Assembly: GCA_016183065.1 (NCBI GenBank)
Contig: JACPFF010000017.1
Location: 57,550 to 121,549, forward strand
Origin: Deltaproteobacteria bacterium
GTDB taxonomy: Bacteria; UBA10199; GCA-002796325; JACPFF01
DNA: 64,000 nt
Direction: 5' to 3'
Shown: positions 1 to 64,000 of the stretch, in pieces
Layout of the letters: the number at the start of each line of letters is the position of its first letter
Position numbering within the stretch: the stretch's first letter is position 1
Translations under genes and position numbers: made by a program
Notes under the pieces: generated by a model
The model's database searches: none
Seen by the model: the letters and a program-made list of their open reading frames with translations, nothing else
Told to the model about the DNA's origin: nothing

Positions 1-1
1 G

Positions 2-2404
2 GATGACGAGAACACATTGGGCACACTGGGCGTGAATGGCGGGAGTGGTGTTGCTGCTCTGCCAAAGGCAGCGCCCAAATTGTCGGCGCCAACACGCACC
101 GCGTCGGTGTCTCCTGCGCCGCGGTCCGCTCCTGCAATACCAGCTGATAACTTTGTTCCTCCTCCACCCCAACCTGGTCCGGAGGCTATTCCTGATGGGA
201 CCACCCCACCCCAACCGGGTCCTGCTACCACTCCAGCCGATGGGGCTGCTGCACCAGCCGCACCGGTCCCTGAGGAGAAGAAAGCGCCTGACAAGCATCA
301 GTTGCCGGTCATCAACCCACCCGATTACCAGGCACACGCCAAGGCTCAGGGGATGTTGACGGATGGTGGCCCTCTCGGTTTACGGGGTCCCGTGGTCGAT
401 CTCCTCTTCATGCGCCAGGGAGAGACCTACGGTGACCAAGATATTCGGGAAACATTTCATATCTGGCTCAAGGCCAAGGCCAGCTCTCTCGAGACTACCG
501 GGTTGACTCTCCCGGCCGGGGTGATTGAGTCCCTGCGGACCGACTCGGCTGAGGGAATCCTCTTTCTGACCAAGGCCCTGGTTCTGTTTGATACATATCT
601 CAATACCACACAGGCGGCAAAAAAGAAGGGTGAGAAGCCGAGAAGCCCCGCGATTGAGAATCTGGTCGATGCAGTGGTGAAAAGTGGGGATATCGCTACT
701 TTTGAAGATATCCTCTTTGTGCGCGGGGTGAAGCGGGGACAATTCACAGAGCGCATTAACGCGATTCGTAAGCTCGTCGAAGAACGGACAAGTGCCGCGA
801 CAACGGCAACAACGCCGAAGGAGAAGAAGGCGCTCGAGGCCCTGGGCACTAAGATTGAGACGAAAACCAGGGAGTTGATTGATGGGACGGGGCAGGGGAG
901 GAATCAAGTCCGCGGCGTGCAGGAGGCCGATAATCTGGGGCGGATGAATCCCTATGTGCGACTGGCCCGGACTGATGCCGAGTATGTGAAGAAATATGCC
1001 GCCGAGATGGAGACCGGGCTTGCGGCCGCCGCAGACAAGCTCAATGCGATTGAGGACAAGACGGAGTGGACCGCTGCGAAGGTGCTCAATGCCATCCAGG
1101 GCGACGTTGCTGAAGCAAAGCGCGTTCTAATCGACGGGCTCCGAAACCAGGACCTCCAGACCCTCACCGCATTGCAGGCAAAGTATGCCAAGTGGCGGAA
1201 GGAAGGGACGAAGGAGCATAATTTTGTCGCTGGCACCAAGGTTGAATCCGTTTTTGGTACGGCCTATGACGATTACTTTGGGAAGTTTTATGCCCGTCTA
1301 GTCCTCGGCCTCCCGTTCGATGATGAAGAGATGTTTGGGATGATGCTGGTCGCCAGTACCATTGTCAAGCATGCGCGAGCTGGAGGGAGTAAAAAAGATG
1401 TGGGGACGATCATTAAGGCCAAAGAGGCCGCGCTCTTATTGACACCACTCGATTGTCGTTTCGACTTCTACTATCAGGGCAATAATAGTGCCGAAGCTTC
1501 AGCCAATCCCGACACGGTTACTCCTATCAGTCACCGGATCGCATTGGGGTTCGGCATTCTCGATCTTGATCGGCGCGATGGGTGGTACGGACCTCATATG
1601 GGTGACAATTGGCGCTATGGCGGTGACATCACGCGCGGCGGCCTCGATAATCTGGGTGTCGGTTTTCAACTGAGAGATGAAGGTTTCGTTGGTATGTTCA
1701 AGTGGAGCGCTTGGGCGGCCTTCGAGTTTTTAAGTGATCCAAATCTTACGTACGATCCCAAAGCAACCCTTGATGCCCCTGTTGAGAGCGGGAATTCTGA
1801 TTTCAATGGGAATCTCGTCCTCCAACTGACTCCGGCGGAGGAAATTGCCCTTATTAGTGCAGCGCATTTCCAGTACATCTGGGGTGACTCGCCAGACATC
1901 CTCCGAGGGACACTTGCCTTTCGCGTCGCGCTTGCCATGCTGGGTAATGTGGCGAAGCCAACCAAAGAAGGTTTCTTTGGAGCTGATCTGAGTTATGTTC
2001 ATTCTTTTCTGGAAAATGGAGCGTATGACAATGGGGTCCATGCTGATTTAGCATACCAATCATTTGCCGACCGGTCATGGGGCGGACTCCGTGTCCGCGC
2101 TGGTGTCAGCTATGCCTCCAATGTTGCGAATATATTGCAAGGCACCATTGGAACAGCAGAGGATGGATTGAGTCATCCCCCCGGCAGTGGTGATCCTGTA
2201 GGTCCGAAGACGATATTAAGCGATGTTGATGCCGTTGAGTTCCTCGCAGGTGCCGCGTGGACGACCCCATGGAATGCTCTTACGGCTGCGCTGCGTGCTG
2301 GTGTCGGATGCTATCAGATGGTCGAGAATCCAATATCTGGTGAACGCTCTGGCGAGATGCTCTGCGATCCGATCGTGACAGGCAGTATGACATTAAAATT
2401 CTAA
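2..2404 (+). CDS. 5'-truncated hypothetical protein (continues upstream of window), Pro/Ala-rich N-terminal region, C-terminal part ends in aromatic Phe (possible outer-membrane barrel-like end)
   Basis: Open frame runs from window edge (frame of nt 2) to stop at 2404. No stop upstream of the ORF-track Met at 17. Low-complexity PPPPQPGP region. No recognisable catalytic motif. Confidence 0.45.
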   Translation, partial: DDENTLGTLGVNGGSGVAALPKAAPKLSAPTRTASVSPAPRSAPAIPADNFVPPPPQPGPEAIPDGTTPPQPGPATTPADGAAAPAAPVPEEKKAPDKHQLPVINPPDYQAHAKAQGMLTDGGPLGLRGPVVDLLFMRQGETYGDQDIRETFHIWLKAKASSLETTGLTLPAGVIESLRTDSAEGILFLTKALVLFDTYLNTTQAAKKKGEKPRSPAIENLVDAVVKSGDIATFEDILFVRGVKRGQFTERINAIRKLVEERTSAATTATTPKEKKALEALGTKIETKTRELIDGTGQGRNQVRGVQEADNLGRMNPYVRLARTDAEYVKKYAAEMETGLAAAADKLNAIEDKTEWTAAKVLNAIQGDVAEAKRVLIDGLRNQDLQTLTALQAKYAKWRKEGTKEHNFVAGTKVESVFGTAYDDYFGKFYARLVLGLPFDDEEMFGMMLVASTIVKHARAGGSKKDVGTIIKAKEAALLLTPLDCRFDFYYQGNNSAEASANPDTVTPISHRIALGFGILDLDRRDGWYGPHMGDNWRYGGDITRGGLDNLGVGFQLRDEGFVGMFKWSAWAAFEFLSDPNLTYDPKATLDAPVESGNSDFNGNLVLQLTPAEEIALISAAHFQYIWGDSPDILRGTLAFRVALAMLGNVAKPTKEGFFGADLSYVHSFLENGAYDNGVHADLAYQSFADRSWGGLRVRAGVSYASNVANILQGTIGTAEDGLSHPPGSGDPVGPKTILSDVDAVEFLAGAAWTTPWNALTAALRAGVGCYQMVENPISGERSGEMLCDPIVTGSMTLKF

Positions 2405-2430
2405 TCCCTTGAAACGAAGGAGTGTCGGTT

Positions 2431-5355
2431 ATGCGATTAGTCGAACGAAAGCACTGGCAATGGGTCGGACATGTGGTTCTCGCCTGCAGTGTCGCACTGA
2501 TCAGCGCGTGCGGTGACGGGGCCGGCGGGGATATTGAGAAACCCGCCGAGCCGGCGGTTGCGGCACCGGTCATCGAATCCTTCGAGGCCATGAGCCTTGC
2601 GGACCCGACGCTTGCCGGCGACGACCTGCTGATCGGGTCCGGTGAGGGGATCCTCCTGACCTGGTCGGTCTCTGGCGCGAAAAGCATCATCCTCGCGTCC
2701 GATGGCCTCAGTTTTGGGGCGGGGGACGAGGTGGACGCCAGCGGCAGTCGCGAGATCGCCAGTCTCACCGCCAGTGAGACCTTTACCCTCACCGCCAATA
2801 ATCAGGGGACCATTGTGGAGCAAAAGGTCATCATTACCGTGGCCGCACCAAAGCCCGCGGCCGCGGTGATCAGCTTTACGGGGACACCGCAGACTGTGGC
2901 GCTCGGGGAAGAGACGCAACTCTGCTTCGAGGTCGTCCCGTCCGATGCCACGGTGGAGATCATCGAGTCAGAGACCGGGACCACGGTTGAGCTGGCACAG
3001 AGTGGTCCGGCCGCCCCCGAAGAGGTGGAGACCGAAGATGGCACAAACGTCGGGAACCCGGATGCCACGGGGGGTGTTGCGCCGGATGAGACCGGTGACG
3101 AAGAGCCCACGGTCGACGACGGTGCAACCGGTGCGGGAGATGCGGGAGATGCGACCTCTGGCGAAGAGGACGCCATCGCTAATGGCGCCCTTGGCGCCAT
3201 GGCGAAGCTCTCGCTGGCCGCGACGCTGGACGAGTCCGCGGCGGACGCCGAGACACCGCCGCTTAAGGACGTCTCGCCAGGCGATCTCGTCACACCGGAG
3301 ACGCCGGGAGAACCGATTGTCGATGAAACCACGGTGACCGATGAACCAGACGACGCCGAAATCCTGCCGCCATCACCGAGCGAGAGCTATGTCGGTTGCT
3401 CCGTGCCGCTCACCCTTGGGGCGGGCGAACACGGATTTACCCTGACGGTCAAAAGTCCCGATGGGACCAAGCAGACCGCGGAGACCACGATCTCCGTGAC
3501 CGCGCCGATTGCGGTGAAGAGCTTCACCGTCAACGGGAGCAAAGAAGTCACGGTGGAGAGCGGGGCGCCACTGGCCTTTGCATGGGCCGTGGAACCGCCC
3601 GATGCGACGATAACGATCGAGCCGGACTTTGGCGATGTGACACAAAACACAAATGCGCAGGGTGAGGGGACGATCAACACCAAGGCCGAGAAGGCGGCGG
3701 TCTATACCCTGACCGCCACGCATCCGCTGACCGGTGAGACGGCAACCGAGACGGTGACCGTCAACATCGAGGTGAAGAAGCCGGAGGTTGTCGAACTGAA
3801 CGTGACGACCAGTGCACGAGAGGTCTTTGCCGGCGAGTCGGTGACATTCACCGTAGCCGAGACGGTCGAAGGGACCGTGACGTTGCAGGCGCCCGATGGC
3901 ACGACGCAGGAGATCACCGATGGGAGCGTGACCATCCCGGTCACGGTGGCCGGTGGATATTCGGTGGTGGCCACGGATGCCGATGGCGCCACCATCGGCT
4001 TTACAAAGACCCCGCCGACCGTCAACGTGCAGACGTGGGGTGTGGGAAAAGGGAGCGGGAAGTCATGGAGCACGGTCGACATGCATCCGTCATCGGATGT
4101 GGTCCTCGCTGGTGCACCAGACGCCATTATCGGGGTGCATGGTGGTGGTGAAGACTGGTCGGTGAACCCCCTGGCCGGTGATCCGGCCGGGAGCGGCGAG
4201 CCGGTCGGATTTGCGCAGCTCTTCGAATATGCCTCGAATTCCGGCAAACAGGGGGCGCTCGCCAGTGTCGCCGGAAAGTATGGTCCCTACCCGATCCACG
4301 CCTTTGCCTTTGATCCCAATAAAAACGAGGGCCAGCGGGTCTATGCCGCCATGGGCGGTGGATTCATGGCCTCGAAAGATGGTGGGGCCAACTGGATTGC
4401 CATTGATCACATCCTGATCTGGGATACCAAAGGGGAATATCGCGACAAAGAGTACGTCTTCACGAGCTGCGATGGTCTTGAAGTCAAGGGAATCAATAGC
4501 TCGGAGACCGATATCATCGGGATTGGCCATGTCTGCGATGTGGTGGTCGATCCGTCCTCGAGTCGGGTGATTGTTGCCACCGACAATGGGGTGGCCTATC
4601 TCGACGATCCGGACAAAACGATCGAGACCATGTCGAAGACCGGCGATCAGGCCACACGCAAGATCGGCTGGAAGGGCGCCAAGAAGGGCGAGGGGAATCT
4701 CTACGGCGGGATCGTCGTCCATGCGCTGACCATTGCCGGGTCTTCTGTGTATGCGGGGACCGATACGGGCGTGTACGTCAACGCGCAGGGTGGCCAGGAG
4801 GGTGCCTGGAGCGAAGACTCCGGTGGTGAGCTCGGACAGAGCGCGATCTATGCCCTGGCGGCCGACAATGACGATGGCATCGTCTACGCCGGGACGGCCA
4901 CCGGAGAGATTGCCACACGATCGACGTCGGAAGGGAGCTGGACCACGAAGTACACAGTGGATGCACCGGTCTACGACCTCGCGGTCGATGCGGAGACCAA
5001 GGTGGTCATCGCCGGCACGGGTGCCGGGGTCTTCATCAGCCGTGATGGCGGCGAGACGTGGAGCGACGTGAGTGCCTCGATAAAGGCCGATGAGGCACCC
5101 GTGGTCCATGGTGTGGCCGTACGTGGCGGGACGTTCGCCGCAGGGACCGCGCAGGGGGTCTTTATCTCGCAGGCGCAGGCGCTGTTGCCCGCACCGGAAG
5201 TCGTGATTGAAGAGGAGACGCCTGCGGAGACGGAACCGACACCGCCGGAAGATGGCGGGACCGTGACCCCGCCGGAAACCCCCGAGACGCCAACCGTTGA
5301 GGGTGGCGCTGCCACCGGGAGCGGTGCGGCCGTCTTGGGTACGAAGATATTGTGA
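2431..5355 (+). CDS. Large lipoprotein with BNR/Asp-box (S-x-D-G-G-x-x-W) beta-propeller-like repeats and acidic Thr/Glu/Asp-rich linker
   Basis: AAGGAG RBS 10 nt before ATG 2431. Lipobox-like LISAC. Asp-box motifs SKDGGANW and SRDGGETW. Repeated GTDTGVYV and AGTGAGVF propeller-like strands. Confidence 0.6.
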   Translation: MRLVERKHWQWVGHVVLACSVALISACGDGAGGDIEKPAEPAVAAPVIESFEAMSLADPTLAGDDLLIGSGEGILLTWSVSGAKSIILASDGLSFGAGDEVDASGSREIASLTASETFTLTANNQGTIVEQKVIITVAAPKPAAAVISFTGTPQTVALGEETQLCFEVVPSDATVEIIESETGTTVELAQSGPAAPEEVETEDGTNVGNPDATGGVAPDETGDEEPTVDDGATGAGDAGDATSGEEDAIANGALGAMAKLSLAATLDESAADAETPPLKDVSPGDLVTPETPGEPIVDETTVTDEPDDAEILPPSPSESYVGCSVPLTLGAGEHGFTLTVKSPDGTKQTAETTISVTAPIAVKSFTVNGSKEVTVESGAPLAFAWAVEPPDATITIEPDFGDVTQNTNAQGEGTINTKAEKAAVYTLTATHPLTGETATETVTVNIEVKKPEVVELNVTTSAREVFAGESVTFTVAETVEGTVTLQAPDGTTQEITDGSVTIPVTVAGGYSVVATDADGATIGFTKTPPTVNVQTWGVGKGSGKSWSTVDMHPSSDVVLAGAPDAIIGVHGGGEDWSVNPLAGDPAGSGEPVGFAQLFEYASNSGKQGALASVAGKYGPYPIHAFAFDPNKNEGQRVYAAMGGGFMASKDGGANWIAIDHILIWDTKGEYRDKEYVFTSCDGLEVKGINSSETDIIGIGHVCDVVVDPSSSRVIVATDNGVAYLDDPDKTIETMSKTGDQATRKIGWKGAKKGEGNLYGGIVVHALTIAGSSVYAGTDTGVYVNAQGGQEGAWSEDSGGELGQSAIYALAADNDDGIVYAGTATGEIATRSTSEGSWTTKYTVDAPVYDLAVDAETKVVIAGTGAGVFISRDGGETWSDVSASIKADEAPVVHGVAVRGGTFAAGTAQGVFISQAQALLPAPEVVIEEETPAETEPTPPEDGGTVTPPETPETPTVEGGAATGSGAAVLGTKIL

Positions 5356-5401
5356 CGATGTTGTAAAGAAGGGGACTACTGCATAAAGTATAGTTTATAT
5401 A

Positions 5402-5430
5402 TTGACGTTTTATCAGTACTATTATAAATT
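5402..5430 (+). promoter_or_regulatory. AT-rich sigma70-like promoter region (TTGACG ... TATAAA) upstream of hipA
   Basis: TTGACG at 5402-5407 and TATAAA about 15-17 nt downstream, in an 85-nt AT-rich spacer unlike the ~60% GC surroundings. Confidence 0.35.
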
Positions 5431-5439
5431 ATATTTTAT

Positions 5440-6678
5440 ATGGCAAAGGTCCGTTGGGGGAAAGTCTATTTACACGATCGATACGTTGGTCGACTCCAGG
5501 AGGAGCCTGGCGGTCGGTGTCGCTTTACCTACGACGTCTCCTATCTCGAAGCGGGCGCACCGCCCGTTGCGTTCACATTACCTCTGCGAAAAAGTCCGTA
5601 CATTTCAGAACGAGGCCTCCCCCCTTTTTTTGATAATCTCGTTGCTGAGGGGTGGCTGCAAAATGCCCAGGCACGGGCACTTGGCGTCGATCCGAATAAT
5701 CGTTTCGCATTGCTGTTGGGCTTTGGCATTGATCTCATTGGGGCGATTTCGATTGTCGATCCGGAACCAGATCCTCGAGTGCCTATGAGTCATGACAGCG
5801 ATGGAGCGACATTAGCTGCTCTCAGGGGGCACGCCTCCCTTTCCGGCGTCCAGCGGAAACTCCTGATGCTACAGGAAGGTACGGCATACCGTCCGGTCGG
5901 AGAGGATGAACTGAGCACGCATATCGCCAAATTGGTCTCCGGCAATCTGACCGATGTGATTGAAGTGGAGCATCTCTCTACGCTCGCCGTTGCGCAGCTT
6001 CTCCCCAATGATGCAGTTGTTGACACGCACATTGTATCGCTTCCCGACATCAATGAGACGGCGCTGATGATTCCACGGTTTGACCGAACACGATCAGGAA
6101 AGCGGATCCACTTTGAGGAGTTCAACCAGTTGTTGGGTCACTATTCGGGAGACGACAAATATCGCGGATCATACGAACAGATGGGGCAATTTGTTTCCCA
6201 TACGCATGGTTGCATGCCTGCGGAAGCCGGCAAGCTCTTTCGCCGTCTGCTGGCCAATCTGCTCATAGGGAACACTGATGCGCATTTCAAAAACTTTGCG
6301 ATGTTTCATACTCAGGACGGCTTGAGATTGACACCTCTCTATGATGTGGTCTCTTCGGCACATTACGTCAATTACCGATCTATTGCACTTCAAATAACGG
6401 GTGCCAATAATCTCGATCTTCACAAACTGGAGCCGAAACATATTCTTGGACTGGGAAGGGGATTTGACCTGGCCGACGAATTTGTTCTGGCCGTGATCGC
6501 GGAGTTGGGCGAGCGACTGCCATATACCCTGCAGGTCATGGAAAAATCCGCTGCAGGGTCGCGGAAGTTGCGGGATGAACTCGTGAGCAAAACGGAGAAG
6601 CGATGGAACAACAGTTTCAAATCAATTGGCCAGTTATGGTCGAAGAGGCAAAGCAGAGGCGCAAGGGACAAAAAATGA
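5440..6678 (+). CDS. hipA: HipA-family serine/threonine kinase toxin (HipA N-terminal plus C-terminal kinase domain)
   Basis: HipA_N-like start (VYLHDRYVGRL). C-terminal catalytic signature LIGNTDAHFKNFAM (HipA D-x-H-x-KN motif). Confidence 0.8.
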   Translation: MAKVRWGKVYLHDRYVGRLQEEPGGRCRFTYDVSYLEAGAPPVAFTLPLRKSPYISERGLPPFFDNLVAEGWLQNAQARALGVDPNNRFALLLGFGIDLIGAISIVDPEPDPRVPMSHDSDGATLAALRGHASLSGVQRKLLMLQEGTAYRPVGEDELSTHIAKLVSGNLTDVIEVEHLSTLAVAQLLPNDAVVDTHIVSLPDINETALMIPRFDRTRSGKRIHFEEFNQLLGHYSGDDKYRGSYEQMGQFVSHTHGCMPAEAGKLFRRLLANLLIGNTDAHFKNFAMFHTQDGLRLTPLYDVVSSAHYVNYRSIALQITGANNLDLHKLEPKHILGLGRGFDLADEFVLAVIAELGERLPYTLQVMEKSAAGSRKLRDELVSKTEKRWNNSFKSIGQLWSKRQSRGARDKK

Positions 6679-7082
6679 CGCAGAGGGAGCTTGCCCTGCT
6701 GGCGGGTGTCAGCACGCCCACCATTTCCCGATTTGAAAACGGGGAAGACGACCTTCAGCTCTCTTCTGTGAATAAAATTTTGAAGGTCTTTGGCATGATT
6801 GATCGACGGATACTGACTTTTCCAGACTCCACTATTGGAGGGGCTGCGCGGGCCATTTGGGAGCATGATACGGTCGAATTTTGGGGATTTGATGGGGACA
6901 ACAGAATCAGATGTTGCATTTCAGAAGAGACGCTCAAGGACCGGTTTCCCAACGATGGCTGGACGTTCATCACCATATTTCAGCGAAACCGCCCAGTCAT
7001 TGAACAGATGGCTCGGCGAAAATATTTGGCGGGGAAGATCGATGAAGATGGTTCTATCACCATCCAGAGTGTGGATTGGTGA
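6675..7082 (+). CDS. XRE-family helix-turn-helix protein (HipB-like partner) with about 95-aa C-terminal extension, encoded downstream of hipA
   Basis: ATG 6675 overlaps the hipA stop as ATGA. HTH MTQRELALLAGVSTPTISRFENGE. The ORF track also allows an upstream start at 6603 overlapping hipA. Confidence 0.6.
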   Translation: MTQRELALLAGVSTPTISRFENGEDDLQLSSVNKILKVFGMIDRRILTFPDSTIGGAARAIWEHDTVEFWGFDGDNRIRCCISEETLKDRFPNDGWTFITIFQRNRPVIEQMARRKYLAGKIDEDGSITIQSVDW

Positions 7083-7177
7083 GAGGAAAACTGTCAGACA
7101 GATCCCGATGAAATCTCTCCTCCCCATTCTCTCTTTTCACGTGCAATGTCGATGGTGTTTCAGTAATACGGCCGCTT

Positions 7178-7618
7178 ATGCGTCGTGTGTGGTCGTTGAT
7201 GATGTTGGCGGTGGTCGGCGCGCTTCCCGGGCCTGCAGATGCCCGCGCCGGTGTCGTGCCACCTGAAATGGTGAGCAAAGTCCAGTCCGTGCTGATCGAA
7301 CAGTGGAAGACCGCATCGACGAGGGCGCGTGAGCGGACGGCCATTGAATCGTTTCTGCTGATGACCGGACGTGCCACCGACGAGCGGCTCTCGGCCTTGG
7401 CGGAGAGCGGGTTTGTCGTCCGGAGTATCATTCCGCGGGCGCATGCGGGACGCGGTCGCGAACGATATGCCCGCCACACGGCGACCATCCTGACCGGACA
7501 CGTGGCATTGCAAGACGTTCCGGCCGTCGCCGCCCTTCCTTTTGTGGAACGGCTGGAAGGGGCGTCGCGCCTTGGCGGGAAATGGCCGGGCGGCGGGCGC
7601 GTGCCGGTGACGAAATAG
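7178..7618 (+). CDS. Secreted stand-alone protein homologous to the N-terminal propeptide (I9 inhibitor-like domain) of the adjacent subtilase
   Basis: Signal peptide MRRVWSLMMLAVVGALPGPADA. Segment ILTGHVALQDVPAVAALPFVERLEGASRL aligns with ILTAALPLPYVEALAAIDIVEYVEAGRRL of the subtilase pro-region. Confidence 0.55.
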   Translation: MRRVWSLMMLAVVGALPGPADARAGVVPPEMVSKVQSVLIEQWKTASTRARERTAIESFLLMTGRATDERLSALAESGFVVRSIIPRAHAGRGRERYARHTATILTGHVALQDVPAVAALPFVERLEGASRLGGKWPGGGRVPVTK

Positions 7619-7642
7619 CAGGAAACATCTCTCGCGGGGGAA

Positions 7643-9820
7643 ATGATGGGGATGAGGCGATCGGTGCAGGCACTCTGGGCAATGGCCGCGGTACTTCTGG
7701 CCGCACAATCGGGCGCGACGACACGGATGACCCGGCTCGATCCGGCGCTGCGCATGGCGGCCCGCGCGGAAGCGACAGAGACGGGCACTCTGTCGAAGCA
7801 CTTTCGAATGCGTGCCGCAACCGTTGGGGAGAGACCGCTGGTCGATCTCTTTGTGAAGACGGTCGATCCTGTGGAATGCCAGAAGATTATCGAACAGTGG
7901 GGGGGCGAGGTCCGGACCGTGGCTGGCAAGATTCTCACGGCGGCATTACCGCTCCCCTACGTGGAAGCGCTCGCGGCAATCGACATCGTCGAATATGTCG
8001 AGGCCGGGCGGCGGCTTTCGCCGAAACTCAACCAGTCTCTGCCAGTGATCGGCGCAGACGACGTTCATGCAGGGACTGGCGTCAGCCAGGCCTACACCGG
8101 CGATGGCGTGTTGGTGGGGGTGGTCGATTCCGGGGTCGATTGTGCCCATGCCGATTTCCTCGACAGCAGCGGCGGCTCGCGGTTTCTGGCCTATTGGGAT
8201 CAGACCAAGACGAGCGATACCACAGGCGTGTCGGAGATCTCCGGATCGGTGGGGACGGAATATACCGGGAGCGAACTGACGGATGGGAGCTGTGCCAGCT
8301 CACCCGATGGCGATTCCAGCGGACACGGCACGCACGTCACCGGGATCGCGACGAGCGACAATAGCCCCTATACCGGCCTTGCACCGGATGCGTCGATCAT
8401 TGTCGTCAAACACAATGCCCAGGATGCGGAGAGCGAGGGGACCTTTGCCACGACCGTGGTCGACGCGGTGAACTATATTTTTCGCAAGGCGCAGGGAGAG
8501 TCGCCGCGGATGCCGGCGGTCGTGAATCTCTCGCTCGGGAGTTCGCTGGGGGCCCACGACGGGACCTCGCTCTTTGAGGAGGCGCTCGACAGTCTCCTGA
8601 CCGACACCGATGGCGCAGAGAAGGAGGGTCGCGCGATTGTGAATGCCGCAGGGAACGAGAATTTCTCGTCCGCCGATAGCGGCACCACGGATTTTGCCGG
8701 CATCCATGCGACCATCGATCAATCGAGTACGGAAAATGGGTACGATTTTGCCATTCGGAGCAGTGCCACGGTGTTCACGGTCTTTGGGGGCGCCCAGGTC
8801 GACATCTGGTTGACGAGCACCAGTGCGTGTACGGTCCAGATCGACGCCTATGCGCTCGATGACAAATCATCATCGGCCCTCAAGATCGACATGTTGCCGG
8901 TCTCCAAGGGGAGCTCGACCACGGCGAACAGCAACACCGATGGGCGGCTCAAAATCGCCCTCGACTTTACCGATGATAGTAATGCCAACAACGGAAAGCA
9001 GCACGCCTTGGCGACCATCACCAAGGTGAGCGGGGCCTCGGTGACGGCCACGAGTTATTCGTTCGATCTTATTTTGATCGGCAGTTGCGAGGGCGATGCC
9101 TGGCTCTACCCCGACCTGACCGCGGCACTCTCTTTCCGCAAGGTGAGCGCGCTGCCGGTGTCGACGAATCCGCGCGGCTATCCCTATGTGAGCGGCGATA
9201 GTGATCGGACCATGACGATCCCGGCCACGGCGGGCAAGGTGATCGCGGTAGGGGCGTTTATGGACGCAGGGACCTGGATTGATCTGAATGGAACATTGCA
9301 CGATCAGACCTCGACCTCGGAAGGGACGGGCGGGATTGCCGGCGGCATTTCCCTCTTCTCGAGTCTGGGGCCCACGGCCGATAGTCGTACCAAACCCGAT
9401 CTCTCCGCCCCCGGCGAGCCGATCATTGCCACGCTCGCCTCGACGGCCACGGGCGTTTCTTCGAGCGAAAAGGGGGATGCCACGCATCAGAAACTCGAGG
9501 GGAGCTCCATGGCCGCGCCCCATGTGACGGGGACGGTGGCGCTCATGTTGCAACGCAACGGTTGTCTGACGACCACGGAGATCAAGTCGGCACTGACGAG
9601 CACGGCCACAAGCGACAGCTTTACAGGGAGTTCGCTGCCGAATAATACGTGGGGGGCGGGGAAGCTCGACACGCTCGCTGCGGTGAATGCCGTGTCCGCC
9701 GCCAGTTGCGAACCGAACAACACGGGCGATGTGGGTGCCGGATCGACGCTGGGCGACCCCGGCAGCACAGCGGTTGTTACTACGGGTGGCGGGAGCTGTA
9801 CGTTGATTCCGGTCAGATAG
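7643..9820 (+). CDS. Secreted subtilisin-like serine protease (peptidase S8) with N-terminal propeptide and C-terminal extension ending SCTLIPVR
   Basis: Catalytic triad motifs VVDSGVD (Asp), HGTHVTG (His), GSSMAAPHVTG (Ser). Signal peptide. Confidence 0.85.
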   Translation: MMGMRRSVQALWAMAAVLLAAQSGATTRMTRLDPALRMAARAEATETGTLSKHFRMRAATVGERPLVDLFVKTVDPVECQKIIEQWGGEVRTVAGKILTAALPLPYVEALAAIDIVEYVEAGRRLSPKLNQSLPVIGADDVHAGTGVSQAYTGDGVLVGVVDSGVDCAHADFLDSSGGSRFLAYWDQTKTSDTTGVSEISGSVGTEYTGSELTDGSCASSPDGDSSGHGTHVTGIATSDNSPYTGLAPDASIIVVKHNAQDAESEGTFATTVVDAVNYIFRKAQGESPRMPAVVNLSLGSSLGAHDGTSLFEEALDSLLTDTDGAEKEGRAIVNAAGNENFSSADSGTTDFAGIHATIDQSSTENGYDFAIRSSATVFTVFGGAQVDIWLTSTSACTVQIDAYALDDKSSSALKIDMLPVSKGSSTTANSNTDGRLKIALDFTDDSNANNGKQHALATITKVSGASVTATSYSFDLILIGSCEGDAWLYPDLTAALSFRKVSALPVSTNPRGYPYVSGDSDRTMTIPATAGKVIAVGAFMDAGTWIDLNGTLHDQTSTSEGTGGIAGGISLFSSLGPTADSRTKPDLSAPGEPIIATLASTATGVSSSEKGDATHQKLEGSSMAAPHVTGTVALMLQRNGCLTTTEIKSALTSTATSDSFTGSSLPNNTWGAGKLDTLAAVNAVSAASCEPNNTGDVGAGSTLGDPGSTAVVTTGGGSCTLIPVR

Positions 9821-9882
9821 TCATCCCGTGTCCGTGATGCCGGAATGCCATGACCGAGCGGGGTGTACATGCGTAAAGGGAG

Positions 9883-10116
9883 ATGCCGATGCGACCGAAC
9901 CGCTTACAATCCCAGTGGCAATATATCGAGCGGAAACTGTGTGAGCACTATCCGCGGGTCCCGCGGTCGCTCTGGCGGGCCACGGAGGGGGAACACGAAC
10001 GGATCGTCAGGGTGATCCGGGATACCTATGTGCCGGGCCGCTCCGCCATCACCGTGGAGGCCGAAATTCGCGATCGGCTCAACGAGTGGGTCGCCGAGAT
10101 TGAAGCCCATGTGTGA
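9883..10116 (+). CDS. Small hypothetical protein (77 aa), translationally coupled to downstream slt (ATGTGA overlap)
   Basis: AAGGGAG RBS about 6 nt upstream. Charged helical composition. Stop overlaps the slt start. Confidence 0.4.
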   Translation: MPMRPNRLQSQWQYIERKLCEHYPRVPRSLWRATEGEHERIVRVIRDTYVPGRSAITVEAEIRDRLNEWVAEIEAHV

Positions 10117-12055
10117 ACAATCCGTGCGCCGCTGGTTTTTGTCTCTGACCTTTGCGCTCTGCGCCTGTTCGCATGGCATGTCCCCAACGAAACACCGTGT
10201 ACAAAAAATTTCTGCCGAGGTCCTCGCGACGTTGCATCAACTCGATACGCGGTGGCGTGCCTATGCACCGCATCAACGGGCCTTTATTACCGGGCATACC
10301 CATCTCCTTCGCGGGGAGTATGCCTCGGCACTGCCGTATCTCGAAACAGCGCTCACGAGCTATCCGCAACTGAAAGAGGATATTCTCTACGATATCGCGC
10401 AGAGTGCGCTGCGCAGCGGGGCGCTGACGCGGGCGACATCCGCCGTGTCGGCATTGCTGGGCGAGTTTCCTGAAAGCCGCTGGAGCGCGCCCGCACGCGA
10501 TCTGCAGGTCGAGCTGGCCATGGCCCGTCGCGATTGGGATGGTGCCGCGGCACTGTTGCAGGCCGAACTGGCGATGGCCAGGGATCGCTGGCGGCAGCGC
10601 ACGCTGCGCGAGCAATTGGCGCACCTGGCCGTGGCCCGCGGTGATTCTTCGGCGGCGTCGCAGGCGTATTTTGCCCTCTATACGAGCGCTGAATATCCCG
10701 ACGAGGCACAGCGGGCGCGGGAGGGATTGACCCTGGGGGCGAAAGCGGGCGGTGAAGATCCTGTGCGCCACCTGGATACCGGGGCCCGGCAGGCGTTGGC
10801 GGAACGGTTTCTCCAGCGCGGCCTGGCCGCAGAGGCCGTCGAGGTCTTGCATCCGTTGCGACACGTGCCGTCCTTGTTACTTGCCCGGGCCTATTTTCGA
10901 GCCCGTCGATATGTCGAGGCGGCGGACCTCTATGAGACCTTGTGGAAGCGCGACGGGAGTCTCTCGACGCTGCAGCTCTATGCCACTGCGAGTGCGCGGG
11001 GAGAGCGCACCGACCGGGCCATTGCCTTGCAGCAGGAGATCGCCGAACAGTCGAGTGGCGCCACGCGCCTGCAGGCCCGTGCCAAAGAGGCCTTTCTCTT
11101 TTTAGATAGTGGCCGGTATCGTGAGGCGGCGGAAAAATATCGCCAGTGGGTGGAGAGCGCGCGGCCCGCCAGACTGTCGATCGACCAGCAGTGTGGCGCC
11201 TGGTGGGCGATCGCATGGAGCGAGTATCGGCAGCAGCACTGGCAGGCCGCGCTCGAGGCATTTGATCATCTCACGGCGATTGCGACGGCGCGGGACCGCC
11301 AGTGGCATGCGCGCGTGGCCTATTGGCGGGGGCGCGTACTGGATGCCGCGGGGCAACGAGGGCCCGCGCGGACTGCATGGAAGGCGCTCGCACGGACGGC
11401 GGCCGGGACCTATTATGGCACCCTGGCCGCGGCCCGTGTGAAAGGACGCAAAGGCGTCGAGACCCTTTTCCGGCACCAGTCCCCTGCGGTGCACGATATG
11501 GGCCCGATGGAGGTCATGGGAGATACCACGTCTGCACAGGTTCGCGAGCTCGATGCCTTGGGGCTGTGGGATGCGGCCATCGAAGCGTTTGATCACCAGG
11601 TGCGTCCGGTCCAGTTTCGTCCGCATCATCAGCAGGCCATTGCTCGGCTCGGCGCACTGTGGGGGATCGATCCGGCACTCGTGGAACGGCTCATTTGGCA
11701 GGAGTCGGCGAATCGTCCGTTGGTCGTGTCACCGGCAGGGGCGATCGGGTTGATGCAGTTGATCCCCACGACAGCCTACGCGATGGCCCGTGAATTGCGG
11801 CAAGAGCCCTTCCGCGTCGAGGCCCTCTTCCGTCCGCTCCCGAATCTGCAATTGGGGATGTGGTATCTCCGCACACTCCTCACGCGGTATGATGGAGCCT
11901 TGCCGTATGTCCTGGCCAGTTACAACGCCGGGGAGGCGGCCGTCGATCGCTGGCGCCGCACTCGCACCGGTCACGATCTGGAAGAGTTTATCGAGACCAT
12001 TCCGTATCGCGAGACGCGGCAGTATGTCATGCGCATCCTGCAGCAATATTGGTAA
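10109..12055 (+). CDS. slt: Soluble lytic murein transglycosylase (Slt family) with N-terminal superhelical/TPR-like domain, lipoprotein signal
   Basis: SLT-domain motifs GLMQLIPTTA and YNAGEAAVDRW. Lipobox LTFALCAC from the ATG at 10109. Confidence 0.8.
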   Translation: MCEQSVRRWFLSLTFALCACSHGMSPTKHRVQKISAEVLATLHQLDTRWRAYAPHQRAFITGHTHLLRGEYASALPYLETALTSYPQLKEDILYDIAQSALRSGALTRATSAVSALLGEFPESRWSAPARDLQVELAMARRDWDGAAALLQAELAMARDRWRQRTLREQLAHLAVARGDSSAASQAYFALYTSAEYPDEAQRAREGLTLGAKAGGEDPVRHLDTGARQALAERFLQRGLAAEAVEVLHPLRHVPSLLLARAYFRARRYVEAADLYETLWKRDGSLSTLQLYATASARGERTDRAIALQQEIAEQSSGATRLQARAKEAFLFLDSGRYREAAEKYRQWVESARPARLSIDQQCGAWWAIAWSEYRQQHWQAALEAFDHLTAIATARDRQWHARVAYWRGRVLDAAGQRGPARTAWKALARTAAGTYYGTLAAARVKGRKGVETLFRHQSPAVHDMGPMEVMGDTTSAQVRELDALGLWDAAIEAFDHQVRPVQFRPHHQQAIARLGALWGIDPALVERLIWQESANRPLVVSPAGAIGLMQLIPTTAYAMARELRQEPFRVEALFRPLPNLQLGMWYLRTLLTRYDGALPYVLASYNAGEAAVDRWRRTRTGHDLEEFIETIPYRETRQYVMRILQQYW

Positions 12056-12084
12056 GGGCCGGTTCGACCCGTGTTCGCCGGAGA

Positions 12085-12116
12085 GATTCCCACGGACAAG
12101 CCCGTGGGAATCTTTC
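12085..12116 (+). terminator. Rho-independent terminator-like hairpin downstream of slt
   Basis: GATTCCCACGG-acaag-CCGTGGGAATC 11-bp stem followed by TTTCA. Confidence 0.5.
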
Positions 12117-12185
12117 ACCCGGCTTGACTCTCTCAGAGAGTTCTTTTATGGTGCGTCAACTTTTCCTGAGTACATGCAATCTACA

Positions 12186-12250
12186 GTACCATAAGTATTT
12201 CTAACGTTTAATGAGCACGTTTGTGCTCGTTAAACGTTGAAATACTATAG
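12186..12250. repeat. AT-rich 65-nt imperfect palindrome (long hairpin), copy 1 of 2
   Basis: AGTATTTCTAACGTTTAATGAGCAC-gttt-GTGCTCGTTAAACGTTGAAATACT. About 90% identical to the reverse complement of 32519-32583. Confidence 0.7.
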
Positions 12251-12276
12251 CGGTGCACTGGCTCAAGGGAGGTCCC

Positions 12277-12897
12277 ATGCCGTTTTTGCCCAAATCGTTC
12301 GATTTTTATTCCGGCTTTGAACAGCTCAGCACGAAGATGACCGAGGCGGCAGAAGAGTTGATCGTCCTCTTGCGCAACGGGACGGTCAATGGCGAGCAGC
12401 ATGTGAAACAGCTCAAGACCATTGAAAATGAGGCGGACCACATTGCCCACGAGGCCCTGGAACGGCTCAACAAGACCTTCATCACCCCGCTCGATCGCGA
12501 GGATATCCACGGTCTGGTCACAGCGCTCGACGATGTGGTCGATCTGATCTTTGCCTGCGGGGGGCGTTTCCTGATCTATCGGCCAAATTATCTCCATCCA
12601 GCCGTGATCCCCATGGCGGAATTCATCCGCAATGCGACGAAGGAGATCTATAATGCCATCCACGGAATGCGCAATACGAGTCATCGGCGTCAGGTCTTGA
12701 CGCATTGCATTGAGGTGAATCGCATTGAAAATAGCGCGGACGACCAGGTGCGCGAGGGATTGAAAGATCTGTTTGCCAATGAAAAGGACCCGATCGAATT
12801 GATCAAGATCAAGGAAGTCCTCGAAATGCTCGAAGAGACGAACGACGCGTGTGAAGATGTTGCCCATCGCATTGAGGGGATTGTGCTGAAGAATTAA
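12277..12897 (+). CDS. DUF47 family protein (PhoU-like phosphate-transport-regulator-related, TIGR00153-like)
   Basis: GGGAGG RBS 7 nt before ATG 12277. Characteristic DUF47 N-terminus PFLPKSFDFYSGFEQL. Confidence 0.65.
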   Translation: MPFLPKSFDFYSGFEQLSTKMTEAAEELIVLLRNGTVNGEQHVKQLKTIENEADHIAHEALERLNKTFITPLDREDIHGLVTALDDVVDLIFACGGRFLIYRPNYLHPAVIPMAEFIRNATKEIYNAIHGMRNTSHRRQVLTHCIEVNRIENSADDQVREGLKDLFANEKDPIELIKIKEVLEMLEETNDACEDVAHRIEGIVLKN

Positions 12898-12909
12898 CAG
12901 GCTGTCCGG

Positions 12910-14067
12910 TTACACCTTCGCATGGGGGTCGAACAGGCGGCGGTGTTCGTCGAAGGCGAAGCGATCGGTCATGCCGGCGATGTAATCGCAGATGTGCCGT
13001 TCTTTTTGCTGATCGGCGACAATCCGTTCATAGAATTCTCTCGGGAGCATCCGGGCATTGTTCTGAAAGGCGTAAAAAAGGTCTTCGATGGTCCGCTTCG
13101 CTTTTTCGGCCATGCGCACCACGCGATAATGGCGATAGAGGTGCTCGAAGAGGAACTGTTTTAAGGCCGTCAGTTCTGCACTAAAGGGGGCACTGAACGC
13201 CGCAATTTGATCCCCACGCTCGCGGACATCGGCCACGGTCTGGATGGCATGTGCATTGAGACGCCGCTCTGTTTCCCGCAACATGTCCTCGATGCATTGT
13301 TTAATGAGCCGTCGCACGACCTGATGCCGGATGACCTTCGGGATTGCGGTCGGGAATTCCCGCCCCACGTCCTCGTAGCAGGTCTGCCAGAGTGACACGT
13401 GATCCAGGAGATCGTAGGTCAACATGCCCGACTGCAGCCCATCGTCGAGATCGTGATTGGTGTAGGCGATCTCGTCGGCAAGATTGACAATCTGTGATTC
13501 AAGGCTCGGATATCCCTGATAATCAAAATCAGGGATGCCCCGTGGTGCATCATATTCGCCGGCATGTTTGACGATCCCCTCAAGGACCTCAAAACTCAAG
13601 TTCAATCCTGTGTAATCGGGATATCGTTGCTCCAACAGGGTCACCACACGATAACTTTGATGGTTGTGCTCGAATCCATTGCAGTCGGCCATGAGTGCGT
13701 GCATGGCCTCTTCGCCGGCATGACCAAATGGTGTGTGCCCCAAATCATGGGAGAGCGCGATGGTTTCCGCGAGGTCTTCATTCAGTTGCAGTGAGCGACA
13801 AATGGCGCGCGAAATTTGTGCGACCTCGAGACTATGCGTGAGACGCGTGCGATAATAATCGCCCTCATGATTCACGAAGACCTGCGTCTTGTATTCCAGG
13901 CGTCGAAAGGCGCTCGAGTGGATGATGCGATCGCGATCACGCTGAAAGATCGTTCGATAGGGATCCTCGGGGGTGGCAATCTGTCGTCCGCGCGACTCGC
14001 AGGCCCGTGCGGCATAGGGGGCGAGGAGCGTGACCTCATGCCGCTCGAATTGTTCGCGGGTCAACAT
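12910..14067 (-). CDS. dgt: dGTP triphosphohydrolase-like HD-domain protein
   Basis: HD motifs HSLEVAQISR and SHDLGHTPFGHAGE. Typical dGTPase N-terminus. Confidence 0.8.
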   Translation of the reverse strand: MLTREQFERHEVTLLAPYAARACESRGRQIATPEDPYRTIFQRDRDRIIHSSAFRRLEYKTQVFVNHEGDYYRTRLTHSLEVAQISRAICRSLQLNEDLAETIALSHDLGHTPFGHAGEEAMHALMADCNGFEHNHQSYRVVTLLEQRYPDYTGLNLSFEVLEGIVKHAGEYDAPRGIPDFDYQGYPSLESQIVNLADEIAYTNHDLDDGLQSGMLTYDLLDHVSLWQTCYEDVGREFPTAIPKVIRHQVVRRLIKQCIEDMLRETERRLNAHAIQTVADVRERGDQIAAFSAPFSAELTALKQFLFEHLYRHYRVVRMAEKAKRTIEDLFYAFQNNARMLPREFYERIVADQQKERHICDYIAGMTDRFAFDEHRRLFDPHAKV

Positions 14068-14081
14068 CGTCTCTTCCCCGA

Positions 14082-14195
14082 CTATTGGAGGGGCTCACGT
14101 CGCCCCCTCCAGCGGCAAAGCCGCTGGAGCCTCCCCTTCAACGCCGCGATGCGGCTGGGTCGTGGGGCCCCACTCCCTTCCGATTGTCGCTATCG
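14082..14195. repeat. GC-rich multi-hairpin palindromic element, copy A (REP/RPE/MITE-like family)
   Basis: CTATTGGAGGGGCTCACGTCGCCCCCTCC / CTCCAGCGG-CAAAG-CCGCTGGAG / GTGGGGCCCCAC. Shares 5' end and hairpin architecture with copies at 19343 and 40954. Confidence 0.7.
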
Positions 14196-14945
14196 GATGC
14201 CCCATGCCTTGTGCATCTGTCGTCCGATCTTACTCCCGGGGAGCCATTGTTGGCAATGCCGGAGGAAATCGACCATCTGTGGTTCTGCGGGAGATGCCGA
14301 GTGCGACGGGGTCTCCGAGCAATATTGCAAATAGGTGGGGAGTGTCGGATCGCTTGATGCAATCATCTGTGCCGCGATTGCGAGGTCTTCCATCGTGCTC
14401 TTCGCATCGAGCACAATTTTGATATACGCCGCGACGTGACTGGTATGGAGAGTCTCCAGAAAGGCGCGATGCTGGGACCAGTAGGCGCGCATGCCCGTGG
14501 ACGAGGGGAGCTTGATATCCATGCTGACCAGATGGACCCATGGGAGGACCCGTTGCAGTGGTTGCGCGAGGACGCCCGAGGTTTCCAGGAGATACTGTTT
14601 TCCGACCGGACCATTGGGGAGCCAGCGCTCAAGGAAGGCGGCCTGTTCCAGCGGTTCGCCACCGGTCAGTGCGATCCACTCGGCTGGATAGGAGTGGAGC
14701 ATGGCCGTCAGTGCAGTCGCCGTGAAAGGGTTGGGATAGGCGTCCCGCGCATCGCCACCCGCTGGCAGACTCACCTGACAGGTGTCGATGTGGTGCGAGA
14801 GGGCATTCGGTGTATCGCACCAGCGACAGCGGAGCGCACACCCCTGAAAACGGACAAAGGTCATCGGCGTGCCGGTCAAGGGCCCTTCGCCCTGCAGCGA
14901 GGGAAAGACTTCATGGAGGATGGCCGTATGGTCCATGGGCATCAC
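14190..14945 (-). CDS. queE: 7-carboxy-7-deazaguanine synthase (radical SAM)
   Basis: Radical-SAM FVRFQGCALRCRWCDT motif and QueE-like N-terminus. Confidence 0.8.
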   Translation of the reverse strand: MMPMDHTAILHEVFPSLQGEGPLTGTPMTFVRFQGCALRCRWCDTPNALSHHIDTCQVSLPAGGDARDAYPNPFTATALTAMLHSYPAEWIALTGGEPLEQAAFLERWLPNGPVGKQYLLETSGVLAQPLQRVLPWVHLVSMDIKLPSSTGMRAYWSQHRAFLETLHTSHVAAYIKIVLDAKSTMEDLAIAAQMIASSDPTLPTYLQYCSETPSHSASPAEPQMVDFLRHCQQWLPGSKIGRQMHKAWGIR

Positions 14946-15138
14946 CTCACAGGGGCCTCATAGCAAGGGCAGTCAGCGCTTCTTCGCGCGACATCCTCTC
15001 CGCAGGATGCATCCGCCACATCCGCCGTGGAGGCTCTCGCGCCATTCGCGACGAAACGCCCGCAGGAGATACCATCCGGCCATCCCGGAAATCACCAGTG
15101 CGAAGAGTTGCTGCCAGTCAAAGGGGTTCATCCGTGTC

Positions 15139-17298
15139 TCATCCCAAGAACCATTCAGTGGCGCGATACGTCAGGAAGGCCGCCCCATAGGCCAATATCG
15201 TCATGTACCCAAACGTGAGCCAGGCATATTGCCAGGAGTTTGTCTCGCGCCGGATAGTGGCCACGGTGGCGCCGCACTGGCAGCAGAGGGCAAAAAAGAC
15301 CATAATGGAGAGCGCAACCGGGATCGAAAAGACCAGTCGACCATCGGGCCAGTGGGCCGTGCGCAACGCACTCTGCAGGCCGGCGGATGTTTCATCCACG
15401 GCATCGCCCAGATTGTAGATCGTCCCCAGCACCGCAATAATCACCTCGCGAGCGGGAAAAGAGGCCAAGGTCGCCATGCCAATGCGCCAATCCCATCCCA
15501 ATGGTTTTACCACAGGTTCAATCCACTGGCCGAGGTGGCCCATGGCGCTTGCCCGGAGATAGGCGCCCGCCTCTTCACGGTCGATGCGGGCCAACTCGGC
15601 CGCCGCCTCTGCAGGATGATGCAGGACCGCTGTGGCAACCCGTTGGCCGGCATATTTCTGCGCAATCCCCGCCGGTCGCGGGAAATACGACAGTGCCCAC
15701 ACCACGATCGTCATGGCAAAGATGATAGTGCCGGCACGCCGCACAAAGGCCATGCCTCGCTCATAGACGCGATGCCCCACGAGTGACAGCGAGGGCCACT
15801 TGTAGGGCGGGAGCTCCATGACAAACGCCGGGGTCGCCGCACGAAAGAGCGTCCGTTTCAGGAGCCAGATCACGGGAATCGCCACGAAGAGGCCGATGGA
15901 ATAGGCAGCGAAGAGGACGATTCCCTGCAATCCCAACCATCCGCCGAGATACGCGTGGGCGGGAATAAAGGCGGCGATGAGGATCGTATAGACCGGTAAT
16001 CGCGCGGAACAGCTCATGAGCGGGGCCACCATGATGGTCACGAGCCGGTCACGCCGGTCTTCAATCGTCCGCGTCGCCATGATGCCGGGGATGGCGCAGG
16101 CAAAACTCGAGAGGAGTGGAATGAAAGATTTGCCCGAGAGCCCGAGGCGCGAGAGCAACCGATCCATCAGGAAGGCCGCGCGGGCCATGTATCCGCAGTC
16201 TTCCATGATTGCGATAAAGAGAAAGAGGAAAAGAATCTGGGGGAGAAAAACCAGGACACTCCCGACGCCGCCGATGATGCCATCGACAATGAGGCTGCGC
16301 AGGGCCCCTCTTGGGAGATAGGCGCCGATAGTGGTTCCGAGGGTGCCGAAGAGCCAGTCGATACAATCCATAAGCGGGCCGGCCCAGGCGTAAATCGATT
16401 GAAAGACGAGAATCGTTACCATGGAGAACGTGAGGGTCCCCCATATTTTATGGGTCAACACCGCATCGAGGCGATCGCTCCAGCTCTTGGTGCGTACGGC
16501 TGGTGTTGCGACGACATCCCGCAAGAGTTGGCGAATCCACGTGTAGCGACTGGACGCCTCGATGGCTGCCAGCGATGTGCCGTTGGCGGCCGTGCGGCGC
16601 CATTCGGCCAGACGGTCGGCACACTCTGGACAACGCTGGAGATACCGCTGCGCCGCATAGCCTTCTGTATCGACCAACACCCGCAGGGCCTCGACCGCGG
16701 AAAGCTCTGCCGTCTCGGCAACCGCGGCCTGCGCCGTTGCCAGTGCCGCAGGCAATGTCAGCGGGGTCACTGGCGGAGTCGGCAGGGGGGGAGGCAACTG
16801 GCAGAGCACCTGGAGGACGTCCCGGATTCCCTCGCCCGTGCGGGCACAGGTCTCCACAACCGGGACGCCGAGCCGTGCACTGAGACGCCGCACGTCGATC
16901 CGGATCCCGCTTTTGCGGGCGGCATCGATCATGTTGAGGACGACCAGTATCGGGAGACCGCACTCGAGGATCTGCGAGAGGAGATAGCAATTGCGCTGCA
17001 GATTGGTGGCATCGAGGATGACAATGACGCCGTCAATCGGCGCGCTGCCGGACTGCTGCCCCAGGAGGAGATCGACCGCGATCATTTCATCCGGAGATTG
17101 GGCGGCAAGGCTGTAGGTCCCCGGCAGATCGATCAGTTCAATGGCACTTCCCTGGAGCGGGATCGTCCCCGATTTGCGTTCCACCGTGACCCCGGGATAA
17201 TTGCCGACGCGCTGTCGCAGCCCGGTCAGGGCATTGAAGAGTGTCGTCTTTCCGGTATTGGGATTGCCGATGAGGGCAATCGTTTTCTGCAGACTCAT
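15139..17298 (-). CDS. feoB: Ferrous iron transporter FeoB (G-protein domain plus membrane permease)
   Basis: GNPNTGKTTLFNALTG P-loop. Long polytopic C-terminal domain. ATGA overlap with upstream feoA. Confidence 0.9.
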   Translation of the reverse strand: MSLQKTIALIGNPNTGKTTLFNALTGLRQRVGNYPGVTVERKSGTIPLQGSAIELIDLPGTYSLAAQSPDEMIAVDLLLGQQSGSAPIDGVIVILDATNLQRNCYLLSQILECGLPILVVLNMIDAARKSGIRIDVRRLSARLGVPVVETCARTGEGIRDVLQVLCQLPPPLPTPPVTPLTLPAALATAQAAVAETAELSAVEALRVLVDTEGYAAQRYLQRCPECADRLAEWRRTAANGTSLAAIEASSRYTWIRQLLRDVVATPAVRTKSWSDRLDAVLTHKIWGTLTFSMVTILVFQSIYAWAGPLMDCIDWLFGTLGTTIGAYLPRGALRSLIVDGIIGGVGSVLVFLPQILFLFLFIAIMEDCGYMARAAFLMDRLLSRLGLSGKSFIPLLSSFACAIPGIMATRTIEDRRDRLVTIMVAPLMSCSARLPVYTILIAAFIPAHAYLGGWLGLQGIVLFAAYSIGLFVAIPVIWLLKRTLFRAATPAFVMELPPYKWPSLSLVGHRVYERGMAFVRRAGTIIFAMTIVVWALSYFPRPAGIAQKYAGQRVATAVLHHPAEAAAELARIDREEAGAYLRASAMGHLGQWIEPVVKPLGWDWRIGMATLASFPAREVIIAVLGTIYNLGDAVDETSAGLQSALRTAHWPDGRLVFSIPVALSIMVFFALCCQCGATVATIRRETNSWQYAWLTFGYMTILAYGAAFLTYRATEWFLG

Positions 17299-17519
17299 GC
17301 GAGACTCACATGCGCGGCATCCCGCTTGCGCAGTGAGAGATGATATCCATCCAGGAGGATATCGATGGGATCTCCGAGGGGGGCATAGCGGACCACTTCA
17401 CATGTGGCACCGGGGACCATCCCCATTTCTGCCAAGCGCTGGGTCACGGCTGAATCGCCATGGATCGCTTCCACGATTCCCCGTTCTCCCGGGCGCAGTG
17501 TGTTGAGTCGTTTTGTCAT
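17295..17519 (-). CDS. feoA: FeoA-domain protein
   Basis: About 75-aa SH3-like FeoA fold sequence (RPGERGIVEAIHGDSAVTQRLAEMG). Start chosen at internal Met. ORF track extends to 17591. Confidence 0.7.
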   Translation of the reverse strand: MTKRLNTLRPGERGIVEAIHGDSAVTQRLAEMGMVPGATCEVVRYAPLGDPIDILLDGYHLSLRKRDAAHVSLA

Positions 17520-17529
17520 GGGACCTGGG

Positions 17530-17772
17530 TTACTCAGCGCGGAGCACGGTGATGGTGCTCGCGTCATCATCGCGCAGACACAAGCGCGCATTCCCGATTT
17601 CCACGAGCATGGGTGTGCCGCGGCGGATCATCGTGATCGCCTCGCCCTCCGTGAGGCCGAGCTCGGCAAGACGGGCGGTCAGTGACGAATGACAGGCGTT
17701 CGTCAACACGATGCCGTGCTCTCCATCGACCATGTCATGTAAGGGGACTCTATTCATACGGTTGTCAGACAT
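17530..17772 (-). CDS. feoA: FeoA-domain protein (second copy)
   Basis: VDGEHGIVLTNACHSSLTARLAELGLTEGEAITMIRRG FeoA pattern. Confidence 0.7.
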   Translation of the reverse strand: MSDNRMNRVPLHDMVDGEHGIVLTNACHSSLTARLAELGLTEGEAITMIRRGTPMLVEIGNARLCLRDDDASTITVLRAE

Positions 17773-17794
17773 ATCTAACAGTTGTCCATGCTGT

Positions 17795-17870
17795 CAAGGA
17801 GAAGTCGGCAAAAATTTAAATTTATAACCATATGAATATATTCGTTTTTATCTCCTATTGACAAATGGGT
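17795..17870. promoter_or_regulatory. AT-rich divergent promoter region between feoA-feoA-feoB and sodA with partial palindrome (possible Fur-box-like site)
   Basis: AAATTTAAATTTATAACCATATGAATATATTCGTTTTTATC. AT-rich island in a GC-rich genome. Imperfect dyad around CATATG. Confidence 0.3.
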
Positions 17871-17927
17871 CTGCTGTGGAGGAGAAGAGGCCTTCATCAC
17901 AGGCATTGGAGCACAAAGGAGGAGACG

Positions 17928-18545
17928 ATGAGTCATCGACTGCCAGATTTGCCCTACGATTTTGGGGCCCTCGAGCCACACATCGATGCGAGGACGATGG
18001 AGGTCCATCATGGCAAGCATCATAAGGCCTATGTCGACAAATTGAATGCCGCACTCGAAAGCGGTGGCCCACAATGGCAGGACAAGCCCGTCGAGGCCTT
18101 GCTGAAAGAGATTGGCGCTGTGCCTGAGGGGATTCGCACGGCGGTACGCAATCATGGGGGCGGTCATGCCAATCACGCGCTCTTTTGGCAGATCATGTCC
18201 AAGCATGGCGGTGGCGAGCCGGGTGGGCCGTTGGCAGATGCCATCAAGGCGACGTGGGGGGATTTTCCGCATTTTCAAAAATTCTTCGCTGACACCGCCA
18301 CGAATCGCTTTGGGAGCGGGTGGGCCTGGTTGGTCGTGGCCTCTGGCAAAAAGCTCGAGTGCTATTCCACGGCCAACCAGGACAGCCCATGGATGGATGG
18401 CAAGGTCCCGTTGCTGGGCCTCGATGTCTGGGAGCACGCCTATTATTTGAAATATCAAAGTCGCCGCCCCGAATATATTACCGCATGGTGGCATGTGGTG
18501 AACTGGCAGAAAGTCGGCGAACTGTACGCGCAGGCGGCGAAATAG
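17928..18545 (+). CDS. sodA: Fe/Mn superoxide dismutase
   Basis: [49 protein letters not shown] canonical SOD N-terminus. DVWEHAYY C-terminal motif. Confidence 0.9.
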
Positions 18546-18563
18546 TCATACTATAAGGATGGG

Positions 18564-18896
18564 ATGCAGGTTGTCACCATGATCACGGTCGATCCGGTTG
18601 CCGCAGCAAAGGCAAAAGAGATATTGGCGCAGATTGGGAAACCCAATATCCGCATTGTCGTGCTGTCAGGTGGGTGTTCGGGACTCGAATACAAGGTGGA
18701 ACCCGCCGACATGCCTACGGCCGAGGACTTGGTGTTTGAGGCCAACGGCTTTCAGGTGCTCGTCGAACGGCGAAGCGTTATCTACGTGGCCGGCTCAACA
18801 CTCACCTATCAATCCTCCCTCATGCAATCCAAATTTGTCCTCGTGAATCCGAATGCGAGGGCCACATGTTCGTGTGGCGATTCATTTTCCGTGTAG
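18564..18896 (+). CDS. erpA: Iron-sulfur cluster insertion protein (IscA/ErpA/HesB family)
   Basis: C-terminal CSCGDSF motif plus conserved Cys in GGCSG. Possible alternative start at 18579. Confidence 0.8.
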   Translation: MQVVTMITVDPVAAAKAKEILAQIGKPNIRIVVLSGGCSGLEYKVEPADMPTAEDLVFEANGFQVLVERRSVIYVAGSTLTYQSSLMQSKFVLVNPNARATCSCGDSFSV

Positions 18897-19265
18897 ATTT
18901 CCATTGGTCATTTTGCGGGGCCTTGCTATCTCCTCTGTCCCATGGACCGGTTTGCTGTTGATGACCGTCGATTCGCGCACTGTTTTGCGGCGCAGCCCTA
19001 TCGACAATCTCCCTCGGGATTTGCGGCCCTGCGCAGTGCGGCGATTCTGGCCTGGTACCGCACTCTCCTGAGATGTGGTGCGTCATCAGAACTGCGGCAA
19101 CTGGCGGAGCACGTGCGTTGTGCGGTTGCCAGGGGGACGCTGGCGTGGAACTGCGGCAATGGGGCGCGGGTGTTGCGGTTTTTTTCGCGTCACCGCTGGC
19201 TGCAACGTCGATGGGCCCTCGGCCTGCAACAGCGACAGGTTGGGACGCAGGAGGGAGAGCCGATC

Positions 19266-19835
19266 ATGACGGTCGGGCAGATGACTCCGACCGCCCGCAT
19301 CGATAAGCCGTGGGGTTGGGAGCTCATTGGTCCGATTGTGCGCCCTGCTATTGGAGGGGCTCACGTCGCCCCCCCAACGGGCAAAGCCCGTTGGGTCCCC
19401 CCCTCTCGCGCGCGGTGCGCGCTGGGGGACTTCCTCGTCCACCCGCTTCGCGGGTGCCCGGACTCGGTCGCCGCCACAGACATGGCGACCGATGCTGGAT
19501 ACACCTATAAAATGTTGCTCATTGTCGGGCCGCTTTCGCGTCAAGTCCACACGCCGTATCACGACGCGACCGGGACGGCACACGGCGCAAAGGTCGAGAC
19601 GCAGATGTGCCTCGGGCCCGATCCCTATCTGATCCGGACCGCGGATGCGCTCTATCGGATCTGGCCCGGCGAGGCCTTTCACATCCCGGAGGGGCTATGG
19701 CATCAACCGACGGTGCTCCCTGGCGCGGCATCGTTTGTCGAAGAGGTCTCGACCCCCAATATCGGCCCTGGCAGCACCACGCGAGACCCGGACGGCGACC
19801 CGTGGGCGACCCAGCGGAGTCCGGGTGATCAATAG
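19266..19835 (+). CDS. Cupin-domain protein (ManC-type small cupin, KPWGWELI motif) carrying an in-frame insertion of palindromic element copy B
   Basis: GGAGGGA RBS before ATG 19266. KPWGWELIG is followed directly by about 50 codons translated from the repeat element, then the cupin sequence resumes at GYTYKMLLIVGP ... FHIPEGLWHQ. Confidence 0.5.
   Translation: MTVGQMTPTARIDKPWGWELIGPIVRPAIGGAHVAPPTGKARWVPPSRARCALGDFLVHPLRGCPDSVAATDMATDAGYTYKMLLIVGPLSRQVHTPYHDATGTAHGAKVETQMCLGPDPYLIRTADALYRIWPGEAFHIPEGLWHQPTVLPGAASFVEEVSTPNIGPGSTTRDPDGDPWATQRSPGDQ
19343..19492. mobile_element. GC-rich multi-hairpin palindromic element, copy B, inserted in-frame (about 150 nt) within the cupin gene
   Basis: CTATTGGAGGGGCTCACGTCGCCCCCCC / CCCAACGGG-CAAAG-CCCGTTGGG / GCGCGC-ggt-GCGCGC / CACCCGC-ttc-GCGGGTG hairpins. 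Confidence 0.65.
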
Positions 19836-19959
19836 AGGGCTCTCCCGCATTAGATTCACGGACAACTTGAGAAGCTCAATCTATTCTATACGTTGTTTTA
19901 TATGCACTTAATTTACTAATTTTAATTGACATTTTCTATTTTTTATCTATTCTAAATGA

Positions 19960-21348
19960 ATGCCGAAGGCCAAAATTCTGGATCAACCCTTCCTTCTTGA
20001 AACACTGCTGAAATTCCTGTCGAGCCGGGGACCAACGAAGGCGAAGGACTTGTGTGCATGGCTCAAGATCAGCCAGCCCGCTTTCTCACGCCTTGTTGCA
20101 CGAGGGAAAGACGCGATTCTCCGTATGGGGCATGGCCCACATACGGAGTATGCGTGCAGGAGGATTGGGGGTTGGGGTGCATCGAGGATTCCCCTCTTTG
20201 CCATTGATGAGGAGGGGATTTTACGTCGTGTCGCCACCATACATCCCATTGCGCCTCAAGGCATTTACCTTGAGGCCGAAAGTGAAAACTTTCGTACCAA
20301 AACTTATCCCAATCTTCCGTACTTCCTTGAAGACTTGCGCCCATCAGGATTTTTGGGACGACTGGTGCCGCGACTCTATCCAGATCTCGGTTTTCCAGAC
20401 GATATTGCGCGGTGGACCGATGACGATTGCCTTGTCTATCTGACGCATTGTGGATGGAATCTCGTGGGAAATTATATTCTGGGGGAAAAAGCGTACGATG
20501 CGTATGTGAAAGCCGACATCACGCGATTGAATGTGGTCGAGGACCCTGATCGTGCAACGTGCTACCCGCAGATTGCCGCGCTGGTGTTGTCGCAAGGTCT
20601 TCCGGGGTCCTCTGCTGCAGGAGAACAACCAAAATTCCTTGCGATCCGGAAGACCCAAGACGGATGCGTGCCCGTGCTTGTGAAATTTTCACCCCCCATT
20701 CTCGATACCCTCAGCCAACGCGTTGCCGACCTGTTGATTTGCGAGCATATCGCGCATTCAGTCTTGAGAAGGCATGGCAAAACCGCTTCACAATCTTGCC
20801 TGATCAGGGGAGGGGAGCGTCTTTTTTTGGAGATCGAACGTTTTGACCGCGCTCGTCTTGGGGGGCGCCGGGGCGTCATCTCGCTCCACGCCCTGGACCT
20901 CGAGTTTGTTGGCCAACACCGCTCGTGGGCGGAGACGGCCGAGGCGTTATGGCATCAAAAAAAGATTGATTATGAGGCCTACGAGACGATCGTTTGGCTC
21001 GACGTCTTTGGGAAGTTGATCGGCAACTCGGATCGGCATCACGGCAACATCGCCTTTTTCTGCACCGGCGAAATCATCGGCGGCTTGGCGCCAACGTACG
21101 ACATGTTGCCCATGATGTATGCGCCGCAACACCACCAGTTGGTCGAGAAGTCTTTTGACCCCGCTCCCCCGAGATTTTTTGAACGCGCGGTCTGGGACGA
21201 CGCTGTCGCCGCTGCCAGGGACTATTGGATCCAAGTGCAGGCGCATGCAGAGCTCTCCGATCTGTTTCGCACAGTAGCGGCCAATCATGCGGCAACACTC
21301 ACAAAGACTCTGTCATTTTCCCTTGGCACTCCGCAAGGGAGCCGCTAG
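19960..21348 (+). CDS. HipA-like kinase with fused N-terminal HTH domain (YjjJ/HipH-like)
   Basis: N-terminal LKISQPAFSRLVA HTH resembling YjjJ. C-terminal LIGNSDRHHGNIAFF HipA catalytic motif. 120-nt AT-rich promoter region upstream. Confidence 0.7.
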   Translation: MPKAKILDQPFLLETLLKFLSSRGPTKAKDLCAWLKISQPAFSRLVARGKDAILRMGHGPHTEYACRRIGGWGASRIPLFAIDEEGILRRVATIHPIAPQGIYLEAESENFRTKTYPNLPYFLEDLRPSGFLGRLVPRLYPDLGFPDDIARWTDDDCLVYLTHCGWNLVGNYILGEKAYDAYVKADITRLNVVEDPDRATCYPQIAALVLSQGLPGSSAAGEQPKFLAIRKTQDGCVPVLVKFSPPILDTLSQRVADLLICEHIAHSVLRRHGKTASQSCLIRGGERLFLEIERFDRARLGGRRGVISLHALDLEFVGQHRSWAETAEALWHQKKIDYEAYETIVWLDVFGKLIGNSDRHHGNIAFFCTGEIIGGLAPTYDMLPMMYAPQHHQLVEKSFDPAPPRFFERAVWDDAVAAARDYWIQVQAHAELSDLFRTVAANHAATLTKTLSFSLGTPQGSR

Positions 21349-21357
21349 AAGCCGCGC

Positions 21358-22599
21358 ATGTCGTCGTTTCGAGTTCTCCATACCAGTGCTGAGACGGCCG
21401 GGCGCCTTGGGGAACTCACCACGGCCCGCGGGTGCATTGAGACGCCGGTCTTTATGCCGGTCGGGACGCAGGCGACCGTGAAGGCGATGACGCCGGACGA
21501 GCTGCAATCGCTCGGTGTCCGGATCATCCTCGGCAACACCTATCATCTCATGCTCCGTCCCGGGCACGAATTGATCCGGGCACACGGGGGACTCCACGAC
21601 TTCATGCAGTGGCATGGGCCGATTCTGACGGATAGTGGTGGATACCAGATCTTCAGTCTCGGGCGGGTGGCCGGAGAGCGCCGGGCGACGACGCAGTCGG
21701 CGGGGTGCCGGGGGAGCGGGGCGGCAACACCGTCGGCGGGTCGACGTCGTGGAGAGGCGATCAACGCGATCCCCATCGCCGTCGATCTCTCCGAAGAGGG
21801 CGTCCGCTTCACGTCGTCGCTCGATGGCGGCCAGGACCATTTCTTGACCCCGGAATCGGCCATTGCCATCCAGGAGGCGCTGGGGAGCGACATCATGATG
21901 GTCCTCGACGAGTGTCTGGCCTATCCCGCGACAAAAGCTGCGGCGCGGACCTCCATGGAGCTGTCGTTGCGATGGGCCACGCGAGGTTTGCGGGCGCGGA
22001 CCCGACCGGAGCGGCTTCTGTTCGGCATCATCCAGGGGGGGATCTATCCCGCCTTGCGAAAGGAATATGTCGAGAGACTCTTATCCGTGGAGTGCGCGTC
22101 GTCGCGTTTCGATGGCCTGGCCATTGGCGGGCTCTCCGTGGGCGAGCCGAGCGAACTCCTCTATGCAATGACTGCCGGCACGGCCGCACATCTCCCGGCG
22201 GAGCGCCCCCGCTATTTGATGGGCGTTGGCACGCCGGAAGACCTCCTGACCTGCATTGATGCCGGGATCGACATGTTCGATTGTGTCCTGCCAACGCGGA
22301 GCGCGCGGACCGGCCGGCTCTATACCCGCCGCGGCGATCTCAACATCATGAACAGTCGCTTTGCCACCGAGCGTACGCCGCTCGACAGCGCGTGCGCATG
22401 TCCGACGTGCCAGCGCTATTCGCGGGCTTATCTCCATCACCTTGCGAAATCACACGAGATTCTCGGTGCACGCCTCAATACACTTCATAATTTACATTTC
22501 TATATGCGTCTGCTAGAGGGCGCCCGTCAGGCGTTGCGGGGCGGATACTATCCTCGATACCGAATGGACGTCATCGAGCACCGGAAGGAAGGGGTCTAA
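21358..22599 (+). CDS. tgt: Queuine tRNA-ribosyltransferase (tRNA-guanine transglycosylase) with about 35-aa Arg/Gly/Ala-rich insertion
   Basis: Tgt motifs IETPVFMPVGTQATVK, LGNTYHLMLRPG, LDECLAYP, zinc site CxCxxC...H (CACPTCQRYSRAYLHH). Insertion between YQIFSLG and EEGVRF. Confidence 0.85.
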   Translation: MSSFRVLHTSAETAGRLGELTTARGCIETPVFMPVGTQATVKAMTPDELQSLGVRIILGNTYHLMLRPGHELIRAHGGLHDFMQWHGPILTDSGGYQIFSLGRVAGERRATTQSAGCRGSGAATPSAGRRRGEAINAIPIAVDLSEEGVRFTSSLDGGQDHFLTPESAIAIQEALGSDIMMVLDECLAYPATKAAARTSMELSLRWATRGLRARTRPERLLFGIIQGGIYPALRKEYVERLLSVECASSRFDGLAIGGLSVGEPSELLYAMTAGTAAHLPAERPRYLMGVGTPEDLLTCIDAGIDMFDCVLPTRSARTGRLYTRRGDLNIMNSRFATERTPLDSACACPTCQRYSRAYLHHLAKSHEILGARLNTLHNLHFYMRLLEGARQALRGGYYPRYRMDVIEHRKEGV

Positions 22600-22600
22600 C

Positions 22601-22942
22601 ATGATGTTACTTCTTGCCGCACAAGGCGGCCAGCCGCAGGGGAATCTCTTTTCGATGCTGCTCCCCATGCTTCTCGTCTTTGCCGTCTTTTATTTTCTGC
22701 TGATCCGGCCACAACAGAAACAGGCGAAGAAACATCAGCAGATGTTGACCACGCTGCGCACCGGGGACGATGTGGTCACGCGAAGTGGTATTCATGGGCG
22801 TGTCACCGCCATTGAAGAGGGGATCTGCTCGGTGGAAATCGCGACCAATGTCCGGGTGCGGATGAATAAAGACCAGATTGCGCTCGTCAAAAATCTCGAT
22901 GCGACACCGGAGAAGAAATCGCAAAAACTCTCCGCGGTCTAA
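22601..22942 (+). CDS. yajC: Preprotein translocase subunit YajC
   Basis: Single TM plus LIRPQQKQAKKHQQMLTTLRTGDDVVTRSGIHGRV typical YajC. Confidence 0.85.
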   Translation: MMLLLAAQGGQPQGNLFSMLLPMLLVFAVFYFLLIRPQQKQAKKHQQMLTTLRTGDDVVTRSGIHGRVTAIEEGICSVEIATNVRVRMNKDQIALVKNLDATPEKKSQKLSAV

Positions 22943-22996
22943 GGGCGCAGCAGGGTTCCACGCGCGTGCGCGTGAGTTTCTCATGGATGACGGTGC

Positions 22997-24757
22997 ATGG
23001 ATAGCGGGCTCAAATGGAAGACCATTGGCATTCTGGCCACAATTGTGGTCGGGTCGTACCTTTTGTTGCCGACATTTTTGCAGGTGCCGGAACGGCGTGC
23101 CGCGTTTGAAGAGGCGGGGAAGGCCCTGCCGTTTTACTACCGGCTTCTGCCGGAAAAGGCCCTGAAACTCGGGCTCGATCTTCGCGGCGGGATTTATGTC
23201 GAGCTCGAAGTGGAACTCGAGGAGGCCGTTGTCCGCAAGACCGACATCCTTGGCGAGGACCTGCGGCGAGACCTCGAGGGGGAGGAAGCCACCATCGAGA
23301 CCATTGCCCAGCCGCAGTTGGGGCACCTCGAGGTGACGTTTCCGTCCGCAGCAGATTTTTCGGCCTTTGAGAAGATCCATGCGCGCTATTATCGCCGTGT
23401 CTTTGCCATCCGGGACGTCACCGAAGCGGCCGACAAACGGATTGCGCAGCTGGTCCTCACCGATGAGTATCGGAAGAATCTGAAAGACGATGTCGTTGCC
23501 CAGGCCACGGACTCGGTCCGAAACCGGATCAACCGCTATGGCGTGGGAGAGCCGGACATCCGGCAGCAGGGGGTGAACCGGATTGCCATCGAGCTCCCCG
23601 GGTTGAAAGACCCCGAGCGCGCCCTGCAACTGATCAAACGGACGGGACAGCTCGAACTCCGCCTGATCCCCGCTGTTAACACGTCGGCGGCGTTTGATGC
23701 CCAGCAGGAGCAGCTGCAGCTGCAGGTGGCCAAGGTGCGTCAGGAAGAGAAGATCCCCGAGAACGATTGGACGCTGGAAACCACGCAGCGGATCAATGCA
23801 GCCCTCCAGAAGGAATTGCCCGAAGGGACGGCCATCCTCTTCGGTCTGGTGCGGAATCCGCAGACACACGAGGTGATTCGCGGGATCCCCTATCTTGTCG
23901 AGGCCAAGGCGCGGGTGACCGGTGACATGCTGACCAACGCCTATGTCACGGTCGACGGCAATGAACCGAAGGTCGCGTTTGCGCTCAACAAGCAGGGGGC
24001 AAAGATCTTTGCGGAGATCACGAAGGCGCACGTGAAGGAATTTTTTGCGATTATCCTCGACGATACGGTGATGTCCGCCCCGCAAATCCGAGAACCGATT
24101 GTGCAGGGGAGCGGGGTTATTACGCTCGGTACGGGGGATTTTGACTCGCTCAATCGCGAGGCGCGCGATCTGGCGTTGATCCTCCAGGAAGGTGCGTTAC
24201 CGGCCACGCTGACCGAGGCCGCAAAAATGGTGGTCGGTCCGAGCCTCGGCGCGGACCTGATTGCCCAGGGGTTTCGCGCCACGTGGATTGCGGCGCTTGC
24301 AGTGGTGATTTTTATGCTCTTCTATTATCGCATCTCTGGCGTGATTGCGGACCTGGCGCTGGTCGTCAATGTCATCCTGATCCTGGCCATTCTGACGCTC
24401 TTTGAGGCCACACTGACCCTGCCGGGTATTGCGGGGATCGTGCTGACCATCGGAATGGCGGTCGATGCCAATGTCATCATCAATGAGCGGATCAAGGAAG
24501 AATTGCGTCTTGGCAAGCCCCACCGCGATGCCATTGCTGAAGGCTATGCCAATGCCAAGCGCGCCATCCTCGACTCGAATGTGACGACCCTGATTGCGGG
24601 AATCGTCCTCTACCAATTCGGAACCGGGGCGATCAAGGGGTTTGCCGTGACACTCTGTGTCGGCATTGTCACGACCTTGTTGACCGGGGTGGTCTTCTCG
24701 CGCGTGGGATTTGAGTGGTTGTGGATTCGGCGCCGCGTGGCGCGCATCAGTATTTAA
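22997..24757 (+). CDS. secD: Protein translocase subunit SecD
   Basis: N-terminal TM, periplasmic domain, C-terminal six-TM SecD/SecF/RND region. Gene order yajC-secD-secF. Confidence 0.9.
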   Translation: MDSGLKWKTIGILATIVVGSYLLLPTFLQVPERRAAFEEAGKALPFYYRLLPEKALKLGLDLRGGIYVELEVELEEAVVRKTDILGEDLRRDLEGEEATIETIAQPQLGHLEVTFPSAADFSAFEKIHARYYRRVFAIRDVTEAADKRIAQLVLTDEYRKNLKDDVVAQATDSVRNRINRYGVGEPDIRQQGVNRIAIELPGLKDPERALQLIKRTGQLELRLIPAVNTSAAFDAQQEQLQLQVAKVRQEEKIPENDWTLETTQRINAALQKELPEGTAILFGLVRNPQTHEVIRGIPYLVEAKARVTGDMLTNAYVTVDGNEPKVAFALNKQGAKIFAEITKAHVKEFFAIILDDTVMSAPQIREPIVQGSGVITLGTGDFDSLNREARDLALILQEGALPATLTEAAKMVVGPSLGADLIAQGFRATWIAALAVVIFMLFYYRISGVIADLALVVNVILILAILTLFEATLTLPGIAGIVLTIGMAVDANVIINERIKEELRLGKPHRDAIAEGYANAKRAILDSNVTTLIAGIVLYQFGTGAIKGFAVTLCVGIVTTLLTGVVFSRVGFEWLWIRRRVARISI

Positions 24758-24800
24758 GACCCGAAACAGAATGCGTTGCGGGTTCTGAAGGCCGGTATCG

Positions 24801-25742
24801 ATGAATCAGATGGCGAGTCACATGGCGGCAATGCCCCACCAACAACGGCGGATTTTCGACTTCATGAAACTCCGTTCCGTGATGATGACGCTTTCCTTTC
24901 TGGCGGTCTCTGTCGCTGTCGTGATTATTGCCCAGCGCGGCATCAATTACGGGATCGACTTCCTTGGTGGCCTCAAATTGACCTACCAGTTTGTCGATGC
25001 CACGCAGGAGGTGAGCGATGGTGCCATCCAGAAGCTCCTGGGTGACAAGGGGATTGTCGCCCAGGTGCAACGCTTTGGTGGAGAGAAAACGGTTGCGCGC
25101 TATCTGGTGAAGGTCAAGGCGCCGAATGTTCCGCAGGAGGAGTTGATTGCCAGCATCACGAGCACGCTCACCGAGGCCTTTGGGCCAAAGACCCTGCTGG
25201 AGGGGGAAGAGACGGTGGGGCCGAGTGTCGGGCGCGAACTCCGCATCAAAGGGGAGAAGACGGTGCTCTATATCCTCATTGCCATGCTTCTCTACATCGG
25301 CTTTCGATTCGATTTTCTCTTTGCGCCCGGAGCGGTCATTGCGCTGATCCACGATGTCACTATTACACTCGGGGTATTGGCATTCTTGGGCATTGAATAT
25401 AATCTCACGATTCTGGCCGCCTTGTTGACGATTGCGGGCTATTCCATCAACGACACGATCATTGTCTACGACCGCATTCGGGAGCATGCGAAGGCCGTCA
25501 CGCCTGAAACAGTGGGTGCCGTGATCAATCGGAGTTTAAGTGAGACGCTGCCGAGAACCCTCCTCACGTCGTTGACGACGTTGGTCGCTGTGGGCGTTTT
25601 GTGGCTGATTGCGGGTGGCGATATCGAGAACTTTGCGTTCACCTTCATGATCGGCATTATCGTCGGGACCTATTCGAGCATCTACATTGCTTCGCCACTC
25701 TATAGTTCCCTCTATCGGAAATGGCCATCGAAGCGGGCATGA
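24801..25742 (+). CDS. secF: Protein translocase subunit SecF
   Basis: FDFMKLR start motif region. SecF TM core. Follows secD. Start ambiguous (24801 to 24864). Confidence 0.85.
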   Translation: MNQMASHMAAMPHQQRRIFDFMKLRSVMMTLSFLAVSVAVVIIAQRGINYGIDFLGGLKLTYQFVDATQEVSDGAIQKLLGDKGIVAQVQRFGGEKTVARYLVKVKAPNVPQEELIASITSTLTEAFGPKTLLEGEETVGPSVGRELRIKGEKTVLYILIAMLLYIGFRFDFLFAPGAVIALIHDVTITLGVLAFLGIEYNLTILAALLTIAGYSINDTIIVYDRIREHAKAVTPETVGAVINRSLSETLPRTLLTSLTTLVAVGVLWLIAGGDIENFAFTFMIGIIVGTYSSIYIASPLYSSLYRKWPSKRA

Positions 25743-27517
25743 CGCAGTCGCACTGTTTGCGAACGTTCACGTATGGCACCATCATGGCACGCTGGCAGGT
25801 GGCACAGTCCGATCCGGAACTCCAAGACCGTTTGGTCGGCCCACTCGGCATCTCCCCCATTACGGCGCAGGTCCTGATCAATCGTGGTATCGTCGATCCG
25901 GATCTGGCGGACCGTTTTCTCCACCCCACCCTCCACCAGCTGCACGATCCGTTTCTCCTCCCCGACATGGAACAGGCCGTCACCCGGCTGATGACGGCGA
26001 TTGCGCAGCGCGAGGCCATCGTGATCTGCGGGGATTACGACACGGACGGCGTGTGCGGGGCGGCGCTCCTCTGGCGGTTCTTCCGCATGGTCGGTGCGCA
26101 GGTGGGGGTCGATATCCCCCATCGGAGCGACGGGTACGGGTTGCAGGTCGAGACGGTCCGTCGTCTGCACGCCGGCGGGGCGCAATTGCTGGTGACGATC
26201 GACAACGGATCGACGGCGCGTGATGCCCTGGCAGAGGCCGCGCGATTGGGAGTCCCTGTGCTGGTGACCGATCACCATGAGCCGGGAGCCTCATTGCCGC
26301 CGGCAGTGGCAGTGATCAATCCCAAGCGGGCGGAGAGTCGATATCCATTTCGGGGGTTGTGCGGTACCGGAGTGGCCTTCAAGCTGATCATGGCCCTGCG
26401 CCAGCGCTTGCGCGCCTGCGGCTGGTTTGAGTCGTGCACGGAACCGAACCTGCGCCCATTGCTCGACCTGGTGGCGGTGGCGACCGTGGCCGATGTCGTC
26501 CCGTTGATCGACGAAAACCGGTTGCTGGTCGCGGTGGGGATGCGCCAACTCGCGCAGAGTGCGTGGGCCGGTCTGCGTGCCCTCATGGAGGTGGCGCAGA
26601 TCGATCCGACGCGGCTGTCGACCTACACACTCGGTTTCCAGATCGGTCCACGCCTGAATGCGGCCGGTCGCATGGCGCATGCACAGACTGCGGCCGAGCT
26701 CCTCATGACCGATGATGCCGCAACGGCCGTGCGCCTGGCCCAGGAAGTCCATACACTGAATACCGAGCGCCAGGCCACAGAACAGGCCATCCGGACGGCA
26801 GTCGATGTCCGGCTGCAGCAACGAGGTGATGTGTCGGTCCGGTCTTCCATTGTCATGGCAGACCCCGCGTGGCCATCCGGCGTGATCGGCATTGTGGCCG
26901 GGCGGATCGCCGAGCAGTATCGACTCCCGACGATTTTGATCGGGATCGAGGGTGAATGGGGGAGAGGATCGGCCCGCAGTGTCGGGAATTTTCCACTCCT
27001 CGAGGCCATTGCCGCGTGCGCACAACATCTGGAGCGGTATGGCGGCCACCGTGCTGCCGCAGGCGTCACGGTGCGTGCGGAGTGGGTCGACGCCTTTGCA
27101 GGGCGTTTTGAGGAGGAGGCGACCATGCGGTTGACCGCAGCGGATCGTGAAAAACAGCTGAGCGTCGATGCACTCGTTGTGCCGGAGTCGCTGAGCCTTG
27201 CGTTGGCACAGGAGTTGGCGCAGTTGGGCCCGTTCGGTCTTGGCAATCCGGAGCCGCTCCTGTTGTTGCAACAACAGGTGGTGATCCGGCGGCGGATCGT
27301 GGGGCGTAATCACCTGCAGTTGCACTTGCAGGGGAATCCGCAGCCGTTGCAGGCCATTGCCTTTTCACATGGCGAACATCCTGCCGCTGCGGCTGAGTGT
27401 CTCGATTTGGTGTTTACACCGACCCCGAACACGTGGAATGGTTCGGTGCAGCTCCAATTGCAGGTCCGTGATCTGCGGGCCGCAGAAAGGAGGGAGAAAA
27501 TTGACACAGTGCGTTAA
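25739..27517 (+). CDS. recJ: Single-stranded-DNA-specific exonuclease RecJ
   Basis: DHH motifs (IVICGDYDTDGV, LVTDHH), DHHA1 GGGHRAAAG region. ATGA overlap with secF stop. Confidence 0.9.
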   Translation: MTQSHCLRTFTYGTIMARWQVAQSDPELQDRLVGPLGISPITAQVLINRGIVDPDLADRFLHPTLHQLHDPFLLPDMEQAVTRLMTAIAQREAIVICGDYDTDGVCGAALLWRFFRMVGAQVGVDIPHRSDGYGLQVETVRRLHAGGAQLLVTIDNGSTARDALAEAARLGVPVLVTDHHEPGASLPPAVAVINPKRAESRYPFRGLCGTGVAFKLIMALRQRLRACGWFESCTEPNLRPLLDLVAVATVADVVPLIDENRLLVAVGMRQLAQSAWAGLRALMEVAQIDPTRLSTYTLGFQIGPRLNAAGRMAHAQTAAELLMTDDAATAVRLAQEVHTLNTERQATEQAIRTAVDVRLQQRGDVSVRSSIVMADPAWPSGVIGIVAGRIAEQYRLPTILIGIEGEWGRGSARSVGNFPLLEAIAACAQHLERYGGHRAAAGVTVRAEWVDAFAGRFEEEATMRLTAADREKQLSVDALVVPESLSLALAQELAQLGPFGLGNPEPLLLLQQQVVIRRRIVGRNHLQLHLQGNPQPLQAIAFSHGEHPAAAAECLDLVFTPTPNTWNGSVQLQLQVRDLRAAERREKIDTVR

Positions 27518-27526
27518 TTTTGTTAT

Positions 27527-27546
27527 GGGTACTCTTATGAGTACCC
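27527..27546. repeat. Perfect 20-bp palindrome GGGTACTCTTATGAGTACCC between recJ stop and next gene start
   Basis: Exact dyad symmetry. Sits 10 nt after the recJ stop, abutting the ATG at 27548. Confidence 0.6.
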
Positions 27547-27547
27547 T

Positions 27548-28156
27548 ATGGACACCTCTAAAAAGGTTATCCCTTTGATCGCCGGGATCGAGCAGTTGCT
27601 GAGCGTACAGGACATTCGGAGGAATCATATGCCAAAAAAATCAACAAAAACAACTCAATCAAGGGCAAAATCCCCCAAGAAATTGCCGAGGAGATCACGC
27701 AAGAAACCGCCGGTGGAGCGGACGGGCGAACGGCTCGAGCAGTGGGTGAACCAGTTGCAGGGGACGGCCGAAGACTGGGTGGCCTTTGCCTCCATGCAGC
27801 GGGCCCGTGTCCTGCGGGAAGTGCGGGATTTGTGCGAAGAAATTGTCGAGCGGATTGCAGCCGTCCCTATTTTTGCCCATCGCGATGATCTGATCAAGGA
27901 GGCCCGTCACTGCCTGGATGGCCTCGTGCAACGTCTCAATACGACTGTGCTGATCGACAAGGCGCTCGATTCGGCGCGGCATACGCGGAAAGAATTGCTC
28001 TCCCTCTTGAGTATTCCGACGCAGCGCGAACTCAAAACGTTGCAGCAGAAATTGAATCGCATTGAATCGCGTTTGGGGGACCTGCAACAGGAAGCGGTGG
28101 AGAAAAAGGCCCGCCGTTCCGAAGCGACTCCACCGCGCTCTTCGTCGATAGAATGA
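27548..28156 (+). CDS. Hypothetical basic protein with Lys/Arg-rich N-terminal tail and coiled-coil C-terminus (phasin-like or H1-like), translationally coupled to queC
   Basis: KKSTKTTQSRAKSPKKLPRRSRKKPP tail. Heptad-like C-terminal region. Stop overlaps the queC ATG (ATGA). Confidence 0.45.
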   Translation: MDTSKKVIPLIAGIEQLLSVQDIRRNHMPKKSTKTTQSRAKSPKKLPRRSRKKPPVERTGERLEQWVNQLQGTAEDWVAFASMQRARVLREVRDLCEEIVERIAAVPIFAHRDDLIKEARHCLDGLVQRLNTTVLIDKALDSARHTRKELLSLLSIPTQRELKTLQQKLNRIESRLGDLQQEAVEKKARRSEATPPRSSSIE

Positions 28157-28851
28157 AGGACGCCGCCGTACTCCTCCTCTCTGGCGGGCTCGATTCCGCG
28201 GTCAATGCCGCGCTTGCCGTGCGGCAACATGTCGCCGTGCATGCCGTGACGTTCGATTATGGCCAACGGGCCGGGGCGCGCGAGATAGCGGCCGCGCGAA
28301 CCATGGCGACGCACTATGGCATGTCACATGCCGTGATCGCACTGCCGTGGATGGCCGAGCTTTCCGCCTCGGCGCTGGTCGATTCCGCACGCGCCCTCCC
28401 CGAGTTTCGGGAGCGTTCGTCGCTGGATGATCCCGAACGGACGTCCGCCAGTGCGGCGCAGGTCTGGGTCCCCAATCGTAACGGCTGTTTTTTGAATATT
28501 GGCGCGGCCATTGCCGAGGCCAATGGCTGGTCCTGGATCGTTGCCGGATTCAATGCCGAAGAGGGAAAGACCTTTCCGGATAATACCGCGGCATTTGTCG
28601 ACAAAGTCAATGCCGTGCTCTCCATGACCATCGCGCGACCGGTGCGTGTGGTGAGTTACACCCAGACCATGACCAAACGTGAGATTGTGAAGACGGCCAT
28701 GACACTCCATCTCCCCATTGAGTGTTGTTGGCCGTGCTACGCCGACTCCGAGGAGTGGTGCGGTGTGTGTGAATCATGTGCCCGGTTTCGTCGGGCCCTG
28801 CAAGAGAGTGGGTATGCACAGCCACTGGATTTCGCAAACGATCCCGTATGA
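28153..28851 (+). CDS. queC: 7-cyano-7-deazaguanine synthase
   Basis: LLLSGGLDS PP-loop. C-terminal Zn-binding CWPCYADSEEWCGVCESC. Confidence 0.9.
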   Translation: MKDAAVLLLSGGLDSAVNAALAVRQHVAVHAVTFDYGQRAGAREIAAARTMATHYGMSHAVIALPWMAELSASALVDSARALPEFRERSSLDDPERTSASAAQVWVPNRNGCFLNIGAAIAEANGWSWIVAGFNAEEGKTFPDNTAAFVDKVNAVLSMTIARPVRVVSYTQTMTKREIVKTAMTLHLPIECCWPCYADSEEWCGVCESCARFRRALQESGYAQPLDFANDPV

Positions 28852-29371
28852 CGGATCGCAGCTGCGGTCACACTGGATCTACGAGGCGACGGGATCTCTC
28901 GGCGATGCCATTGCGGCATGGTGCGGGCCGGCCCGCGTGGATGCCACACATATGGTCGATCTGGAGGATCGGGCATCGAAGGCCTGGATTGAGAGCCGAT
29001 CGATGTTGCATTTCCTGATCGAACATTTTGCGATGGATCTTTTGCAGGCCATTGTGTGGCAGCGCCTCCTGGTGGCGATCGCGCGGGAAGAGCTGGGGCA
29101 TCGCGTCAGAGACTCCCGGTTCCGCCGATGTGGCAATGATCTCTTCGATGGAGACGCCAAACTCTCCGTGTCGATTGCGACCGTGTCGCCGGTCTCGGCC
29201 ATGGTGCATTTTGGGATCAACATCATCAGCGACGGAACGCCCGTGCCCACGCGCGGTCTGACCGAGTATGCGATTGATCCGGTGACGTTCGCGCACACCG
29301 TGATGGAACGGTACTGTGACGAAGTCCGTTCCTCTATCCGCGCCAGCGCCAAGGTCCGTGCCGTCAGATAG
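28814..29371 (+). CDS. Hypothetical protein downstream of and overlapping queC 3' end
   Basis: Codon-biased open frame (GC3-rich). No recognisable motif. Start uncertain (28814 or 28952). Confidence 0.35.
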   Translation: MHSHWISQTIPYDGSQLRSHWIYEATGSLGDAIAAWCGPARVDATHMVDLEDRASKAWIESRSMLHFLIEHFAMDLLQAIVWQRLLVAIAREELGHRVRDSRFRRCGNDLFDGDAKLSVSIATVSPVSAMVHFGINIISDGTPVPTRGLTEYAIDPVTFAHTVMERYCDEVRSSIRASAKVRAVR

Positions 29372-29396
29372 GGTCTTGTAGGATGCTGATCCTCAG

Positions 29397-29426
29397 AAAA
29401 CGTGAACGCAAGAAAACGTGAACGCA
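29397..29426 (+). repeat. Tandem direct repeat 2 x GAAAACGTGAACGCA upstream of the FNR-like gene
   Basis: Exact 15-bp unit repeated head-to-tail. Candidate regulator binding site. Confidence 0.5.
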
Positions 29427-29473
29427 CCATAAACGGTTGCATTCTCCGATTGGGGGGTCTAGACCTCGCCGCC

Positions 29474-30181
29474 ATGCCACTCATCACCTGCCAGAGCCGC
29501 GTTGCGGCGGTTCGCACATTGACGCACGATGTCCGCGAGTTGACCTTTGCGTTGACCGATCCACCGGCATTTCCGTTTCTTGCCGGACAATATGTGGCCT
29601 TTCGGGCCCCGGCGCCGGACAAACCGAAGGGGGCCTCGCGACTCTACTCCCTCTGTTCGCCCCCGTCAGAAGAGGGAACGCTCCGGGTCGTCTATAATTT
29701 TGTCGGTGGACCGGGGACGGCGTACCTTCACACCTTGAACGTCGGAGACGCCGTCGAGTTCAAGGGGCCGTCGGGCAAGTTTCTCTTTCAGACCGAGTCA
29801 ACCCGCGACGCCCTTTTCGTCGCCACGGGGACTGGTATTGGGCCGTTTCGGAGCATGCTGCTCGAATATCTCCAGACCATGCACCAACGAAAGTTGACCG
29901 TGTTGTGGAGTGTCCGACAGGAACGGGATCTCTATTATCAGGATGAATTTCGGGCGCTAGAGCAGCGCTATCCGCACTTTCGTTTCTGCATGACCCTGAC
30001 ACGGCCCACCGGGGACTGGCAAGGGTTGCGCGGCCGGGTCACGGCCATCTTCCCAGAACATTTTCCGTCGGTCGACAATCTGGAGGTCTATGTCTGCGGA
30101 CATGAGAACATGATCACGCAGATGCAGCAGCTCTGCGACGCGCGTGGCGGCTGTCCCTTCTATCGCGAGATCTATTATTGA
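29474..30181 (+). CDS. Ferredoxin-NADP reductase-family oxidoreductase (FAD/NAD(P)-binding)
   Basis: RLYSLCSPP (R-x-Y-S FAD motif), VATGTGIGPFRSML NAD(P) motif, C-terminal ...CGHENM. Confidence 0.75.
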   Translation: MPLITCQSRVAAVRTLTHDVRELTFALTDPPAFPFLAGQYVAFRAPAPDKPKGASRLYSLCSPPSEEGTLRVVYNFVGGPGTAYLHTLNVGDAVEFKGPSGKFLFQTESTRDALFVATGTGIGPFRSMLLEYLQTMHQRKLTVLWSVRQERDLYYQDEFRALEQRYPHFRFCMTLTRPTGDWQGLRGRVTAIFPEHFPSVDNLEVYVCGHENMITQMQQLCDARGGCPFYREIYY

Positions 30182-30230
30182 AATCGGGTACGTCATACGG
30201 TTTGTAGCTATTTGGAATTTAAAGTGTTTT

Positions 30231-31757
30231 TTAGGTGTTTCCTGATGTTTGAGGTGCCGGTTGTTGACGACGCTGGCGCATACCATGCACAATGCAAACG
30301 CCAAGGAAGAGGATCGCGGCAAGTTTCAGATGATAGCCGCCATGCCGATAGAGTGAAAAGGGACGATGTTTCGCAATGTCATATTGTGCAATGCCGGCGG
30401 TTTCCAGCGGGAGTGTCTTCTGTTCATTGCCGAGGGGATCGACAAACATGGTCATGCCGGTGTTGGTGTCCCGCGCGACCGTGATACGATTCTCCAGGGC
30501 CCGCAAGACCGTCAAGTCCTTGTGGTAGCGCAGCGCCGTGGTTCTGCCGTACCACCCGTCATTGCTGATCTCGACGATGAAATCGACGTTCTCTGCTGCG
30601 GATGCGCGCATGTATGAGCCGCGAATGCTCTCGTAGCAGATCACCGGTGCGAAACGGAATGTCGGTCCTTCGAAGACGCGCGCGCCCGGGCCACGGCCAA
30701 AATGTCCCACGCGGGACGGCGACCATTTGCGCAAGCTGGGAATCACGCTTTCGAACGGGATATATTCGCCGAATGCGAGCAGGACATGCTTGCGATAGTG
30801 TTGCACATCGGTCGTGTCGGGTCGGAGCAAGGTCGCGGCATTGTAGATCTGCCAGTCGGGGGCCTCCGTCGATGCATAATCGCTGTTCCCGAAGAAAAGT
30901 GCGCTGCGCCATTCTTTGACCCGCCGGCGCAGGTATTCTTGGAGGCCGCGGTCATGGTGAAAGTCGATAGGAAGCGTCGATTCCGGCCAGACAATCAGGG
31001 CGGGCGACTGGCCGCTTGCCACACCGGAGAGCTGGCTCAAACGCCGGATCGCATCGTCCGAGAATTGGCGATCCGCTTTTTGTGCGGAATTGAGATTCGG
31101 CTGAATCAGTGCCACACGGACCCGCGGTGCCCTGGCGAGATCGGTGGCGACATCATAGCTGCGCGCCATGCCGTATGCGAGGAGCGCCAGGAGGATTCCC
31201 GCACACACCCGGGCACTGCGGACAATACGTCGTGTACGGACGACTTCATAGACCGCATAGTTGGTGGCAAAGAGGAAGCAATCAAGGCCGAATGTGCCGA
31301 AAAGATCAACGCCTTGGACCAGTGGCCACCAATAGCGTACGAGGAGAGTGAAATCCCAGAAGAAGAGGGCGGGAATCAGATGCCATGCGACGCTCATGCA
31401 GAGGGCGAAGAGGAGCGCGTGCGGCACGCGGATGAGGTCGCGCAACCATCGGAAGAGGGCAAACCCGACAGACCCTTGCCAGATATTGAACAGCGCAAAC
31501 ATCGGAATGAGGAGCACGGCGAGCCAGCGCGGCAGTCCCCCGAAATGAAAGGCCACATGCGCGACCCAATAATAGGCGCCGATCGCGACCAAAAAAAAGA
31601 GGACGACACTCCAGCCGATCCAGGCGCGTACAGGGCGGCGATCGAGGACGAGGAGTGCCGGGACCAGGACCATGAGGGCGAGCCACTGAAACGACGGGAG
31701 CAACGAGATGCCGACGATCAACGCCGCGCTCCCCACAATCCCGACCAGTGTTTTCAT
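30231..31757 (-). CDS. lnt: Apolipoprotein N-acyltransferase
   Basis: N-terminal polytopic region plus C-N hydrolase domain with VICYE catalytic Cys motif and ALIVWPE. Confidence 0.85.
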   Translation of the reverse strand: MKTLVGIVGSAALIVGISLLPSFQWLALMVLVPALLVLDRRPVRAWIGWSVVLFFLVAIGAYYWVAHVAFHFGGLPRWLAVLLIPMFALFNIWQGSVGFALFRWLRDLIRVPHALLFALCMSVAWHLIPALFFWDFTLLVRYWWPLVQGVDLFGTFGLDCFLFATNYAVYEVVRTRRIVRSARVCAGILLALLAYGMARSYDVATDLARAPRVRVALIQPNLNSAQKADRQFSDDAIRRLSQLSGVASGQSPALIVWPESTLPIDFHHDRGLQEYLRRRVKEWRSALFFGNSDYASTEAPDWQIYNAATLLRPDTTDVQHYRKHVLLAFGEYIPFESVIPSLRKWSPSRVGHFGRGPGARVFEGPTFRFAPVICYESIRGSYMRASAAENVDFIVEISNDGWYGRTTALRYHKDLTVLRALENRITVARDTNTGMTMFVDPLGNEQKTLPLETAGIAQYDIAKHRPFSLYRHGGYHLKLAAILFLGVCIVHGMRQRRQQPAPQTSGNT

Positions 31758-31760
31758 CGG

Positions 31761-32315
31761 TTACCTGTTGTACCGCTTCTTGATGGGGACGGGCATGGTC
31801 TCCCGCAGACAGGCGTCCTTGCAAATGGGACAGTCCTCCGGTCCTTCGCAGGTGGGCCGCCCGGCCCAGAACGCGCGCAAGACCTGCTCGGCACACGGGT
31901 CATTAGAGGTCATGAACCGGAGAAAGTCGAGCAGACGCGCCCCGGTTTCGCTGCTGATCAGGTGTTCGATTTTGCACGTGTCGACCTCGGCCTGGTGCGG
32001 TTTCACGAGGAGGATCTCTTCAAGGAACCGGCGGAGGACGACCTTTTTCCCGACGATCTCTCCGGCGATCTGCTCTCCCTTTTCGGTCAGCCGGACAAAT
32101 TTGTTCGGATCTTCCTTGACGAAATTCTTGTCGATCAAGGTACGCAGGCCGATGGAGGCGCTGGACCTTGCGATGTTCAGTTTTTTGGCGACATCGGTAA
32201 TCCGTGCATAGCCCTGTTCCATGATCAAATCACGGACCGCAATGAGGTAATGGGCCATGCTGTGCGTCAGTTCGTTGGCCTCGAACTCTTTCCAGACTTC
32301 CAAATCCGGCGTCAT
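31761..32315 (-). CDS. DtxR/MntR-family metal-dependent transcriptional regulator with Cys-rich C-terminal tail
   Basis: LTHSMAHYL...ARITDVAKKLNIARSSASIGLRTL HTH and dimerisation/metal-site region. C-terminal C-x6-C-x2-C-x3-C. Confidence 0.75.
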   Translation of the reverse strand: MTPDLEVWKEFEANELTHSMAHYLIAVRDLIMEQGYARITDVAKKLNIARSSASIGLRTLIDKNFVKEDPNKFVRLTEKGEQIAGEIVGKKVVLRRFLEEILLVKPHQAEVDTCKIEHLISSETGARLLDFLRFMTSNDPCAEQVLRAFWAGRPTCEGPEDCPICKDACLRETMPVPIKKRYNR

Positions 32316-32518
32316 GTGTATGACCTATAATGTTGCCCTTGGACCTCGTCAACAAAGATCGATCTGGGTCACTTGCGGGCGCTGTCGATACGGTTTCTCC
32401 GGTGCAGGATGGTTGGCATTCGGGGTGCTCATGGGGGGCGGTGTCTGGAGCGGAAGTTGCGCTCCAGGTTGGCGCTCATTGCGTTGCCGGTCGTTTTTCC
32501 TCTCATTGATTTTCTTGA

Positions 32519-32583
32519 TATAGTATTTCAACGTTTCATGAGTACAAATGTGCTCATGAAACGTTAGAAATACTTATGGTACC
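32519..32583. repeat. AT-rich 65-nt imperfect palindrome, copy 2 (inverted orientation relative to copy 1), in the divergent promoter region of the DtxR-family regulator
   Basis: AGTATTTCAACGTTTCATGAGTAC-aaat-GTGCTCATGAAACGTTAGAAATACT, with flanks matching the reverse complement of 12186-12250. Confidence 0.7.
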
Positions 32584-32900
32584 GTAAGACGCATGTACTC
32601 AGGAAAAATTAACGCACCATAATATACGCCCGCATTGGTTGTCGCCTTCCTCATAAATAGTATCGGCATTTTTTGGAAAAAGTTGTCCAGTGAGGCCTCT
32701 GTCAGGCATTCTCAAGACCCGTTGAAATGTACCACGCCCTGCAAAAAAATCAGGTGAATTCCGACCCATTTTTTGCTGTTTCTGATTTGTAACTTATCGA
32801 AAATATTAAATGTTTCATTCCGTATCGTCTGGAGCCTTTCTTGCAGTACCTTAATCACGGACGCTGCAGTTCTTTTGATCGTCACGAAAGGGGTGTTGCC

Positions 32901-35063
32901 ATGAGAACAACTATCTTGTGTCAATGGGTACCACGGGTTGTAATGGGACTCCTCTGGTTGGGGATCATTGCGTGCGGCTCGCCGGTCGAACGAGCCACGG
33001 GGGGCGATGCGCTCAGTGCGGATACGATCACCGTCACTGGCACGGTCAAGGTGCCGACCACGACCTCGGCAAGCCTCTCGAAGGGACTGGCCAAGGCCGT
33101 GACCGAGGCGACAGAGGGAGGGGTCGAGCTCTGCTTCTATAGCACCGCCGGGGTCCAGCTGGCGTGTGGAACGACCGACGCCAATGGGGCCATCTCGGTC
33201 GCCATCGATCAAAAGACCGCCTTGGGTGAATTTCCGGGAGCCAGTCCCGTGCTCCAAGGGACACTCGCCGGGACGACCGTCAGTCGAAAGGCGCTCATTT
33301 CGAGCACGCTCTCGTCCTCCACGGTGAGTGCCGGGACGCTTGATGCCACGACCACCTATGCGGCAGAGCTCCTGACCGATGGCGAGGCGAAAATTACGGC
33401 ATTTCCCTCTGCGGAAAAAATCCTGGCCACGAAGGCCCTCTTTGGACAAGAGACCAGTTCAGGAAATGGCGCCATTTTTTCACTGACAAAGAGGATGCTC
33501 GATGGTTTTTATGCCGCCGGTGGAAAGCCCACTGATTGCGGTGTCGCAGGGCCTGGGAAGCTCTTTCAGGCCGTCAATAGTGGCAATACCAGTGTCCTCG
33601 ACTGTCTCAGCACGATCGCCTCGGATCTCGTTGGCGTCGACGCGAGTACGATGAAAAGTACGGTCCGAAATTTTGCCACCGTTGGACCGCAGATGTTGAC
33701 GGGTCTTGAGTCGCTCATGACCACCATGACCCAGGCAGACTGGAAGGGCGATTTTCTCTCCGATGAAACATTCCGCAATGGCATGATGGGACCGATGCTG
33801 GCCGCCGATTTTATGAATGACGCTACTTCTGCCGAGACATTTAACGCAGAAAAGGGATGGCAGGCGTTTGGCGGATTTTATTACGACAAGAAACAGAACA
33901 GTCCCGAGACTCTTAGCACGTTTCTCGATGAAGAGAAATGGGCAGCGATGGAATCGTACGTGACCCAACAGAAAGATGTCTTTGCGAGCAAGACCTGGTC
34001 GGCCTCGGAATTTGACGTCATGGAGACCTTCATGCATTCGGCAGAGTCCAATGCGGGGTCCCTGAGTGCCATCAAGGATTATATGAAAAACTCGGCCACG
34101 CTGCTCTTGAACAGTACCAATGGGGTCAATGACTTTTATTCCAACGGGACACTCGATACCAGTCTGTTCATGGCATGGGAGGCCCAGGCCTTATCGGGAT
34201 CGGCCATCACCAACTCGGTGATCACGACATTTATCGATCAGAAGGATCTGCTTGCGCAGGCCTATGATCGGTCGTGTTCCGACAGTTCACTGACGCCACT
34301 GCAAAGGTATCAATGTCTCCAGACCGTGGAGGTTGATGGCGACCAGGATAGCGGAGGCGGCGACAGTGGGGGTGGCAGTGGCGTGAACCCGTTTGTCTCC
34401 GGTGGGACCTTGACGGTCGATCAGGCCTCCGCCGGTACTCTTGCAACTGCCGGGACGACAATTACCTTTGCCTTCGCGCCCAGCAGTACGGGTAGCTATA
34501 CGGTGTTGGCGAGCGCCGTGACGCTCGGTGGGGCGGCCACTGGACTTCTCTATAATAGTATCTCGGTCTCCTCAAATAGTTCATGTCAGAGTGGCTTTGT
34601 CTATACCCTCACAGCAGGACGGAGCTATCAGGTGATCGTCACCGCGGCCCCGAACACGTCGCCGACCACCGGGACGTTCCGTGTGATTGCGCAGAGTGGT
34701 GACCAGTGTGTGCAACCACCGGCGGAGGAGAATGTCATCACAATCGGTGGAGCGCCTGCGGAAGGGACCATTGCGACCGTGGGTGCGACCGTGACACTTT
34801 CACTGACGCCTGCATCGACCGGCCTTCTCACCATCGCGTATATCGCAGGACAGCCCGGGATGGTGGCCGGTGTGACGATCCAGGTCCTGAATGGGGGGAG
34901 CGAAGTGACCTCCTCGGGATCCTGTGCAGGACGCATCGTCTATTCTCTCACGGGTGGGACCACATATTCCGTGCGTGTTCGGGCATCCGATTATGTCTCT
35001 CCAAGCACCGGAACCTTTGCTGTGGCGGCAGCGACCGGCGACCTGTGTAGCGGTGGTCGATAA
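32901..35063 (+). CDS. Large lipoprotein, hypothetical, with two C-terminal repeated beta-sandwich-like modules
   Basis: Signal plus lipobox LGIIACGSP from ATG 32901 (RBS AAAGGGG). Internal duplication ...TGTFRVIAQSGDQC / ...TGTFAVAAATGDLC. Confidence 0.55.
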   Translation: MRTTILCQWVPRVVMGLLWLGIIACGSPVERATGGDALSADTITVTGTVKVPTTTSASLSKGLAKAVTEATEGGVELCFYSTAGVQLACGTTDANGAISVAIDQKTALGEFPGASPVLQGTLAGTTVSRKALISSTLSSSTVSAGTLDATTTYAAELLTDGEAKITAFPSAEKILATKALFGQETSSGNGAIFSLTKRMLDGFYAAGGKPTDCGVAGPGKLFQAVNSGNTSVLDCLSTIASDLVGVDASTMKSTVRNFATVGPQMLTGLESLMTTMTQADWKGDFLSDETFRNGMMGPMLAADFMNDATSAETFNAEKGWQAFGGFYYDKKQNSPETLSTFLDEEKWAAMESYVTQQKDVFASKTWSASEFDVMETFMHSAESNAGSLSAIKDYMKNSATLLLNSTNGVNDFYSNGTLDTSLFMAWEAQALSGSAITNSVITTFIDQKDLLAQAYDRSCSDSSLTPLQRYQCLQTVEVDGDQDSGGGDSGGGSGVNPFVSGGTLTVDQASAGTLATAGTTITFAFAPSSTGSYTVLASAVTLGGAATGLLYNSISVSSNSSCQSGFVYTLTAGRSYQVIVTAAPNTSPTTGTFRVIAQSGDQCVQPPAEENVITIGGAPAEGTIATVGATVTLSLTPASTGLLTIAYIAGQPGMVAGVTIQVLNGGSEVTSSGSCAGRIVYSLTGGTTYSVRVRASDYVSPSTGTFAVAAATGDLCSGGR

Positions 35064-35194
35064 GGTGTGATGCCGGAAGTTTGGGAGAAGGGGCACCAAC
35101 ACCCCTTCTCCCCAAGATGTTTTATCCCTCCGACAATTCTCCTCGGTCGAGCAGAGAGTTTCGCGCATGGCAAGGAAAAAGTGTGGCACTTCTG

Positions 35195-35267
35195 TGGAGC
35201 AGAAGGGGATCGAACCCTCGACCTCCACGTTGCGAACGTGGCGCTCTCCCAGCTGAGCTACTGCCCC
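35195..35267 (-). tRNA. tRNA-Ala (anticodon CGC)
   Basis: Reverse complement reads GGGGCAGTAGCTCAGCTGGGAGAGCGCCACGTTCGCAACGTGGAGGTCGAGGGTTCGATCCCCTTCTGCTCCA. G3:U70 Ala identity pair, anticodon loop TTCGCAA, T-loop GGTTCGATCC. CCA not encoded. Confidence 0.9.
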
Positions 35268-35361
35268 AGAACCCCGCTATTTCCTGCCGCGCGGGCAACC
35301 CACAATATTCCGTACCGGCTCTTAATTGGAATGAACAGGTGGGGCAATAGGAAAAATGCGA

Positions 35362-35937
35362 CTACCCTTTTTCCCGCCGTGCGAGCCAGAAACCGCAGCC
35401 GCCAATGAGGAGCATCAGGGCGATGGCGATGTTGTAGAGCATGGCGAGCGGGGATTGGTAGAGGGTGATGGCCATCCCTGTCTGGAATTCCTGTCGTGAC
35501 CCCACCGAGAGATAGCGGTTGAGGACGGGGAGCAAAATAACGCCACTGGCCAATAGTAGAGACACGGCAATTGGCCAATAGGCGGCGTTTCGCAGCCGAC
35601 GGCGCAACCCCCAGTCAAATCCCCAGAGAAAGAGGAGATAGTAAGAAGCCACGGCGATGCACATGATCGGGAAATGGACGGTCGCACTCCACTCCGAAGC
35701 ATGGACGATATACATCCACATCCAGTCGGGATACCAGAGATACGCGACCATGGCGGCGATATTGAAAATCGTGACGGTCGCGAGTCCCCATCGGAAGGCG
35801 CGCGTATGCTGAATGGGCCGGGCGCTGGCCAACGGTAATGCGCAGGCAAAGAGATATCCAAGAAAAAGAAGAAAGGGTGGGTCGACAAAGAGTGTGAGGA
35901 GCATAGGAGAACCTCCATTGGCATGATTCCCGCGCAA
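35362..35937 (-). CDS. Hypothetical integral membrane protein (about 6 TM)
   Basis: Highly hydrophobic 191-aa product. No motif recognised. Confidence 0.5.
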   Translation of the reverse strand: MRGNHANGGSPMLLTLFVDPPFLLFLGYLFACALPLASARPIQHTRAFRWGLATVTIFNIAAMVAYLWYPDWMWMYIVHASEWSATVHFPIMCIAVASYYLLFLWGFDWGLRRRLRNAAYWPIAVSLLLASGVILLPVLNRYLSVGSRQEFQTGMAITLYQSPLAMLYNIAIALMLLIGGCGFWLARREKG

Positions 35938-35952
35938 ACGGGAATCGATTGA

Positions 35953-37011
35953 TTACAACCACCCTGCCTGTTCGTACCACTTCACCGTTTCTTGGAGGCC
36001 GATTTTGACATCGGGATAGCGAAATACGTATCCGATCGACTTGAGTTTCTCATTGGAAAACCAGAGGTCAATACCGAGCAATTTCACCGCCTGGGTTTCA
36101 ATCGCCGGTCGTTGTTTCGTGATCCGGCAGATTTGCCGCATGCAGAATCCCGCGACATAGGCGCATTGTCGCACCAGCCACATCGGAATCGGCATGACCC
36201 AATATGCGCGATAACCGTGCGTGCCGGAAATGATCCGGATGATCTCGGCGAGGCTGTAGCTGGAGTCATCGACGACGTTATAGGCCTCGCCAATCGTGTC
36301 ATTGCGCTCTGCGATGTAGCGTGCGGCCTCGCAGACATCGATGACGTGACTGAACGGGATGCGCGAGGTAAAATTTTTTGGAATGCGGGGCCTCCTGGTC
36401 TTGGCAAATTGAAAGATCATCTGTGCGCCGCCGTAAACGCCGCGCGGACCATAGACGGTAAAGGGGCGGATGAGGCTCACCTGCAGGCCGAGGTACCGGT
36501 GCATGTCGAGGACGAGTTGTTCCTGATGCCATTTGGATCGGAGATATCGATTGGCGGGCGCCTGCTTCCCGGTTTCGTCGATCGGCTCTTCGAGGAGGAG
36601 TCCCGGCGGCTTGGTCGCGTAGATCCCGCCGGCGCCCCACACAACAACGCGCGCGGATTTTCGGTGGGCAATGATGGCCTCGCAGAGATTGCGTGTGGCC
36701 TCGACATTGATTTTGTAGAGCGTCTCCCATGGCGCGGAATAACTAAAGAGGCCGGCCACGTGAAAGACGAAGTCGACGTCGGTGAGCAGTTCACGGAGTC
36801 CTTCGAGGTGGGTGAGATCGGCCGGGATGATTTCAGCGCCTGCTCCGCGTATCACGCTCGGAAAACGACCGCGGAGGCGGTCGTCGCGCATGAGGGCATC
36901 GGGATGGTCGGTGGCACGGACACGATGACCTGCCCGGACGAGTGTCTCGACCATGTGGGTGCCCGTGAATCCCGCGGCACCGGTGACCAAACTGAGCGGA
37001 CGGTCACTCAT
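35953..37011 (-). CDS. NAD-dependent epimerase/dehydratase family protein (SDR fold)
   Basis: N-terminal Rossmann VTGAAGFTGTHMVETL. YxxxK-type active-site region. Confidence 0.75.
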   Translation of the reverse strand: MSDRPLSLVTGAAGFTGTHMVETLVRAGHRVRATDHPDALMRDDRLRGRFPSVIRGAGAEIIPADLTHLEGLRELLTDVDFVFHVAGLFSYSAPWETLYKINVEATRNLCEAIIAHRKSARVVVWGAGGIYATKPPGLLLEEPIDETGKQAPANRYLRSKWHQEQLVLDMHRYLGLQVSLIRPFTVYGPRGVYGGAQMIFQFAKTRRPRIPKNFTSRIPFSHVIDVCEAARYIAERNDTIGEAYNVVDDSSYSLAEIIRIISGTHGYRAYWVMPIPMWLVRQCAYVAGFCMRQICRITKQRPAIETQAVKLLGIDLWFSNEKLKSIGYVFRYPDVKIGLQETVKWYEQAGWL

Positions 37012-37080
37012 GCGCCCGCTCTAGCGTGTCCCGGAGACGGTGTAAAGGTGGCAGCGAACCAGATGCATCGTGTATCCTGT

Positions 37081-38145
37081 TCAGGTGGGTGTGGCGATCT
37101 GCCGTAGCCGCATAAGGGCCCATCGCGCATGTTCCTGGATCAGCGGATCCGGATCGTGGGCCGCGGTCTCCAAGAGGGGGATCGTGTTGCGGTCGCCGCT
37201 GTTACCGAGGGCGACAGCGACATTGCGCAAAAAACGATTTCGCTTGAGGCGTCGAATCGGTGAGTGGCGGAAACGGCTGCGGAACTGTTCTTCTGTCATC
37301 GTGATGCATTCACGGAGGAGTGGTTGCAGATTTTCGGCGCGCGGCTGAAATTCCGGCTCGCGTGTTGGCCGTGCAAAACGGTTCCAGGGACAGACGTCCT
37401 GGCAGAGATCGCATCCATAAATATGATTCCCCATCAGTGGACGTAATGTTTCCGGAATCGCTCCCGTGTGTTCGATGGTGAGATAGGAAATGCACCGTCG
37501 TGCATCGAGTTGATAGGGTGCAATAATGGCCCGGGTCGGACAGATATCAATGCATCGTCGGCAATGCCCGCACGTCGGCATGGCACGCCCGCTTTGCGGG
37601 ATCTGCTCCGGGGAAATGGTCGGCGATGTCAAGGTCGTCACGATCGATCCAAGAAAGAGCCAGGAGCCGCGATGTGGGTCGATCAGATTGGTATGCTTCC
37701 CCTGCCATCCCAGACCCACCTTGGCTGCCCACGGTTTTTCCATCACGGGGCCGGTATCGACATAGGCAATGCCCTCAGCGCCCGCATCGCGTGCGCACAG
37801 GTCGTGGAGCAGGGCGCGCAAACGGGGCAAAAGAATCCGATGATAGTCTGTCCCGCGTGCATAGCGGGAAATCCGCCCATGGGTCGGCGCTGCACAGGGG
37901 GTCGGCTCGGTGAAGTAATTGCACGTTACACAGATCATGGTCTTGGCAAGTGGCACTATGCGCCGTGGATCCGCGCGGCGTGCCGGATCCCGTGCCATCC
38001 ATGCCATATCGCCGTGATGCTCGCGGGAGAGCCAGTGGTGTAGCCGCTCGGCGAGTGTCGGGTCGATTGCGAGCGGGGTCCATCCAATGCTCGTGAATCG
38101 ATGGGCCTCGGCACGGGCGCGAAGATATGTCCCCCAGTCAAACAT
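37081..38145 (-). CDS. queG: tRNA epoxyqueuosine(34) reductase
   Basis: Two 4Fe-4S motifs CGHCRRCIDICPTRAI and CDLCQDVCPWNRF. C-terminal HEAT-like PLIQEHARWAL. Start placed 4 nt after upstream gene stop. Confidence 0.75.
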   Translation of the reverse strand: MFDWGTYLRARAEAHRFTSIGWTPLAIDPTLAERLHHWLSREHHGDMAWMARDPARRADPRRIVPLAKTMICVTCNYFTEPTPCAAPTHGRISRYARGTDYHRILLPRLRALLHDLCARDAGAEGIAYVDTGPVMEKPWAAKVGLGWQGKHTNLIDPHRGSWLFLGSIVTTLTSPTISPEQIPQSGRAMPTCGHCRRCIDICPTRAIIAPYQLDARRCISYLTIEHTGAIPETLRPLMGNHIYGCDLCQDVCPWNRFARPTREPEFQPRAENLQPLLRECITMTEEQFRSRFRHSPIRRLKRNRFLRNVAVALGNSGDRNTIPLLETAAHDPDPLIQEHARWALMRLRQIATPT

Positions 38146-39205
38146 GACGTTGCAGGATCTCGGCTGCGGCGGTTTCTCCGACCGATGCGGCACAGGTGAC
38201 GCCATGTCCGCCAAGACCGGCCACCCAATAAAAGGCGGGATGGTGGGGATCCCATTGCACACACAACCGGCGCTGGGGGGTGAACGTCCGCAGCCCCGAC
38301 CAACACCGGGCAATCTGCAGTTCGGCAAGCGGTGCGGCCACCGGCAGCAACTTTTCAGCCAGGCATGACGACATCTCTGGATCGATGCTGGTATCGTCCG
38401 GTGTCACTGGGGTTTCATCGCACGGCGAGCAGAGGAGTCCGCCCGATTCCGGGCGAAAATACCATCCTGCGGCATCATCCCAGACAAAGGGCCATTGCGG
38501 ATCAATCAGCGACGAGGGAACGGTCATCAGCAGATGGCGGCGCATCGGCTGCAGTGTTTGGGGAGAGACCCCCGCATATGTGGCAATCTGGTCGGCCCAG
38601 GCGCCGGCGGCGTTGACGACAAAATCGGCCCGGACGGTGTCGCGCGCGGTCTCGATGGTGACACCGTTCGTATGCCAGAGGATCTGTTCGACACGGGCGT
38701 TCAACCGGTATTCTGCGCCGTGCGACAATGCCCCGCTGATGAAGCCGCGCAGAAGGGCATCGACATCGACGACTCCATCCGTCGGTGTCCAGATGGCACG
38801 ATGATACGCCATCTCCGTCAGGATCGGGACACGACTGTGGCATTCCGAGGGGAGAATCAGCATCGACATGAGCCCCGCCTTTTGCCCCGTTGCCAAGCTT
38901 TCCAGGATACGTCCCGATTGAGAGTCATGAAAAAAAATGATCGACCCCACCGGCCGGATCAACGGAGTCTCGGCCACTGCCGGATCCGGATGGTAGAGAA
39001 AGGCCGTGCCCCGGAGGGCATGCGGCAGGATCGTCGGATCGAGGACAAATTGCCGGGCCATGGCCGCGTTTTTTCCGGATGCATGGATGCCCGCCTGTCC
39101 CTCCCGCTCCAGCAGTGTGACGCGGACCCTTTGCGATTTCGCGAGAAAGTACGCCGTGGCAGCCCCGGCCAGTCCTGCGCCAATAATGACGCCGTGGGGA
39201 ATCAT
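38138..39205 (-). CDS. FAD-dependent oxidoreductase (DAO/glycine oxidase-like)
   Basis: GVIIGAGLAGAATAYFLA dinucleotide-binding motif. DAO-family length. Confidence 0.7.
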   Translation of the reverse strand: MIPHGVIIGAGLAGAATAYFLAKSQRVRVTLLEREGQAGIHASGKNAAMARQFVLDPTILPHALRGTAFLYHPDPAVAETPLIRPVGSIIFFHDSQSGRILESLATGQKAGLMSMLILPSECHSRVPILTEMAYHRAIWTPTDGVVDVDALLRGFISGALSHGAEYRLNARVEQILWHTNGVTIETARDTVRADFVVNAAGAWADQIATYAGVSPQTLQPMRRHLLMTVPSSLIDPQWPFVWDDAAGWYFRPESGGLLCSPCDETPVTPDDTSIDPEMSSCLAEKLLPVAAPLAELQIARCWSGLRTFTPQRRLCVQWDPHHPAFYWVAGLGGHGVTCAASVGETAAAEILQRHV

Positions 39206-39252
39206 GGTGCGATCTTAGGACCAAAAGAAACGCCGTGGCAACGGTCTCTTTT

Positions 39253-40902
39253 TTATTCCGCCAGACCGAAAATGCGCCGCCGCAGCAGGCTCAAGGGGAT
39301 CGATCCCGCGCGGAGGAAACGGTTATGGAAGTCCTTCTCGGAAAATTCCGCGCCATCGCGCCGCTGGAGATCCTCTTTAAGCCTCATGATGAGATGTTTG
39401 CCGATCAGGTAGCTCAGCTGGTAGCCGGGAGAGTAGGTGTAGCGGTTCACTTCAGCCTCTGCCCCTTCACGACTCAGGTGCGCATGCTCGATCAACATGG
39501 CCACACCCTGGTCATACGTCATGCTCCCCTGCGAGAGCTCGACGTCCACGATGATGCGTGTGGCGCGCCAGACCAGATCGCTGACCATGACAAACCGGCC
39601 TGCGGGTGTGTTGTGGAATCCGTGCGTCTTCATCAATTCTTCGCAATAGTGGGCCCATCCCTCGACGTACTCCGCCGGCTTCCCTCCCACAAATGGCGCA
39701 CTCCGGAGAAACGATACCTCCCGGTTCGCGGTGGCGAGTTGCAGGTGGTGACCGGGATAGGCCTCGTGGATCGCGGTATTGTAGATACTCGTGTGGTTGA
39801 GATGCTTGCGCAACAGGGCAGGATTGTTTGATGGCGTGACCACGTATGTGCTGGTCTGTATGCGATGGCATTTCGCCGGTGGAAAGATCGCGGCAAACGG
39901 GACAAACGTACGGAGAAACTTCGGGGTTTCGACAATATGTAATTGCTCCTCCGGAGGGACGTCCATCAGTTGGAGGGTCTGGATAAACCTTCGCGCTTCC
40001 TCGCATGCATGACGGGTCGTTGCCAGGGCATCGGCAAATGTCCGTGGGGCGTCAGCTTCGATCATGGCCTTTGCCGCGGCAATATCTGGCGTGCCAACGA
40101 GCTGGATGGCAAGACGGCGCTGCTCATCCTGGTAACGCGCGAGAGAGGTCTTCCCCAACTCCAATATGTCATTGACCGTCAGGTCCAGGGCGCGCAATCG
40201 GATCAGCTCGGCAAAATGTTCCGGCCCGAGGACCCACGACTCTTTTTCATCGACGGTAATTCCGGTCAGCCAGATGCCATATTCGGCGATCAGCGCCTTC
40301 ACCTGTATCACCGCCTTTTGCAGACGGGTCATCAACCTTGCTGAGATGTGGCCTTCTGCGGCGGCAGTGATGGCGTCAAAAAAGTGGGGCATGCTCTGCG
40401 CGGTCTGGATGGCCAGATCGCGCCATCGTCGTGGAGGTGTGGCCATACGGGAGCGGAATTGGTGCAGATACTGGGGGAAGGCCTCCAGGCGGCCTGCAAG
40501 ATTGGCAAAGCGTTCTTCGGCCTTGCCATGTTCATAGAGGAGCGTCAGGAAAATGATCTGACCGATCCCGCTGACAGCGTCGGGGTTGCGCTCCCACGTG
40601 CGCAGTTCGCGATAATAAAATGCCTGCTGGGCAAAATAATGTTCAAAGAGCGAGCGATCGAATTGTTGATCTTCCGTGAGCTGGTCTGCCGGGGTCTGGC
40701 GGAGTTCGGTCAGCCACCGGTGGAGGAATTGAAACTCCGCCTCGATCCCCTCGCGATCGGCGCGGGAGAGCCGGTGATCGAAGGCGTGGTAGCCGGAAAA
40801 CGTTGCAAATTCTGGAATTAATTCAAATAGTTGCTTGAGTTTTTTCCATTGGATCAGGTCGTGAGCGTCATGGTACGGAGGTTCAGGGGGGAGAATGGAC
40901 AT
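39253..40902 (-). CDS. DUF885-family protein
   Basis: HEAYPGHHLQ motif and overall length and organisation typical of DUF885. Confidence 0.6.
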   Translation of the reverse strand: MSILPPEPPYHDAHDLIQWKKLKQLFELIPEFATFSGYHAFDHRLSRADREGIEAEFQFLHRWLTELRQTPADQLTEDQQFDRSLFEHYFAQQAFYYRELRTWERNPDAVSGIGQIIFLTLLYEHGKAEERFANLAGRLEAFPQYLHQFRSRMATPPRRWRDLAIQTAQSMPHFFDAITAAAEGHISARLMTRLQKAVIQVKALIAEYGIWLTGITVDEKESWVLGPEHFAELIRLRALDLTVNDILELGKTSLARYQDEQRRLAIQLVGTPDIAAAKAMIEADAPRTFADALATTRHACEEARRFIQTLQLMDVPPEEQLHIVETPKFLRTFVPFAAIFPPAKCHRIQTSTYVVTPSNNPALLRKHLNHTSIYNTAIHEAYPGHHLQLATANREVSFLRSAPFVGGKPAEYVEGWAHYCEELMKTHGFHNTPAGRFVMVSDLVWRATRIIVDVELSQGSMTYDQGVAMLIEHAHLSREGAEAEVNRYTYSPGYQLSYLIGKHLIMRLKEDLQRRDGAEFSEKDFHNRFLRAGSIPLSLLRRRIFGLAE

Positions 40903-40953
40903 TCCGAAAATTATAGCAAAGAATGGGCAACTTGTAGAGCAATTTTGCCGATA

Positions 40954-41094
40954 CTATTACAGGGGCTCGCGTCGCCCCCTCCACCGGCAAAGCCGGTGGA
41001 GCCTCCCCCTCACGCTCGCCGTGCTCGCTGGATCGCTTCCCACGGGCGACGCGAGCTGCTGAGGACCACGCGTTTGCCCGTGGGAAGCTATGCA
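40954..41094. repeat. GC-rich multi-hairpin palindromic element, copy C, in divergent intergenic region
   Basis: CTATTACAGGGGCTCGCGTCGCCCCCTCC / CTCCACCGG-CAAAG-CCGGTGGAG / TTCCCACGGGC...GCCCGTGGGAA. Confidence 0.7.
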
Positions 41095-41126
41095 TAGGTC
41101 ACTCGTGTGCCTGAAGGGTGTCGATT

Positions 41127-41849
41127 ATGGTGATGCGGATTGAAAATCCGTCGTTGGGACTCCCGACCCACTGGGCGAATCGCATTACTGCGGGCAATCG
41201 TCCTCTGGGAACGCTCCCGGATGTGCGCAAGCTCTTGGGGGAACCGGCCCCGCAATTGGCGAATATGGCCGCGCTCCCGCCACACATTGCCAGGATGTTT
41301 CGTCGCGGGGGCCTGCTCGATCGCATTCGCCGAAAGCTCGGTGTGATCTCGCGCAAAAAGGGTGGCCATTTCCTCGCAGCCCACAATACCATTGCCGCCG
41401 TCGATCCGGATGACAACATCTATGTGGGTGTTGAATTTCTCGAGGCCTGCGAGGGGGACGAGGCCGTCATTGCCGGCATCCTGGCGCATGAATGGGGTCA
41501 CATGGTGAGCGAGCTCCCGCGAGACGTGGATTGGTCGCACCTGACGTGGGAAGCACTCTTTGCCCTGCGCCGCGAGGAGGAGGCCGGTGCCGATGCCTAT
41601 GCCGGTCGCGCGCTCTACCAGATGGGCTATGATGTGCAACCGGTCATCGGATTTCTGCAAGGACTCGAAACAGAGCGGCGACGCGCACGCCGGCTCGCGA
41701 CCGTCAAATATTACCCGAATGCCACCCGTGCGGCGATCCTGCAGGAAGGCTATGCCGCCGAGCAACGCCTCGAGGAAAGCGCCCGCAAACTCCTCACCAC
41801 CCCCGGTTATCGCCACCCGAGTTTCAGCAAACTCCTCGCGGTGGGATGA
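41127..41849 (+). CDS. Putative Zn-metallopeptidase-like protein (HExxH)
   Basis: AAGGGTG RBS. ILAHEWGHMVSE HExxH motif. No other domain recognised. Confidence 0.45.
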   Translation: MVMRIENPSLGLPTHWANRITAGNRPLGTLPDVRKLLGEPAPQLANMAALPPHIARMFRRGGLLDRIRRKLGVISRKKGGHFLAAHNTIAAVDPDDNIYVGVEFLEACEGDEAVIAGILAHEWGHMVSELPRDVDWSHLTWEALFALRREEEAGADAYAGRALYQMGYDVQPVIGFLQGLETERRRARRLATVKYYPNATRAAILQEGYAAEQRLEESARKLLTTPGYRHPSFSKLLAVG

Positions 41850-41886
41850 GGTGCCATGATCCTTCTCAGGTCTTGCATTCAGTACA

Positions 41887-42330
41887 TTGTTTGGATACGC
41901 TAATACCATGGATGTGGTGCGTTCAATGCGCCGTCTTCGGTCTTCGGAACGGGCTCGTTTAGGGGCGTTGGGTGTAAAGATCGTGTATCTCTTTGGTTCT
42001 CATGCTGAAGGGATGGCCAGTATAGCCTCGGATGTTGATATTGGTGTGGTGATGACAGATCCCACAACGGTGGTCCAGAACACAAATGAAATATATCTCC
42101 ATCTTTTCGAACTATTCAGTCCCTATGTCGAGTGCAGTGATCAACTCGATATTGTTTTTTTGCAGCGGGCTCCGCTGGAATTACGCTACGATGTGATTAC
42201 GCATGGACTTCCAATATATTCTCGTTCAGAAGCATGTCGCCTTGATTTCGAAGAACGGACGACCATTGCGTATTGTGATTTTCAACCGCTGTTGCGGCAA
42301 TTTGACCGGTCGATAATTGAGAACAGATGA
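41887..42330 (+). CDS. mntA: Nucleotidyltransferase-domain antitoxin (MntA-like minimal NTase)
   Basis: GSHAEG...SDVDIGVV pol-beta NTase signature. 4-nt overlap with downstream HEPN gene. Confidence 0.7.
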   Translation: MFGYANTMDVVRSMRRLRSSERARLGALGVKIVYLFGSHAEGMASIASDVDIGVVMTDPTTVVQNTNEIYLHLFELFSPYVECSDQLDIVFLQRAPLELRYDVITHGLPIYSRSEACRLDFEERTTIAYCDFQPLLRQFDRSIIENR

Positions 42331-42782
42331 GGGCACTCAAACGACAATCTATTGTTCCACGGATTGATGGCATTACACGTGATCTGCAACGGTTACGCGA
42401 ATTGTCCCGGCATTCGTTGGATGAATTTTCGCGACGTGGAGATATATTTGCCCTTGCGCAATTTTATCTGCGGCAGACCTTAGAGGGGGTCTTCCATATT
42501 GGATCACATATTCTTTCTCGACTTCCAGGGGGCCGTGCGACAGAATATAAGGAGATTGCTCGACTTCTTGGAGAACAGAACGTTGTGCCAATCACATTTG
42601 CGCAACAATCCTTAATACCGATGGCCGGTTACCGGACACGTTTGACCCACTTTTATTATGAAGTTGGTCCTCAGGAGATCCTTGACATCCTACAGAAGCG
42701 ATTGGGAGAAATTGAACAATTTCTCGATGACGTACGAGATTTGTTGCAGGACCCCACACGATTGCATCTCACAATAGAATAA
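42327..42782 (+). CDS. hepT: HepT-like HEPN-domain toxin (DUF86)
   Basis: R-x4-H-x-Y motif RTRLTHFY. Size and coupling to mntA. Confidence 0.65.
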   Translation: MRALKRQSIVPRIDGITRDLQRLRELSRHSLDEFSRRGDIFALAQFYLRQTLEGVFHIGSHILSRLPGGRATEYKEIARLLGEQNVVPITFAQQSLIPMAGYRTRLTHFYYEVGPQEILDILQKRLGEIEQFLDDVRDLLQDPTRLHLTIE

Positions 42783-43278
42783 TGAGCGTGGTCTGTTGTT
42801 CCACGGCCGTTCCGGGAGTGACGCAGACCGTGGCGACGGTGCCGGAGCAGGGGGCGGGGATCTCGTTTTGCATCTTCATGGCCTCGATGATGCACACCGG
42901 CTGTCCGGCGGTGATCTGATCGCCTGCAGCAACAAGGATATCGACAATGCGTCCGGGCAAGGGAGCGCGAATCTCGTTTGTCGAGGGTCGCGCACCACTG
43001 GGCCGTACGCTGTCCCAACTCCTCGATGACGCATGGTCCGCGACGAGGCAGATTTCGTGCGGGACGTTGTGTAAATGGAGTGTGCAGGTGCCGTTGTGCC
43101 ATGCCACACTGCTTTCGATGACGACGTGGTCATCGAGCAGAAGCGTCATGCGCGGTGCGCGATACTCTAAGAGGCGTGCGATGTATCGTGCTTCCCCGAG
43201 TTGCACATGAAAGATGTTGCCCTGTCGCTGTAGCGAGACATGGTGGGTTTGTGCCCCATCAGAAAAACTCCATTCCAT
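42769..43278 (-). CDS. Biotin carboxyl carrier protein subunit of acyl-CoA carboxylase
   Basis: Biotinylation motif CIIEAMKMQNEI. Start chosen at MEWSF. ORF track extends to 43389. Confidence 0.7.
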   Translation of the reverse strand: MEWSFSDGAQTHHVSLQRQGNIFHVQLGEARYIARLLEYRAPRMTLLLDDHVVIESSVAWHNGTCTLHLHNVPHEICLVADHASSRSWDSVRPSGARPSTNEIRAPLPGRIVDILVAAGDQITAGQPVCIIEAMKMQNEIPAPCSGTVATVCVTPGTAVEQQTTLIILL

Positions 43279-44773
43279 GTTGGACTCCTTGCTGGCGTGC
43301 CGAGATTTTCCAGGCCGACGGGTGTGGCGCAGCGGATGCGGCATGTGTCGGATCGGTCTGGTGCAATGCCTTGGCAATGGCCGCGACAATCACGGCGTGT
43401 GAGGCGTTTGGTATGGGAGCCGTGAGTAGGGATGCGCGTTCACGTTCGACAAATTGTGTCGAGTAATTGCCTTTGAGAAAGAGCGGATGCTGTAGCGCGT
43501 TCAGGTGAAAGTGGACGTTGGTGATTGTGCCACTGATGCGCAACTCTTGCAGGGCCCGTACCATTTTTGCGCGTGCGACCTCGCGTGTTGCTCCCCAGGT
43601 GCAGAGTTTGCCCACAAGGGGATCATATTCCATGGGGATCGTGCTTCCGGCGACAATGCCACAATCGATGCGAATGCCATGACCGTGTGGTGCCATAAAG
43701 TCCGTCACAAAACCCGGTGTAGGGATGAAATTCTGGGCAGGGTCTTCAGCACAGATGCGACATTCGATGGCGTGCCCGCTGTTGTGGATGCCTCGTTGGC
43801 TCCACCGGAGCGGTTCTCCAGCGGAAATCCGCAGTTGTTCGCAGATGAGGTCGATCCCCGTGACCAGTTCAGTGATCGGATGCTCGACCTGGATCCGCGT
43901 GTTGACCTCGAGAAAATAGAACCGTTGCTGGTGGTCCACCAGAAATTCGACCGTGCCGGCGTTACGGTACCGTGCGGCTTTCATGAGTCGCAACGCCGCC
44001 CGACATATGGCGCGCCGGGTGTTTTCCGTCAAAAACGGAGACGGGGTTTCCTCAATCAACTTCTGGTGCCGGCGTTGCACCGAGCATTCCCGTTCACCAA
44101 GGTGGATGATATGGCCGTGATGATCTGCCAGGATCTGCACCTCGATGTGGTGTGGGGCGTCGATGTATTTTTCCAGATAGAGGTCGCCATTCCCAAAGGC
44201 GTTGCGGGCCTCTCCTTGTGCCAGGTCAAAGGCGCGCGACAGCTCTGGTGCCGTGCGGACAATGCGCATCCCCTTGCCGCCACCGCCGGCCACGGCCTTC
44301 AGGAGCACGGGATAGCCGATGGTTTCTGCCAGTTTTCCTGCTGTGGGGATGGATCGGACGGGTGTGGTCGCGCCCGGAACCATCGGGATCTTGACGGCCT
44401 GCGCCAACTTGCGGGCCGCGGTCTTTGAGCCCAAACGGCGGATGATGGCTGCAGGCGGTCCGACCCAGCGCCATCGCGCCTTGGCGACCGCTGCCGCGAA
44501 ATCGGCGTTCTCCGCCAGAAATCCATATCCGGGATGTATCGCATCGACGTTTGCCTCTTTTGCGACCGCGAGGAGCCGTGGAATCGAGAGATAGCTTTCC
44601 GCGGGCGCGGTCGGTCCCAAGTGATAGGCTTCATCGGCCAGACGGACATGGAGTGCTGTGGCGTCAGCATCTGCGTAGACCGCGCAGGCGGTGATCCCCA
44701 ACTCCTGGCACGCGCGGATGATGCGCACGGCAATCTCGCCCCGATTGGCGATGAGAAGGCGCCGGATTTTCAT
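43259..44773 (-). CDS. Biotin carboxylase subunit (AccC/PccA-type)
   Basis: [30 protein letters not shown]-grasp [10 protein letters not shown]. Biotin carboxylase C-terminal domain. Confidence 0.9.
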
Positions 44774-46320
44774 AACGGGATATTTCCGTGCTTGCGTGCC
44801 GGTCCCTTTTGCCGCTTGCCATCGAGCATGGCCAGGGCGGCAATGATCCGCGGACGCGTGGTGGCCGGACGGATGACGTCGTCGATATACCCGAGTTCGG
44901 CGGCCTTGTAGGGATTGGCAAAATGTTCGCGGTATTCGGCGACCAGCCGGGCCTGTTCCGTCTTGGCATCGCGGGCGTCAACGAGCTCCTTGCGAAAAAT
45001 GATGTTGACCGCTCCCTCCGGGCCCATGACGGCAATCTCTGCCGTGGGATAGGCGAGGTTCACATCCGCGCGGATATGTTTCGAGCTCATGACGTCATAC
45101 GCGCCGCCATAGGCCTTGCGGGTGATGATGGTGATTTTCGGCACGGTCGCCTCACAATAGGCGTAGAGCAATTTCGATCCGTGACGGATGATGCCGCCAA
45201 ATTCCTGCGTGGTCCCCGGGAGGAATCCCGGGACATCGACAAATGTCACGAGCGGGATGTTGAAGGCATCGCAGAAACGGACAAACCGTGCCCCCTTTAC
45301 CGAGGCATCGATGTCGAGGCATCCGGCGAGCACGTGCGGTTGATTCGCGACAATGCCGACCACGTGTCCATTGTAGCGCGCAAAACCGGTGACCATGTTC
45401 TGCGCATGCGTCCCCCCTATTTCAAAAAAACGCTCATCATCAATCGTGGCCCGGATGATGGTCTTGATGTTATAGGGTTTCGCCGGATCTTCCGGAATGA
45501 AGGTGTCGAGCGATTCGGCCAATTGGGCCGATGGCATGTCGGTCTGGCGGAGGGGCGGATCGTCGAGATTGTTCGACGGGAGATAGCTCAGGAGTTCACG
45601 CGTCATCACGAGCGCTGCTGCATCGGATTGAGCGCACAAGTGGGCGACGCCGCTTTGTGTCGTATGGGTGTGCGCACCACCAAGCGCCTCCTTGGAGACT
45701 TCCTCATGGGTGACCGTTTTGATCACATCAGGACCGGTGATAAACATATGGGAGGTCTCTTCGACCATGATGATGAAATCCGTCATGGCCGGCGAATAGA
45801 CTGCTCCGCCTGCACAGGGCCCCATGATGACGGAAATTTGCGGAACCACGCCGGATGCGCGGACATTGCGATAAAAAATTTCCGCATATCCTCCGAGAGC
45901 CGCGACGCCTTCCTGAATGCGCGCGCCGCCGGAATCGTTGAGACCGATGATGGGTGCGCCATTCTGGACGGCGAGGTCCATCACCTTACAGATTTTGTTC
46001 GCATGGGCCTCGCCGAGTGAGCCGCCGAAGACCGTAAAATCCTGGGCAAAGCAGTAGATGGGGCGTCCCGCGATATTGCCGGTACCGGTGACCACGCCGT
46101 CGCCAAGCGGCCGGTTGTGTTCCATGCCAAAATCAGTGCAACGGTGCGTGACGAATTTGTCAAATTCCACGAACGTTTCCGGATCGCACAGGGCCTGGAT
46201 CCGTTCGCGCGCCGTCAGTTTTCCCGCGGCATGTTGTTTGTCAATGCGGGTCGCACCGCCCCCGATTTCTGCGGCAGCGGATTTCTGCTGAAGGCACTCC
46301 AGGGGATTGTGTGACGCCAT
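44770..46320 (-). CDS. Propionyl-CoA carboxylase / methylmalonyl-CoA carboxyltransferase beta (carboxyltransferase) subunit
   Basis: CoA carboxyltransferase N and C domains ([31 protein letters not shown]). Confidence 0.85.
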
Positions 46321-46402
46321 GCTCTTCTCCCGTCTTGCAGCGCGCGTGGTTTCAACAGCCGTCTGGACACCTCTATTTCACTATAGTAACCCCCTCGTCA
46401 AC

Positions 46403-46834
46403 ATGCGCTTTTCATACATCGATCATATCGGCATTGCGGTTGACGATCTCGAGTGCGCCATTGAACGCTATACTCGCTTGCACGGTGCCCCGCCGTCTTA
46501 TGTCACCACAGTCCCCGCTGAGCAGGTGACCGTGGCGTTTTTTCCCGTCGGGCCGACCAAGATCGAATTACTCGCCGGCACCAGCGCAGAGAGCCCCATT
46601 GCGCGATTTATTGCGAAACGGGGACCGGGACTGCATCACATCTGTTATGCCGTGGAGGATTGGACACGCACCATTGCGACACTCCATGATGAAGGAATGA
46701 CGCCGATTGTGCGCGAGGCATCTGTCGGGGCCGGCGGAAAACGGGTCCTCTTTTTTCATCCGAGGGAGATGGGTGGCGTGCTCATCGAGTTGCTGGCAGT
46801 CACGCCACCAACGCCAATTCTCAAAATGACATAA
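46403..46834 (+). CDS. Methylmalonyl-CoA epimerase (VOC/glyoxalase family)
   Basis: MRFSYIDHIGIAVDDLECAIERY...GPGLHHICYAVED...GGVLIELL. Confidence 0.8.
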   Translation: MRFSYIDHIGIAVDDLECAIERYTRLHGAPPSYVTTVPAEQVTVAFFPVGPTKIELLAGTSAESPIARFIAKRGPGLHHICYAVEDWTRTIATLHDEGMTPIVREASVGAGGKRVLFFHPREMGGVLIELLAVTPPTPILKMT

Positions 46835-46964
46835 CCCCGAAGTGCCCTGGGTGCTTTTCCACTACATTCGACCGCTACTGAATTTGTGACTCATAGTAAT
46901 ATCAAGTAGTTGTAATCCATTTCATCTGGCACAAGATATGCAAATAGTGCCCCAAGGGGCCACT

Positions 46965-49900
46965 ATGAAAATGTCGATGGTGCAGCGTGCGGTGTTGGTG
47001 GGCGTTCTCGCAGGGATCGGTCTCGGCGTGAGTACATCGGTCAAGGCCGTAAGTTTTGGAGAACTCTTTCAGCAAGTCGCGGGTCAACTTACAAGCACGG
47101 CCGGTGATCTCCAGCCGGGCATTCCTGATGGGGCCGTGTTGCCCCAGGCCGAATTCCCACTGGAGAATTCCGGCGGGACGGTCATGCCGGAGAGTGGTGT
47201 GCCGTCCGGGCAAGACGTGAAGACCCCCACCATCGACGTGCCGTCTGAAGAGGACCCACACCCTGCCGACGCGTCGCAGCCAGGACGTGCCGGGGATGCG
47301 CGCAGAGAGACCGAGGAGACACCGATCGGCCTTGCCATCCCGTGGGTGCCGAAGTGGCTCCCACTACTGCAGCAAGAGATTCCATTGCCCGGCGGCACTC
47401 CCGCAAGAGACACGCTCTCTGTTGACACACCGAGACCGGTTGACACAACGAGGCCGACAGAGATTGTCGCGCCGATTGAAACACGGACACCAGCCGACAT
47501 CATAGTACCGATCGAGGTGCGAAACCCGGCGAGGATTGGCGCGCCGATTAAGGTGCAAACCCCGGCGAGGATTGAGACGCCGATCGAGGTGCGAAACCCG
47601 GCGAGGATTGAGACGCCGCCTGAGATGCGCTCTCCGACACAGTCGCCGGCACCAATCGAAACGCGAATTCCGACAGAGAGTATGGTGCCTATCGAAATGC
47701 GTGCCCCAGCGCAGCCAGAGGGACCGATTGAGACGCGAGGTCCGACGGAGGTTGCAGCGCCCATCGAGACAAGAACGCCAAGAGAGGCTGTTGTGCCGAT
47801 GCCTCCTCGCAAGATGTTGCCTCAAGATATCAGCCCCGATGCGTTTGTACCCCGGGAGCCTGTTGTGCGCGAGCCTCTCCCCGAGACTGCCGACGTCAAT
47901 GAGCCTGTGCCGATGCGGCAGACACTCCCCATTACGCCGGTGATTCCGCGACAGGCATCACGTATCGAATTGCCGAGGAGTCCCTCCAGCCGCCCGTTGC
48001 CGCCTCGAACCGGTTCAACGAGTTCCAAGAGAGATGGTGATGTGACAGCGGGTACCGATGAAGAGAATCCACAGCCAGGCTGCGAAGAGGATACGATTGC
48101 GTCGTGCAGCGTCATCTACGGATCGACCAGCTGTGCCGGGAAAAAAATATGCAAGAATGGAGGATGGAGCGTCTGCATTGCGCCACCACCGGTCGCGGAA
48201 GCCTGTGACGGTGTGGATAACGATTGTGATGGTGCGAGCGATGAGGGATTCAATGTCGGCGAGGTCTGCACCAACAGTGGAAATATGCAGTGCTACGCGC
48301 AGGGCATCCTCCAGTGTGCGCCGAATGGCGAGGTCACCTGCAATACCGCACCTGTGATGGATGGAACGCGATGCGAGGACGGGGATATCTGTACGACAGA
48401 CGACACGTGCCAAAACGGGGTCTGCCAGCCAGGGGTTATCAGCAGCAGTCCGTCGTGTGAAGAGAAGAAGGGTCCCCTCTGTGCTCCCGGAACAACGGTT
48501 GCGTGTAAAACAGGTTTGCCGGGTCTCTGCGCGGAAGGGTCACAGATGTGTCGTGAAGATGGTCTCGGATGGACAGCATGTGAGCCGAACAGCATGGGGA
48601 AGACCTTTTATATGGATGCCGATGGAGATACGTATGGCGATCCCATCAGCACGATTGTGGCCTGTGAGAAGCCCCAGGGATACGTCGAGGAGAATACGGA
48701 CTGTAATGACGGCAATCCGTTGATGCGTCCCGGCGCGAAAGAAGTGTGCGATACGATCGACAACAATTGCGTGGGTGGTGCGGATGAACCGTTCAAGAAT
48801 GCCGTCGGCCAATATGTCGGTCCGGACGCCATGGCGATCTGTTTCGCGGGTCCGGCCAAGTCCGCCTGTGAGGTCCAGGGAGACTATCAATGTGCGCCAG
48901 ATGGCCTCTCGACGATCTGTACCGCGAAGCCAAATCTTGCCGCCGCGAGCGTCGAGATCTGTGGCAATGCCTTTGACGAAGACTGCGACGGCATGGATGC
49001 TGCAAAGAACGCGTGCGGGGGGTGCAGTGAACTCGATCACGCGATCAGCGAACTGTGCGGTTGCAATGCGGCGGGCACGTATCAGTGCCAGAGTGATGGA
49101 ACGCTAGCGTGTATCGGCGGAGAGCCGCGGGAGGAAGTGTGCGACGGGAAAGACAACAACTGTAATGGGGCCATTGATGAGGGGATTGCGGTCATCATTG
49201 ATTATCATTCGCCAATGGAAACGGCCGGAATCGGTCCGTGTCAGGTGGGAAAGACGGAGTGCCTGAATGGCCAGCTGATCACCACGGCGCCTCTCCTCCC
49301 GACCGGCGAAGTCTGCGACACGATCGACAACAATTGCAATGGCGAAGTGGATGAAGGCCTCTTGCAGGCGTGTTATGATGGTCCGCAAGAAACCGTGGGT
49401 GTCGGTGCATGCCGTGCGGGAAAGCGGTTGTGCATTGCCGGAAACTTTGCCCAGGCCGGGTGTGATGCGCAGGTCCTCCCCGGTGAGGAGTTGTGCGACG
49501 ATCAGGTCGATAACGATTGTGATGGCGCCACCGATGAGGGATGCGGCGGGGAGAACACCGGGGATGAGACACGGCCCGAAGAGGAGACCGCGGAAGAAGC
49601 CGGGGAAGAACCCCACGGAGATGAAACCGAGACAGAAGCCTCACTGCATCACAAGGGGGCCACAGCGCCCGACGAGCGGGAACCCGCGCCAGCGCCCGTT
49701 CCTCAGCCGATGGCGCCGGCACAATGCGCGAGCGATATTTTTGACTGCAAGGGGCATGGACTCTATTTTGCGGAGGCTCGGGGATATTTGGGGAGTTTCC
49801 GGTCAGGCGATGATTCCGCACTCCTCTTTTTCACGCAGGACATCGCCGGGTCGCATGCCTATGCCGTTCCCGTCAAGGCCATGGTCGAAGGGACGGTCAC

Positions 49901-51659
49901 GCAACCCATTCCCTGCGAGATGCCAAAGCTTGCCTATCAGCTGGTCCAACGCTTTGGGCACGACACATTGGTGGCGGCCACTACGGATGCGCGATACTAT
50001 CTCCTCGATCTTCAAAAACCGTTGCAGCTGCACAATGGGCAATGGACGTGTACCATCGGGACTTCCGCGCTCACCACCCTCCCGGCGGTCTGTGCCGGTG
50101 ACCTCTCCTATCGGGCTCTCGTCAGCGACAGTGACTTCAATGGCGATAGTGCCCTGGATCTGGTCACGCTGAGCGAATGCGTGACCGCGGCAAAAGACGC
50201 CGCGGACGGAGTTGCGACACATCTCTTTTCGGTCGACCTGCTTCTCTCCAGTCCGCAAGGTTTCCAGGTCACACAGTTCCCGGCGGTCACCGCCATGGCC
50301 ACGAACGAGAAGACATTTTCGATGGCATCGCTGATGGCAACGCATGTCACGAGTGGCGCATCTGCGGATTTGCTCATCGCCATCCCGAAGAAAACAGGCG
50401 GGGATGCGCTCTCCGCACCATCCGCCTCAATGGCACCGTACAGCTGTCCCCTTTCACTGGCGGCATCCACCCCATCGCTTGGTGCGTGTGTCTCCATAGA
50501 GGGTACCATGACGTCAGCCACGATGATGCCACTGGAAGTCTGGGGCGCGGGAAAGACATCGACCAATGTGACCACGCTCTTTGGTGCGACAGATGGAGTC
50601 GCCAAGGGATCTGCCGGACAAGGGGGGCCATTGGCATCCGATAAGCAACAACCGGCCCTGACATGGTTTGGCATGTCGGGTGAACTGTGCACCTTCTCTG
50701 TACAGGATGCCCAGGCCATGACGTGTCAGTCGATCGCCGAGATCGATACGGCCAGCGTAGTAACGATCGGATTCTTCGAGATGAAGGAGAACGGGATCTT
50801 TACGCAGAACATTGCGTTGGGGACTTCGGAAGGGATTCGATTGGGATACGTGGGACAGACATCGGTCGTTCTCTATGCAAAGACGGTGGAACGTCTCGCG
50901 GTGACCGAATCCGCGACAGGCCTTGATGCCGTGGCCACCGGTGCCTCGTTTCTTCCCGGTTCCCTGTTGGCGGGTGATTTTGATGCACATGGTGGCGAAG
51001 ATCTGGTTGCGGCGTTTCAGGTCCTGAATGCCGCGCAAGGAGACGACGGTGTGGCCGTGGTCCTCTGGAAGAATCTCCCGGAGACACCGAAAAATGTCCT
51101 CCAAGTGGCGTCCATGATCGACGAGAGCGACACGGCGCCCGGCGAGTGGCGTCTGACGTTGACGGCCGATGACCTGACGGACGATCTGCTCACACATACG
51201 TGGAAGGCCGAGGACGAAGCCGGGCATGCATTGAGCCATCTATTGGCCATCAGCGAGGACGGGCTGCTGGCGATCTTCAAGCGGCCGGAGTCGGCGACCT
51301 CCTTCAAGCTGGAGTTCATCCCCTCGGCCCTTGCGGCGGACGATATTGTCGGCGATCTCACGATCTGGGCTGTGAGTTGTGATGCCAATGCCTGTGTCGA
51401 TTCAAACAAGGTCGTCATCACCTGGGAGGGCGAGGTGCTCGCGTCTGGCGCCGTGGATGGAGGGAATGCGCAGACACCGCTGGAGGGCGTTGCGCCGGCA
51501 GGCGTGTCGCCTCTCACCATTGACGGTGTCGATGCCACTACACTGGAAGTCGGCGAGAACGAGACCGCGGACACGGCCGTGACCATGCCGAAAGCCGTGA
51601 ACGGGATCGACGCCTGGGGTGTCTCGTCCGGGGCCTGCACACTGATTCCCCGGCCTTAG
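46965..51659 (+). CDS. Giant secreted protein: tandem 11-aa Pro/Ile/Glu repeats, multiple Cys-rich CxGxDNDCDGxxDEG modules, large C-terminal region ending SGACTLIPRP
   Basis: Signal peptide MKMSMVQRAVLVGVLAGIGLGVSTSVKA. About 10 copies of PIE[VT]R[NT]P[AT]RI. Repeated CDGVDNDCDGASDEG-like units. Confidence 0.65.
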   Translation: MKMSMVQRAVLVGVLAGIGLGVSTSVKAVSFGELFQQVAGQLTSTAGDLQPGIPDGAVLPQAEFPLENSGGTVMPESGVPSGQDVKTPTIDVPSEEDPHPADASQPGRAGDARRETEETPIGLAIPWVPKWLPLLQQEIPLPGGTPARDTLSVDTPRPVDTTRPTEIVAPIETRTPADIIVPIEVRNPARIGAPIKVQTPARIETPIEVRNPARIETPPEMRSPTQSPAPIETRIPTESMVPIEMRAPAQPEGPIETRGPTEVAAPIETRTPREAVVPMPPRKMLPQDISPDAFVPREPVVREPLPETADVNEPVPMRQTLPITPVIPRQASRIELPRSPSSRPLPPRTGSTSSKRDGDVTAGTDEENPQPGCEEDTIASCSVIYGSTSCAGKKICKNGGWSVCIAPPPVAEACDGVDNDCDGASDEGFNVGEVCTNSGNMQCYAQGILQCAPNGEVTCNTAPVMDGTRCEDGDICTTDDTCQNGVCQPGVISSSPSCEEKKGPLCAPGTTVACKTGLPGLCAEGSQMCREDGLGWTACEPNSMGKTFYMDADGDTYGDPISTIVACEKPQGYVEENTDCNDGNPLMRPGAKEVCDTIDNNCVGGADEPFKNAVGQYVGPDAMAICFAGPAKSACEVQGDYQCAPDGLSTICTAKPNLAAASVEICGNAFDEDCDGMDAAKNACGGCSELDHAISELCGCNAAGTYQCQSDGTLACIGGEPREEVCDGKDNNCNGAIDEGIAVIIDYHSPMETAGIGPCQVGKTECLNGQLITTAPLLPTGEVCDTIDNNCNGEVDEGLLQACYDGPQETVGVGACRAGKRLCIAGNFAQAGCDAQVLPGEELCDDQVDNDCDGATDEGCGGENTGDETRPEEETAEEAGEEPHGDETETEASLHHKGATAPDEREPAPAPVPQPMAPAQCASDIFDCKGHGLYFAEARGYLGSFRSGDDSALLFFTQDIAGSHAYAVPVKAMVEGTVTQPIPCEMPKLAYQLVQRFGHDTLVAATTDARYYLLDLQKPLQLHNGQWTCTIGTSALTTLPAVCAGDLSYRALVSDSDFNGDSALDLVTLSECVTAAKDAADGVATHLFSVDLLLSSPQGFQVTQFPAVTAMATNEKTFSMASLMATHVTSGASADLLIAIPKKTGGDALSAPSASMAPYSCPLSLAASTPSLGACVSIEGTMTSATMMPLEVWGAGKTSTNVTTLFGATDGVAKGSAGQGGPLASDKQQPALTWFGMSGELCTFSVQDAQAMTCQSIAEIDTASVVTIGFFEMKENGIFTQNIALGTSEGIRLGYVGQTSVVLYAKTVERLAVTESATGLDAVATGASFLPGSLLAGDFDAHGGEDLVAAFQVLNAAQGDDGVAVVLWKNLPETPKNVLQVASMIDESDTAPGEWRLTLTADDLTDDLLTHTWKAEDEAGHALSHLLAISEDGLLAIFKRPESATSFKLEFIPSALAADDIVGDLTIWAVSCDANACVDSNKVVITWEGEVLASGAVDGGNAQTPLEGVAPAGVSPLTIDGVDATTLEVGENETADTAVTMPKAVNGIDAWGVSSGACTLIPRP
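47449..47811 (+). repeat. In-frame tandem 33-bp repeats (about 11 units) within the giant secreted protein gene
   Basis: ccgatcgaggtgcgaaacccggcgaggattgag-type units, two adjacent copies identical. Confidence 0.75.
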
Positions 51660-53167
51660 AGCGAGGTCTGCTCGCGATATTCTCCAAAGACCTGACGGAG
51701 TGCAGTACTGATCTCACCGAGCGTAGCATAGCAGTGCACCGCCTGCACCATATGGGGCAGGAGGTTTTCGGTGCCGTGTGCGGCCTGGGCGAGACGTTCC
51801 AGGGCCGTTGTGACGTCCGACGTGCGACGTGTCTTGCGTAGCACCGCGAGCGCCGCTCGTTGTGCGGACTCACTCTGCGGATCCACGGTATGGATCTCGG
51901 GCGGTGTCACGTCATCATTCGTGAACGCATTGACGCCCACAATGGTGCGGGTCCCGCGATCAATGGCCTGTTGATCGCGATAGGCAGCGTCCTGGATCTC
52001 GCGTTGTTGATACCCGGCGCTCAGTGCGTGTGCCGCTCCACCAAGTTGATCGATTTTTTCAATGTAGGCCGAGGCCTCCTGGAGAATCCTTTCGGTCAAT
52101 GCTTCCACGACATGGGACCCGGCGAGCGGATCGCTATATTTCGTGACGCCGGATTCGTAGGCCAGCACCTGCTGCGTACGCAATGCGGTTTGTGCCGCGG
52201 CTTCTGTGGGAAGGGCCAGTGCTTCGTCTTTGCTGTTGGTATGGAGGCTCTGTGTACCGCCAAGGACGGCGGCCATGGCCTGATAGGCCACGCGGACGAT
52301 ATTATTGTCCACCTGTTGTGCCGTGAGCGTTGAACCGCCGGTCTGCGTGTGAAACCGCAAACGACATGCGACATCGTCGGTGCGGAACCGCTGGCGCATC
52401 AGGTGGGCCCAGAGGGTTCGCGCTGCACGGAATTTGGCAATCTCCTCGAAAAAATCGTTGTGGGCATTGAAAAAGAACGAGAGACGGCGACCAAAGGCAT
52501 TCACGTCGAGTCCGCGATCGACCGCGGCCTGCACGTAGGCGAGTCCATGGGCCAGGGTGAAACCGACCTCCTGCGCCGCGGTGCAGCCAGCCTCGCGCAT
52601 GTGATATCCGGAGATCGAAATCGGGTTCCATCTGGGCAGCGTCGTGGAACAATATTCAATAATGTCCGTCGTGAGACGGAGGGAGGCCTCGACGGGATAG
52701 ATATAATTCCCGCGCGCGATGAACTCCTTGAAGAGGTCGTTCTGGACCGTCCCTGCCAGTTGTGCTGCCGCGATCCCCCGCCCCTGCGCGGCGGCAATAT
52801 AGCAGGCGAGCAAAACCGCGGCCGTGGCATTAATGGTGATCGAGGTCGACACGCGATTGAGCGGGATATCGGCAAAGAGTTGTTCCATGTCGGCGAGCGA
52901 GGAGATGGAGACCCCCGTGCGGCCGACTTCGCCGGCAGCGCGGGGGTCATCGGCATCGAGACCGAGTTGTGTCGGGAGATCAACGGCCACGGAGAGTCCC
53001 GTGACGCCACGGGCCAGCAGGTACCGGTAGCGGGCATTCGATGCGGCGGCGTTTCCGAATCCGGCATATTGCCGCATGGTCCAGAGCTGCTTGGTGTACA
53101 TCTCCGGATAGATGCCGTGCGTAAACGGAAAAATGCCGGCCTTCGGCGATGAGTTACGAAGCGGCAT
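51656..53167 (-). CDS. Methylmalonyl-CoA mutase catalytic (N-terminal TIM-barrel) domain protein. No B12-binding domain in this ORF.
   Basis: FPFTHGIYPEMYTKQLWTMRQYAGFG and RGVTGLSVAVDLPTQLGLDADDP. 4-nt convergent overlap with the giant gene. Confidence 0.85.
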   Translation of the reverse strand: MPLRNSSPKAGIFPFTHGIYPEMYTKQLWTMRQYAGFGNAAASNARYRYLLARGVTGLSVAVDLPTQLGLDADDPRAAGEVGRTGVSISSLADMEQLFADIPLNRVSTSITINATAAVLLACYIAAAQGRGIAAAQLAGTVQNDLFKEFIARGNYIYPVEASLRLTTDIIEYCSTTLPRWNPISISGYHMREAGCTAAQEVGFTLAHGLAYVQAAVDRGLDVNAFGRRLSFFFNAHNDFFEEIAKFRAARTLWAHLMRQRFRTDDVACRLRFHTQTGGSTLTAQQVDNNIVRVAYQAMAAVLGGTQSLHTNSKDEALALPTEAAAQTALRTQQVLAYESGVTKYSDPLAGSHVVEALTERILQEASAYIEKIDQLGGAAHALSAGYQQREIQDAAYRDQQAIDRGTRTIVGVNAFTNDDVTPPEIHTVDPQSESAQRAALAVLRKTRRTSDVTTALERLAQAAHGTENLLPHMVQAVHCYATLGEISTALRQVFGEYREQTSL

Positions 53168-53870
53168 GGCGCTGTACCTTTGTTTCCGGCCGCTCTGTGC
53201 GGAGGGTTTGGAACGCCACATCCCAGAGCGGACTCGACACGCCGAAATTGGAGCGGTCGTCTGCGTGGTGATGAATCAAATGGTGTCTGCGGAGAAACCG
53301 CCACCACGTCGATGTCGGTCGTCCATGGTGCAGATAGAAATGGGAGTAATCATACCCCAGATAGCCGGTCACAAATCCGGCAAAAAAGACGTCGCCTGCA
53401 AAGGCCCAGAGGCTATGGCATAGGAGATAACTGGCAATCCCGAGCGGAATGGAGACAATCGGCGGCATGACGAGTCGCATGGCATCGTTCGGGTCGTCGT
53501 GATGAATGCCGTGGACCAAAAAGTGGAGGCGGCGTTGCCACGGAGTCTTCCCTTCAAAATGAAACGCCAGCCGATGGATGATATACTCGACGAAGCTCCA
53601 CGCAACGATGCCAAGGAGCATGAGCGGCAAGACCAGTCCCCACGGGACGTCCCGCACCAGAGCCCGTCCGACCATGAAAATGACCACCGGCCCGAAGATC
53701 AGCACCGGGACGATCGGATGGATAAAGGTCAACTTTTCCAGGCGTTCGCTTTCAAAGACCCGGATGGCTTTCCCGCGGTTCATGGCGCCCTCATAGCGAA
53801 TCCGGGAGTCATTGAGAAGTCCTTTTGCGATGGACGATTTATGCGGCTTTTGTCTCTTGTCATCTTTCAT
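53154..53870 (-). CDS. Fatty acid hydroxylase / sterol desaturase superfamily membrane protein
   Basis: Histidine boxes HRLAFH, HGIHHDDP, HHLIHHH. Confidence 0.7.
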   Translation of the reverse strand: MKDDKRQKPHKSSIAKGLLNDSRIRYEGAMNRGKAIRVFESERLEKLTFIHPIVPVLIFGPVVIFMVGRALVRDVPWGLVLPLMLLGIVAWSFVEYIIHRLAFHFEGKTPWQRRLHFLVHGIHHDDPNDAMRLVMPPIVSIPLGIASYLLCHSLWAFAGDVFFAGFVTGYLGYDYSHFYLHHGRPTSTWWRFLRRHHLIHHHADDRSNFGVSSPLWDVAFQTLRTERPETKVQRHAAS

Positions 53871-53966
53871 TTTGAGAGGATATGACGCAGTTTTGAGTTG
53901 ATTTCTTGAGAAAGCGGTGAGATAATATGTTTCCGTAAATCATATTATATTGTGAGTTAAAGAAAT

Positions 53967-54599
53967 ATGAATTATAGGAAATTTTCAGAAAAAGTAAACA
54001 ATTACAACTACTTCAAAACAAACGTTTTGAAGAATCAATTTGGCAATTTCAGGACATTTCAAAATCAGATCCTTGCGTGGGGAAGAGAGGGAAAGGTTCA
54101 TCAGCTCAAGAGAGGGCTGTACACGCTGAATGATGACGAAAGGCGCGTGCCGCTCTCCCCATTTTTGATCTCCAACATTCTTTGTACCCCTTCCTATGTG
54201 AGTCTCGAGTCGGCCCTCGCTTATTATGGTCTGATTCCGGAGCGAGTTTCGCAAGTGACTGCTGTTTCGCCAAAAAAAACAAAACGGTTTCAGAATTATT
54301 ATGGGGCGTTCAATTATCAGACACTCAAAAAGGAGGTCTTCTTTGGCTACGATTTCGTTCAGGACCGTCAGGATCTCTCGGTGTTGGTCGCCCTTCCTGA
54401 AAAGGCAATCCTTGACAAGGTGTACCTGGATCGCCTTGTTCGAATGGAGCCGGGCTATTTTTTGGAGCACCTGAGATTGCAACATTATGAAACGTTAAGT
54501 CAGCGTCGACTCAAAAGTTTTGCAAAGAGATTCGAATCGACAAAGGTTCTCCGGATGGCCAAAGTCCTTTGCGATCTGATCCGACAGGAAAATCAATGA
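53967..54599 (+). CDS. abiEi: AbiEi-like antitoxin / transcriptional regulator (type IV TA)
   Basis: AbiEi_4-like N-terminus and COG5340-like architecture. AT-rich codon usage. ATGA coupling to downstream gene. Confidence 0.6.
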   Translation: MNYRKFSEKVNNYNYFKTNVLKNQFGNFRTFQNQILAWGREGKVHQLKRGLYTLNDDERRVPLSPFLISNILCTPSYVSLESALAYYGLIPERVSQVTAVSPKKTKRFQNYYGAFNYQTLKKEVFFGYDFVQDRQDLSVLVALPEKAILDKVYLDRLVRMEPGYFLEHLRLQHYETLSQRRLKSFAKRFESTKVLRMAKVLCDLIRQENQ

Positions 54600-55429
54600 A
54601 AGAGATTTTAATAAAACGGTTGGCCACCATCTCTTCTCCCGGTAAAAAATACAATGTCTTGCGAGAGAGCTTGCAACACCTCATATTAAAAATCCTTGAT
54701 GATCGGGGTTATTTTCAACACATTGTTTTTATTGGAGGGACGGCTCTCCGAATTTTATATGACTTGCGTCGATTTTCGGAAGATATGGATTTTAGCCTTC
54801 AGCAACCACAGAATCCGCGTTTTGATTTTGAAAAAATGCTGAGAGATCTTTTGAATGATTTGGAGTCGTATGAGATTCCAGTAGAGACAAGCACGAAAAA
54901 AACGGTCGGGGCGATCAAGGGACTCTTTTTAAAATTCCCCGATATCCTTCAGGAGACGAAGGCGTCGCAAAGAAAAGGAGAAAAGCTACACATCAAGCTG
55001 GAAGTTGACACAAACCCGCCACAACATGCCGGATTTGAAACGCAACTCCTCCAGAAGGAGTTTTTGTTTTCCGTTGTACACCATGACCTGTCGACGCTGT
55101 GTGCCGGAAAGCTGGCCGCTTTTTTGTTTCGCCAGTATACCAAGGGAAGGGACGTATATGATCTCCTTTGGTATGGGACGCGCAAGGCCACCGTGAATCG
55201 CCGCTTTTTCGAAAGCGGACTCTTTCAGGCGACTGGCAGAATGATTTCATGGTCCGAACAAGAATTGGTCAAGAAGTTGGAAGAAAAGATTCAAGCCTTG
55301 AAGATGTCCGATGTGACCCGAGATGCCGCTCCCTTTCTGGATGATCCTCAAGAAGAACGGTTCTTCACGAAAGCCTTTCTCATCCAGGCCGTCCGCGGTC
55401 TGCGATACGCTCAATCGATGCAGAGTTGA
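54596..55429 (+). CDS. abiEii: AbiEii/AbiGii-like nucleotidyltransferase toxin (DUF1814)
   Basis: HIVFIGGTALRILYDLRRFSEDMDF NTase motif typical of AbiEii. Confidence 0.7.
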   Translation: MKEILIKRLATISSPGKKYNVLRESLQHLILKILDDRGYFQHIVFIGGTALRILYDLRRFSEDMDFSLQQPQNPRFDFEKMLRDLLNDLESYEIPVETSTKKTVGAIKGLFLKFPDILQETKASQRKGEKLHIKLEVDTNPPQHAGFETQLLQKEFLFSVVHHDLSTLCAGKLAAFLFRQYTKGRDVYDLLWYGTRKATVNRRFFESGLFQATGRMISWSEQELVKKLEEKIQALKMSDVTRDAAPFLDDPQEERFFTKAFLIQAVRGLRYAQSMQS

Positions 55430-55601
55430 TTGAGCGCCTCTCCCATAAAACCTGTTGCGCGGCCAGGGGCTGCGTTGGGTCACCAAAAAAAATCTCACGT
55501 CCTTCCGTATACGCTCCGGTTTTTGGGCCCCGGCCCGCCTTGCCACAGGGCCGCAGATCATGGCTTGATCGGACGGTGCAAATGTAATACTATGCCTTCT
55601 T

Positions 55602-55868
55602 ATGAAACAGGATCAGCAAACGGCTCATCCAATGCTGACGTGGGATGAGGTGCAGATTCAATACAGAGATGAATGGGTGGCATTTACGGAGTGGGAGGAA
55701 GATGAACACGGGGATGTCATTAAGGGTCATGTTGCCTATCATCACGCGAGCAGAAAAGTCTTTTACGAACACTTAAAAACCAACATGAGGCCGAGAGTGC
55801 GAAAGATTGCGAGTCGATACACTGGCAATATCAAAGGTCCTTTCTTTTTGGGCCTATGCCATGATTGA
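55602..55868 (+). CDS. Small hypothetical protein (88 aa) overlapping start of retropepsin-like gene
   Basis: ORF with 8-nt ATGATTGA overlap to the next gene. Acidic/His-rich. No motif recognised. Confidence 0.4.
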   Translation: MKQDQQTAHPMLTWDEVQIQYRDEWVAFTEWEEDEHGDVIKGHVAYHHASRKVFYEHLKTNMRPRVRKIASRYTGNIKGPFFLGLCHD

Positions 55869-56259
55869 AGCGCTGCATTACGATTCCCGAAAAGATCTTA
55901 TTCTCCTTCCAGGCAATCTCTGGGGGCCATTGGGCGAACAAAACATCCGATTTGCATTTGATCCTGGTGCCTATCGCACAATCATCAATACACAGGTAGC
56001 GGACGCGCTCGGTTATCAAGCGACTGCCGACAGCCAGAAAATCAGTACCGCATCAATCATTGGCAAGGAATGGGGGTATACGCTCATTGTGGAGCGGCTA
56101 TCAATTCTCAGTTTTGAGTTTCCAAAATATCATATTGCCTGTTTTGATCTTCCAGAGACATACGACATCGATGGTCTCATCGGTCTGGATCTCATCTCGA
56201 GATTTGAGATCACCTTGCGACATCGGGATCACTGGATTCAGTTTCATCTGCTCGACTGA
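55861..56259 (+). CDS. Retropepsin-like (clan AA) aspartic peptidase
   Basis: FDPGAYRTII active-site D-[ST]-G-A variant and GLIGLDLISRF flap/dimer motif. Confidence 0.6.
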   Translation: MIEALHYDSRKDLILLPGNLWGPLGEQNIRFAFDPGAYRTIINTQVADALGYQATADSQKISTASIIGKEWGYTLIVERLSILSFEFPKYHIACFDLPETYDIDGLIGLDLISRFEITLRHRDHWIQFHLLD

Positions 56260-56273
56260 CGTTCTCCATTTTT

Positions 56274-57677
56274 TTACATCAACCCGAGCTCTTTCAGCTT
56301 GGAGTAGAGCGTCGTGCGGCCGACCTGGAGGGCGGCGGCGGCGGCGCTTTTGTCGCCTGCGTAGCGCTTGAGCACGTGTGTGATGTAGCGCTTTTCCACA
56401 TGACGCAAGTAGTGGCGCAGCGAAGGAAAATCGTCGATCGTCTCTTCACGCGCCTCCGTGGCTGCGTGCGTCCCTGTGGCGTGCGCAGTGTTTGTCGTCG
56501 TCGTGTCCGTGCCGGAAAAGGTCCAGCGCGGCAGTGTGGCGACCTCGATCACATCGGTCGGCGAGAGAATGACGAGACTCTGGATGACGTTTTCCAGCTC
56601 GCGAATATTGCCGGGCCACTCATATTGTTGCAGGCGCTGCAAGGCCTCGGCCGTGATCCGTTTTGGGTGGCCTTTGGAGTGCTTTTCGAGGAAGTGGGTG
56701 ATGAGGAGTGGAATGTCTTCGCGCCGTTGCCGCAGCGGCGGGATCTCGATCTGGATCACACGCAAACGGTGAAAGAGGTCCATACGGAAGCGATGTTCCT
56801 GCACGAGGCGGTCGAGCGCATCATTGGAGGCGGCGATGACGCGAAAAGCGACGCCGATGGGGTGGTTGCCCCCCACGCGGATGATCTCCTTTTCCTGGAG
56901 CACCCGGAGGATCTTGGCCTGGAGATCGAGGCGGAGCATGCTGATCTCGTCGAGAAAAATGTCGCCGCCATTGGCAAGTTCAAACTTCCCGAGTTTGCGC
57001 CGCATGGCGCCGGTAAAGGCGCCCTTCTCATGACCGAAGAGTTCGGATTCGATCAATCCCTCGGGGATGGCGGCGCAGTTGACGGCAATAAAGGGACGGA
57101 GCGGACTCTGTTCAAGACTATGAATATGGCGCGCCAGGAGTTCCTTGCCGGTTCCGGATTCCCCCTGGATGAGGATATTGGCGGTGTGTCCGCGGACGCG
57201 ATCGGCCTGTGCGACAATCGCCTGAAAGGCGGTGCTCACCCCGATGAATTGCCGCGTCGTCTCCGGAGGATTGAGGTTTGCCACGAGGGCGTCGTGGCGT
57301 TCGCGAATGCATTTGAGTGTGCGCATCTTTTGCACGAGGACATGGAGCGTCGACTGGTCGACCGGTTTGCAGATATAATCTGCCGCACCGGCCTGAATGG
57401 CCTTGGCAATCTTGTCGGCCTCGTTATGCCCGCTGACAATCGCAATTTCCGCGGTCGGTGCCAGTGTGCGAAACGTGCGGATGGCACTGAGACCATTGTC
57501 TGCGCCGAGATCGAGGTCGAGCAGGACCAGATCCACGCTCATCTGTTGAAGCGCAAGTACGGCCTCCTGGAGTGAGTGGGCCACAGAGACCGCGTAGTGT
57601 GATTCCATGCACGAGAGCATCGATTCGAGGAATGCGGCATCGTCGTCGACCCACAGAATCTGGTAATCGCTTTTCAT
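56274..57677 (-). CDS. Sigma-54-dependent response regulator (NtrC family: REC - AAA+ - Fis HTH)
   Basis: REC Asp pocket VLLDLDL. GESGTGKELLARHIH Walker A. GAFTGA motif. C-terminal LQVGRTTLYSKLKELG. Confidence 0.85.
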   Translation of the reverse strand: MKSDYQILWVDDDAAFLESMLSCMESHYAVSVAHSLQEAVLALQQMSVDLVLLDLDLGADNGLSAIRTFRTLAPTAEIAIVSGHNEADKIAKAIQAGAADYICKPVDQSTLHVLVQKMRTLKCIRERHDALVANLNPPETTRQFIGVSTAFQAIVAQADRVRGHTANILIQGESGTGKELLARHIHSLEQSPLRPFIAVNCAAIPEGLIESELFGHEKGAFTGAMRRKLGKFELANGGDIFLDEISMLRLDLQAKILRVLQEKEIIRVGGNHPIGVAFRVIAASNDALDRLVQEHRFRMDLFHRLRVIQIEIPPLRQRREDIPLLITHFLEKHSKGHPKRITAEALQRLQQYEWPGNIRELENVIQSLVILSPTDVIEVATLPRWTFSGTDTTTTNTAHATGTHAATEAREETIDDFPSLRHYLRHVEKRYITHVLKRYAGDKSAAAAALQVGRTTLYSKLKELGLM

Positions 57678-58111
57678 AGACCCTCCATGGACGATTTTTA
57701 TATACAATTCTGATGCCACTTCTTGAGGAGAAAAAACGGTAAACATTTTGATGGATTATATCAAGGTCGGATATTTCACTCTGTCGAGTGTTCAGAAAAT
57801 AGAACATTATTCTGTAATAAATCCGAACAATTGAACACGTCGGATATTATTGACATCGATGTGTGGCAAACATCCGTATCCCGGACTCGAGTGGAGGACA
57901 GGATTCTCCCTGCAACGGGTGGATGCTGAAAAGTCGTCCGATGCCTACAAAAGATTGCTCGCCAGTCGAACGTGCGGATCCCTCGCAGCCATCCTGACGG
58001 TATCAATCATCTCTCAGATCGAGAAAAAGGTTCAGTTTCGTCAGATCAGGCTGCCAATTCTGTGGCTTATGCATGTCTTGATGGCTCTCAAGAAGATGAT
58101 CCGCAAATGCG

Positions 58112-59890
58112 CTATATTGCTTCCACTGCTCGTATGATCGCATCGATATTTGATGCAGTACGGCCTGAGCGACTGATCAGTACACCGCGGCAATCCGTCC
58201 CCGTTAATTGCCGCAGATGGTCACGTACTCCCTGAAGCAGATCCACACCCGCATAGGATTGCGCAGTATCGTGATTGATGGCATCGACGCAGAGCATCGT
58301 CCCCGGGGTTGATGTGACTGTGAAATACCCGAAATAACCGCCAAGCGTGGTATGATCTCTATTTGTCAATAGGTTGACCATGTAGTGCTCATATAGAATG
58401 CGGCCCGTTTGCTCTCCCTGTCCGCAATCGGATCCAGAATCGATGGCAAATCCCGCGGCCAAGCCGACAACCGGGACAATGAACACTTCATGGCGTTCCG
58501 TATCGTCGATCTGTTCCTCAAAGAATTTTCCCAATGTGCGCATTTTCCGGAGCCATTGATCATACGTTTCCATCAACCCCTTCGTGGTGCGATGCCATGT
58601 GCCGCCCGGTATTCCACGCAAATGTGGAGCCAAAGCCTGGTGTAATTGGCGCAGGGTCGTCGCATTTTGCAATGGAACACTCGCTTTCAGTTCAGCAGAG
58701 AGGGTTGCCAAATGCGTCTTGATCGGTGCGAGAAAGTCCTCAAGGGGATAGTCTGGGAGTCCATGGATCAGTATTTGCGATACGGCCTCATATATTGGCC
58801 GCAATTGACTCATCTTCAATTCCTCTTGGTCAGAGGTGGCCACCAGGGCGTTGGTCAATGTCTCCCATTGGTCCCGATAGTGCGTATGCTGTGACAGTGC
58901 GTGTACGCTGAAGAAGAGGAGGTATTCATTGAATAGGCGCAGGGTCTCGGCATTGCCGAGCTTCCTGTGAAAGAGGGAAGAGGCCATGGCGCGAAGAAGG
59001 TCTGTGTACTTTGTGACGTCGATTGCTGTCGAAGCCTCTCCCGCGAGAGACCACGGAATGCCATGCTGATGTAATGGTGTCGAGCGGTCAGGATCGTAAT
59101 CGAGTTGTAGGTTGCGTAGGAGCTGAAGACGCACGCCATTTGGAATCCCCTCTTCGGCCAGGAAATCGAGGAGCATGCCATCAGGATCCATTTCAATGAA
59201 ATCCCGGTGTGCTGCGAGATCTGTCAGCAAGGGGACTTTGTCCCGTGCGACGGTCTTTGTATCGCGGTAGAGGCCGTGACGCGCGATAAAGCTTCCCTCG
59301 GCAACGTACGGAGGATTCGCCGGGATCTGGACGCCTTCTCTCAATTTTCTGAGGAGCGCTTCCCATGTCTTTTTGTCTGCGCCATGCGTATAACAGACTG
59401 CATGCCGCAATATCACATCGGGGTTCCGGTCCATACGTGGCGGAGGACCATCAATCGCTCGCTGTAATGCGTCCGCACAAGTATACGCGAATTGAGGATC
59501 GAGATCGGCATGGCTTGCAAGCATTGCCACGACTTCCCCATCAGGATGACGCCAGTCCGCAATGTGAGGTTTTGCGAGGAGAACGAGTGCCGCATAGTCC
59601 GGGCCATTTTGGCACGCCTGCAAATACCAGGTATTCACTGCCGCGTGTAAAAAGGGAGGTGTAACGGTCGCGGACGGCCCTGTGGTGGCGGCTCTCCTAA
59701 ACCGCCGGCGCACTGCCGCAAAAACATGGCCGGCGGTTGGCGATCTCCGTGCGTCAGTCGTGATCGTGAAGGAAGACGATTGGTTTGTAGAAGGGCCTCG
59801 CCGACCAACGGGTCTGGCTATATAGCGGGTAAACGGAGACCATGCGCGGCCAATGGTGACAGCGGTTATTCTTCGACAATGAGTACCCAT
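58112..59890 (-). CDS. Hypothetical protein (about 590 aa), upstream of and co-oriented with the sigma-54 activator
   Basis: Long codon-biased ORF. No motif recognised. N-terminal about 90 residues Arg-rich, so the true start may be downstream. Confidence 0.4.
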   Translation of the reverse strand: MGTHCRRITAVTIGRAWSPFTRYIARPVGRRGPSTNQSSSFTITTDARRSPTAGHVFAAVRRRFRRAATTGPSATVTPPFLHAAVNTWYLQACQNGPDYAALVLLAKPHIADWRHPDGEVVAMLASHADLDPQFAYTCADALQRAIDGPPPRMDRNPDVILRHAVCYTHGADKKTWEALLRKLREGVQIPANPPYVAEGSFIARHGLYRDTKTVARDKVPLLTDLAAHRDFIEMDPDGMLLDFLAEEGIPNGVRLQLLRNLQLDYDPDRSTPLHQHGIPWSLAGEASTAIDVTKYTDLLRAMASSLFHRKLGNAETLRLFNEYLLFFSVHALSQHTHYRDQWETLTNALVATSDQEELKMSQLRPIYEAVSQILIHGLPDYPLEDFLAPIKTHLATLSAELKASVPLQNATTLRQLHQALAPHLRGIPGGTWHRTTKGLMETYDQWLRKMRTLGKFFEEQIDDTERHEVFIVPVVGLAAGFAIDSGSDCGQGEQTGRILYEHYMVNLLTNRDHTTLGGYFGYFTVTSTPGTMLCVDAINHDTAQSYAGVDLLQGVRDHLRQLTGTDCRGVLISRSGRTASNIDAIIRAVEAI

Positions 59891-60120
59891 GTCCTCATTA
59901 TCGTCACGAGATGGATAATGTTGCGTCCTCCCCTGGCGTTAGCCCGGGGAGTTGGTTCATTTTTCTTTTTGGAGTTGTTGTTCGGATTCCCGGAAGGTGT
60001 GCACGGACAGTTGGATACGGACTCATTCCGCAATCCACACGAGTGAGATGCAATAGAGACGGAGCAATAAAACAATCGTGACAACAATATGTTGGGAAAT
60101 CTCTCTCTCTGGGAAGTAAT

Positions 60121-60136
60121 TGGCATGTGAATTGCT
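60121..60136 (+). promoter_or_regulatory. Candidate sigma-54 (-24/-12) promoter TGGCAT-N5-TTGCT
   Basis: TGGCATGTGAATTGCT. GG and GC separated by the canonical 10-nt spacing. Lies 16 nt upstream of ATG 60152. Confidence 0.35.
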
Positions 60137-60151
60137 GTGAACGATGCCATC

Positions 60152-61405
60152 ATGCGTCGTCTCTTCATCCTCGCTCTTCTCTCTGTGCACGGTTTTTTCC
60201 CCGGATCTCTGTGTGCGGCCGCACCGACATTGGCCGTGGTTCCCGTGCTCGACGGCAGCAGCGATGACGAAAGCCGGGACCTCGCCCTGGCCTTTGACGA
60301 GGCCCTACAACGGCTCGACTTTGAGACGATTGCGCCGCAGCGGATCGTCGATGTGGTGCAATCGTCATCGACCACGGTACTCGAGGAGCCGGAGGCTGTG
60401 GCAGCCTGTCGTCAGCAGTTTGCGGCCGCCACGGCGGCCTATCTTCGCTTCGAGAATCGAGAGGGAGAGCAATACGCTGCGGCCATTGTTGAGCAGTTTC
60501 AGGGACACCCCGCGTGGCATGCCCTCTACGGCGCGCTCCATTTCGATGCCCTCCTCTTGCTCGCGCTGATCCACCAGTCGGAAAACGATCTCCCGGCCAT
60601 GCAAGCGGCACTGGAGCAGGCGGCGACGGTTGCCCCGCTGTACACCCTGCCGGCCGACCGCTATCCGCCCTCGATCATCCAAGGGTGGCAGGTTGCACAG
60701 GCGCAGCGGCGTCGCACGTCGGTCGGCGACCTGCAGGTCACGAGTGCGCCGCCCGCGGCCGAGGTGCGTCTCGGTGGCGTCGCGATTGGCATGACGCCAC
60801 TGACCGTGCGGGATCTCCCGGCGGGGACCTATCCGGTGGCACTGGTGGCGCCGTCCTATGCTCCCATCACGCGATCGGTGACGGTCCGTCCGGGAAAGGA
60901 AGCGCGATGGCACGCACGACTGCGCTGGAGTGAGGTACAACGTGCCGCATCATCGACTCACGCGCGGAGTGGGGTGGCGCGGGCGCAAGAGGGTTATGCG
61001 TTGGCCGAGCGTCTCAGGGCCGATGGCGTGATTTTTGTCGATGTGGATGAACGACATTCTCGCGGCGAGATCCGCGTGCAATTTGTCGATGCGGTCGAAC
61101 ACGTCATGTTGCGGCCGCTCGCAATTCCCCTGACCAAGGATCGTACGCAATTGGCCGGGGCCCTGTCGCAACTCACACAGCGTCTGTCGAAGGATGTGCG
61201 TCGTGAGGGACCCGTTGCCTTGGCGGCGCTTGAGATGACCGGTACCGAACGGGTCAGCGCATTGACACGCGAGCGGCGCCGGGTCTCGCCATGGGTGTGG
61301 ACTGCCGGGAGTCTGCTGCTCGGTGGTGGGGTGTTGGCCGGCGTGTTACTCACCGGGGGGGGCGGTGGCGCTGGCCTGGGGGCGCTCCTTGTCACCCTGC
61401 ACTAA
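60152..61405 (+). CDS. PEGA-domain secreted protein with C-terminal transmembrane anchor
   Basis: Signal peptide MRRLFILALLSVHGFFPGSLCAAAP. PEGA motif region VTSAPPAAEVRLGGVAIGMTPLTVRDLPAGTYPV. Gly-rich C-terminal TM. Confidence 0.65.
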   Translation: MRRLFILALLSVHGFFPGSLCAAAPTLAVVPVLDGSSDDESRDLALAFDEALQRLDFETIAPQRIVDVVQSSSTTVLEEPEAVAACRQQFAAATAAYLRFENREGEQYAAAIVEQFQGHPAWHALYGALHFDALLLLALIHQSENDLPAMQAALEQAATVAPLYTLPADRYPPSIIQGWQVAQAQRRRTSVGDLQVTSAPPAAEVRLGGVAIGMTPLTVRDLPAGTYPVALVAPSYAPITRSVTVRPGKEARWHARLRWSEVQRAASSTHARSGVARAQEGYALAERLRADGVIFVDVDERHSRGEIRVQFVDAVEHVMLRPLAIPLTKDRTQLAGALSQLTQRLSKDVRREGPVALAALEMTGTERVSALTRERRRVSPWVWTAGSLLLGGGVLAGVLLTGGGGGAGLGALLVTLH

Positions 61406-61415
61406 TGGAGATTTT

Positions 61416-62174
61416 ATGAAATACGGATGTGTCATGCTGGGCGTGCTCTGTGCGGGATGTGGCGGTAGTCCCGCGGGAATGGTCGATGTGGCCGGGACGG
61501 GTGTCCCCGCGCTGGCGATTGTCCTGCATCAGGAGAAAGCGGTCAGTCCGCACCCTTTATCGCTGGTGACGGCATATGACATCACGGTCGAGGGTCCCGA
61601 TTTTGCGCCGATCACGATGACGATCGACGGGACGGCCTCGACAGGGACCGTGGAAGAGATCCCTGCAGGGAGTGCGCGGCGTGTCGAGGTGGTCGCGCGC
61701 AATACGCGTGGTGACATCATTCGTCGCGCCACGGTCGAGGGCGTGACGATTGCCAAGGGACGGGTGGAAACACTCGATGTCACACTCGCGACGGTCCCCA
61801 TTTTTGCCAATCTCACCGAGGGAGTTGTGATCACCAATACACGGCTGCAGCCCGAGGTGCTGATGACCCCGGGAGAAGCCGTGCAGTGTTCGTATGTGGT
61901 CGAGGGAGGTCTTCCACTCCCGCTCTTTGATCTGGCCGCAGAGAGCGACACGCTGGTGACGGATGCCACAGGGGTGGCCACGCTGCACACCGCGCCCCTT
62001 CCGCCCGGGACCTATCGCCTGCAGGTTGCGTCCGTGAACGGGGCCGAGGGTGAGCCGGTGACGATCCATCTGCTCGATGGGCGCCTTCGCACCAGCGCGC
62101 CGCTCTGGAGTGCGGCCGTTGTCTCGGTGCGCGGGAGATGGGTCGTGGGTGGCGCCGCACGGAGTCAGCGATGA
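61416..62174 (+). CDS. Lipoprotein, hypothetical (Ig-like / beta-sandwich)
   Basis: Lipobox MLGVLCAGCGG. Beta-rich composition. Confidence 0.5.
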   Translation: MKYGCVMLGVLCAGCGGSPAGMVDVAGTGVPALAIVLHQEKAVSPHPLSLVTAYDITVEGPDFAPITMTIDGTASTGTVEEIPAGSARRVEVVARNTRGDIIRRATVEGVTIAKGRVETLDVTLATVPIFANLTEGVVITNTRLQPEVLMTPGEAVQCSYVVEGGLPLPLFDLAAESDTLVTDATGVATLHTAPLPPGTYRLQVASVNGAEGEPVTIHLLDGRLRTSAPLWSAAVVSVRGRWVVGGAARSQR

Positions 62175-63910
62175 CCGCCGGGCCATCGCTCTGGCAGCGG
62201 AAAGTCTGCGCGTGGGGAGGCGCTCTGTTCATGGCTGCGTGTGGCGGTGTGACCGAACCGCCGGGCGGGATACCCGGTCCTGTGCCCACGGACGTGCCGT
62301 CGGAGGCCATCGTCGTGAGCGACCTCGACCACGACGGGATTGCGGATGCGGAAGACAACTGCCCTGTGGAACCGAACGCCGCACAGCACGACAGCGATGG
62401 CGATGGCGTGGGCGATGCATGTTCCTCGGATGACGATGGTGACGGCATTGCCGATGTCACGGAAGTGACGCTCTATGGAACGGATCCCACGAAGATCGAT
62501 ACCGATGGCGACGGGTTGAGTGATCCGATCGAGATCTTTTCCACGCAGACCAATCCCCTCAAGAGCGACACAGACGGCGATGGCTACAGTGACAGTCTCG
62601 ATCTCTTTCCCCTCGATTCGGACGAATGGGAGGAGACCGACGGCGATGGGATCGGCGATCAGGGGGATAATTGTCCCGACGCGGAGAATCCTGCGCAGGA
62701 AAACAGCGATCTGGCCTATGCCGCACTCGGCGTCCTTACGCCGTCGGGCGGAGCGATTACGATCGATGCCAAAGGGGATGCCTGCGATGCGGATCGCGAC
62801 GGCGATGGGTTGCATGCGACCTATGTCGATATCGTCCATGGCGATGACAGTCACAACGGCAGTTTCCTCCAGCCGGTGCGGACATTGGCCACCGGGCTCG
62901 CGCTCGCGCAAAAATACAACGATGAAATCCGTCTCGCGGCCGGGACCTATGACATCACCGACATGGCCTGGCCTGATAATCAGACGATCCGCGGGGGCTA
63001 TGTCGCGGGTTTTTCCGCGCGCCAGGTCAAGACGACCGAGGCGCAATTCGCCACGGTGTTGACGAGCAGCGGCTCTGCGACGACCATGCTTCTTTCGGGC
63101 GTCCATGACCTCCGCCTCGATGGCGTCATCATCCGGAATGGAACGTTGGCCAATGAGCGAACGGCCCTCGCGGTGTCCCAGGGGAGCGTCACCTTGATCG
63201 ACACCGTGCTCCATGTGACCGGTGCCGGGTTCCATGCCACGGCCTTGCAGGTCTCCGAGACGAGTGCGGCGACTGTCGATCGCTCCCTGATGCTTGTGGA
63301 AGGTGATCCCCATCTGGCCATCGGGATTGTCGTGAGCGACAGTACCGTGCGTGTCGTCAACTCGCTCGTGCAGATCAGTGGAGCGCGTCATGCCCGCGGA
63401 CTCTCGGTTGCCGGCGCAAGCGGAGAGCTGGTGCATAACACGATCCGTATCGGGACGATGAGTGCCAGTGCGAGCACGGCCTATGGCATTGCATGGTCCG
63501 ACAGTCCCCTGGTCCTCGCAAATACTCTCTTGGCGACCGAGAATGCCACCGACCAGGCGCCGTTGCTGTGCAGTGGCACCACCATGGCCGGGAGCACGGC
63601 GGTCAACAATCTCCTGGCAGCCGCTGGTGGGCAGGGCCTGCAACCGCTCGCCATCGATTGTACCGGGGAATATCTCTATGCCGATGCAATGGCGTCCGGA
63701 GATCTCCCGTTTTCTGGTGCCACACTCATCGGCACGGTGGGGACGACCACGCCCACATTGGCGACGGTACTGCAGGACAATGGTGCCTTGACGGGCCCGC
63801 TCGGGGTCGATCAGGCCGAGATGTCGTTGAGCGCCTACTATAATGTTAGCAAGGACTATTTCAATCAACTGCGACAGGGGGTGTTTGATGTCGGTGCCTT
63901 CGAACAATAG
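62171..63910 (+). CDS. Lipoprotein with thrombospondin type-3 Ca-binding repeats and right-handed parallel beta-helix domain
   Basis: Lipobox LFMAACGG. D-x-D-G-D-G-x-x-D repeats (DSDGDGVGD, DTDGDGLSD, DTDGDGYSD). Beta-helix rungs (LRLDGVIIRNGTLANERTALAVSQGSVTLIDTVLHV). ATGA coupling. Confidence 0.65.
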   Translation: MTAGPSLWQRKVCAWGGALFMAACGGVTEPPGGIPGPVPTDVPSEAIVVSDLDHDGIADAEDNCPVEPNAAQHDSDGDGVGDACSSDDDGDGIADVTEVTLYGTDPTKIDTDGDGLSDPIEIFSTQTNPLKSDTDGDGYSDSLDLFPLDSDEWEETDGDGIGDQGDNCPDAENPAQENSDLAYAALGVLTPSGGAITIDAKGDACDADRDGDGLHATYVDIVHGDDSHNGSFLQPVRTLATGLALAQKYNDEIRLAAGTYDITDMAWPDNQTIRGGYVAGFSARQVKTTEAQFATVLTSSGSATTMLLSGVHDLRLDGVIIRNGTLANERTALAVSQGSVTLIDTVLHVTGAGFHATALQVSETSAATVDRSLMLVEGDPHLAIGIVVSDSTVRVVNSLVQISGARHARGLSVAGASGELVHNTIRIGTMSASASTAYGIAWSDSPLVLANTLLATENATDQAPLLCSGTTMAGSTAVNNLLAAAGGQGLQPLAIDCTGEYLYADAMASGDLPFSGATLIGTVGTTTPTLATVLQDNGALTGPLGVDQAEMSLSAYYNVSKDYFNQLRQGVFDVGAFEQ

Positions 63911-63941
63911 TGCCCATCGCCCCGACCGTGTCGTCCCCGCT

Positions 63942-64000
63942 ATGCTGCGCGGGTTTGGTCTCTTGCTGCTGCTCTTCGGTGGATCCACCACGGCATGTGC
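63942..64000 (+). CDS. 3'-truncated ORF starting with lipoprotein-type signal (MLRGFGLLLLLFGGSTTAC)
   Basis: ATG 63942 followed by hydrophobic stretch and Cys, runs off the window. Confidence 0.3.
   Translation, partial: MLRGFGLLLLLFGGSTTAC

Follow-up and report, generated by a model that had tools for sequence, protein, structure and literature searches.

Two A+T-rich hairpins lie in opposite orientations in a 64-kb window (the whole stretch of 64,000 nucleotides analysed here) from an uncultured 'Deltaproteobacteria bacterium', one ahead of a DUF47 gene and the other near a gene for a DtxR-family regulator. The question is whether such a pair is a regulatory signal, an RNA or a repeat that has moved. 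The first-pass annotation of this DNA had set three candidates side by side, an extended operator for the DtxR-like repressor, a small structured RNA and a further class of miniature inverted-repeat element (MITE). We conclude, with a probability of roughly 85%, that the two hairpin copies are insertions of a non-autonomous mobile element of the MITE type.

An unbiased repeat search over the whole window returned a single long inverted pair, 12146-12249 and 32519-32622 (104 nt, 88% complementary). The repeat unit consists of 99 nt with a TA on each side (Table 1); its GC content is 35-36% in a window of 58.2% GC, and the two copies of the 99-nt element are 88-89% identical. The pair had been described as a hairpin element in two inverted copies, about 90% identical and A+T-rich relative to the rest of the genome, and this description holds: over the 65-nt span recognised at that time the aligned copies differ at 6 of 65 positions (~91% identity). 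The boundaries had to be corrected to 99 nt plus TA, as the similarity runs about 40 nt further left and the 65-nt span is the right-hand two-thirds only. A 16-nt core pattern and a gapped outer-stem pattern both match both copies, with 0.00-0.07 matches expected for each in dinucleotide-preserving shuffles of the window. A third match in the window (40798-40813, three mismatches) lies in coding-like sequence, was missed by the profile and was rejected.

Table 1. Features of the two element copies and of their neighbourhoods in the window.
Feature	Position	Strand	Basis
SLT-domain gene, upstream of copy 1	10028-12055		Pfam
Promoter-like TTGACT-N17-TATGGT; -10 = TA duplication plus first 4 nt of the element	12124..12152	+	Promoter scan
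TA target-site duplication left of copy 1	12147..12148	+	TA flanks in all four copies
MITE copy 1, element proper, 99 nt, 36% GC	12149..12247	+	Repeat pair, alignments, boundaries
Left terminal inverted repeat, copy 1 (TGGTGCGTCAACTTTTCCTGAGTACATGC...)	12149..12180	+	Matches reverse complement of right end, 20/34
Long hairpin, copy 1: 24-25 bp, one bulged T, 4-nt loop	12194..12246	+	Fold
TA target-site duplication right of copy 1	12248..12249	+	Boundary alignment
DUF47/PhoU_div gene, 27 nt downstream of copy 1	12277..12897	+	Pfam PF01865, E 1.2e-23
DtxR-family regulator gene, then lnt	31761..32315	-	Pfam PF02742 and PF01325
Small conserved ORF ahead of the DtxR gene; copy 2 breaks it after codon 5	32349..32635	-	Restored ORF aligns with L028, L018
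TA target-site duplication, copy 2 right end (element orientation)	32519..32520	-	Boundary alignment, ORF restoration
MITE copy 2, element proper, 99 nt, 35% GC	32521..32619	-	Repeat pair, boundaries
Long hairpin, copy 2	32522..32574	-	Fold, pattern match
TA target-site duplication, copy 2 left end (element orientation)	32620..32621	-	Boundary alignment, ORF restoration

Four copies of the element were seen in all, two in the window and single ones on two short metagenome contigs, L009 and L011. Three of them measure 99 nt and the fourth, on L011, 107 nt; the element has no coding capacity and is too short for a transposase. TA borders both sides in all four. The terminal inverted repeats are about 30 nt long and imperfect (TGGTGCGTCAAC... 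and ...GTTGAAATACTA), the left end matching the reverse complement of the right end at 22 of 34 positions in copy 2, which has the tabulated 20 of 34 as its counterpart in copy 1, and at 20-22 of 34-36 positions across the four copies. A motif, TA(A/T)GTATTTC(T)AACGTTT, occurs three times per element: degenerate at the left end, as an internal direct copy, and inverted at the right end. In copy 1 the left terminal inverted repeat reproduces the left arm of the long hairpin in direct orientation and degenerate form, and the right terminal inverted repeat also serves as the right arm; it is the pairing of this right repeat with an internal copy of the motif, inverted relative to it, that gives rise to the long hairpin.

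The predicted fold of either copy has a short hairpin (TTATGGTGC...GTACCATAA) and then a stem of 24-25 bp with one bulged T, in agreement with the imperfect stem of roughly 25 bp noticed at first pass. Folding energies lie between -38 and -41 kcal/mol, with z-scores of -7.3 to -8.6 against shuffles (-41.4 kcal/mol and z -8.6 for the 104-nt stretch 12147-12250), and the opposite strand folds nearly as well, as expected because the element is a DNA palindrome. The differences between the two copies had been taken to be compensated across the stem; this is true of one pair, which is changed on both sides (A-U to C-G), but two further pairs are changed on one side only. Across the four copies, 3 of the 30 predicted pairs are changed on both sides and most are constant; no variation is seen in the outer stem, and the invariant core comprises 40 nt (ACCATAAGTATTTCTAACGTTT...AAACGTTGAAAT). 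The contrast between degenerate terminal repeats and an almost invariant internal hairpin could point to an extra constraint, for instance a host factor or a role at the RNA level.

Direct evidence of insertion comes first from the hisB locus. L011, whose element ends 13 nt before the hisB start codon, reads ...CATCACGT-TA-(107 nt)-TA-AATAGAC, whereas L030 and L031 read ...CATCAAGT-TA-AATAGG, and the flanks are homologous on both sides (the hisB of L030/L031 is 98% identical to that of L011 in protein and ~91% in DNA). L011 and L030/L031 are thus a classical filled/empty pair with a TA target-site duplication. The slot between the methyltransferase gene and hisB also carries different toxin-antitoxin pairs in these close relatives (L011 4573-5144 versus L030 1115-1674): in L011 a same-strand pair, which we take to be a RelE-like toxin with its antitoxin, and in L030/L031 HicA/HicB on the opposite strand, of which L011 retains about 40 nt of the hicB start region.

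In the window, copy 2 gives a second line of evidence. When 32521-32619 and one TA are removed, a 61-aa ORF is restored, MRAYIIKKINERK...QIDLC; with copy 2 in place the original ATG frame reads MRAYIMVR* and stops after 8 codons. Matching small ORFs lie directly upstream of the DtxR gene in L028 (MNAYIINNINKLR...ITIDL) and in L018 (...PYIISEIERLR...VEIDL), and in spite of a low protein identity (30-34%) they agree in position, in length and at both ends. This ORF of about 60 aa just before DtxR-lnt is unannotated and has the pattern M.AYII..I...PL..P..H...IDL (L028 1440-1634, L018 9756-9938, and the tabulated interval in the window); Pfam returned nothing for the small-ORF homologues.

Presence and absence of the element vary at orthologous loci. 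We took such loci via neighbouring proteins, for DtxR (L018-L029, 66-84% protein identity), DUF47 (L034-L037) and hisB (L030-L033), and a profile of the four copies found the element in none of them, with 348 kb of loci scanned in all; syntenic DtxR, DUF47 and hisB loci of relatives are thus without it. L035 is fully syntenic with the window around copy 1 (S8 peptidase, 76-aa ORF, SLT, DUF47 and a convergent HD gene), and its element-free slt-DUF47 spacer measures 79 nt as against 221 nt in the window. No 20-kb inversion between the two copies was seen, the order and orientation from DUF47 to DtxR being collinear with JBFOMP010000011.1, which lacks both copies. Because of the filled/empty TA duplication, the restoration of the ORF, and the terminal inverted repeats with TA flanks in four of four copies, we favor the MITE reading, and the further MITE class that had been offered as the last of three options is borne out. 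The element is a new family of a well-known kind, the TA-duplicating MITE, in an uncultured lineage.

Relatives of the element were sought with a gapped pattern on the invariant outer stem, a scan in which exact matches are needed and which a diverged partner could escape. Among the GTDB representatives (185,579 species) this pattern gave one match only (L007), non-palindromic and attributable to chance, and in IMG/VR none. The metagenome collection gave ten matches, eight of them non-palindromic chance matches and two true relatives, L009 (43% GC) and L011 (45% GC), whose copies are 75-81% identical to those of the window. The L009 element ends about 24 nt before a tRNA gene. Plasmid and phage collections gave no meaningful blastn match, and a vaguely similar dyad in L014 (nhmmer E 0.01) was set aside, being in unrelated context and without a transposase. 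The four copies, 75-89% identical, therefore come from unrelated contexts (DUF47, small ORF/DtxR, hisB and a tRNA gene) and from at least three organisms of 58%, 45% and 43% GC. All four are oriented towards a downstream gene whose start lies 13-204 nt away, which with n = 4 is not significant.

In four runs, Logan short-read assemblies of this organism begin right within the element, at window positions 12195 and 32545. Such breaks fit the behaviour of a multi-copy repeat in de Bruijn assemblies and hint at more copies. One Logan contig also ends inside the other, GC-rich repeat family of the window. This 77-nt family has three direct copies (14077-14153, 19343-19419 and 40949-41025; 75-79% identical, with internal hairpins), the contig end falling in the first of them (14077-14153), and is presumably what the earlier reader counted as the first element of the window. 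Tandem 36-nt repeats and repeated cysteine-rich modules (GA(C/T)AACAA(C/T)TG...GATGA(A/G)) occupy 47508-47772 and 48213-49542, apparently within one large gene.

These results change the annotation of both loci: the hairpins are scars of mobile-repeat insertion, not the operator of a metal regulator or an RNA gene. A small conserved ORF that precedes DtxR-lnt is split by copy 2, and copy 1 lies exactly on a -10-like hexamer before the DUF47 gene and may alter DUF47 expression. Being common to uncultured 'Deltaproteobacteria bacterium' lineages of very different GC, the family is a small marker of horizontal exchange. It is also a cause of assembly breaks in these metagenomes, and otherwise an ordinary bacterial repeat.

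A stronger hypothesis would make the element more than a passive MITE: it would insert or persist preferentially at the TA of a -10 and rebuild that -10 (TA+TGGT), serving as a portable promoter-and-leader module whose role in RNA or protein binding is conserved. At copy 1 the reconstructed empty site, TTGACT-N17-TAGCGG, aligns with TTGACG-N18-TAGGCG of the element-free L035 spacer, and at the hisB site TTGTCA-N18-TAAATA of the empty state becomes TTGTCA-N18-TATGGT in the filled one. We infer a promoter function for the TTGACT-N17-TATGGT junction of copy 1. In two of the four insertions a 5/6 match to TTGACA precedes the TA by 17-18 nt, while only 1.8-2.1% of all TAs in the same sequences have such a match 16-18 nt upstream (binomial ~0.002, in a test chosen post hoc). 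This placing also speaks for the MITE reading. For copy 2 a '-10 target' (GCGACA-N18-TA) was considered and dropped, as the site is within the small ORF, and a promoter within the long hairpin was likewise rejected, its candidate -35 lying in the variable loop and not being conserved among copies. If the hypothesis were true, an almost invariant 53-nt hairpin would stand at the 5' end of the downstream transcript, and it would be understandable that four of four copies face genes and that the hairpin core does not vary among genomes of 43-58% GC. We consider it unlikely.

Two observations on the DUF47 locus may be added here. A terminator-like hairpin (GACTCTC-TCA-GAGAGTT with a T-run, 12126-12142) shares sequence with the -35-like TTGACT that precedes copy 1, and this stretch may therefore double as the slt terminator and as part of the DUF47 promoter. 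In addition, the DUF47 gene is followed by a gene for a PHO4-family phosphate transporter in L034 (61-1678); in L035 and in the window it is a single gene, facing a convergent HD-domain gene.

Another reading would be a structured RNA, whether as a small RNA gene or as a 5' leader that acts in cis on the genes downstream. The very stable fold (z -7 to -9), the four copies that each face a nearby gene start, and the hairpin core that is invariant across organisms, with its few doubly changed pairs, are all what such an RNA would lead one to expect. However, Rfam at the gathering threshold found in the window only a tRNA located elsewhere, and at relaxed thresholds only miRNA-hairpin matches, which are spurious and far below threshold (13-21 bits against cut-offs of 55-101). 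Moreover, relatives lack the element at orthologous loci, the genes that follow the copies are unrelated in function, the two strands differ little in folding, as a DNA palindrome would, and the T-run of an intrinsic terminator is absent after the hairpin on either strand. The conservation of the stem is explained equally well by two inverted repeats that bind a transposase. The small structured RNA proposed at first pass is thus left without positive evidence, having no Rfam family and no conservation at orthologous sites, and we regard it as improbable; it is possible that a structured RNA arises as a by-product of incidental transcription.

A mobile element of another class is more improbable still. 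A REP- or PATE-type hairpin moved by a Y1 transposase (IS200/IS605 or RAYT), or an integron attC site, could account for the two hairpins, the bulged base in the long stem and the AAC/GTT motifs in the arms, and toxin-antitoxin cassettes do adjoin the L011 copy. However, elements of the IS200/IS605 type are not known to duplicate their target or to carry terminal inverted repeats, and here a TA duplication and inverted termini are present. The attC reading conflicts with these two features as well; moreover, the copies are surrounded by housekeeping genes in conserved synteny, with no cassette array, and the arms, on our reading of them, are not an exact fit to the RYYYAAC/GTTRRRY cores.

With regard to the DtxR locus, the gene order DtxR-lnt is the same in relatives, and every DtxR orthologue retains, as judged from the sequence, a promoter-like TTGAC(G/A)-N17-TAnnnn no more than about 45 nt from its start codon. 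Copy 2 lies inside the small ORF, 204 nt upstream of the DtxR ATG and about 165 nt further upstream than this promoter-like sequence. The first-pass annotation was right to place a DtxR-family gene near copy 2 and the SLT and DUF47 genes around copy 1, as Pfam confirms, but copy 2 is not in the DtxR core promoter, and a headline that put one copy in the promoter of the regulator was misleading. That the dyad is an extended operator of the adjacent DtxR-family repressor, with autoregulation and DUF47 as a regulon member, is scarcely credible: a long palindrome does precede both the regulator gene and another gene, with one and the same relative orientation, but it is absent at all DtxR orthologues examined and from the syntenic slt-DUF47 spacer of L035, interrupts an ORF well upstream of the conserved promoter-like sequence, precedes hisB and a tRNA gene elsewhere, bears the TA duplication and the empty site that mark an insertion, and at 53 bp is far longer than DtxR/IdeR/MntR operators, which are roughly 19 bp. 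The element resembles those operators in being palindromic, A+T-rich and upstream of a DtxR-family gene, and differs from them not only in length but also in that it does not accompany the regulator gene in relatives, bears a target duplication and occurs at unrelated genes. Upstream of two DtxR orthologues we noticed perfect 17-bp palindromes that share GGTACC/TACCGCC, at L028 ~1335-1380 and L024 ~9945-9980 (TTTAGGTACCGCCTACC-TCTAA-GGTAGGCGGTACCTAAA and AAATACCGCCAGGTACC/TGGTACCTGGCGGTATTT), that of L024 being just upstream of the -35; these could be a real operator or another repeat class.

For the MITE insertions that we favor, the following course of events is proposed. A transposase of the IS630/Tc1-mariner type would bind the repeated motif and cut and paste the element in trans. 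Such a source is suggested because the characterised TA-duplicating elements use it, and by this analogy the TA duplication, taken by itself, makes an IS630-type mechanism somewhat more probable than another. No transposase was called in any fetched locus, and the GTDB representatives, JGI/ENA metagenome contigs, IMG/VR, plasmids and phages yielded neither an autonomous element nor a transposase with matching ends, the collection scans being limited to exact outer-stem matches. Copy 1 went into the TA of the -10-like hexamer before the DUF47 gene and so created the hybrid junction, and copy 2 went into codon 5-6 of the small ORF upstream of DtxR-lnt. Should neighbouring genes be affected, this would be a by-product of insertion, be it through a hybrid promoter, a structured leader of about 100 nt, or the disruption and restart of the small ORF. 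DUF47 may be transcribed from the putative hybrid promoter through such a leader, and translation of the 3' part of the small ORF may restart at a TTG (32531) within the element.

Bacterial MITEs have been described as non-coding sequences of less than 200 bp that are A+T-rich, carry terminal inverted repeats and 5'-TA-3' ends, and produce a target-site duplication, a description that the present element fits (PMC2229807). The nearest analogue is RUP of Streptococcus pneumoniae, a non-coding, intergenic element of 107 bp with terminal inverted repeats that inserts at TA, is present in 108 copies per genome and has IS630-Spn1, with matching ends, as its proposed partner (PMC2229807). The two are nearly equal in size and alike in being non-coding and in their terminal inverted repeats and TA target; they differ in that the searched collections gave no sequence similarity and in that the host here is an uncultured 'Deltaproteobacteria bacterium' in which no partner was found. 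Correia elements also duplicate TA. These elements of Neisseria (CREE, NEMIS) are A+T-rich MITEs often found just upstream of genes, their ends can create sigma-70-type promoters, and their transcript is a long hairpin cut by RNase III (PMC10969869, PMC2649163). The TATGGT/TATAGT junction hexamers of the present element recall the Correia end promoters, although Correia elements are ~100-155 bp long, contain an IHF site and carry 26-bp repeats unrelated in sequence. Experiments have demonstrated RNase III cleavage and promoter activity for Correia; for our element both are putative. Finally, IS630/Tc1-mariner elements, of which ISY100 is an example, use a TA target and have terminal inverted repeats bound by the transposase (PMC2170065). 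TA target and terminal inverted repeats are common to them and to the element described here, for which they are the expected source of transposase. Unlike them, our element has no transposase gene of its own, and its three motifs, two direct and one inverted, make up a layout distinct from the simple two-repeat one.

What the first reader, a model, noticed from the sequence alone, without database searches (positions are those of the whole stretch)
14082..14195. Family of GC-rich multi-hairpin palindromic elements (at least 3 copies in 64 kb) with compensatory base changes in stems: REP/RPE/MITE-like
Three copies (14082-14195, 19343-19492, 40954-41094) share the 5' terminus CTATT(G/A)(G/C)AGGGGCTC(A/G)CGTCGCCCCC and the same architecture. 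Hairpin 1 is GGAGGGGC...GCCCCTCC. Hairpin 2 is a 9-bp stem around an invariant CAAAG loop. One or two further hairpins vary between copies (GTGGGGCCCCAC, GCGCGC-ggt-GCGCGC, CACCCGC-ttc-GCGGGTG, TTCCCACGGGC...GCCCGTGGGAA). Hairpin 2 differs at 4 of 9 stem positions between copies, yet every change is mirrored on the other arm: A CTCCAGCGG/CCGCTGGAG, B CCCAACGGG/CCCGTTGGG, C CTCCACCGG/CCGGTGGAG. This covariation shows selection on structure, as a DNA hairpin recognised by a transposase or as a structured RNA, rather than on primary sequence. Three copies per 64 kb implies a genome-wide population in the hundreds. Copy A lies in the dgt 5' leader overlapping the queE 3' end, copy B is inside a gene, and copy C is in a divergent promoter region.
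Basis: seen in the sequence. Interest (0 to 1): 0.85.

Follow-up and report, generated by a model that had tools for sequence, protein, structure and literature searches.

The report
Mobile GC-rich hairpin repeat family
The three look-alike stretches are copies of a small, undescribed mobile DNA repeat made of several hairpins; it is scattered through Nitrospirota and deltaproteobacterial genomes, sits mostly just upstream of gene starts and sometimes in frame inside genes, and is a new example of the familiar REP/RPE-type "junk" repeats.

Summary
The window holds exactly three copies, all on the + strand, of an ~80-nt core: CTATTnn-AGGGGCTCRCGTCGCCCCC (hairpin 1), a 9-bp hairpin 2 with a CAAAG loop, CCTCCCCCTC, then hairpin 4 ending in GCTGG. 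Variable 3' hairpin modules follow.

Pattern and covariance-model searches found over 225 further copies in Nitrospirota, Syntrophorhabdus, Syntrophus/Smithella and other "delta" MAGs, and one in a phage contig. Hairpin 2 covaries strongly (97.7% paired; 80 double changes versus 10.6 in shuffles).

Related genomes show filled and empty sites, and one 5'UTR carries independent insertions in both orientations. I saw no target duplication and no terminal inverted repeats. So this is a mobile, non-autonomous element.

It usually fills the spacer between a stop codon and the next ribosome-binding site (median 18 nt from the start codon). Its G-rich strand is the sense strand in 36 of 45 co-directional spacers. 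In-frame copies persist inside DabA, MoaB, a phage capsid gene and the gene holding window copy B. Downstream genes are unrelated housekeeping genes, so it is not a riboswitch.

Rfam and the literature gave no match. No transposase was found, so the proposed HUH/RAYT-like single-strand mobilisation is inference. Verdict: a new member of a known kind, of moderate interest.

The parts
14082..14158 (+). Copy A, conserved core. 5' motif CTATTGG 14082-14088; hairpin 1 GGGGC 14090-14094 / GCCCC 14102-14106; hairpin 2 14107-14129; C-rich linker 14130-14139; hairpin 4 GCCGC 14143-14147 / GCGGC 14151-14155; GCTGG ends at 14158.
   Evidence: CM hit 14081-14168, 77.2 bits; coordinates. It lies between the dgt start codon (14067, - strand) and the queE stop (14190), with the G-rich strand as the sense strand.
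14159..14195 (+). Copy A, copy-specific 3' tail with the GTGGGGCCCCAC palindrome (14162-14173). Whether it belongs to the element is uncertain. The last 6 nt overlap the queE stop region.
   Evidence: Not shared with copies B or C. GTGGGGCCCCAC is absent from the 109 loci held at that point.
19348..19425 (+). Copy B, conserved core. Hairpin 1 19356-19372; hairpin 2 19373-19395; linker 19396-19405; hairpin 4 GCGCGC/GCGCGC 19408-19422.
   Evidence: CM hit 19347-19435, 85.2 bits; coordinates.
19426..19492 (+). Copy B, extra 3' modules: CCACCCGC-ttc-GCGGGTG hairpin (19439-19456, a module also seen in Syntrophorhabdus copies) and a terminal 9-bp hairpin (19464-19492).
   Evidence: The same module occurs in L015, L043 and L060.
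19362..19490 (+). The 43-codon block of ORF 18942-19835 (protein P0001) that five homologues lack: an in-frame insertion in the loop after DKPWGWELI. The exact DNA junction is ambiguous (129-150 nt).
40954..41031 (+). Copy C, conserved core. Hairpin 1 40962-40978; hairpin 2 40979-41001; linker 41002-41011; imperfect hairpin 4 GCTCGC-cgt-GCTCGC 41014-41028.
   Evidence: CM hit 40953-41041, 100.4 bits. 96% identical over 72 nt to the Nitrospirota copy in L035.
41035..41088 (+). Copy C, long 3' hairpin module (m5): GCTTCCCACGGGC ... GCCCGTGGGAAGC. This module recurs next to cores in Syntrophorhabdus and Nitrospirota, where it often has GTAGAT...ATCTAC ends.
12084..12113 (.). Solo short copy of the m5 hairpin: AGATTCCCACGG-acaagc-CCGTGGGAATCT, a 12-bp perfect stem about 30 nt after the stop of gene 10028-12055 (+).

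Best explanation
The three loci are copies of a dispersed, non-autonomous mobile element built from GC-rich hairpin modules. It is a REP/BIME-like mosaic that also behaves like Rickettsia RPEs.

Structure. The conserved unit is about 80-90 nt. It has a short A/T-rich 5' motif (CTAT[T/C]A[A/T]), hairpin 1 (GGGGC-TNRCGTC-GCCCC), hairpin 2 (9 bp, variable sequence), a C-rich single-stranded linker (CCTCCCCCTC) and hairpin 4. Further hairpin modules can be appended or nested inside its stems and loops: a 50-60-nt m5 hairpin, a CCACCCGC/GCGGGT hairpin and a 29-nt mini-hairpin.

Shown:
- Copies are inserted and lost at orthologous sites.
- They insert in either orientation.
- They leave no target duplication and have no terminal inverted repeats.
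- They occur in several phyla and in a phage contig.

Inferred:
- The element moves as folded single-stranded DNA, cut and pasted by a trans-acting HUH-type (RAYT or IS200-like) or other structure-recognising enzyme encoded elsewhere in the genome.
- The conserved hairpin 1 loop and the C-rich linker are the recognition sites.
- The arms of hairpin 2 need only pair with each other, which explains the compensatory changes.

Where copies survive. They persist where they do little harm: spacers between a stop codon and the next ribosome-binding site, 5'UTRs and promoter-upstream DNA. When their length is a multiple of three and free of stops, they also persist in surface loops of proteins.

Orientation bias. 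In 80% of co-directional spacers the G-rich strand is the mRNA strand. The likely reason is that the opposite orientation would put CCUCC anti-Shine-Dalgarno runs next to the downstream ribosome-binding site. The G-rich RNA also folds better, using G-U and tandem G-A pairs, and may act as an mRNA-end protecting hairpin as REPs do. This last step is inference.
For: Family and spread:
- The CM finds 119 + 106 copies.
- Carriers include the isolate Syntrophorhabdus aromaticivorans UI, a Manganitrophaceae chromosome and many Nitrospirota MAGs, plus phage contig L109.

Structure:
- 97.7% of cells are paired. There are 80 double-change cells against 10.6 in shuffles (0 of 500 reach the observed value). 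Slid controls are 45-59% paired.
- Hairpin 4 also swaps whole arm pairs: GCCGC/GCGGC, GGCCC/GGGCC, GCTCAC/GTGAGC and others.

Mobility:
- L005, L066 and L083 (78-82% identical flanks) show three filled/empty sites. One 5'UTR is empty in one genome, filled forward in a second and filled in reverse in a third.
- L105/L049 and L007/L052 are further filled/empty pairs.
- A 29-nt hairpin is nested in L001 but absent from the 93-95% identical L179, and is nested at another position in L074.
- No TSD is seen at these junctions. The 5' flank shows a preference (C at -7 in 61%, T at -4 in 82%).

Context:
- The 5' end faces a gene start 61 times and a gene end 26 times.
- In co-directional spacers the reverse complement is the sense strand 36 times against 9 (p = 7e-5). 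The bias replicates in an independent metagenome sample.
- The median distance to the start codon is 18 nt.
- Downstream genes are diverse: GspD, IF-2, PilT, PPDK, HPRT, NDK, CoaBC, NuoF and others.

Intragenic in-frame copies:
- Window copy B.
- DabA in 5 contigs.
- A MoaC-MoaB fusion and a phage capsid gene.

Strand asymmetry:
- A.C 52 against G.T 16 in hairpin 2.
- The reverse-complement RNA is the more stable strand in 105 of 107 copies.
Against: - No transposase of any kind is linked to the element in 1.45 Mb of loci plus the window. The only find is one truncated IS200-like fragment, not flanked by copies. The mobilisation mechanism is therefore unproven.
- Exact ends are not resolved, because the closest filled/empty pairs are only about 80% identical. 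A 1-3-nt duplication cannot be excluded.
- The orthologous DabA copies are about 6% diverged against about 22% for their flanks, and some copies persist across genera. This fits purifying selection or gene conversion better than pure junk.
- The strand-stability test is confounded by the G-richness of the reverse-complement strand, and the A.C excess is partly one inherited variant.
- Gene calls behind the orientation statistics are crude longest-ORF calls.
- Some cross-phylum assignments rest on MAG binning.
Confidence: 0.8

Rival explanations
1. The element is maintained mainly as a host-beneficial RNA module. Transcribed on the G-rich strand between genes of an operon, its hairpins would protect the upstream mRNA 3' end, or insulate or boost the downstream ribosome-binding site. 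Mobility would be only how it spread. This is not exclusive with the best explanation.
For: - 80% sense bias of the G-rich strand, replicated in two samples.
- The element sits 18 nt upstream of start codons.
- G-U-compatible mismatches favour that strand.
- The imperfect GCTCGC/GCTCGC hairpin 4 becomes a tandem G-A motif on that strand (sequence plus nearest-neighbour knowledge).
- Orthologous copies are more conserved than their flanks.
Against: - About 20-30% of copies are in the other orientation. Copies also lie upstream of promoters (copy C) and inside coding regions in both orientations.
- Copies decay by deletion.
- No expression data are available.
- There are no terminator-like features.
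Confidence: 0.3
2. It is a miniature derivative (PATE-like) of an IS200/IS605-family insertion sequence. The conserved end would be a former IS end, possibly retaining a TnpB/IscB guide-RNA-like scaffold.
For: - No TSD and no TIR, a subterminal hairpin, and a conserved short motif flanking one end.
- Multi-hairpin architecture at one conserved end, with the other end variable.
Against: - No full-length parent IS, tnpA or tnpB next to any of about 230 copies.
- No Rfam hit.
- Orientation in the window (all three forward on the G-rich, gene-rich strand) is opposite to the majority skew relation in other loci. A simple lagging-strand-template rule is therefore not supported.
Confidence: 0.1
3. 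It is a classical DDE-transposase MITE, like Correia, ERIC or Nezha.
For: Size (80-150 nt), high copy number, intergenic location and strong secondary structure.
Against: The two ends are unrelated, so there are no terminal inverted repeats. No target-site duplication is seen in four or more filled/empty comparisons.
Confidence: 0.04
4. It is a gene-specific cis-regulatory RNA (riboswitch or leader), or merely a local duplication within this window.
For: Covarying hairpins lie just upstream of start codons.
Against: - Downstream genes are functionally unrelated.
- Copies occur inside ORFs and in both orientations.
- Insertion polymorphism exists.
- Hundreds of copies occur in other phyla.
- No Rfam family matches.
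Confidence: 0.02

Closest known systems
REP sequences and BIMEs (bacterial interspersed mosaic elements) of Enterobacteria and Pseudomonas, including REPINs mobilised by RAYT
   Same: Short GC-rich imperfect palindromes in high copy number, mostly between co-directional or convergent genes and co-transcribed. They form mosaics of different hairpin units, have no TIR or TSD, and show compensatory arm changes. The m5 module often carries GTAG...CTAC ends, like a REP doublet.
   Different: The conserved core is a fixed string of three different hairpins plus a C-rich linker (~80 nt), not a 20-40-nt single palindrome. The core has no GTAG tag. No RAYT was found. The element sits next to the downstream gene's ribosome-binding site rather than simply after the upstream gene. 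The same sequence occurs across phyla.
Rickettsia palindromic elements (RPE)
   Same: 100-150-nt palindromic repeats without TIR or TSD. They lie in intergenic DNA and also in frame inside protein-coding genes, where they add a peptide loop and persist through speciation.
   Different: Unrelated hosts (free-living Nitrospirota and Desulfobacterota rather than obligate intracellular alpha-proteobacteria). Sequence similarity was not tested here. This family has a modular, nested build and a strong position and orientation bias relative to gene starts.
CGTC-tagged REP superfamily (Di Nocera et al. 2013, PMC3733652; includes Neisseria dRS3 and RPE-4/-6)
   Same: A conserved CGTC lies 5' of a 9-bp stem with a 5-nt loop and a C-rich tail. 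As with CGTC REPs, there is no dedicated transposase. Intragenic copies are known for both.
   Different: Here CGTC lies inside the loop of hairpin 1 and is separated from hairpin 2 by GCCCCC. The stem does not begin with the two A-T pairs typical of CGTC REPs. The unit is much longer.
BOX elements of Streptococcus pneumoniae; Correia/ERIC MITEs
   Same: Modular (boxA-boxB-boxC-like), structured and intergenic. They are often close to gene starts and able to alter expression of neighbours.
   Different: BOX, Correia and ERIC have inverted terminal repeats, and Correia makes a TA duplication. None of these features is present here.

Membership tests
REP / REPIN (RAYT-associated) | Unpaired GTAG tetranucleotide at one end of a 20-40-nt imperfect palindrome | tested here: not met
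   The core 5' flank consensus is CTAT(T/C)A(A/T), with no GTAG. Only the optional m5 module has GTAGAT...ATCTAC ends in many loci. In window copy C the m5 ends are GGATCGC...GCTAT.
REP / REPIN (RAYT-associated) | A RAYT (Y1 HUH transposase) gene in the genome, typically flanked by the repeats | tested here: inconclusive
   tblastn with remembered IS608, IS200 and E. coli RAYT sequences against the window plus 1.45 Mb of loci found one truncated IS200-like fragment (L188), not flanked by copies. Whole carrier genomes could not be scanned.
REP / BIME | High copy number, mainly extragenic, between co-directional or convergent genes; mosaic clusters | tested here: met
Tandem and mosaic arrays occur in L020, L010, L104 and L126.
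CGTC-tagged REPs (Di Nocera 2013) | Terminal unpaired CGTC directly abutting an 8-9-bp stem that starts with two A-T pairs; 4-5-nt loop; CCA tail | tested here: not met
   Definition taken. Here CGTC is in the hairpin 1 loop, 6 nt before hairpin 2. The hairpin 2 stem starts T-A, C-G. The loop CAAAG (5 nt) and the 9-bp stem do fit.
DDE-type MITE | Terminal inverted repeats | tested here: not met
   The 5' end (CTATTAT-AGGGGC) and the 3' ends (...GCTCGCTGG or ...GGGAATCTAC) are not complementary.
DDE-type MITE | Target-site duplication | tested here: not met
   Filled/empty pairs L005/L066 (3 sites), L105/L049, L007/L052 and L001/L179 show no direct repeat at the junctions. Flank divergence of about 20% leaves a 1-3-nt duplication unexcluded.
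RPE (Rickettsia palindromic elements) | In-frame insertion into ORFs, retained in orthologues | tested here: met
   Window copy B; DabA in L085, L058, L002, L189 and L196; a MoaC-MoaB fusion in L030; a phage capsid gene in L109. This is a match of behaviour only.
RPE (Rickettsia palindromic elements) | Sequence relatedness to RPE-1 to RPE-8 consensus sequences | not tested
IS200/IS605-derived PATE | Ends identical to those of a full-length IS carrying tnpA and/or tnpB; insertion 3' of a fixed tetra- or pentanucleotide; no TSD | tested here: inconclusive
   No TSD, and a conserved flank motif is present. No parent IS lies near any copy.
Any Rfam 15 RNA family | Covariance-model score at or above the gathering threshold | tested here: not met
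   Window and four loci at the gathering threshold: only a tRNA. Permissive scans of copies A and C gave only chance hairpin hits far below threshold.

The most novel reading that the evidence does not exclude
The family could represent an undescribed way of moving DNA. Hairpin modules of 29-90 nt nest into each other's stems and loops and into spacers next to ribosome-binding sites, without duplications. An enzyme that is not a RAYT would drive this. Phages would carry the modules between phyla. The modules are 'coding-competent', so they repeatedly add a fixed peptide (…EGEAP…EGATRAP…) to protein loops. Alternatively, the conserved core could be an orphan guide-RNA-like scaffold that is transcribed on the G-rich strand and has a cellular function.
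Probability: 0.12. Interest if true: 0.7.

Novelty: new member of a known kind. Interest (0 to 1): 0.4.

Why it matters
The element gives Nitrospirota and Syntrophorhabdus/Syntrophus genomes their own REP/RPE-like repeat family, and these groups include manganese oxidisers, nitrite oxidisers and syntrophs.

Practical points:
- It breaks short-read assemblies. A Logan contig ends inside copy A.
- It inflates ORF calls through its stop-free GC-rich sequence.
- It changes 5'UTRs, stop codons and protein loops of housekeeping genes.

Scientific points:
- Near-identical copies in different phyla and in a phage capsid gene make it a tracer of horizontal transfer.
- Because a cultured carrier exists (S. 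aromaticivorans UI), it is a tractable case for asking how transposase-less palindromic repeats (the CGTC-REP problem) are mobilised.
- It also allows a test of whether orientation relative to the ribosome-binding site is selected.

Tried and rejected
- Rfam, at gathering and at permissive thresholds: nothing.
- Literature search for the sequence, and for REP or MITE together with Nitrospira: nothing specific.
- Terminator reading: no U-tract and no terminator-like sites.
- Riboswitch or regulon reading: rejected because the downstream genes are diverse.
- Replication-strand rule: the element-forward strand is C-rich in 49 of 78 loci, but in the window all three copies are forward on the G-rich, gene-rich strand. 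This is not a clean rule and is confounded with transcription.
- Transposase hunt: tblastn with Y1 transposases, all-against-all ORF clustering, and inspection of truncated copies and inverted pairs. Only ABC, SDR and histidine-kinase clusters, a NadE false hit and one IS200 fragment turned up.
- Cupin idea for the gene around copy B: no Pfam hit, with or without the insert. It is an uncharacterised conserved family.
- The search for related loci with that family in metagenomes: nothing, so no same-species empty site for copy B.
- The look-up of encoding contigs for P0001: not on record.
- My flank-pair script for empty sites was swamped by tandem arrays and gave only a few usable pairs.
- Exact element ends and the copy B DNA junction remain ambiguous.

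Full report
**Observation.** The three stretches exist as described, all on the + strand. The shared 19-mer AGGGGCTCRCGTCGCCCCC occurs three times against 0.09 expected by chance. A three-way alignment shows that similarity runs from CTATT to GCTGG, about 78 nt, and then stops. A covariance model built from 76 copies and run without filters finds exactly these three in the window, at 100.4, 85.2 and 77.2 bits, and nothing else. Across the family, hairpin 1 is only GGGGC/GCCCC. The terminal hairpins of copies A and B are private to those copies. Each copy folds better than shuffled sequence, with z-scores of -2.0 to -4.3 on either strand.

**A large family in several phyla.**
- Scans with the 19-mer (genomes) and a 22-mer extension of it (metagenomes) returned more than 105 genome loci and more than 120 metagenome loci.
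- The model then found 119 and 106 copies in those loci.
- Carriers are mostly Nitrospirota MAGs (including a Manganitrophaceae chromosome and Troglogloeales), Syntrophorhabdus (including the isolate S. aromaticivorans UI), Syntrophus/Smithella and other 'Deltaproteobacteria' MAGs.
- Single MAGs gave 10-12 loci before the limit.
- The window itself belongs to an NCBI 'Deltaproteobacteria bacterium' MAG. It shares nothing but the element with the fetched loci.
- Copy C is 96% identical over 72 nt to a Nitrospirota copy.
- The three window copies belong to three different hairpin 4 subfamilies, each also present in other phyla.
- One good copy (76.6 bits) lies in an IMG/VR viral contig beside a lambda-type portal gene and a gpA terminase gene.
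- Rfam has no matching family. Literature searches found no description.

**Anatomy.**
- The consensus is (t)CTAT(T/C)A(A/T) - AGGGGC-T-N-R-CGTC-GCCCCC - TCCACCGG-CAAAG-CCGG(a)TGGAG - CCTCCCCCTC - TCGCTCGCcttGCTCGCTGG.
- Hairpin 2 covaries strongly. 97.7% of cells are paired. There are 80 cells with changes on both sides against 10.6 in shuffles (0 of 500 shuffles reach this). Slid-partner controls are 45-59% paired.
- Hairpin 4 exists as many fully complementary variants: GCCGC/GCGGC, GGCCC/GGGCC, GCTCAC/GTGAGC, GCGAC/GTCGC and GCGCGC/GCGCGC. In most Nitrospirota copies it is the imperfect GCTCGC/GCTCGC form.
- The hairpin 1 loop (CGTC) and the C-rich linker stay constant even in copies that were not selected by the seed.
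- Modules are appended or nested. These include a 50-60-nt hairpin (m5, often with GTAGAT...ATCTAC ends) and a CCACCCGC/GCGGGT hairpin. Extra hairpins can replace the hairpin 2 loop.
- A 29-nt hairpin is nested in hairpin 2 of L001 but absent from the 93-95% identical L179. The same module is nested in the hairpin 4 region of L074.
- The window also has a solo m5-type hairpin at 12084-12113.

**Mobility.**
- Related Nitrospirota MAGs (78-82% identical flanks) differ by presence or absence of the element at three sites.
- In one 5'UTR, between a TTGACA/TAGTAT promoter and the ribosome-binding site, one genome is empty, one carries the element forward and one carries it in reverse. These are independent insertions.
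- Further filled/empty pairs are L105/L049 and L007/L052.
- No junction shows a target duplication, and the element's two ends are not inverted repeats.
- In one case the insertion split a TGA stop codon and the junction recreated TAG.
- The 5' flank shows a preference (C at -7 in 61%, T at -4 in 82%; nothing beyond -8).
- In the reverse orientation, the flank next to CCAGCGAGC is ATCTAC, ATCGAC or TCTATC, and it pre-exists in the empty sites. Which of these motifs is target and which is element end could not be settled at this level of divergence.
- Copies also decay by deletion.

**Context.**
- With crude longest-ORF gene calls, the AGGGG end faces a gene start 61 times and a gene end 26 times.
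- In spacers between co-directional genes, the G-rich (reverse-complement) strand is the sense strand 36 times against 9 (p = 7e-5).
- The bias is present separately in the genome sample (20 against 6) and in the metagenome sample (16 against 3).
- The median distance from AGGGG to the start codon is 18 nt.
- Ten such downstream genes were checked with Pfam. They are real and unrelated: GspD, IF-2, PilT, PPDK, HPRT, NDK, NtrY, CoaBC, 3-hydroxyacyl-CoA dehydrogenase and NuoF. This rules out a gene-specific riboswitch.
- In the window, copy A fills the queE-dgt spacer with the G-rich strand as sense. Copy C lies 16 nt upstream of the -35 of a promoter-like site with a TG-extended -10, which would drive the DUF885 gene.

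**Copies inside genes.**
- Copy B lies in ORF 18942-19835. Five homologues (37-50% identical, no Pfam domain) lack a 43-aa block exactly there, in the loop after DKPWGWELI.
- The frame stays open, so the gene is probably still functional.
- The DNA junction is ambiguous (129-150 nt), because the element-encoded ...IGGA happens to resemble the native Gly/Ala-rich loop.
- Elsewhere the element is in frame, in the G-rich sense, in DabA in five contigs. One of these, L002, carries two tandem copies in the DabA ORF.
- It is also in frame in the MoaB domain of a MoaC-MoaB fusion and at the N-terminus of the phage capsid protein.
- In all of these it uses the same reading frame (…EGEAP…EGATRAP…). The DabA copy differs by about 6% between two genomes whose flanks differ by about 22%.

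**Which strand matters.**
- As RNA, the reverse-complement strand is more stable in 105 of 107 copies, but it is also the G-rich strand.
- A strand-neutral count in hairpin 2 gives 52 A.C against 16 G.T mismatches. On the reverse-complement strand these A.C mismatches read as G.U wobble pairs. Many of these are one inherited variant.
- The imperfect hairpin 4 reads 5'-GCGAGC/GCGAGC on that strand, a tandem G-A arrangement known to be stable.
- These points agree with the orientation bias. They cannot separate an RNA role from an active single DNA strand.

**Mechanism.** Shown: a dispersed, mobile, hairpin-built element without TIR or TSD. Inferred: movement as folded single-stranded DNA by a trans-acting HUH-type or other structure-specific enzyme. 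No such gene is linked to any copy in the window or in 1.45 Mb of loci. The searches turned up only a NadE false hit, common paralogue families and one truncated IS200-like fragment that is not flanked by copies. The orientation bias is best explained by selection. The forward orientation would place CCUCC runs next to the downstream Shine-Dalgarno sequence. The G-rich orientation gives stable hairpins of the kind that protect mRNA ends in REP-containing operons. This is inference.

**Comparison with known families.**
- The closest analogues are REP/BIME mosaics and Rickettsia RPEs.
- The CGTC-tagged REPs of Di Nocera et al. (PMC3733652) share a CGTC, a 9-bp stem, a 5-nt loop and the lack of a dedicated transposase. 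Their defining layout is not met here.
- The core also fails the GTAG-REP definition and the MITE definition.
- I therefore file it as a new member of the general kind 'small palindromic non-autonomous repeats', not as a member of any named family.

Noticed in passing
window 12084-12113: A solo 12-bp perfect hairpin, AGATTCCCACGG-acaagc-CCGTGGGAATCT, about 30 nt after the stop of gene 10028-12055.
   Followed up: partly
window 18942-19835 (P0001) and homologues P0002-P0006: A conserved protein family with no Pfam domain. Invariant motifs are DKPWGWE, GPLS.Q.H, KVETQ and NIGPGSTTRDP.GDPW. In L107 it sits next to a GalT-like gene. Function is unknown.
   Followed up: partly
L001 7463-7480 and L074 6426-6443: A 29-nt hairpin module, ATGTCTGCTGCGAAYCGCAGCATGCAGGC, found only twice in 229 loci. 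Both times it is nested inside the element, at different positions. It is absent from the near-identical orthologue L179.
   Followed up: partly
L109 (IMGVR_UViG_2721755143_000001) 1106-1193: A copy of the element lies in frame at codons ~8-30 of a phage capsid protein gene, downstream of a lambda-type portal gene and a gpA terminase gene. Phage is a possible vehicle for spread between hosts.
   Followed up: partly
L188 ~1560-1680: A truncated IS200/IS605-type TnpA fragment (…LYHIVCPAKYRRKVFTEAVENTLKE…) between an alpha/beta-hydrolase-like gene and a 4Fe-4S subunit gene. It is about 870 nt from an element copy and is not flanked by copies.
   Followed up: yes
window 40910-40938 (- strand): A promoter-like site (TCTACA, 17 nt, TG-TATAAT; 10 of 12 matches) ends 8 nt before the ATG of the DUF885 gene (40902). 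This suggests a leaderless or nearly leaderless transcript.
   Followed up: no
L106 (Logan SRR12113385 contig) = window 12195-14104: A public short-read contig that is 100% identical to the window ends inside hairpin 1 of copy A. This is the assembly break expected at a multi-copy repeat.
   Followed up: no
window 14190-14945, 21358-22599, 19960-21348: The queuosine-pathway genes queE and tgt lie 6 kb apart, with a HipA-like kinase gene directly upstream of tgt. FeoB (15139-17298) lies between queE and the copy B gene.
   Followed up: no
L020 2048-2313, L104 6132-6638, L126 5313-5680: Head-to-tail arrays of the element, with periods of 84, 209 and about 140 nt. Copy number differs between related genomes (L020 against L086).
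   Followed up: partly

Follow-up and report, generated by a model that had tools for sequence, protein, structure and literature searches.

An in-frame palindromic repeat in a predicted cupin-fold gene, and the recurrence of its family within protein genes of other bacterial genomes

Does a gene that carries a palindromic repeat within its reading frame still yield a working protein, and is such an arrangement confined to one locus or part of a wider pattern? The question arises from a window of 64,000 nucleotides, the whole stretch analyzed here (positions 57,550 to 121,549 of contig JACPFF010000017.1, from a bacterium labeled Deltaproteobacteria); all coordinates below are those of the window. 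The first-pass annotation had described a cupin-domain gene reading KPWGWELIG, then PAIGGAHVAPP...DMATDA, and then GYTYKMLLIVGP...FHIPEGLWHQ. Translation agrees with this, the ORF reading ...RIDKPWGWELIGPIVRP-AIGGAHVAPPTGKARWVPPSRARCALGDFLVHPLRGCPDSVAATDMATDA-GYTYKMLLIVGPLSRQVH...FHIPEGLWHQP..., and the intervening repeat-like stretch, put at about 150 nt and 50 stop-free codons, is confirmed at 19347-19496 (150 nt, 50 codons, 0 stops).

The gene itself is longer than had been thought. It was said to begin at 19266, but homology with relatives covers 108 residues upstream of this position, which is therefore an internal Met, and the start lies at 18942 (Table 1). W69 and F80, within these 108 residues, are invariant in a seven-member alignment, and the conservation of the upstream region in relatives excludes a non-coding 5' part, an outcome that the annotation had allowed for. 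The identical NCBI entry (P0001), encoded on a 171-kb contig, is a hypothetical protein of a 'Deltaproteobacteria bacterium' MAG. Relatives were sought with a word-indexed single-sequence search, with its profile version, and with an exhaustive HMMER search of 1.84 billion representatives; about 15 billion proteins were covered overall. In 5.8 billion clusters and the representative library, the full-length relatives number only about nine, at 34-51% identity, and two PMI-like proteins match weakly. Judging from these searches, the host family is a very small orphan family, rare and patchy. No close orthologue or empty site was found in the protein searches or in a metagenome-contig scan for relatives of the host gene (311 pattern matches, 0 confirmed), and the insert-bearing allele is known from one genome only. 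All 60 positions invariant in the seven-member alignment are kept by the window protein. K122, P123, W124, G125, and E127 are invariant in 11 of 11 sequences, as are D121 and W126 in the seven closest.

Table 1. Features of the host gene, its insert, and the three repeat copies in the window
Feature	Position	Strand	Evidence
Host gene, 297 aa	18942..19835	+	ORF list; identical to NCBI MAG protein P0001
First strand region of the predicted cupin domain, TARIDKPWGWELIGPIVRP, directly 5' of insert	19290..19346	+	Alignments, AF2 model
Copy B, 84-nt core, sense, encodes AIGGAHVAPPTGKARWVPPSRARCALGD	19347..19430	+	Repeat finding, pattern, nhmmer, alignment with 61 other copies, translation
Net insertion, 129 nt = 43 codons, missing in every relative	19362..19490	+	Protein alignments
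Mini-hairpin module CCACCCGCTTCGCGGGTGCCCGG, 23 nt, nested/accessory	19439..19461	+	Matches in other loci
Terminal hairpin CGGTCGCC-N11-GGCGACCG	19465..19491	+	Fold prediction
Rest of the predicted cupin domain, GYTYKMLLIVGPLSRQVH...KVETQ...FHIPEGLWHQP...GPGSTTRDPDGDPW	19497..19832	+	Alignments; strands 187-281 modeled
Copy A, intergenic, antisense to both flanking minus-strand genes	14081..14154	+	Repeat finding, pattern, nhmmer
Copy C, intergenic, antisense to ORF 39253-40902	40952..41035	+	Repeat finding, pattern, nhmmer

A segment of 43 residues, HVAPP...DMAT, is absent in 10 of 10 relatives, and homology flanks it on both sides. The alignment thus excludes that orthologues carry the same segment encoded by unrelated DNA, and the view of the segment as a lineage-specific insertion stands; its proposed length of about 50 residues does not, since the insertion comprises 43 codons. 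The net gain of 129 nt falls short of the repeat-like stretch of about 150 nt because the element opens with 15 nt that are read as AIGGA, and these codons coincide with the host loop consensus A-x-G-G-A, with which they align. The insert has a GC content of 73%, against 64% in the remainder of the gene, and its peptide has a pI of 9.0. Predicted junction peptides of the window product include WVPPSR and GCPDSVAATDMATDAGYTYK.

A repeat search of the whole window returned one three-copy family, at 14077-14153 (copy A), 19343-19419 (copy B, in the host gene), and 40949-41025 (copy C). Copy B shows 75% identity to copy A over 77 nt, and 75-79% identity to copies A and C. The 18-nt core GGGGCTCRCGTCGCCCCC occurs three times, always on the plus strand, against 0.35 occurrences expected by chance, and nhmmer with a 62-copy profile detects copy B within the window at E = 5e-16. 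The copy B region folds better than shuffled sequence (z = -3.8). Its core begins on a codon boundary and contains a CTATT box and the GGGGCTCACGTCGCCCC hairpin (GGGGC-N7-GCCCC); the central hairpin is a perfect one of 10 bp (CCCAACGGGC-AAA-GCCCGTTGGG) and precedes a C-rich tract, and a third, short hairpin reads GCGCGC-GGT-GCGCGC. Copy A begins 14 nt past the start codon of the ORF at 12910-14067. Copy C is followed by a long hairpin module reaching to about 41087, and the start of the ORF at 39253-40902 lies 50 nt from it.

How much of the insert is the repeat? The mini-hairpin module has exact matches of 16-20 nt in two other loci of the family (L085 and L042) and a near match in a third (L004), and its variant CCACCCGCAAGCGGGTACCCGG is nested in many family copies. 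The terminal hairpin resembles nothing in 97 loci or the rest of the window, and it could be another module or a rearranged host loop. The earlier description of the stretch as entirely repeat is thus borne out for the 84-nt core and the 23-nt module, but not for the last roughly 30 nt of the insert; as far as sequence comparison can tell, only 19347-19430 and 19439-19461 are repeat-derived by demonstration. These matches also bear on the notion of a mere lineage-specific loop or linker whose likeness to the repeat is fortuitous. Such a linker would account for the first encoded residues, AIGGA, resembling the host loop consensus, but not readily for the fit of the entire 84-nt core to the family profile, the exact 18-nt core, the family hairpin and C-rich tract, or the raised GC content, and we regard it as effectively refuted already. 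Nor do the data point to an assembly artefact, that is, to repeat-induced chimerism in a short-read MAG. The sequence of copy B differs from those of copies A and C, and both flanks are halves of one conserved gene, correctly ordered and sharing a frame, a state that a chimeric join would not restore; this makes misassembly highly improbable even for a MAG in which the repeat is multicopy (three per 64 kb).

The cupin assignment had been drawn from KPWGWELIG as a hallmark motif. With or without its insert, the host ORF has no Pfam or NCBIfam match at E <= 1, which does not bear the motif out, and the host protein has no match at E <= 10 in a sequence-profile search of the PDB. The sole sequence link to cupins is a weak profile match (E = 1e-4) to a protein of 144 aa, P0008, which bears PF01050, the type II phosphomannose isomerase (PMI) family; the two proteins have in common KPWGxE, LSxQxH (LSLQxH in P0008), KVET, and a later His. 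Since the sequence-model searches gave no match, the assignment rests on predicted structure and a fold search. The AF2 models of the window protein (pTM 0.73) and of its insert-free homolog P0002 (pLDDT 84, pTM 0.84) both have an N-terminal helical domain of about 95-100 residues followed by a beta-rich domain. For both models, the best 50 Foldseek matches listed against the PDB are nearly all cupin-fold proteins, including germin, archaeal PMI and PGI, TM1459, DddK, and the CENP-C cupin, with E-values of 4e-6 to 1e-4 and TM-scores to the target of about 0.7 (maximum 0.76). Thus, the fold named in the annotation is upheld by these models: the C-terminal domain is predicted to be a PMI-like cupin barrel. 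S199, H203, K217, E219, and H247 do not vary across 11 sequences, and Q201 and H254 hardly do, a set that we take to fit the PMI-type QxH...E...H pattern, its members being candidate ligand residues only. By prediction, then, the host C-terminal domain would share its fold with the type II PMI-like small cupins (PF01050; Thermococcus PMI 7zvm and 7zvy). The host protein differs from these in its N-terminal helical domain, in the conserved C-terminal GPGSTTRDPxGDPW motif of its family, in having about nine known members, and in giving no significant Pfam, NCBIfam, or PDB sequence match.

The AF2 model of P0002 has a hairpin whose strands, 125-137 and 140-151, are joined by a turn of two residues, and it is onto this turn that the extra residues of the window protein map. 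The window model retains the flanking strands, 125-133 and 187-194, with confidence and also shows strand 117-122, and residues 135-184 have pLDDT < 50. The same loop varies among homologs, being 3 residues shorter in P0005 and 8 residues shorter in P0006. The insert is therefore predicted to form a disordered surface loop at the tip of a beta-hairpin, outside the barrel. The first-pass reading of a palindromic repeat lying in-frame in a protein gene between two beta-strands is in this way borne out, by the nhmmer match and by the modeled strands, and modeling of the structure, which it had proposed, put the insert outside the barrel in a loop of low confidence.

The repeat also occurs in other genomes. 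When species-representative genomes were scanned for a 33-nt core pattern with 27 fixed bases, at least 93 loci emerged, labeled Nitrospirota, Syntrophorhabdus, Syntrophus, Syntrophobacterales, Myxococcota, Bdellovibrionales, and, for many, unclassified 'Deltaproteobacteria' MAGs. The cultured strain Syntrophorhabdus aromaticivorans UI and the complete genomes CP064976.1 and OY762209.1 are among the carriers, and one IMG/VR contig also carries the repeat. Its architecture is an 84-nt (28-codon) core with optional additional hairpin modules, and some genomes have head-to-tail arrays with periods of 84, 86, 105, 146, 163, 209, and 223 nt. The regular spacing in some loci brought a CRISPR array into consideration, which is ruled out by periods varying from 84 to 223 nt and by the repetition of whole units with their flanks; a sigma-70 promoter, considered for a TATAAT-like end together with TTGCCG, is ruled out by their spacing of about 23 nt. 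A structure consensus recovers two hairpins, and the central stem has compensatory changes, copy B included: both sides of the pairs 31/52, 32/51, 33/50, and 36/47 have changed in 3, 1, 9, and 15 sequences, respectively.

Under a crude ORF-based gene call, 57 intergenic copies have a 5'-side gene of opposite strand and 18 one of the same strand, the corresponding counts for the 3'-side gene being 45 and 23, and many intergenic copies end 11-26 nt from a start codon. Copies A and C obey this antisense rule; copy B is opposite. This arrangement raises the possibility that the element is more than selfish DNA and works as a structured signal in RNA or DNA, such as an mRNA-stabilizing or processing hairpin or a protein-binding site, in which case copy B would be regulatory within its transcript. 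The orientation bias, the proximity to start codons, the compensatory stem changes, and the exactness of the 33-nt core pattern across several phylum-level labels would all be compatible with a signal. However, no Rfam family matched, either with the whole window at gathering thresholds or with 19300-19520 under permissive settings (noise, plus one tRNA elsewhere). Moreover, tandem arrays of variable period and unrelated host and neighbor genes form the pattern of a mobile repeat and not of a dedicated regulator, and the orientation of copy B is the minority one. On balance we find a signal function unlikely.

We detected no recurrent transposase-like ORF family near the copies when 2467 ORFs from the 93 loci (8 kb per locus) were clustered, and the genes between inverted copies included no transposase-like ORF and nothing recurrent beyond common families. 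No direct repeats that could be target-site duplications were discernible at the edges of 14 copies, whose boundaries are approximate, and no terminal inverted repeats span both ends, the internal hairpins being separate.

Other copies, too, lie within genes. Among the 72 near-full copies examined, and counting a copy as in-frame when it fell within an ORF running for at least 50 codons on both sides, ten are in-frame in genes, all ten in the same antisense frame. The peptide of this frame is approximately SEQSEREGEAPxALPxEGATRAPxID, with the core EGEAPxALPxEGATRAP, and is acidic and hydrophilic (pI 4.3). In eight of the ten host ORFs, Pfam domains lie on both sides of the insert or extend across it (Mfd, MetRS, molybdopterin oxidoreductase, zinc alcohol dehydrogenase, GltD-like oxidoreductase, Lhr, MqnA, and LigT); the other copies are in long ORFs. 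Compared with solved structures, the segments are clean insertions: 24 additional residues interrupt the match to E. coli Mfd at residue 680, where Mfd itself has no break, and 37 likewise interrupt the match to alcohol dehydrogenase (ADH) within its contiguous residues 163-166. Thus, the repeat family is found repeatedly in-frame in conserved genes of other genomes, and the earlier suggestion to look for such behavior in other copies led to ten validated insertions in unrelated genes, all antisense, in a manner resembling the Rickettsia palindromic elements (RPEs). A search with a profile of the element peptide returned 29 ORFs, all shorter than 100 aa and including a single fragment with a Pfam annotation. 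This search is uninformative on prevalence because it missed the long proteins already found.

Within its own family, copy B stands apart as the sole validated intragenic case in sense orientation among the 72 near-full copies and the window, every other validated intragenic copy being antisense. Open frames do not follow this preference, as two sense frames are open in 56 and 48 of the 72 copies and the antisense frame that is used in 41. The bias in orientation and frame has a rough binomial P of about 5e-7, or about 3e-4 if a general antisense bias is allowed for. Three candidate causes may be named: proteins may tolerate a peptide that is acidic and hydrophilic, sense copies may carry a cost at the RNA level, or the insertion mechanism may be strand-specific. 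Given that the orientation of copy B is otherwise unseen in validated genes, sense-orientation copies could usually be harmful.

What does this imply for the host gene? The insertion is present here and absent in relatives, it is repeat-derived, and it lies in a hairpin turn. We suggest that a non-autonomous, hairpin-rich interspersed repeat entered the coding sequence of a rare two-domain protein and landed at the tip of the hairpin joining the first two long strands of the predicted cupin domain, where 43-49 codons would have been gained with the frame intact and no stop. With its frame intact and no stop, the insert is in all likelihood translated and would form a disordered loop at the surface, and from the retention of all 60 invariant positions together with the variable hairpin-tip site we infer both translation and tolerance by the protein. 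Copies that are in-frame, stop-free, and benign in their peptide would then be survivors of purifying selection and not products of targeted insertion. That the repeat was inserted into coding sequence and that the gene has most likely remained functional, with the insert translated and tolerated, is in our view quite probable.

The annotation had also allowed for inactivation by the insertion, in which case the intact frame would be coincidental and the locus a young pseudogene. The GC-rich element has few stops, and since 56 of 72 near-full copies are open in the sense frame that copy B uses, the chance of an in-frame, stop-free insertion is roughly a quarter. The lack of other sense-orientation copies in validated genes and the rare, patchy host family, as for a dispensable gene, would likewise suit a pseudogene, and a freshly inactivated gene would appear identical. 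Yet the 297-codon ORF is intact, every family-invariant residue 3' of the insert is present in the window protein, and the insert sits at a length-variable hairpin tip, not within a strand. Furthermore, equivalent insertions occur in normally essential genes, such as that for MetRS, which indicates that this repeat family is tolerated in proteins. We consider inactivation unlikely and retain the reading of a translated, tolerated insert in a functional gene.

Taken alone, the copy B locus is one more ordinary case of something already known. What adds to it is the family-level result, namely, an apparently unnamed repeat that is widespread across phylum-level labels and recurrently occupies coding sequence in one orientation and frame. 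In a full-text search of open-access texts, the core sequence appeared in no publication, and searches by topic yielded only general work on REPs, MITEs, and RPEs. Tentatively, and at odds that we put slightly below even, we propose an undescribed protein-invading palindromic family in Desulfobacterota-type Deltaproteobacteria, Nitrospirota, Myxococcota, and Bdellovibrionales, in which about one-seventh of the near-full copies are in-frame in real genes, some of them normally essential; nearly all of these copies have the same orientation and frame, from which a conserved acidic peptide is read. If this hypothesis is true, RPE-like remodeling of proteins is general and not a rickettsial oddity, and the bias would be a sign either that the peptide or RNA is under selection or that insertion is strand-specific. 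In-frame colonization of proteins by selfish repeats is best known in Rickettsia, with scattered reports elsewhere; the carriers here include many free-living, mostly uncultured anaerobes and groundwater bacteria, and the genes include those for Mfd and methionyl-tRNA synthetase. The family would thus offer a natural data set on tolerated peptide insertions, on repeats that seed new loops or linkers, and on mobilization without a nearby transposase. As S. aromaticivorans UI is cultured, translation of inserts is directly testable. For annotation, the element yields many spurious short ORFs and inflates alignment gaps in real proteins.

Among known systems, the closest in behavior are the RPEs (Ogata et al. 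2000, 2002), which two later accounts describe as short palindromic repeats, intergenic as well as in-frame in unrelated, often housekeeping genes, encoding a conserved peptide at sites predicted to be compatible with the protein fold (PMC10969869, PMC3733652). The present repeat is likewise palindromic and hairpin-forming, lies in-frame in unrelated genes (the window gene and ten others) with a conserved peptide, and occupies in the window a site whose compatibility with the host fold is predicted from the models. It is likened to RPEs by behavior, not by sequence, and differs from them in that its hosts are not Rickettsia, in spanning several phylum-level labels as opposed to one genus, and in having one strongly preferred orientation and frame as well as head-to-tail arrays. 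The first-pass statement that such behavior is rare outside Rickettsia was too strong, as several species beyond the rickettsiae are on record as carrying intragenic REP or MITE copies (PMC3733652, PMC10969869). Di Nocera et al. (2013) listed Opitutus, Thauera, and Xanthomonas among the carriers of intragenic repeats, with repair genes as frequent hosts, the intragenic REP copies encoding 20-80 residues in several species (PMC3733652), and a 2024 review holds in-frame MITE fusions to be not unusual, with RPEs the extreme case (PMC10969869).

RPEs and one REP superfamily have a CGTC tag and no dedicated transposase (PMC3733652). The CGTC REPs are described as having a terminal CGTC directly before a stem of 8-9 bp that starts with A/T pairs, a loop of 4-5 nt, and a tail of 3 nt, and occur mostly as head-to-head dimers (PMC3733652). 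As with CGTC and GTAG REPs, we are dealing with small GC-rich stem-loops, often co-transcribed with their neighbors, that have intragenic copies, and the insertions in Mfd and Lhr may be compared with those in repair genes. CGTC stands 5' of the main hairpin in all present copies, an invariance that is forced because the tetranucleotide was part of the search pattern, and within the 8 kb per locus searched the copies are likewise without an adjoining dedicated transposase. The unit is otherwise distinct, with 84 nt, three hairpins, and a TCTATTA box as against a single stem-loop of 20-40 nt. About 6 nt separate CGTC from the covarying, GC-rich stem of 9-10 bp with its AAA or CAAAG loop, and the arrays are head-to-tail and not head-to-head dimers, the comparison being one of descriptions.

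With respect to the GTAG REPs associated with RAYTs, which are transposases of the IS200/IS605-type Y1 class, the consensus 5' end is TCTATTAnA-GGGG, GTAG is present in few copies and not in the consensus, and no recurrent transposase-like ORF was seen at the 93 loci (8 kb per locus). The repeat differs from MITEs in having no terminal inverted repeats, nor target-site duplications discernible in the 14 copies inspected. Finally, the mycobacterial interspersed repetitive units (MIRU), attributed to Supply et al. in 1997, are said to be units of 40-100 nt between co-directional genes, in constant orientation with respect to transcription, and reportedly have an open frame, lengths near multiples of three, and tandem arrays. 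The present repeat resembles them in unit size, intergenic location, constancy of orientation, open frame, near-multiple-of-three length, and tandem arrays. It is, in contrast to MIRU, without the start/stop overlaps that suggest translational coupling, it is rich in hairpins, and it invades coding regions as well.

Beyond the single copies, two to four units of the element follow one another head to tail in tandem arrays at five loci from other genomes, with a period that is genome-specific (Table). Some of these arrays give rise to long spurious ORFs with the repeated peptide GAHVAPSTGKA. Many element copies also contain, at differing positions, a nested mini-hairpin of 22-23 nt (CCACCCGCAAGCGGGTACCCGG), which sometimes takes the place of the 3' arm of the element's main hairpin. 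This varied nesting, together with the occasional replacement of the 3' arm, suggests that the mini-hairpin is either a second, still smaller mobile module or a product of modular recombination.

Three of the element-carrying loci (L061, L084, and L090) are contigs of JACPFG01, a groundwater Deltaproteobacteria MAG whose GC content (58%) equals that of the window. The C-rich subvariant of the element is common to L090 and window copy B, and in-frame antisense copies lie within the genes for MqnA and a molybdopterin oxidoreductase in this MAG, which may represent the window organism itself or a close relative. One further copy was found in IMG/VR, where its 24-kb contig is classed as viral (IMGVR_UViG_2721755143_000001; L094); it could mark a prophage region or hint at a vehicle for the horizontal spread of the element.

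The window holds a second repeat, AT-rich and unrelated to the 84-nt element, whose two inverted copies are 88% alike and lie 20 kb apart, each with internal palindromes (TATGGT...ACCATA and AACGTTTAATGAGCAC-GTTT-GTGCTCGTTAAACGTT). Two sets of coding tandem repeats are also present. One repeat type has five or more units with a period of 36 nt (12 residues), and the other consists of units rich in Cys and Asp that follow the pattern C-D-x-x-D-N-N-C-x-G-x-x-D-E; the two sets are probably part of a large secreted or surface protein.

Features of the element, its host gene family and the window
Feature	Locus	Positions	Strand	Detail
Element tandem array	L007	2057-2316		period 84 nt
Element tandem array	L029	371-904		period 163 nt
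Element tandem array	L038	296-471		period 84 nt
Element tandem array	L056	6782-7272		period 223 nt
Element tandem array	L026	4500-4677		period 86 nt
Element copy with nested mini-hairpin	L016	1326-1405		also L025, L032, L049, L060, others
Element copy, viral contig	L094	1107-1179
AT-rich repeat (~105 nt), copy 1	window	12146-12249	+	apparently intergenic
AT-rich repeat (~105 nt), copy 2	window	32519-32622	-	apparently intergenic
AT-rich stretch, 100 nt	window	19860-19960		between cupin-gene stop and 462-aa ORF
462-aa ORF	window	19960-21348		resembles HipA-type kinase
Coding tandem repeats	window	47508-47772
Coding tandem repeats	window	48213-49542
Insert-free homolog with gene neighborhood	L096	4968-6765
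Insert-free homolog with gene neighborhood	L095	2151-4307

Downstream of the cupin host gene, the strongly AT-rich stretch contrasts with the 58% GC background of the window, and may mark a promoter or an island edge. The insert-free homologs of the host gene lie directly downstream of a GalT-like uridylyltransferase (with a glycosyltransferase and an MFS transporter nearby) and of an MFS transporter, and this gene neighborhood is a hint that the orphan cupin family may act in sugar metabolism. The window's own copy of the host gene differs from these homologs in its setting: the genes upstream of it are IscA-like and for a superoxide dismutase, instead of the GalT-like or MFS transporter genes.
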